In this document: in pieces, positions 1-9,859 of the stretch | How positions within the stretch are numbered: position 1 is the stretch's first letter | Layout of the letters: each line of letters starts with the position of its first letter | Source of the DNA: Candidatus Helarchaeota ASGARD archaeon Hel_GB_B | Lineage (GTDB): Archaea > Asgardarchaeota > Lokiarchaeia > Helarchaeales > HEL-GB-B | Assembly: GCA_005191425.1 (NCBI GenBank) | Contig: SUPR01000114.1 | Location: forward strand, 1 to 9,859 | Direction of reading: 5' to 3' | DNA length: 9,859 bases | Program-made: the position numbers and the translations under genes | The notes under the pieces: generated by a model | Told to the model about the DNA's origin: nothing | Databases searched by the model: none | The model's input: only the letters and a program-made list of their open reading frames with translations

Positions 1-268
1 TGTCTTCATTTCCTTCTAGCAGCTCAGCTGCATCTAACATTATATCTATTTGTGTTATCATGTCTTTTTTAATATCAGGACCAATAAACCAGTCATATAG
101 GACGCCAATTATTGGATTAAAAAGAAACCCTTTAATACCATTATAAAGTCGGTTTATTTTCTTTTTTAAGTTCTTATACCCCAATTCCAATTCATAGATC
201 AACTGCTTCCTTAAAATTTGTTTTGATTCTGTGTATATTATTTTTGACTTTTTTAATTGGTCTTCCAT
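1..268 (-). CDS. Hypothetical helical protein, N-terminal 89 codons; runs off the left window edge
   Basis: Not in the ORF track because it is truncated. Manual translation from ATG at 268 is stop-free to base 1: MEDQLKKSKIIYTESKQILRKQLIYELELGYKNLKKKINRLYNGIKGFLFNPIIGVLYDWFIGPDIKKDMITQIDIMLDAAELLEGNED. It has protein-like composition and a BRE/TATA-like element upstream. Confidence 0.8.
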   Translation of the reverse strand, partial: MEDQLKKSKIIYTESKQILRKQLIYELELGYKNLKKKINRLYNGIKGFLFNPIIGVLYDWFIGPDIKKDMITQIDIMLDAAELLEGNED

Positions 269-286
269 AAAAAATCACGAATACTT

Positions 287-300
287 GATATAAACTTTTT
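287..300 (-). promoter_or_regulatory. Archaeal BRE + TATA-like promoter for the 268 gene
   Basis: Minus strand reads AAAAAG-TTTATATC, with the TATA box starting 26 nt upstream of the ATG at 268. This spacing fits a leaderless or very short-leader transcript. Confidence 0.45.
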
Positions 301-403
301 AATAGAAAATTAATACAAATAAAAATCTTTTCGACTTTTTACAAAATCCTATGCTTTTATTATTACAAATTTTTTCCTTTTAATTTTTTCGACTTTTTTT
401 TTC

Positions 404-992
404 TTACCTTCTTTCTATTAAATTTAATACCAACCCCATTGACCTACTTACCAATTTTTTCCCAAACCTAAGCCTTTCAATTATCTCATCTACCAGCTCT
501 GGATATTCTCTTACCGTGAAATAAAAGTTTGAAATTGATTTCCAGCGAGTTATACTCCTTTTTCGCCTAAATTTTATATTCGATTTAAGTGTACTAAATT
601 TTTGTCCCACGATGTTTGTTGTACTACACTTTCCTATAAATTTGGTGGCTATAACTTCCAGAATTTCAGCCGCATTTTTCGGGGGATCACCAAGTGGTTT
701 TACATGATTGTCTTTTATATAATAATGATATGCATAAGTTGTACCTATTTCAAAATAGTTTTTGGTGCCTCTTTTTTTTATTTTTAATTGTTGTACCAGG
801 ATTATTTGTTTTGGTTTCTTTTTTCTTATTATTTTTTGTATCTTTTTTTCGTCCGCGTTTATTATTACTTGTTAATTTGACTTCTTTTTTTGATATTCTT
901 GTTATAAATGTATTTTCGAACTTAAAAATATCGTTGATAGTAGCCACACTGGTAATTATTAATTTATTATGCTCATATTTGTGAATATCCAT
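404..992 (-). pseudogene. Frameshifted basic hypothetical gene (about 195 aa if joined)
   Basis: The frame of track ORF 404..610 is stop-free back to 871 (155 codons: QVIINADEKKIQKIIRKKKPKQIILVQQLKIKKRGTKNYFEIGTTYAYHYYIKDNHVKPLGDPPKNAAEILEVIATKFIGKC...) but has no ATG/GTG/TTG until 610. The overlapping frame starting at ATG 992 (MDIHKYEHNKLIITSVATINDIFKFENTFITRISKKEVKL) can supply the N-terminus through a +1 shift. Confidence 0.6.
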
Positions 993-1067
993 TATGATAC
1001 TTCCGTGTGGTGGTCTGTGTATATGTCTAATATTTACCAGAGTAATAATTGAAATAAGGAAAATAGA

Positions 1068-1299
1068 ATGAAAAATCAAGATGAAGGTAATAATGAAATT
1101 AAAAATAAGAAAATTAATCAAGATAATAGAATTATCCAGAAAAAATACAATAAATAAAGATAAGAAACTAAATAATGAAAAACATAAGGAATTTTATCAC
1201 AAAAATTTAGTCGGTGTTATTATTATTCTTGCAATCATTATTAGCCCGTTAATTTATGTAATTTCTTCAATATTAACTCCAAATAATTACAATGCATAA
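1068..1299 (+). CDS. Small single-pass membrane protein; the true start is either 1081 or 1068 with a +1 frameshift
   Basis: C-terminal hydrophobic stretch LVGVIIILAIIISPLIYVISSIL follows a charged tail. An alternative N-terminus at ATG 1068 (MKNQDEGNNEIKNKKINQDNRIIQKK, stop at 1155-1157) has an AAGGA motif upstream. A hairpin follows the stop codon directly. Confidence 0.55.
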
Positions 1300-1301
1300 T
1301 A

Positions 1302-1328
1302 AAAAATTGCCGAAGAAGGTCAATTTTT
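1302..1328 (+). terminator. Stem-loop with T-tract immediately after the 1299 stop
   Basis: AAAAATTG (1302-1309) pairs with CAATTTTT (1321-1328). Inner CC/GG pairs with one bulged T close a GAAGAA loop. Confidence 0.45.
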
Positions 1329-1384
1329 AACATTCGGATGTATTAATTTTTATAAAAGTTTTTATAAAGTAAGTTAAAATATTA

Positions 1385-1573
1385 ATGAATTTCCTTGAAG
1401 TATTAGATAGAAAAGTTCTATATCCAATTTGTAGTAAAATGTATATAGCGCATGGAAAAGCTACAGAAGAAATAAAAGAATTAATCAAATCTAAACCCAA
1501 ATTAAATATTAACCCAAAAAATATATTATGTTGCGAATGTTTTAATAAATTAGTCCGTGATTCATCTGTTTGA
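1385..1573 (+). CDS. Small Cys-containing protein, degenerate zinc-finger-like
   Basis: 62 aa from an ATG start, with YPIC near the N-terminus and CCEC near the C-terminus. Tandem TTTATAAA boxes lie at 1349-1356 and 1361-1368. Confidence 0.65.
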   Translation: MNFLEVLDRKVLYPICSKMYIAHGKATEEIKELIKSKPKLNINPKNILCCECFNKLVRDSSV

Positions 1574-1750
1574 TAAGGCTAAAAATATTCAAATGAATAT
1601 AAGAATTTTTTAAACATTATTATAATCAAATATTAGAATTCATTAGGTTCATTTAATAAGAATGCGAATTTTTGAATTTAATTTTTAAATTTATACATCT
1701 AATATTTATATTAGACAAATAATTCCCGATTTAATTAGAAAACTTTTTTA

Positions 1751-1763
1751 AAGAATTATAAAT
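1751..1763 (+). promoter_or_regulatory. BRE/TATA-like promoter for the 1784 gene
   Basis: AAGAA-TTATAAAT, with the TATA box at -28 to -21 from the TTG at 1784, compatible with a leaderless transcript. Confidence 0.4.
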
Positions 1764-1783
1764 ATTATTTATTTCAATAAAAA

Positions 1784-1990
1784 TTGGGAGTTTGTTTTAA
1801 ATTGAAAGATAATACTATTGAAGTCTATGAAACTAAACTTGGAGAGTTTAGAGCTGTACCTACATCAGACCCAAATTTATATGCCATTGAGAAAAAATAT
1901 TTGGGGTTGGACAGTATTGATTGGATAGAATTTGGAATTATGAAGATAAATGAATTTAAAGAATTCATTAAAGCAAATAAAAAGACATAA
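1784..1990 (+). CDS. Small hypothetical beta-rich protein (68 aa)
   Basis: TTG start and protein-like alternating beta pattern (IEVYETKLGEFRAVP...YAIEKKY...WIEFGIMKI). A TATA-like element sits at the expected distance. No family recognised. Confidence 0.7.
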   Translation: MGVCFKLKDNTIEVYETKLGEFRAVPTSDPNLYAIEKKYLGLDSIDWIEFGIMKINEFKEFIKANKKT

Positions 1991-2202
1991 ATTTAACAAT
2001 AAACATAGTAAAAACTGGCAAAAATCAATAAATATAAAGAAATAGACTATACAATCAATACAAATTAATTTATAATATCATTTTTTATTTTATTTTTTAT
2101 AATTTTGGTGAAAAATCGTTAGTGGAAATTTTTCAAACTGTAATTTTAGGTTCATTATTTTTTTATATTAAATTGTGGTATTATTATTTGTGATCAAATA
2201 AA

Positions 2203-2688
2203 ATGTGGGAAATAACCGAAGAAGAATTATTGAGATTAAAATGTCAACAATTGTTTGTACCGCTAATTTACTCAGAAGTTGTTGCTCGAATAATTGATAG
2301 ATGGCCAGATAATGTCGAAAAAAAATTAAGAGAATTCGGTAGAAGAATAGGAAAAGGTATTTTATCAATGTGGATTCCAAAGAACACTGATTCTGTTAAG
2401 TCTATAGTCCAAGAAACATACAAATTTCTTTTAAAACAAAAAGCACCTGTAGAAATGAAAAAAGATGGAAGGACATTGATTTTACGCGATAAAAAATGTA
2501 TTTTATGCTGGGAAGTTACAAATGCGAATTTTCATTATTGTACACCTTATGGAAGTCTTTTGGAAACTTTTGTAAATAAATGTAGGGAAACAAATCCGAA
2601 ATTACCAAAAATTTGGGTCGAAACTACGAAATCAAGAGCTAAGGGCGATAGTTATTGTGAACATGTAATCCACATTTTGGAAGAGTGA
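2203..2688 (+). CDS. V4R-domain / TRAPP-Bet3-fold-like protein (copy 1)
   Basis: Helix motif LREFGRRIGKGIL (G-x-x-I-G as in Bet3/V4R), followed by CILC, HYC and the C-terminal V4R-type signature VETTKSRAKGDSYCEHVI. A GTGA RBS-like motif lies upstream. Confidence 0.85.
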   Translation: MWEITEEELLRLKCQQLFVPLIYSEVVARIIDRWPDNVEKKLREFGRRIGKGILSMWIPKNTDSVKSIVQETYKFLLKQKAPVEMKKDGRTLILRDKKCILCWEVTNANFHYCTPYGSLLETFVNKCRETNPKLPKIWVETTKSRAKGDSYCEHVIHILEE

Positions 2689-2694
2689 TTTAAA

Positions 2695-3330
2695 ATGGCA
2701 GAACGAGAAAAAGTAGGCTGGTTTCAGAGATTTTTAGGCAATATTGGTAAGCATTTCTATTGGTGGAAAGCAAAAAAAATGAGTGCACTTATGATGACTT
2801 ATGACTTTTTAGAATGCGTAAGAATACTTGTAGAATTAAATAATAATGATATACCGGCTGCATTAGAAGATTTTAGAGAAATAGGAAAGTCCGCAGGTTA
2901 TACAGTAGCTACTGAATTGTTAGGCCCCGGTGAATTAATTTTTTCAAGAAATATCAAAGATGTCCCATTTATGTTAAAAGTGGCTTGGTTCATCTTTTTT
3001 GGAGAAGAGATAAAATCGATAAAATTTCATGACAAAACAGATACTGAACCTATTAAAATTACCTGGACTTTAGATAGGTGCATTTTCTGTGCAGCACTTA
3101 AAAAAGAAAAAGAGCTAGTATTTAACCGAGAAACTATGAAAACTGATGAAACTAAGTTGACTTATGGAAGTGTCGTGGCAGGTGCTATGGAAGGTGCTTT
3201 AAATGCAATTCTTGAATATGTAAAGAGCCCGTATTATGGAAAGATATATGAAACTAAATGTTTACAAGCAGGAGACCCATTTTCTGAATATACTGCATAT
3301 TTTTATGAAAAAGATTCAAATGAGAATTAA
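2695..3330 (+). CDS. V4R-domain / TRAPP-Bet3-fold-like protein (copy 2) with an N-terminal extension
   Basis: FREIGKSAG helix, CIFC, VVAGAMEGAL and YETKCLQAGDPFSEY are V4R-type motifs. Starts 6 nt after the copy 1 stop, with GAGTGA overlapping that stop, which suggests an operon. Confidence 0.85.
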   Translation: MAEREKVGWFQRFLGNIGKHFYWWKAKKMSALMMTYDFLECVRILVELNNNDIPAALEDFREIGKSAGYTVATELLGPGELIFSRNIKDVPFMLKVAWFIFFGEEIKSIKFHDKTDTEPIKITWTLDRCIFCAALKKEKELVFNRETMKTDETKLTYGSVVAGAMEGALNAILEYVKSPYYGKIYETKCLQAGDPFSEYTAYFYEKDSNEN

Positions 3331-3382
3331 TTATAGTTTGAATAATACTACAGAAAAAGAATTAACGACTAAAATAGATTAA

Positions 3383-3438
3383 AATTATAATCGAGATTTC
3401 TACGATTATATGGATATTAGAAAGTTAATTATAATCGA
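3383..3438. repeat. Three copies of TATAATCG (direct and inverted) between convergent genes
   Basis: AATTATAATCGA occurs at 3383-3394 and 3427-3438. TATAATCG (3386-3393) and CGATTATA (3403-3410) form an 8-bp inverted repeat. Confidence 0.55.
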
Positions 3439-3439
3439 T

Positions 3440-4108
3440 TTATTCATTAACAATTTGAATTACTCTATGAATATTAACCCAACCCTTTTTTTGTAGTTGC
3501 CTAATTATCATTTCAACTTTTAATTTAGGCAATTTAATTTTTTGTGCAATATCATCAACAGAATTTGTCCCATCGCATAATTCAAGTATCTTGGCAGTAT
3601 CGATCTTGAATTTTTCTTTATTTGTTATTTCTTTCATTAGGAAGGGCACTTTTCGAGCTCTACTTCGGTGTTTAACGACTTTCTTGGGTTCTTCTACTTT
3701 TTTTACAGCTGTCGTTTCAGTTATCCGTAATTCATTTGATATTGGTGAAATTTCTCCAATTAAAGAACTAATTTTTTGTGAAAATTCATTCATAATTTTC
3801 TTAAATGCTAATAATTGACCAATTGGACCTTTCTTAGAGTGAACTATGATTAGAAAGTTATTATCTGGCTTAAAAAATGCAAGGTTTACCCCACCAATTG
3901 GGATTGAGTAATCACCAAGCTGTAATAAATTAAAATTTTTAATTGTAAAATTTATAATATAATCTTTATAAGGTATCAACTCATTAGACATATACCTAAA
4001 TTTTCCATTAGCATCAATAATTCCTATATATGGCCTAGAAAACATTAATGAACCAAGTTTATTTGTTATATCTTTATTAATTTCATAAAATAATTGTTCC
4101 TCACTCAA
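3440..4108 (-). CDS. Roadblock/longin/profilin-like N-terminal domain plus C-terminal winged helix
   Basis: The N-terminal ~115 aa show an alpha-beta-beta-alpha-beta-beta-beta-alpha pattern (YIGIIDANGKFRYMS; YSIPI; LAFFK; FLIIVHS). A charged linker leads to VP...ILELCDGTNSVDDIAQKI...V..II..L..KGWV, a winged-helix signature. The CDS is well supported; the fold call comes from pattern recognition only. Confidence 0.8.
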   Translation of the reverse strand: MSEEQLFYEINKDITNKLGSLMFSRPYIGIIDANGKFRYMSNELIPYKDYIINFTIKNFNLLQLGDYSIPIGGVNLAFFKPDNNFLIIVHSKKGPIGQLLAFKKIMNEFSQKISSLIGEISPISNELRITETTAVKKVEEPKKVVKHRSRARKVPFLMKEITNKEKFKIDTAKILELCDGTNSVDDIAQKIKLPKLKVEMIIRQLQKKGWVNIHRVIQIVNE

Positions 4109-4358
4109 GGTCTTGCATGCTCCAACATTTAAGGATTAACAAATTTTCAACAAATAATATTTATTATTTCTTTCTTATATTCTTTACTCAAAATAAATAA
4201 AGTAAAAATAATGGAATATAGCAGAGAGATTTATAATTTTTTGATTTTATGCTATATTTGCCTAAGAAGATCATTTTCCATAAACTAAGAGTTTGTTATT
4301 GCCCTAATACTGATTAAAATTATATTTCAAGATTAATAATTTTATAAAAAAATTATTA

Positions 4359-5915
4359 TTGAATAAAATTACCCAAAAAAAGAATTTTTATCAAGATTAT
4401 TTAATAAGGTCGAAATTTATGAATAATCTAAATGAAGAAAACATAAAATATCGGAAAAAATTATCAAAACACTTCCTTTATCCACTTTTTTTTCCAAAAA
4501 ATATTGTAATTGTAGGGGCCAGTACAAAACCCAATATGGGTGTTTCACTCTATTTAGATACTTATAAAAAGTATGGATATGGAATAAATTCTAAACTTCC
4601 TAATATTTATCCGGTAAATCCAAAATATACAAACGAAATGATTTATGGTCTATGGAAATGTTATAAAGATTTGAAGTCAATTCCTGAACCGATTGATATT
4701 GTAATTTCTTGTATAAATGCAAAATATGTTCCAAATTTATTAAAAGAATGTATTAAGGTAAAAGCAAAATTTTTAATTATATATACAAGTGGATTTTCTG
4801 AAGTTGGTAAACGAGGAATAAGTTATGCCAATGAAATAAAAAATATTTTAAAGAAAAATAGAATAACTCGGGTACTGGGGCCAAATTGTTTTGGGAGTTT
4901 TAATTCACAAATAAATCTTAGCTTCAACCGATTTGCTGATTTATACCAAGGAAATTTTTCTTTATTTAGTCAATCTGGTGGTTTTGCTAATCGTACAATT
5001 GAAATTTCAAAAAAGAGGGGGTTAGGAACAAATTTTGGTTTAAGTGTTGGTAATATGGTAGATATTAACCAAAATGACTTCTTAGAATTTATTGAAATTG
5101 ATGATAAAACAAAAGTAGTTGGATTCTATTTAGAAACAGTGGGTGATTTAGAATCTGGTCGTAAATTTTTTGAAAAATTACGGAATATGACAAATAAGAA
5201 ACCAGTAGTAATTTTGAAAGGTGGAAAAAGTCAAGTGGGTAAACAAGCATGTATATCGCATACAGGGTCAATTGCTGGTTCAAATCAAATTTATGAAAGT
5301 GTATTTAAGCAAACAAATGTTATTTCAGTTAAAAGTTCGTTAGAATTTTATGATATCAGCTATTTATTATCAATTTTACATCCGGATAAATTAATTAAAG
5401 GTAAAAACATCTGTTTAATAGTACCAGGAGGAGGGAATTCTGTAGAAATGGCGGATCTTTTAAGCGGAATTGGGTTCAATTTTCCAGAGATTTCGAATTC
5501 AACCCAAAAAAAGTTAGAAAAACTTCTTTTTGATGTTAATACAAGTTTTAAAAATCCTGTAGATGTTGGTACTTATGGCATCCTTCCAGAAATGCTATTA
5601 AATACAATTAAATTAATTTTAAAAGAAGATAAAATTGATATAATTATTGCAATATTACAATTATCACGAATATTAGGTCTTCAATTTGGTCACGACAAAT
5701 TCACTGGTATGTTTGCTAGATCACTCGGCAGATTAAGTAGAAAAACAGATAAAACATTTTTTATTATTCCTATGATAGATGACGATAACAATAAGACTGT
5801 TAGAGAAAATAACCAACTTAAAAAATACCTAAATAAGTATCGTATTCCACATTTCCCTTCTATTGATAGATTAGTTAAGTCGCTAGAATATTATCAGAAA
5901 TATTATAAATTATAG
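4359..5915 (+). CDS. acdA: Acyl-CoA synthetase (NDP/ADP-forming) alpha subunit, CoA-binding domain protein; probable start ATG 4419
   Basis: CoA-binding Rossmann start IVIVGAS, plus YPVNPK, GFSEVG, RVLGPNCFG, SQSGG and SVGNMVD. The phospho-His motif SHTGSIAG (His codon 5259-5261) and the later NPVDV motif are present. No ATP-grasp domain is present. Confidence 0.9.
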   Translation: MNKITQKKNFYQDYLIRSKFMNNLNEENIKYRKKLSKHFLYPLFFPKNIVIVGASTKPNMGVSLYLDTYKKYGYGINSKLPNIYPVNPKYTNEMIYGLWKCYKDLKSIPEPIDIVISCINAKYVPNLLKECIKVKAKFLIIYTSGFSEVGKRGISYANEIKNILKKNRITRVLGPNCFGSFNSQINLSFNRFADLYQGNFSLFSQSGGFANRTIEISKKRGLGTNFGLSVGNMVDINQNDFLEFIEIDDKTKVVGFYLETVGDLESGRKFFEKLRNMTNKKPVVILKGGKSQVGKQACISHTGSIAGSNQIYESVFKQTNVISVKSSLEFYDISYLLSILHPDKLIKGKNICLIVPGGGNSVEMADLLSGIGFNFPEISNSTQKKLEKLLFDVNTSFKNPVDVGTYGILPEMLLNTIKLILKEDKIDIIIAILQLSRILGLQFGHDKFTGMFARSLGRLSRKTDKTFFIIPMIDDDNNKTVRENNQLKKYLNKYRIPHFPSIDRLVKSLEYYQKYYKL

Positions 5916-6031
5916 AACATTTATTTGATTTTTTTTGAAATTAGATCTAATTTGTAATATTTTAATAAAATTGGGCATATATAAAAAAAATAACTTTTAA
6001 ATTACGAGATCTTAAAGGAATAAAAATTTTT

Positions 6032-6352
6032 TTAGCCATCTAATGAGAGTCCAATCATTTTTAGAGCTTCATTTCTTTTAATAAGCGTTTCTATTTTCCA
6101 TATATGGCTGGAAATAGCATCAAATTTGTTGAAATACTTTGTTATCTCCTTAAGTCCATTTCCAGTCATTTTGTCGGGGATTTCAATTAAAGTATATATT
6201 TTTATTTCTTTATCAGATGTGGTTATAAATGGAGAAGAACACAAAATTTTAATATAATCAGGAAATGTTTTGTAAATTTTTAAATATAATTCCCCGAATT
6301 CATTAATATTTTCAATCGGAATAATTTGAGTTATCATAAATTTAGCACACAA
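6032..6352 (-). CDS. Small hypothetical protein, probable ferredoxin-like/dimeric alpha-beta barrel fold
   Basis: 106 aa (TTG start; ATG at 6337 is an alternative) with a beta-alpha-beta-beta-alpha-beta pattern ending WKIETLIKRNEALKMIGL. It resembles DUF3303/GYD-like small proteins from memory; the family is not confirmed. Confidence 0.75.
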   Translation of the reverse strand: MCAKFMITQIIPIENINEFGELYLKIYKTFPDYIKILCSSPFITTSDKEIKIYTLIEIPDKMTGNGLKEITKYFNKFDAISSHIWKIETLIKRNEALKMIGLSLDG

Positions 6353-6531
6353 TTATAATCCCTCTATGCAAACGGAAATATAAATAAAAGATATAACTAA
6401 TGAATCTAATTTATTAAAATTATTGATACCATATTAAGTTATCTATGATTTATATTTTTTTAAGATATGTTCAAAATTTTGGAATCAGTAAAAAAATTTA
6501 AATAAATATTAAATAAAAAGTCAAAATGTAA

Positions 6532-6999
6532 TTATAAAGCATAATCAAGTTTTTCATTACATTTATGGCAGAATTTTGCACCTCTAAAATTTATTTCACC
6601 ACATTTTTTACATTTCCAATTATTTTCTTCCCATTTTATCCATTCCAAATCACCTAATTCACGTCTTACTTGGGTCGAATTTATCATATATTTTGTAGCG
6701 AGGGGGTACGGATAATTTTTTATTTTATTACAAGGGAATTCATCACATTGATAACACCCAGCCAACTTTTTATCTGCACAACATTTTCTAATATCACAAA
6801 CATCACAAAAATTAAATCTTTTATTAGATAAACACCCTTCACATTCTATTAATTCAGGTTTAGTCCAATATGCTTTTGCTAATTTCTCTTTTAACTTTGA
6901 ATCATTATTTTTATAGGCATAAAATATTCCGCAAACACCACAATAAAGCCCACAAGGTGCTAATAGATTATTTTTTATGTTAGTGCCCAATTTTATCAC
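6532..6999 (-). CDS. DUF3795-family Cys-rich metal-binding protein with a C-terminal zinc ribbon
   Basis: APCGLYCGVC, CEGC, CDVCDIRKCC and GCYQCDEFPC match the DUF3795 pattern. An extra WKCKKC...CHKC module follows. There are 16 Cys in 155 aa. Confidence 0.85.
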   Translation of the reverse strand: MIKLGTNIKNNLLAPCGLYCGVCGIFYAYKNNDSKLKEKLAKAYWTKPELIECEGCLSNKRFNFCDVCDIRKCCADKKLAGCYQCDEFPCNKIKNYPYPLATKYMINSTQVRRELGDLEWIKWEENNWKCKKCGEINFRGAKFCHKCNEKLDYAL

Positions 7000-7164
7000 A
7001 TTTTTTAAAATTTCGATTTAAAATAGAAATATATGACAATTAAATATTATAATTTCATTAAATACTTTAAATTTAAAAGTAATTCAAATTATAAAGAAAC
7101 AAACATAATTTAAATTTGTATTGAAAGAAATAATATGTAATTATATTAAATTTCACAAATTTGG

Positions 7165-8415
7165 GTGGACATAACAATGTTCAGAAATGATTTAAAAATT
7201 CAAGAAATAATAAAAAAAGAATATAACGACCAAGAATTTATTAATTTGATAAAAAAAACAATAAAGGATACAACTGAACATAATTCTTTTTATAATGATA
7301 TAACAAAAAAATTAGAATTCAAAATCGATAATCTTAATAAAATAGATGACCTATTTGATATCCCTTTTATCCCCACGAATTATTTTAAAGAAAGTGCACG
7401 CTTATTTAAAAAATTACTAAAAGTCCCTGAAAGCTCTTTAATTCATTGGAATGTATCATCATGCACGAGTGGAGACCCTTCTTTAGTGGGAGTAAATAAA
7501 AATGATGATGAATTTCTAATTCAAATGAGTGAAAAATTATATTTAGATTTTATCCCTCGAGATTGGGAACGAGCCAAGATATATTGCTTTTCACCAAGTG
7601 CAAAAATGCTGAATAGAATTGTAATGAGATATACTAAAGTAAGGCCCATTCATGCATATACTAGTAATTTTTATTATGTCACTAAAAAGATGGCTAAATT
7701 AGAATATTTGATTAAATTTTCGATCTTGAAGGCATTAAAATCAATAATTGTAACGCGTAGTCTCGTAGGTGCTTTCGATGTTAATTCTAATTTAGTATTA
7801 AAAACAATTGAAAAAAACATTAAGAAACCTAAAGACAAACAAATTTATATAGCATTGGGTGGAGGAGTTCAACTCATTAAAAAATTTATTGATTTAATGA
7901 AAGAACGAAAAATTTCATATAATTTAGGCGATCAATTTGATGTAGTTAGCGGTGGTGGAGGATGGGGTGGACATAAAGCACAAATGAAAACGGAGCCTGT
8001 TAATAAAGAGGAATATGTTTCAGGTCTTGTTGAATTGTTTGGGACTGATTCTAAACAAATAATCGATATTTATGGGTTTACTGAAACGCCAATAATTTTC
8101 ATGGGCCATTGGTCAAAAAAATATAATGATTTTATAATGCATTGCCCACCATTTGCAAGAATTTTAGTACGGGACCCAGATAAATTAGAACCGCTAAAGA
8201 AAAAAGGAGATAGGGGGTTATTAGAAGTTATTACGCCATTTGGTGCAGAAGCCTCTGTAAATCATGCAATTTTAGTTGATGATTCAGTTGAATTAATTTC
8301 GATGGACAAATGCCCAGAATGTGGATATAAGGGTACAACATTTAGAATTCTTGGCAGAGTCGTAGATAAGGAAGGTATTGGATGTTCCTCAATAATTACA
8401 TGGTTAAACGGTTGA
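7165..8415 (+). CDS. luxE: LuxE-like acyl-protein synthetase (ANL adenylating superfamily); probable start ATG 7177
   Basis: IPFIPTNYFK, P-loop-like SSCTSGDPS, DIYGFTE, GLLEVITP...HAILVDD, CPECG and FRILGR are present. The C-terminal GCS (Cys codon 8383-8385) corresponds to the LuxE acylation site. GGGTGG RBS-like motif at 7163-7168. Confidence 0.87.
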   Translation: MDITMFRNDLKIQEIIKKEYNDQEFINLIKKTIKDTTEHNSFYNDITKKLEFKIDNLNKIDDLFDIPFIPTNYFKESARLFKKLLKVPESSLIHWNVSSCTSGDPSLVGVNKNDDEFLIQMSEKLYLDFIPRDWERAKIYCFSPSAKMLNRIVMRYTKVRPIHAYTSNFYYVTKKMAKLEYLIKFSILKALKSIIVTRSLVGAFDVNSNLVLKTIEKNIKKPKDKQIYIALGGGVQLIKKFIDLMKERKISYNLGDQFDVVSGGGGWGGHKAQMKTEPVNKEEYVSGLVELFGTDSKQIIDIYGFTETPIIFMGHWSKKYNDFIMHCPPFARILVRDPDKLEPLKKKGDRGLLEVITPFGAEASVNHAILVDDSVELISMDKCPECGYKGTTFRILGRVVDKEGIGCSSIITWLNG

Positions 8416-8549
8416 AATTAACTTTTTACACTCATTTAATTTCTTTTTAATTTTATCTTTTAACTATTTTTCAAAAAATACAGTCAAATTTCACTATTTA
8501 GATATAATTATCACTGATTATGAAAAACTATTTAATAATTCAAGGGTTT

Positions 8550-8584
8550 ATTCATTTTCCTATGCTAATAATAGGAAAATAAAT
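8550..8584. other. Hairpin just downstream of the tnpB remnant (IS right-end/omegaRNA element, or a terminator)
   Basis: ATTTTCCTAT (8554-8563) and ATAGGAAAAT (8571-8580) form a perfect 10-bp stem with a 7-nt loop. It extends by 3 more pairs after one mismatch. Confidence 0.6.
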
Positions 8585-8591
8585 TTTATAT

Positions 8592-9018
8592 CTATTCTAT
8601 AAGAACAGATACTGGCGTGACCCCAAACGCCTCTATCCCGTCCACCTTATCAAAAGTTTTCGGGACTACTTTTTCTATTATGTTGTAAGATGCGTCCACA
8701 CTTGCATTTATTAACCTCCCATTGGTTGTCCAGTATATTTTGCTCCATTGTATAGATTTTTTTCTATATGACAAAGGTATGATAGACGTTATTTTGATAT
8801 TTATTTATTTGATATTTTAAGGATGGAAGGTTCTGTTTGCAGCATTATCTCACATTTATACTTAGTTTTGGGGCTACCAATGCCCCATCTCGGCGCCATA
8901 GTTTTCCGATTCTCCCTCTAATAAGTGCCTTATGGTGTCACTTTATAGATTAAATGGAGAACAACAGTCCACCTTTTTTCCTGTGCAGTTTTATTCTATT
9001 TTGCTTAGCTTTTTACAT
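8592..9018 (-). pseudogene. tnpB: Decayed IS200/IS605-family tnpB (C-terminal half)
   Basis: Track ORF 8592..8774 reads YWTTNGRLINASVDASYNIIEKVVPKTFDKVDGIEAFGVTPVSV, matching the tail of one TnpB subfamily (..G.LINADVNGAYNI..K..P.AF..GIEG..V.PV). An upstream frame interrupted by stops gives NRIKLHRKK...HKA...IGKL...SINVR*CCKQNL, a weaker match to the HKAS...IG...IN.G...QNF segment. Confidence 0.75.
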
Positions 9019-9149
9019 CACCTCTTTATATTAATCTAAATCTAAACTTTTTTGCGTAAAACAAATCTATTATACATATAATACCTATCATGCGTATAAC
9101 CTATTAAAAGGTAATATAATCTATGTTTTTAAGGATATATATAGTTTTC

Positions 9150-9350
9150 GGTGAAAAGTAGGTGGCTTTTTTAGTCTATGGACTACATTAGCTGACTAAC
9201 TTTTTAAATATTTTCTGTTTTCTATTTTATGAGGGACAAGTCAAGTTCAATAAAATTATATAAATAAATGTATAGTAGCGAAACATTTTTAAAGGTAAAA
9301 AAAAGCGGTTTCTGACCAAAGATCTTTAATTTAAAGCCACTTTTTTCACC
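9150..9350. repeat. 201-bp segment bounded by bipartite inverted repeats (MITE-like or invertible element)
   Basis: The left arm GGTGAAAA-gtag-GTGGCTTT (9150-9169) is the reverse complement of the right arm AAAGCCAC-tt-TTTTCACC (9333-9350), in two perfect 8-bp blocks. Confidence 0.55.
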
Positions 9351-9594
9351 ATGATTTTTCGCACTCATTGCATTTTATAGACATTTTTACATAAATGGGA
9401 TATAAGATGAGTATAGACCAAGTTGAACTATTTAATAAATATTATAGGTATATAAATTTATATAAGGCAGAGTTATAAAATTTCTAGATAAATAGGATAT
9501 TAAAAAATGATTGATAATCTTAAATTTAAAATAATAACGAACGTAATTATCTATAAATTAAAAAGAGCATTTAAAAACACCACGATAAAATAGA

Positions 9595-9703
9595 AAAATG
9601 TGCAATAATAGTTAAATCTGGGGAGAAAATGCGCATTTTAAGTTAATAAAAATTAAAATGTCCAAATAAGAATATGGAGATAAAATAAAAAAATGAGCAG
9701 AAA
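9595..9703. promoter_or_regulatory. Four AAAATGN(G/C)CA motifs, including a perfect 14-bp palindrome
   Basis: Copies start at 9595, 9626, 9655 and 9690. The 9626-9639 copy, AAAATGCGCATTTT, is self-complementary. Confidence 0.4.
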
Positions 9704-9859
9704 TTCTAATTCCATAGGACTATTTTAATAAGATTTTATGTATATTAATACCTGTATCATACATACTTAATCTTTATGAGGACTTAAATACTGAGTTTTG
9801 CCCAAGACATATTATTATGATATATGTTATGAAGGATTTTTTGTGAGTTCCTATGCTTC

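Follow-up and report, generated by a model that had tools for sequence, protein, structure and literature searches.

Several described systems resemble parts of the locus reported here. Roadblock and longin domains serve as GTPase platforms, as set out in the available text of two studies (PMC3747258; PMC3521125), and roadblock domains are common in prokaryotes, where eukaryote-like function need not follow (PMC12962969). In NPRL2 and NPRL3 (Npr2 and Npr3 in yeast; GATOR1/SEACIT), a longin platform is followed by three winged helices (PMC3521125), and the GAP longins NPRL2, FLCN and SMCR8 are marked by a conserved arginine finger together with a GP motif that precedes strand 2 (PMC12290439). 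Asgard NPRL2-like proteins have been described as a platform followed by an NPRL2-specific C-terminal domain, longin-based and found mainly in the Thor and Loki lineages; the available text of that study also reports expansions of DENN paralogues with non-eukaryotic architectures in the Hel lineage, and it does not mention a link to TRAPPC3-like genes (Liu et al., bioRxiv 10.1101/2020.10.19.343400). The core of TRAPP is a longin heterodimer (TRAPPC1/C4), which has no winged helix and is flanked by Bet3-fold subunits. In Asgard archaea, roadblock, NPRL2-like and TRAPPC3-like proteins have all been reported before. According to the accessible part of PMC10933270, GTPase genes generally lie outside the operons that contain TRAPPC3-like genes, and finding the partners of these Asgard proteins by genome layout is hard; a linkage between winged-helix and TRAPPC3-like genes is not described in that part. 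Our literature search, which covered few subscription journals, found no paper describing such a linkage.

The window analysed here is the entire 9,859-bp contig (C18) of a Helarchaeales genome of 3.5 Mb. A roadblock and winged-helix gene, hereafter the target, converges in it on a TRAPPC3/Bet3-like gene pair, A and B. The features are as follows.

2203..2688, + strand: TRAPPC3/Bet3-like gene A, 161 aa (Thor-TRAPPC3 7yh3, E 7e-17)
2695..3330, + strand: TRAPPC3/Bet3-like gene B, separated from A by 6 nt, 211 aa (yeast Bet3, E 1e-5)
3331..3439, no strand: 109-bp gap separating the stop codons of gene B and the convergent target
3440..4108, - strand: target, roadblock plus NPRL2-type winged-helix gene, ORF with a TTG start, 222 aa (homologues; AlphaFold model)
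3455..3664, - strand: NPRL2-type winged helix by profile, residues 149-218 (matches human NPRL2 173-233)
3665..3751, - strand: variable, probably flexible linker, residues about 120-148 (pLDDT 60-78)
3752..4102, - strand: predicted roadblock-fold domain, residues 3-119 (AlphaFold model and structural matches)
4359..5915, + strand: NDP-forming acyl-CoA synthetase-like gene, divergent from the target; synteny control

The layout described in an earlier, sequence-only reading of this DNA was borne out. The model shows an alpha/beta domain at residues 3-117, a low-confidence linker at about 121-148 and a winged helix at 150-218, the target is convergent with the pair, and no GTPase gene was seen across the whole contig. 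Nine proteins matched the ORF at E 7e-35 or better in a homologue search, the close homologues being 36-64% identical across the full length, and the orthologues begin at the same position as its TTG start. Since strong matches and shared starts were both found, the ORF is a real gene. The ESM Atlas contains its sequence; a feature search there assigned the target no function and had no result for two further domains. A terminator-like hairpin was sought in the 109-bp gap and none was found.

An AlphaFold2 model of the target was built from 73 sequences. The N-terminal domain (pLDDT 92) has the element order helix-strand-strand-helix-three strands-helix (helix 3-22, strands 26-32 and 37-40, helix 42-61, a short strand at 66-67, strands 76-79 and 85-91, and helix 96-117). 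It had been read as roadblock or longin-like, and a comparison of roadblock, longin and profilin folds had been suggested, with GAF/PAS as examples of an unrelated fold. When this comparison was run, the roadblock ranked best. The best structural match was a Lokiarchaeota roadblock (8yql; Z 12.9, rmsd 2.4, 104 residues aligned), and other matches were the Rag C-terminal roadblock (Z 11.1), MglB (10.8) and profilin (10.3), as well as LAMTOR. The roadblock half of the earlier assignment therefore stands at the superfamily level, by element order and the match to 8yql, whereas the longin half was rejected: the model opens with a 20-residue helix and longin chains align only from residue 23. The accessible text of PMC10933270 describes longins as being without the first helix of the roadblock. 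GAF/PAS was also rejected as the best fold, the best GAF match reaching Z 8.9.

Known Asgard and bacterial roadblocks and their relatives (8yqk/8yql, MK-D1, Thor, MglB, LAMTOR2/3 and the Rag C-terminal domain) are alike in fold and element order (Z 9.5-12.9), but the target is only 5-16% identical to them, is fused to a winged helix and has no match to Pfam Robl_LC7 (PF03259) at E up to 1. Robl_LC7 was also absent from the 25 Pfam families listed for the 73 family members. Hence, the modelled domain is a roadblock at the fold level only, outside the Robl_LC7 sequence family. In the family alignment, the position of the GP motif before strand 2 holds G35 followed by a variable non-proline residue. 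No conserved arginine finger was found, the sole arginine column above 30% being R25 (55%), which lies before strand 1.

The linker to the C-terminal domain differs in length and sequence among homologues. The C-terminal domain is laid out as a P-x-L strand, three helices with a CDG turn and a wing strand. A profile made from 113 copies of this domain was run against the PDB sequences, and its best natural match was human NPRL2 173-233 (whole-sequence E 5e-6, in two stretches). Yeast Npr2 was matched at E 3e-3 and a MarR-like protein at 2e-4, within a range of 2e-4 to 3e-3 for MarR/Lrp-type proteins. The domain had been likened both to NPRL2 and to PqqD/RRE, and of these NPRL2 ranks higher, the PqqD/RRE match being partial (profile E 1.3e-3, positions 18-46 of 70; Pfam E 0.044 over 21 residues). 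The motif given in the sequence-only reading is present, but its spacing is CDG-x6-IA-x9-V in place of x5 and x7, and the pattern as first written fails to match; the x6/x9 spacing is common to the target and human NPRL2. Pfam HTH_NPRL3 was found in 17 of the 73 family members; the target alone is below the cut-off, which its relatives P0073 and G000:C102 exceed. By sequence profile, the C-terminal domain is thus an NPRL2-type winged helix. The full-length alignment gave just weak generic HTH matches in a PDB sequence search, and the winged-helix-only profile was required. The top row of that profile search, 8vd6 ('CAP repeat'), adds together five stretches that are each below threshold, and it was disregarded. 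In Foldseek the top three entries all belonged to SEA/GATOR1 (8adl, 9h4q and 9o5a, E 2-3e-4; 8adl_S is Npr2), in searches that used the whole chain and so barely test the winged helix. Pfam NPR2 had a single weak match in the target's own genome, on a paralogue (E 0.076).

The target shares with NPRL2/NPRL3 the succession of a platform domain and an NPRL2-type winged helix. However, its platform has the roadblock order, it has one winged helix rather than three (PMC3521125), it carries neither the GP motif nor the arginine finger (PMC12290439), and its domain orientation differs (rmsd about 11 Å across both domains). Since the longin, the additional winged helices and the GAP motifs are all missing, the target lies outside the NPRL2 family proper.

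The neighbours, previously recognised as a V4R pair, proved to be TRAPPC3/Bet3 homologues by profile, at the E values listed above, and are homologous to Thor-TRAPPC3 (7yh2, 7yh3) and eukaryotic TRAPPC3/Bet3. Zinc-type cysteines are conserved in the pair, and C99, C102, C113 and C152 of gene A are invariant in 38 homologues. The A-then-B order is fixed across about 50 Helarchaeales loci, with 4-10 pairs per genome; the target's genome has three A-B pairs besides the one in the window. This fixed pair resembles the TRAPPC3/C6 or C3/C5 heterodimers, and by analogy with TRAPPC3/C6, A and B likely form a heterodimer, which is probably zinc-containing with a ligand cavity. Whereas TRAPP is built on its longin core, the partner linked here is a single roadblock and winged-helix gene, and the module has no longin heterodimer of that kind. 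A complex prediction for gene A, gene B and the target with their own alignments gave a best score of 0.12 against a mark of 0.32 and was counted neither way. In Lokiarchaeia f3/f4 (L202-L205), the B gene of the pair has an extra C-terminal region of ~280 aa, for which no Pfam or Atlas match was found.

Across the seven Helarchaeales genomes, 4 of about 50 pairs adjoin a roadblock and winged-helix gene, and most copies of both families are unlinked. The linked cases span three families and three orientations, and all have the short single-winged-helix form. They are convergent in the target's family (also L001, L005 and L167), co-directional in G304 (L088) and divergent in G294 (L081; also L173, L175 and L178). 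The divergent layout recurs in no fewer than four separate contigs. Outside the target's family, 2 cases were found against 0.17 expected (P about 0.01, a rough value). Within that family, the acyl-CoA synthetase-like neighbour is as well conserved as the pair, so family-level synteny alone proves nothing. This neighbour is kept solely within the target's own family and is not thought to belong to the proposed module. In two genomes, the nearest relatives of the window's pair have no adjoining roadblock and winged-helix gene. In neither tree do the linked copies group as a single clade, and a number of inner branches are poorly supported, so no order of events is claimed.

The sequence-only reading had named gene-neighbourhood statistics across Asgard genomes as a check, and these showed that the co-location with V4R pairs is conserved. 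The sample consisted of 24 other Asgard genomes, chosen to cover families and thus non-random, and 15 of them contained TRAPPC3-like genes. An NPRL2-type winged helix lay within 1 kb of 13 of the 25 TRAPPC3-like loci in these 15 genomes, compared with 0.06 expected under uniform placement, related genomes not being independent. The 13 linked loci come from 8 genomes of 6 families. The linkage between TRAPPC3-like and winged-helix genes is hence conserved far beyond chance across Asgard archaea. When loci were chosen only by a match to the target-family profile, a same-strand TRAPPC3-like gene adjoined 16 of 28 (12 of the 16 from one family). In the Jordarchaeia-like genome G038, a full-length target homologue (hhalign 98.9%, E 4e-17) directly precedes a TRAPPC3-like pair on the same strand, at a distance of 7 bp (L194), and a second homologue overlaps a single TRAPPC3-like gene (L195). 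A 497-aa ORF in G002 (L192:1136-2629) fuses an N-terminal domain, an NPRL2-type winged helix and a TRAPPC3-like domain; by eye, its N-terminal domain has a longin-like start with the GP motif.

The association is not universal. No winged-helix neighbour was seen for the TRAPPC3-like pairs of Lokiarchaeia f3/f4, f10 and f11, and the gene next to a Jordarchaeia homologue with two winged helices (P0086) encodes a hydrophobic protein, not a TRAPPC3-like one. Hydrophobic, membrane-like ORFs also flank L191, L196 and L197. No GTPase gene was found within about 3 kb of the winged-helix/TRAPPC3 loci L192-L198 (n = 7). A rough pattern count puts the small-GTPase-like ORFs of the target's genome at about 28. 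The domain preceding the winged helix varies by lineage (roadblock, longin-like or zinc ribbon), whereas the winged helix and the TRAPPC3-like neighbour are constant. Since the N-terminal platform is exchanged between lineages, the winged helix is the constant partner.

The roadblock and winged-helix family is present in several copies in all seven genomes of the order, and the target's genome has five with a roadblock domain. The target has one winged helix, its paralogues have two or three in tandem, and longin domains precede the winged helix in some other proteins. C-terminal additions in the paralogues include a zinc ribbon plus a DENN-fold domain, a profilin-like domain, a UFC1-like domain and double zinc ribbons; fusions with membrane domains also occur. 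The DENN-fold domain matched folliculin (Z 10.9), DENND10 (9.4), C9orf72 (8.5) and SMCR8 (8.4), well above unrelated rows, and the profilin-like and UFC1-like domains have weak Pfam matches. The occurrence of the winged helix among eukaryotic-signature domains fits a protein-interaction module.

Given both folds, the neighbours' homology to TRAPPC3/Bet3, the conserved linkage, the exchange of platforms and the DENN fusion in paralogues, we propose that the target is a two-module, non-catalytic adaptor working with the TRAPPC3-like A-B pair, a reading to which we assign a probability of about 0.5. The NPRL2-type winged helix would engage the TRAPPC3/Bet3-like A-B dimer, and the roadblock would be an interchangeable platform, used for dimerisation or for docking one more signalling component. 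The likeliest such component is a small GTPase or a further roadblock/longin protein whose gene lies elsewhere. The absence of the GAP motifs suggests a scaffold rather than a GAP. In the target's family the gene runs opposite to the pair, so the link is kept there without co-transcription. We lean slightly towards a physical contact made by the winged helix; an effect on a GTPase, although plausible, is somewhat doubtful. A TRAPP/GATOR-like physical complex, as the sequence-only reading had suggested, might form and might have GEF or GAP activity. A broader and more tentative version, which on balance we think unlikely, is an Asgard-wide complex in which the winged helix would tether a roadblock/longin platform to a TRAPPC3-like dimer and regulate a small GTPase. 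The building blocks of GATOR1 and TRAPP would once have been together in it, and this locus would be the Helarchaeales A-B version.

As the main alternative, the same genes could encode a split one-component transcription regulator, in which the winged helix binds DNA, the roadblock dimerises or senses, and the V4R/TRAPPC3-fold pair is a ligand or redox sensor. A winged helix occurs with a GAF-related domain in CodY, and HTH with V4R is an established architecture, fused in MsvR (PMC3729527). CodY aligns over both domains of the target (Z 8.0, 166 residues, rmsd 19.7), and generic families match the winged helix (TrmB at E 9e-5, besides the MarR/Lrp-type matches above). The winged helix is also basic (16 K/R vs 8 D/E), with a conserved patch (K166, R203, K207, K208, R215) that could bind nucleic acid, and the ligand cavities and zinc of Thor-TRAPPC3 are likened to PoxR in the available part of PMC10933270. 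However, the matches of the target to MsvR and CodY are weaker than those to NPRL2 and the roadblocks. NPRL2 is not only the best natural match but the only top match that spans the N-terminal P-x-L strand and the DG turn, and GAF lies 4 Z units under the roadblock. Family members differ in the first half of the recognition helix, and the winged helix occurs in tandem arrays and in fusions with DENN, profilin-like and membrane domains. A search of the upstream DNA of the target and of the pair in orthologous loci found no conserved palindrome or operator, a weak test in diverged AT-rich DNA. We therefore consider such a regulator improbable.

The adjacency itself could be the relic of an ancestral operon, inverted and uncoupled, with the target acting alone or with other roadblock/longin proteins as one copy of a family expanded in Helarchaeales. 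This would agree with the convergent arrangement, with the minority of linked copies and their scatter in both trees, and with synteny that reaches a metabolic gene in the target's family. Such a relic is nevertheless unlikely, since the adjacency has persisted, or arisen anew, in three families of Helarchaeales and in three orientations, each time involving the short form; the excess of cases outside the target's family and the retention of the divergent arrangement also argue against it. A functional linkage independent of GTPases is a further alternative: the pair would bind a lipid or small molecule, and the roadblock and winged-helix protein would relay this to membrane proteins or metabolic enzymes. 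The module lacks a GTPase gene, membrane-like ORFs lie beside three of the loci, one clade adjoins mcrBGA, and ligand binding is proposed for Thor-TRAPPC3 in the accessible text of PMC10933270. Yet the metabolic neighbours vary between lineages, and in paralogues the same roadblock and winged-helix head is fused to DENN, which is a GTPase-binding module according to the available text of PMC3521125. We regard this relay as very unlikely.

For the adaptor reading, the conserved linkage, the fusion and the platform swap around a constant winged helix name specific partners and a domain to test. This locus contributes a Helarchaeales form with the A-B pair, its inverted orientation and the family tie to DENN. 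Should a complex form and act on a GTPase, it would bear on the pre-eukaryotic assembly of TRAPP and of GATOR1/DENN-type regulators; the linkage offers a testable candidate for the archaeal precursor of complexes that regulate GTPases. Were the winged helix to bind DNA, its likeness to NPRL2 would suggest that the domain arose in an archaeal regulator.

Several paralogues and their surroundings were observed in addition. P0040 and its relatives (L066, L067, L070, L071, L074, L075 and L126-L129; ~490 aa) consist of roadblock, winged helix, a CxxC..CxH zinc ribbon and DENN; this layout is folliculin-like with the roadblock replacing the longin, and no clear copy was found in the target's genome. 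In G000:C36:7341-8171 (L012) and P0136, a roadblock is joined to a domain resembling UFC1/E2 (Pfam E 9e-5, short of the cut-off), and the gene converges on an ORF with an E1/ThiF-like N-terminus by eye. Three winged helices precede a C-terminal profilin-like domain in L139-L141, P0049, P0061 and G000:C118:20828-22357, with an optional roadblock head; the profilin-like assignment comes from a weak Pfam Profilin match on P0061. A paralogous clade (L002, L003, L048, L049, L176, L181 and L189) lies upstream of a TPR gene, CitG and two Ras-family GTPases, which are a few genes away, and has no TRAPPC3 neighbour. The TPR gene is on the opposite strand and is absent in L003. The L048 genes match contig C63 of G294, a genome of the window's order, and the title Candidatus Deferrimicrobium is likely a mislabel, not a sign of transfer to bacteria. 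In L173, L175, L178 and L083, the roadblock and winged-helix gene converges on mcrA of an mcrBGA cluster; the gap is 12-25 bp in the first three, which also have a divergent TRAPPC3-like pair.

In the window itself, two small unannotated ORFs on the + strand (1385-1573, 62 aa with paired cysteines; 1784-1990, 68 aa) have counterparts with 57-58% identity in the corresponding positions of L001 and are probably real genes. A truncated ORF on the - strand (2-268) has a 221-aa homologue in G304 (L088; E 1e-11), where it is encoded ~6 kb away from the linked module. A DUF3795 protein with a zinc ribbon (6532-6999) and a LuxE-family acyl-protein synthetase (7165-8415) are encoded further along the window, and both also occur near the module in L001.

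Follow-up and report, generated by a model that had tools for sequence, protein, structure and literature searches.

Among the described guide RNAs of TnpB nucleases, the omegaRNA of ISDra2 has a scaffold of 116 nt that forms four stems and a pseudoknot, the latter by pairing of positions -5 to -3 with a segment ~100 nt upstream (PMC10097598). Three consecutive stem-loops, the first of which (the ‘nexus’) is pseudoknotted to the 3' end of the scaffold, have been described as universal in the omegaRNAs of IS605 and IS607 elements and in Cas12 guides (bioRxiv 10.1101/2023.11.20.567912). The ORF-less IS200/IS605 derivatives known as PATEs also encode omegaRNAs, and the use of TnpB in trans has been proposed for them (bioRxiv 10.1101/2023.03.14.532601). 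The motif NADXN has been described as a mark of the ‘derived’ TnpB clade, and DDE-associated TnpB branches with inverted terminal repeats, designated DDE-1 to DDE-6, have been reported in the same study (PMC10691335).

The locus analyzed here belongs to the Candidatus Helarchaeota archaeon Hel_GB_B and lies on a stretch of DNA (the window) that is the whole 9,859-bp contig C18 of a 3.54-Mb genome with 182 contigs and ~27% G+C. With a probability that we put at about 0.8, the segment 8666-8544 on the minus strand is both the right terminus of a TnpB transposon and its omegaRNA scaffold; in this copy, ~1 kb from the middle of tnpB is gone, and the leader, the gene start, the final 47 codons and the complete scaffold remain. 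Elements of this kind are known; the present one resides in an Asgard archaeon. Its features are given below, each with the evidence that defines it; L051 is a public contig with an intact copy.

8544-8666, minus strand: core omegaRNA-type scaffold (H1, nexus H2, H3, H4 and the pseudoknot 3' strand), 96% identical to L051 and matched by a covariance model.
8635-8666, minus strand: H1, GUCCCG (8666-8661) with CGGGAU (8640-8635), from RNAalifold.
8657-8653 with 8648-8644, minus strand: H1b, a 5-bp inner stem enclosed by H1, from RNAalifold.
8614-8631, minus strand: H2, the ‘nexus’ hairpin, GGCGU (8631-8627) with ACGCC (8618-8614), from RNAalifold.
8626-8619, minus strand: loop of H2, carrying the pseudoknot 5' strand GGGGU (8624-8620), from covariation.
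8543-8547, minus strand: pseudoknot 3' strand ACCC(U), partner of the H2 loop, from covariation.
8588-8612, minus strand: H3, an 11-bp hairpin across the tnpB stop codon (8592-8594), from the fold and the relatives.
8550-8584, minus strand: H4, a 14-bp guide-adjacent hairpin containing a perfect 10-bp stem, from the fold and the relatives.
8524-8543, minus strand: putative guide, in the flank that adjoins the 3' end of the scaffold, placed by the divergence of the copies after ...AAACCC.
8544-8566, plus strand: terminal repeat, read inward from the tip and overlapping the 3' strands of H4 and of the pseudoknot, from a repeat match.
8592-8738, minus strand: C-terminal remnant of tnpB, ~47 codons and the stop, from tblastn.
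8735-8845, minus strand: N-terminal remnant of tnpB, ATG at 8845-8843, ~36 codons with two stops, from tblastn and translation.
8846-9834, minus strand: non-coding leader of the element, from identity to L051.
9835-9859, plus strand: tip of a neighbouring IS6-like DDE element, the rest of which falls outside the contig, from a repeat motif with TCCTATGCT.

An earlier note, made from the letters of the window, had listed three inverted repeats near the tnpB 3' end, and direct reading and folding recovered all of them where the note had placed them: TCCCG (8661-8665) with CGGGA (8636-8640) in H1, GGCGT (8627-8631) with ACGCC (8614-8618) in H2, and the perfect 10-bp stem of ATTTTCCTAT (8554-8563) with ATAGGAAAAT (8571-8580). 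The stop codon of the remnant occupies 8592-8594, so that the 8554-8580 stem begins 11 nt past the stop, in agreement with the spacing given in the note. The fold lengthens this stem to 14 bp (8550-8563 with 8571-8584) and adds an 11-bp hairpin that the note had not listed, 8588-8598 with 8602-8612, across the stop codon. The predicted fold of the 162-nt RNA (8704-8543, minus strand) has an energy of -46.7 kcal/mol; dinucleotide shuffling gave -29.1 +/- 3.7 (z = -4.8), with 0 of 200 shuffled sequences folding as well. The series of hairpins is more than chance, as it is part of a repeat that occurs at least 13 times in the genome and covariation of its helices is seen in relatives. The resulting layout consists of four hairpins and a pseudoknot, in which the loop of the second hairpin pairs with the final five bases ahead of the flank.

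The relatives are the tnpB 3' ends of 22 elements from other Asgard genomes, with TnpBs 50-73% identical; their element ends were taken as the positions where an automatic alignment stops being conserved, rather than from insertion-site pairs. Together with four copies from the genome itself they form a 26-sequence alignment, A1, in which RNAalifold finds the helices H1, H1b and H2 with six pairs changed on both sides. H1 is paired in 97.7% of the cells and has two such pairs (C-G/U-A and A-U/G-C/C-G); these two-sided changes fall at synonymous third-codon positions (CCG...GAC vs CCA...GAU), so selection on the protein does not explain them. H2 is paired in 96.9% of the cells and has three pairs changed on both sides. 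The pseudoknot helix, formed by columns 84-89 and 185-190 of A1, is paired in 96.8% of the cells, and three of its six pairs change on both sides, the pair types being G-C/A-U (14:12), U-A/C-G/G-C (11:10:4) and G-C/U-A (24:2). Over the whole structure, pseudoknot included, 95.7% of the cells pair vs 80.5% in shuffles (0/500 reach the observed value), and controls in which the partner strand was slid by 1-3 columns give 30-48%. The equivalents of H3 and H4 were scored in a 12-member subfamily: the hairpin at the H3 position is paired in 95.3% of the cells and has two co-varying pairs, and the H4 equivalent is paired in 94.4%. Covariation in the relatives thus shows that the layout of the scaffold is conserved. 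The same columns also have a coding side, as the 3' strand of H1 and H2 (columns 59-94 of A1; 8614-8650) encode the TnpB C-terminal peptide (V)DGIExxG, the conservation of which may reflect constraint on the RNA no less than on the protein.

A search with covariance models, which the earlier note had proposed, gave a divided answer. A model built from the 22 relatives only, with the copies of this genome excluded (R1), matches 8562-8670 on the minus strand with 52.3 bits and an E-value of 2.8e-8, the sole significant match in the window, and it matches ten places in the genome. On the other hand, Rfam 15, searched at permissive thresholds with the window and five related loci, returned no relevant family. 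The covariation-supported structure and exact boundaries describe an Asgard TnpB guide RNA family that goes undetected by Rfam.

H2, H3, H4 and the pseudoknot, followed by the flank, correspond to the successive parts of the published omegaRNA plan, with H1 as an extra 5' stem. Together with the covariation and the R1 match, this correspondence bears out the candidate omegaRNA scaffold of the note. As in ISDra2 of Deinococcus radiodurans, the scaffold overlaps the tnpB 3' end and reaches the right end of the element, the core measures ~120 nt and has several stems, the predicted guide is read from the flank, and the bases just before the guide form a pseudoknot with a hairpin loop ~80-100 nt upstream. 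The two systems differ in that they share no sequence similarity, in the archaeal host, in the NADVN motif of the Helarchaeota family in place of DRDXN, in the lack of a Y1 TnpA and of a TTGAT-type TAM here, and in the Helarchaeota element end, which is an inverted repeat with a target duplication. The likeness to the IS607 omegaRNAs lies in the nexus loop that pairs with the scaffold 3' end and in the two further stem-loops followed by the guide; in addition, a serine-recombinase gene lies upstream in another copy of this genome (C99) and in the relative L036. Unlike IS607 elements, the window copy and L051 have no serine recombinase, adjoin an IS6-like DDE gene and carry a ~1.1-kb non-coding leader.

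BLAST of 8416-9859 against the contigs of the genome revealed at least 13 copies of the 124-nt module 8666-8543 (minus strand), the stretch ~8543-8690 being matched in 13 places. For seven of the 13 copies the contig begins within the repeat itself, at a point ~135 nt into it, which is the pattern expected of a k=141 assembly breaking on a multi-copy element, and public contigs related to the element bear k141 names. For the annotation of this genome, the element explains a number of “hairpin islands” and breaks between contigs. The note had also advised an alignment with intact copies to place the right end; in the alignment of the 13 copies, the sequence is common up to ...GGAAAATGAATAAACCC (...AAACCC) and diverges completely after it. 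Contigs from four metagenomes likewise diverge just before 8543, and the summed metagenome depth over 8494-8691 is raised 20- to 50-fold. The first base of the flank, at 8543, is T in 12 of the 13 copies; it stands outside the element, the right end of which is at 8544 (CCC), and its recurrence could reflect a requirement of the RNA. That the element ends at the CCC follows from the 8-bp duplications described below, which come directly after ...AAACCC.

Because the 13 copies and the metagenome contigs diverge only at ~8543, all the stems are inside the element. The note had named a position of the 8554-8580 stem beyond the IS boundary as a finding that would overturn its reading, and the stem lies on the inner side. 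The same evidence bears on the idea that the convergent luxE-like gene is terminated by this stem: the stem is situated ~140 nt downstream of the luxE-like stop (8415), but it is present in all copies of the repeat, beside unrelated genes and within the element boundary, which leaves this explanation with hardly any credibility.

The divergence point also predicts that the guide is taken from the flank just below ~8543 on the minus strand, in accordance with the origin at roughly 8510-8550 suggested in the note. It would begin in the 3' flank of the luxE-like gene, 128 nt past the stop of that gene. The note had further proposed to search the flank against the genome for a target, which yielded only one exact 16-nt match (18 nt in all), in a coding region of contig C181; since ~0.035 such matches are expected by base composition and the two sites have no common context, it was treated as chance. 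Four metagenome DNA runs were compared with 7900-9859; the occupied site was seen in two of them, and none of the four showed an insertion-free allele or a contig that bridges the element; the guide may thus be left without a target. A same-genus genome was considered as an empty-site reference and discarded, its luxE-like gene being only 70% identical. A TAM was not derivable from 11 left flanks, which are simply A/T-rich and have no conserved motif.

The nature of the right end became apparent from comparison with another mobile element of the genome, of ~1.2 kb and encoding a DDE transposase, all assembled copies of which are broken. Its protein matches PF13610 above the cut-off (1.3e-14), and its best NCBIfam match is IS6 (NF033587) at 57.5 bits, under the cut-off of 125. 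The left and right 23-bp terminal repeats of this element agree at 20 of 23 positions, and positions 8544-8566 of the window share 15 of 23 bases with its right repeat, among them the 9-mer TCCTATGCT, which is equally far from the tip in both. Three insertions are bordered by 8-bp direct duplications, located outside the IS6-like repeat and after ...AAACCC: TTATTTTT around a ~300-bp element on C93, ATTGGACA around a ~300-bp element on C119, and TTACTGAA, split between the starts of contigs C140 and C110; by our estimate, ~0.01 such 8-bp matches are expected by chance. The two ~300-bp elements (approximately C93:42945-43233 and C119:493-769) are gene-less, and each of them, within its duplication, consists of ~137 nt of the IS6-like right end and the last ~160 nt of the tnpB element, which include the whole omegaRNA scaffold. 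The right end of the tnpB element is therefore an IS6-like terminal repeat with 8-bp duplications and not an IS200/IS605 cleavage motif; in place of the IS200/IS605 insertion signature, a conserved TAM without duplication, there are 8-bp duplications and left flanks without a motif.

The other side of the element also adjoins IS6-like sequence. In L051, the junction equivalent to 9835-9859 follows a 367-aa DDE gene. An initial model of the element, with the left end at 9515 and a repeat designated ‘X’ as that end, was abandoned, as homology to L051 reaches the contig end; the comparison with L051 identifies repeat ‘X’ as the 3' end of the IS6-like DDE element. A small ORF within this repeat was rejected as a gene of its own, since it has no Pfam match alone and is explained as the C-terminus of the DDE protein. 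On contig C9 (51965-53013), the N-terminal part of the DDE gene is joined directly to approximately codon 130 of tnpB (L051:65-302 and 2714-3518). This join amounts to a ~2.4-kb deletion relative to L051; with it, tnpB and the DDE gene share a strand in at least three loci.

The search for a Y1 transposase (PF01797) gave no match in the genome, which is 93.7% complete, although control genomes were matched, and no serine recombinase was found in the window or L051; the serine-recombinase gene is a pseudogene beside C99 and an ORF upstream in L036. It is most likely that the IS6-like DDE transposase, and not a Y1 or serine TnpA, moves the TnpB family here, because the terminal 23 nt pair with the IS6-like ends and give 8-bp duplications. 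The family is thus like DDE-1 to DDE-6 in that TnpB rides a DDE transposon with inverted terminal repeats, that the tnpB 3' end lies <250 bp from the terminus and that solo TnpBs would be mobilised in trans. It is unlike them in the transposase, which is IS6/IS240-like here, whereas IS630 is the family named for those branches (PMC10691335). We found no description of an IS6-like case of DDE-associated TnpB, though the lineage may itself belong to one of the six branches.

The terminal repeat raises the question whether the hairpins are only a DNA-level transposase-binding structure of the transposon end, with no guide RNA. Such a function would agree with the inverted repeat in the terminal 23 nt and its 8-bp duplications; yet a short repeat suffices for a DDE transposase, whereas H1, H2 and the long-range pseudoknot lie 70-120 nt inside the element, the helices co-vary in relatives whose termini lack this repeat and fit the published omegaRNA plan, and the genome, 93.7% complete, yielded no transposase of the hairpin-reading Y1 type. 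We consider an exclusively DNA-level role very improbable and retain the omegaRNA scaffold as the explanation of the hairpins.

The note had recognized a remnant of the tnpB 3' end, and tblastn confirms it: the C-terminal remnant is 67% identical to a 268-aa open TnpB fragment on contig C9 and 55% identical to residues 351-396 of L019, a 396-aa relative. Its RuvC-III motif reads NASVD in place of NADVN, so that the catalytic Asp is lost. At the other end, 8785-8735 matches residues 16-32 of the TnpBs of relatives, and the stub that starts from the ATG at 8845 with MLQTEPSILK... parallels the intact N-terminus MLLTERIILK.... Positions 1309-2368 of L051 align with 9739-8735 of the window and positions 3374-3518 with 8687-8543; the part of L051 from 2368 to 3374 is missing from the window copy, with the junction near 8735-8738, and this gap means that ~1 kb of mid-gene tnpB is missing. 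As judged from these alignments, the damage to tnpB is a clean internal deletion of ~1 kb that joined approximately the first 36 codons (8845-8735) to approximately the last 47 (8738-8595).

The note had contrasted a well-preserved 3' part with a stop-riddled upstream part. The first half of this contrast holds, in that the 3' part is structurally intact; the second does not, as what lies upstream is an internal deletion and, for the most part, the natural non-coding leader of the element, of ~1.1 kb, instead of a stop-riddled ORF. Positions 1309-2128 of L051 are 97.9% identical to 9739-8925 of the window, the leader is ~99% identical to L051 over 8954-9834 (98-100% per 100 nt from 9859 to ~8954), and the leader of L051 itself has stops in all six frames. 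Two coding interpretations of the leader were rejected: all three stop codons occur in every frame, which speaks against an alternative stop-codon assignment, and tblastn with TnpA gives no match that would indicate a decayed serine-recombinase gene. In L051, the leader (1153-2260, ~1.1 kb) fills the interval from the neighbouring DDE element to the start of tnpB, and some of its 150-nt windows fold with z of -3.6 to -5.7; the leader in the window has a long hairpin at ~9290-9354. At 8811-8892, contigs of three metagenomes skip 80 nt, a length variant at the junction of the gene stub and the leader.

Like the PATEs, this copy is non-autonomous: it retains its ends together with the guide-RNA scaffold and would have to rely on a TnpB made elsewhere. 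The window copy is unlike them in that it keeps the leader and the ORF stubs, and the minimal forms on C93 and C119 are unlike them in that the scaffold end is joined to an IS6-like repeat end and 8-bp duplications are present.

A potential source of TnpB is provided by L051, which encodes an intact 402-aa protein with the motifs GIDLG, DESHTSK and NADVN; it matches NF040570 (guided_TnpB) with 195 bits against a cut-off of 100, and its product on record carries Pfam OrfB_IS605 and a Cas12f1-like TNB domain. The downstream flank of L051 is 100% identical over 4,069 nt to contig C95 of the genome, which places the intact TnpB in the same population, at a locus where the assembly broke. Given an intact TnpB at another locus of the population, use of the scaffold RNA in trans by an L051-type TnpB is possible, if unproven. 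Three loci of the genome (C115:28470-30481, C16:7910-9921 and C5:1-1708) encode a different family of TnpB, with PF07282 scores of 80-85 bits; these proteins have no match to the C9-type protein at E < 1e-3, and the loci have no match to R1.

Comparison with L051 also shows the state of this scaffold. The core 8543-8666 is identical at 119 of 124 positions (96%), and the 38 nt just upstream (8667-8704) have 12 differences (68% identity). All five substitutions keep or create pairs: G.U becomes A-U at 8657, U-A becomes U.G at 8646, a possible G.U becomes U-A at 8602 and 8598 jointly, and at 8577 the C.A mismatch of the family, carried by most other copies, becomes U-A. This pattern of identity is consistent with a constraint on the RNA and equally with recombination among copies, because the window copy is a mosaic with respect to L051 (leader 99%, gene stub ~75%, scaffold 96%).

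The mosaic is the starting point of the main rival explanation, according to which the copy is an inert but young fossil, young or recently overwritten by recombination, that has its scaffold by descent and is neither transcribed nor used. In the 13-copy alignment, every variant base but that at 8646 occurs in other copies, and the ORF is gutted and its catalytic Asp lost, all as such a fossil would have it; what the fossil does not lead one to expect is that 5/5 differences in 124 nt preserve pairing next to 38 nt diverged by 32%, that the leader, and presumably the promoter with it, is retained, and that an intact TnpB occurs in the same population. We regard inertness as a serious possibility, albeit one that is more probably wrong than right. 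Most likely, the locus is a non-autonomous derivative still able to supply the scaffold and guide (8543 to ~8524) to the TnpB of intact copies. Transcription would then proceed from the putative retained tnpB promoter region (no archaeal promoter was identified) through the 250-nt stub, the scaffold and ~16-20 nt of the flank; TnpB from an intact copy would bind and trim this RNA, and the complex would cut insertion-free alleles of the site, the repair of which would copy the element back, as is thought for ORF-less PATE elements. The locus illustrates that a destroyed nuclease gene can coexist with a structurally perfect scaffold, which, with an intact nuclease elsewhere, is a set-up for the use of guides in trans.

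The usual rationale of TnpB homing fits less well here, since IS6-type transposition does not leave behind an empty donor site free of scars. A wider reading, which we advance tentatively and at somewhat short of even odds, is that the last hairpin and the pseudoknot strand are at the same time the inverted repeat recognised by the IS6-like DDE transposase; that this transposase spreads full, gutted and minimal, ~300-bp, elements; that each insertion makes a new guide starting with its own 8-bp duplication; and that TnpB, in the absence of a scarless empty donor after IS6-type movement, acts on uninserted homologous alleles (homing or drive) and not in excision repair. The overlap of the scaffold with the IS6-like repeat, together with the duplications, makes a concrete, testable example of a single sequence that is used by an RNA-guided nuclease and by a DDE transposase alike.

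Two further regions of the window may be mentioned. At 2203-3330, two adjacent ORFs (161 and 211 aa) have weak Pfam matches to TRAPP components, with E-values of 6e-4 and 6e-3, below the cut-off. At 333-1040 there is a second, decayed IS6-like DDE element, the terminal repeat of which starts at 333; its transposase fragments, 778-383 and 1040-849 on the minus strand, are 62-77% identical to the DDE protein of L051.
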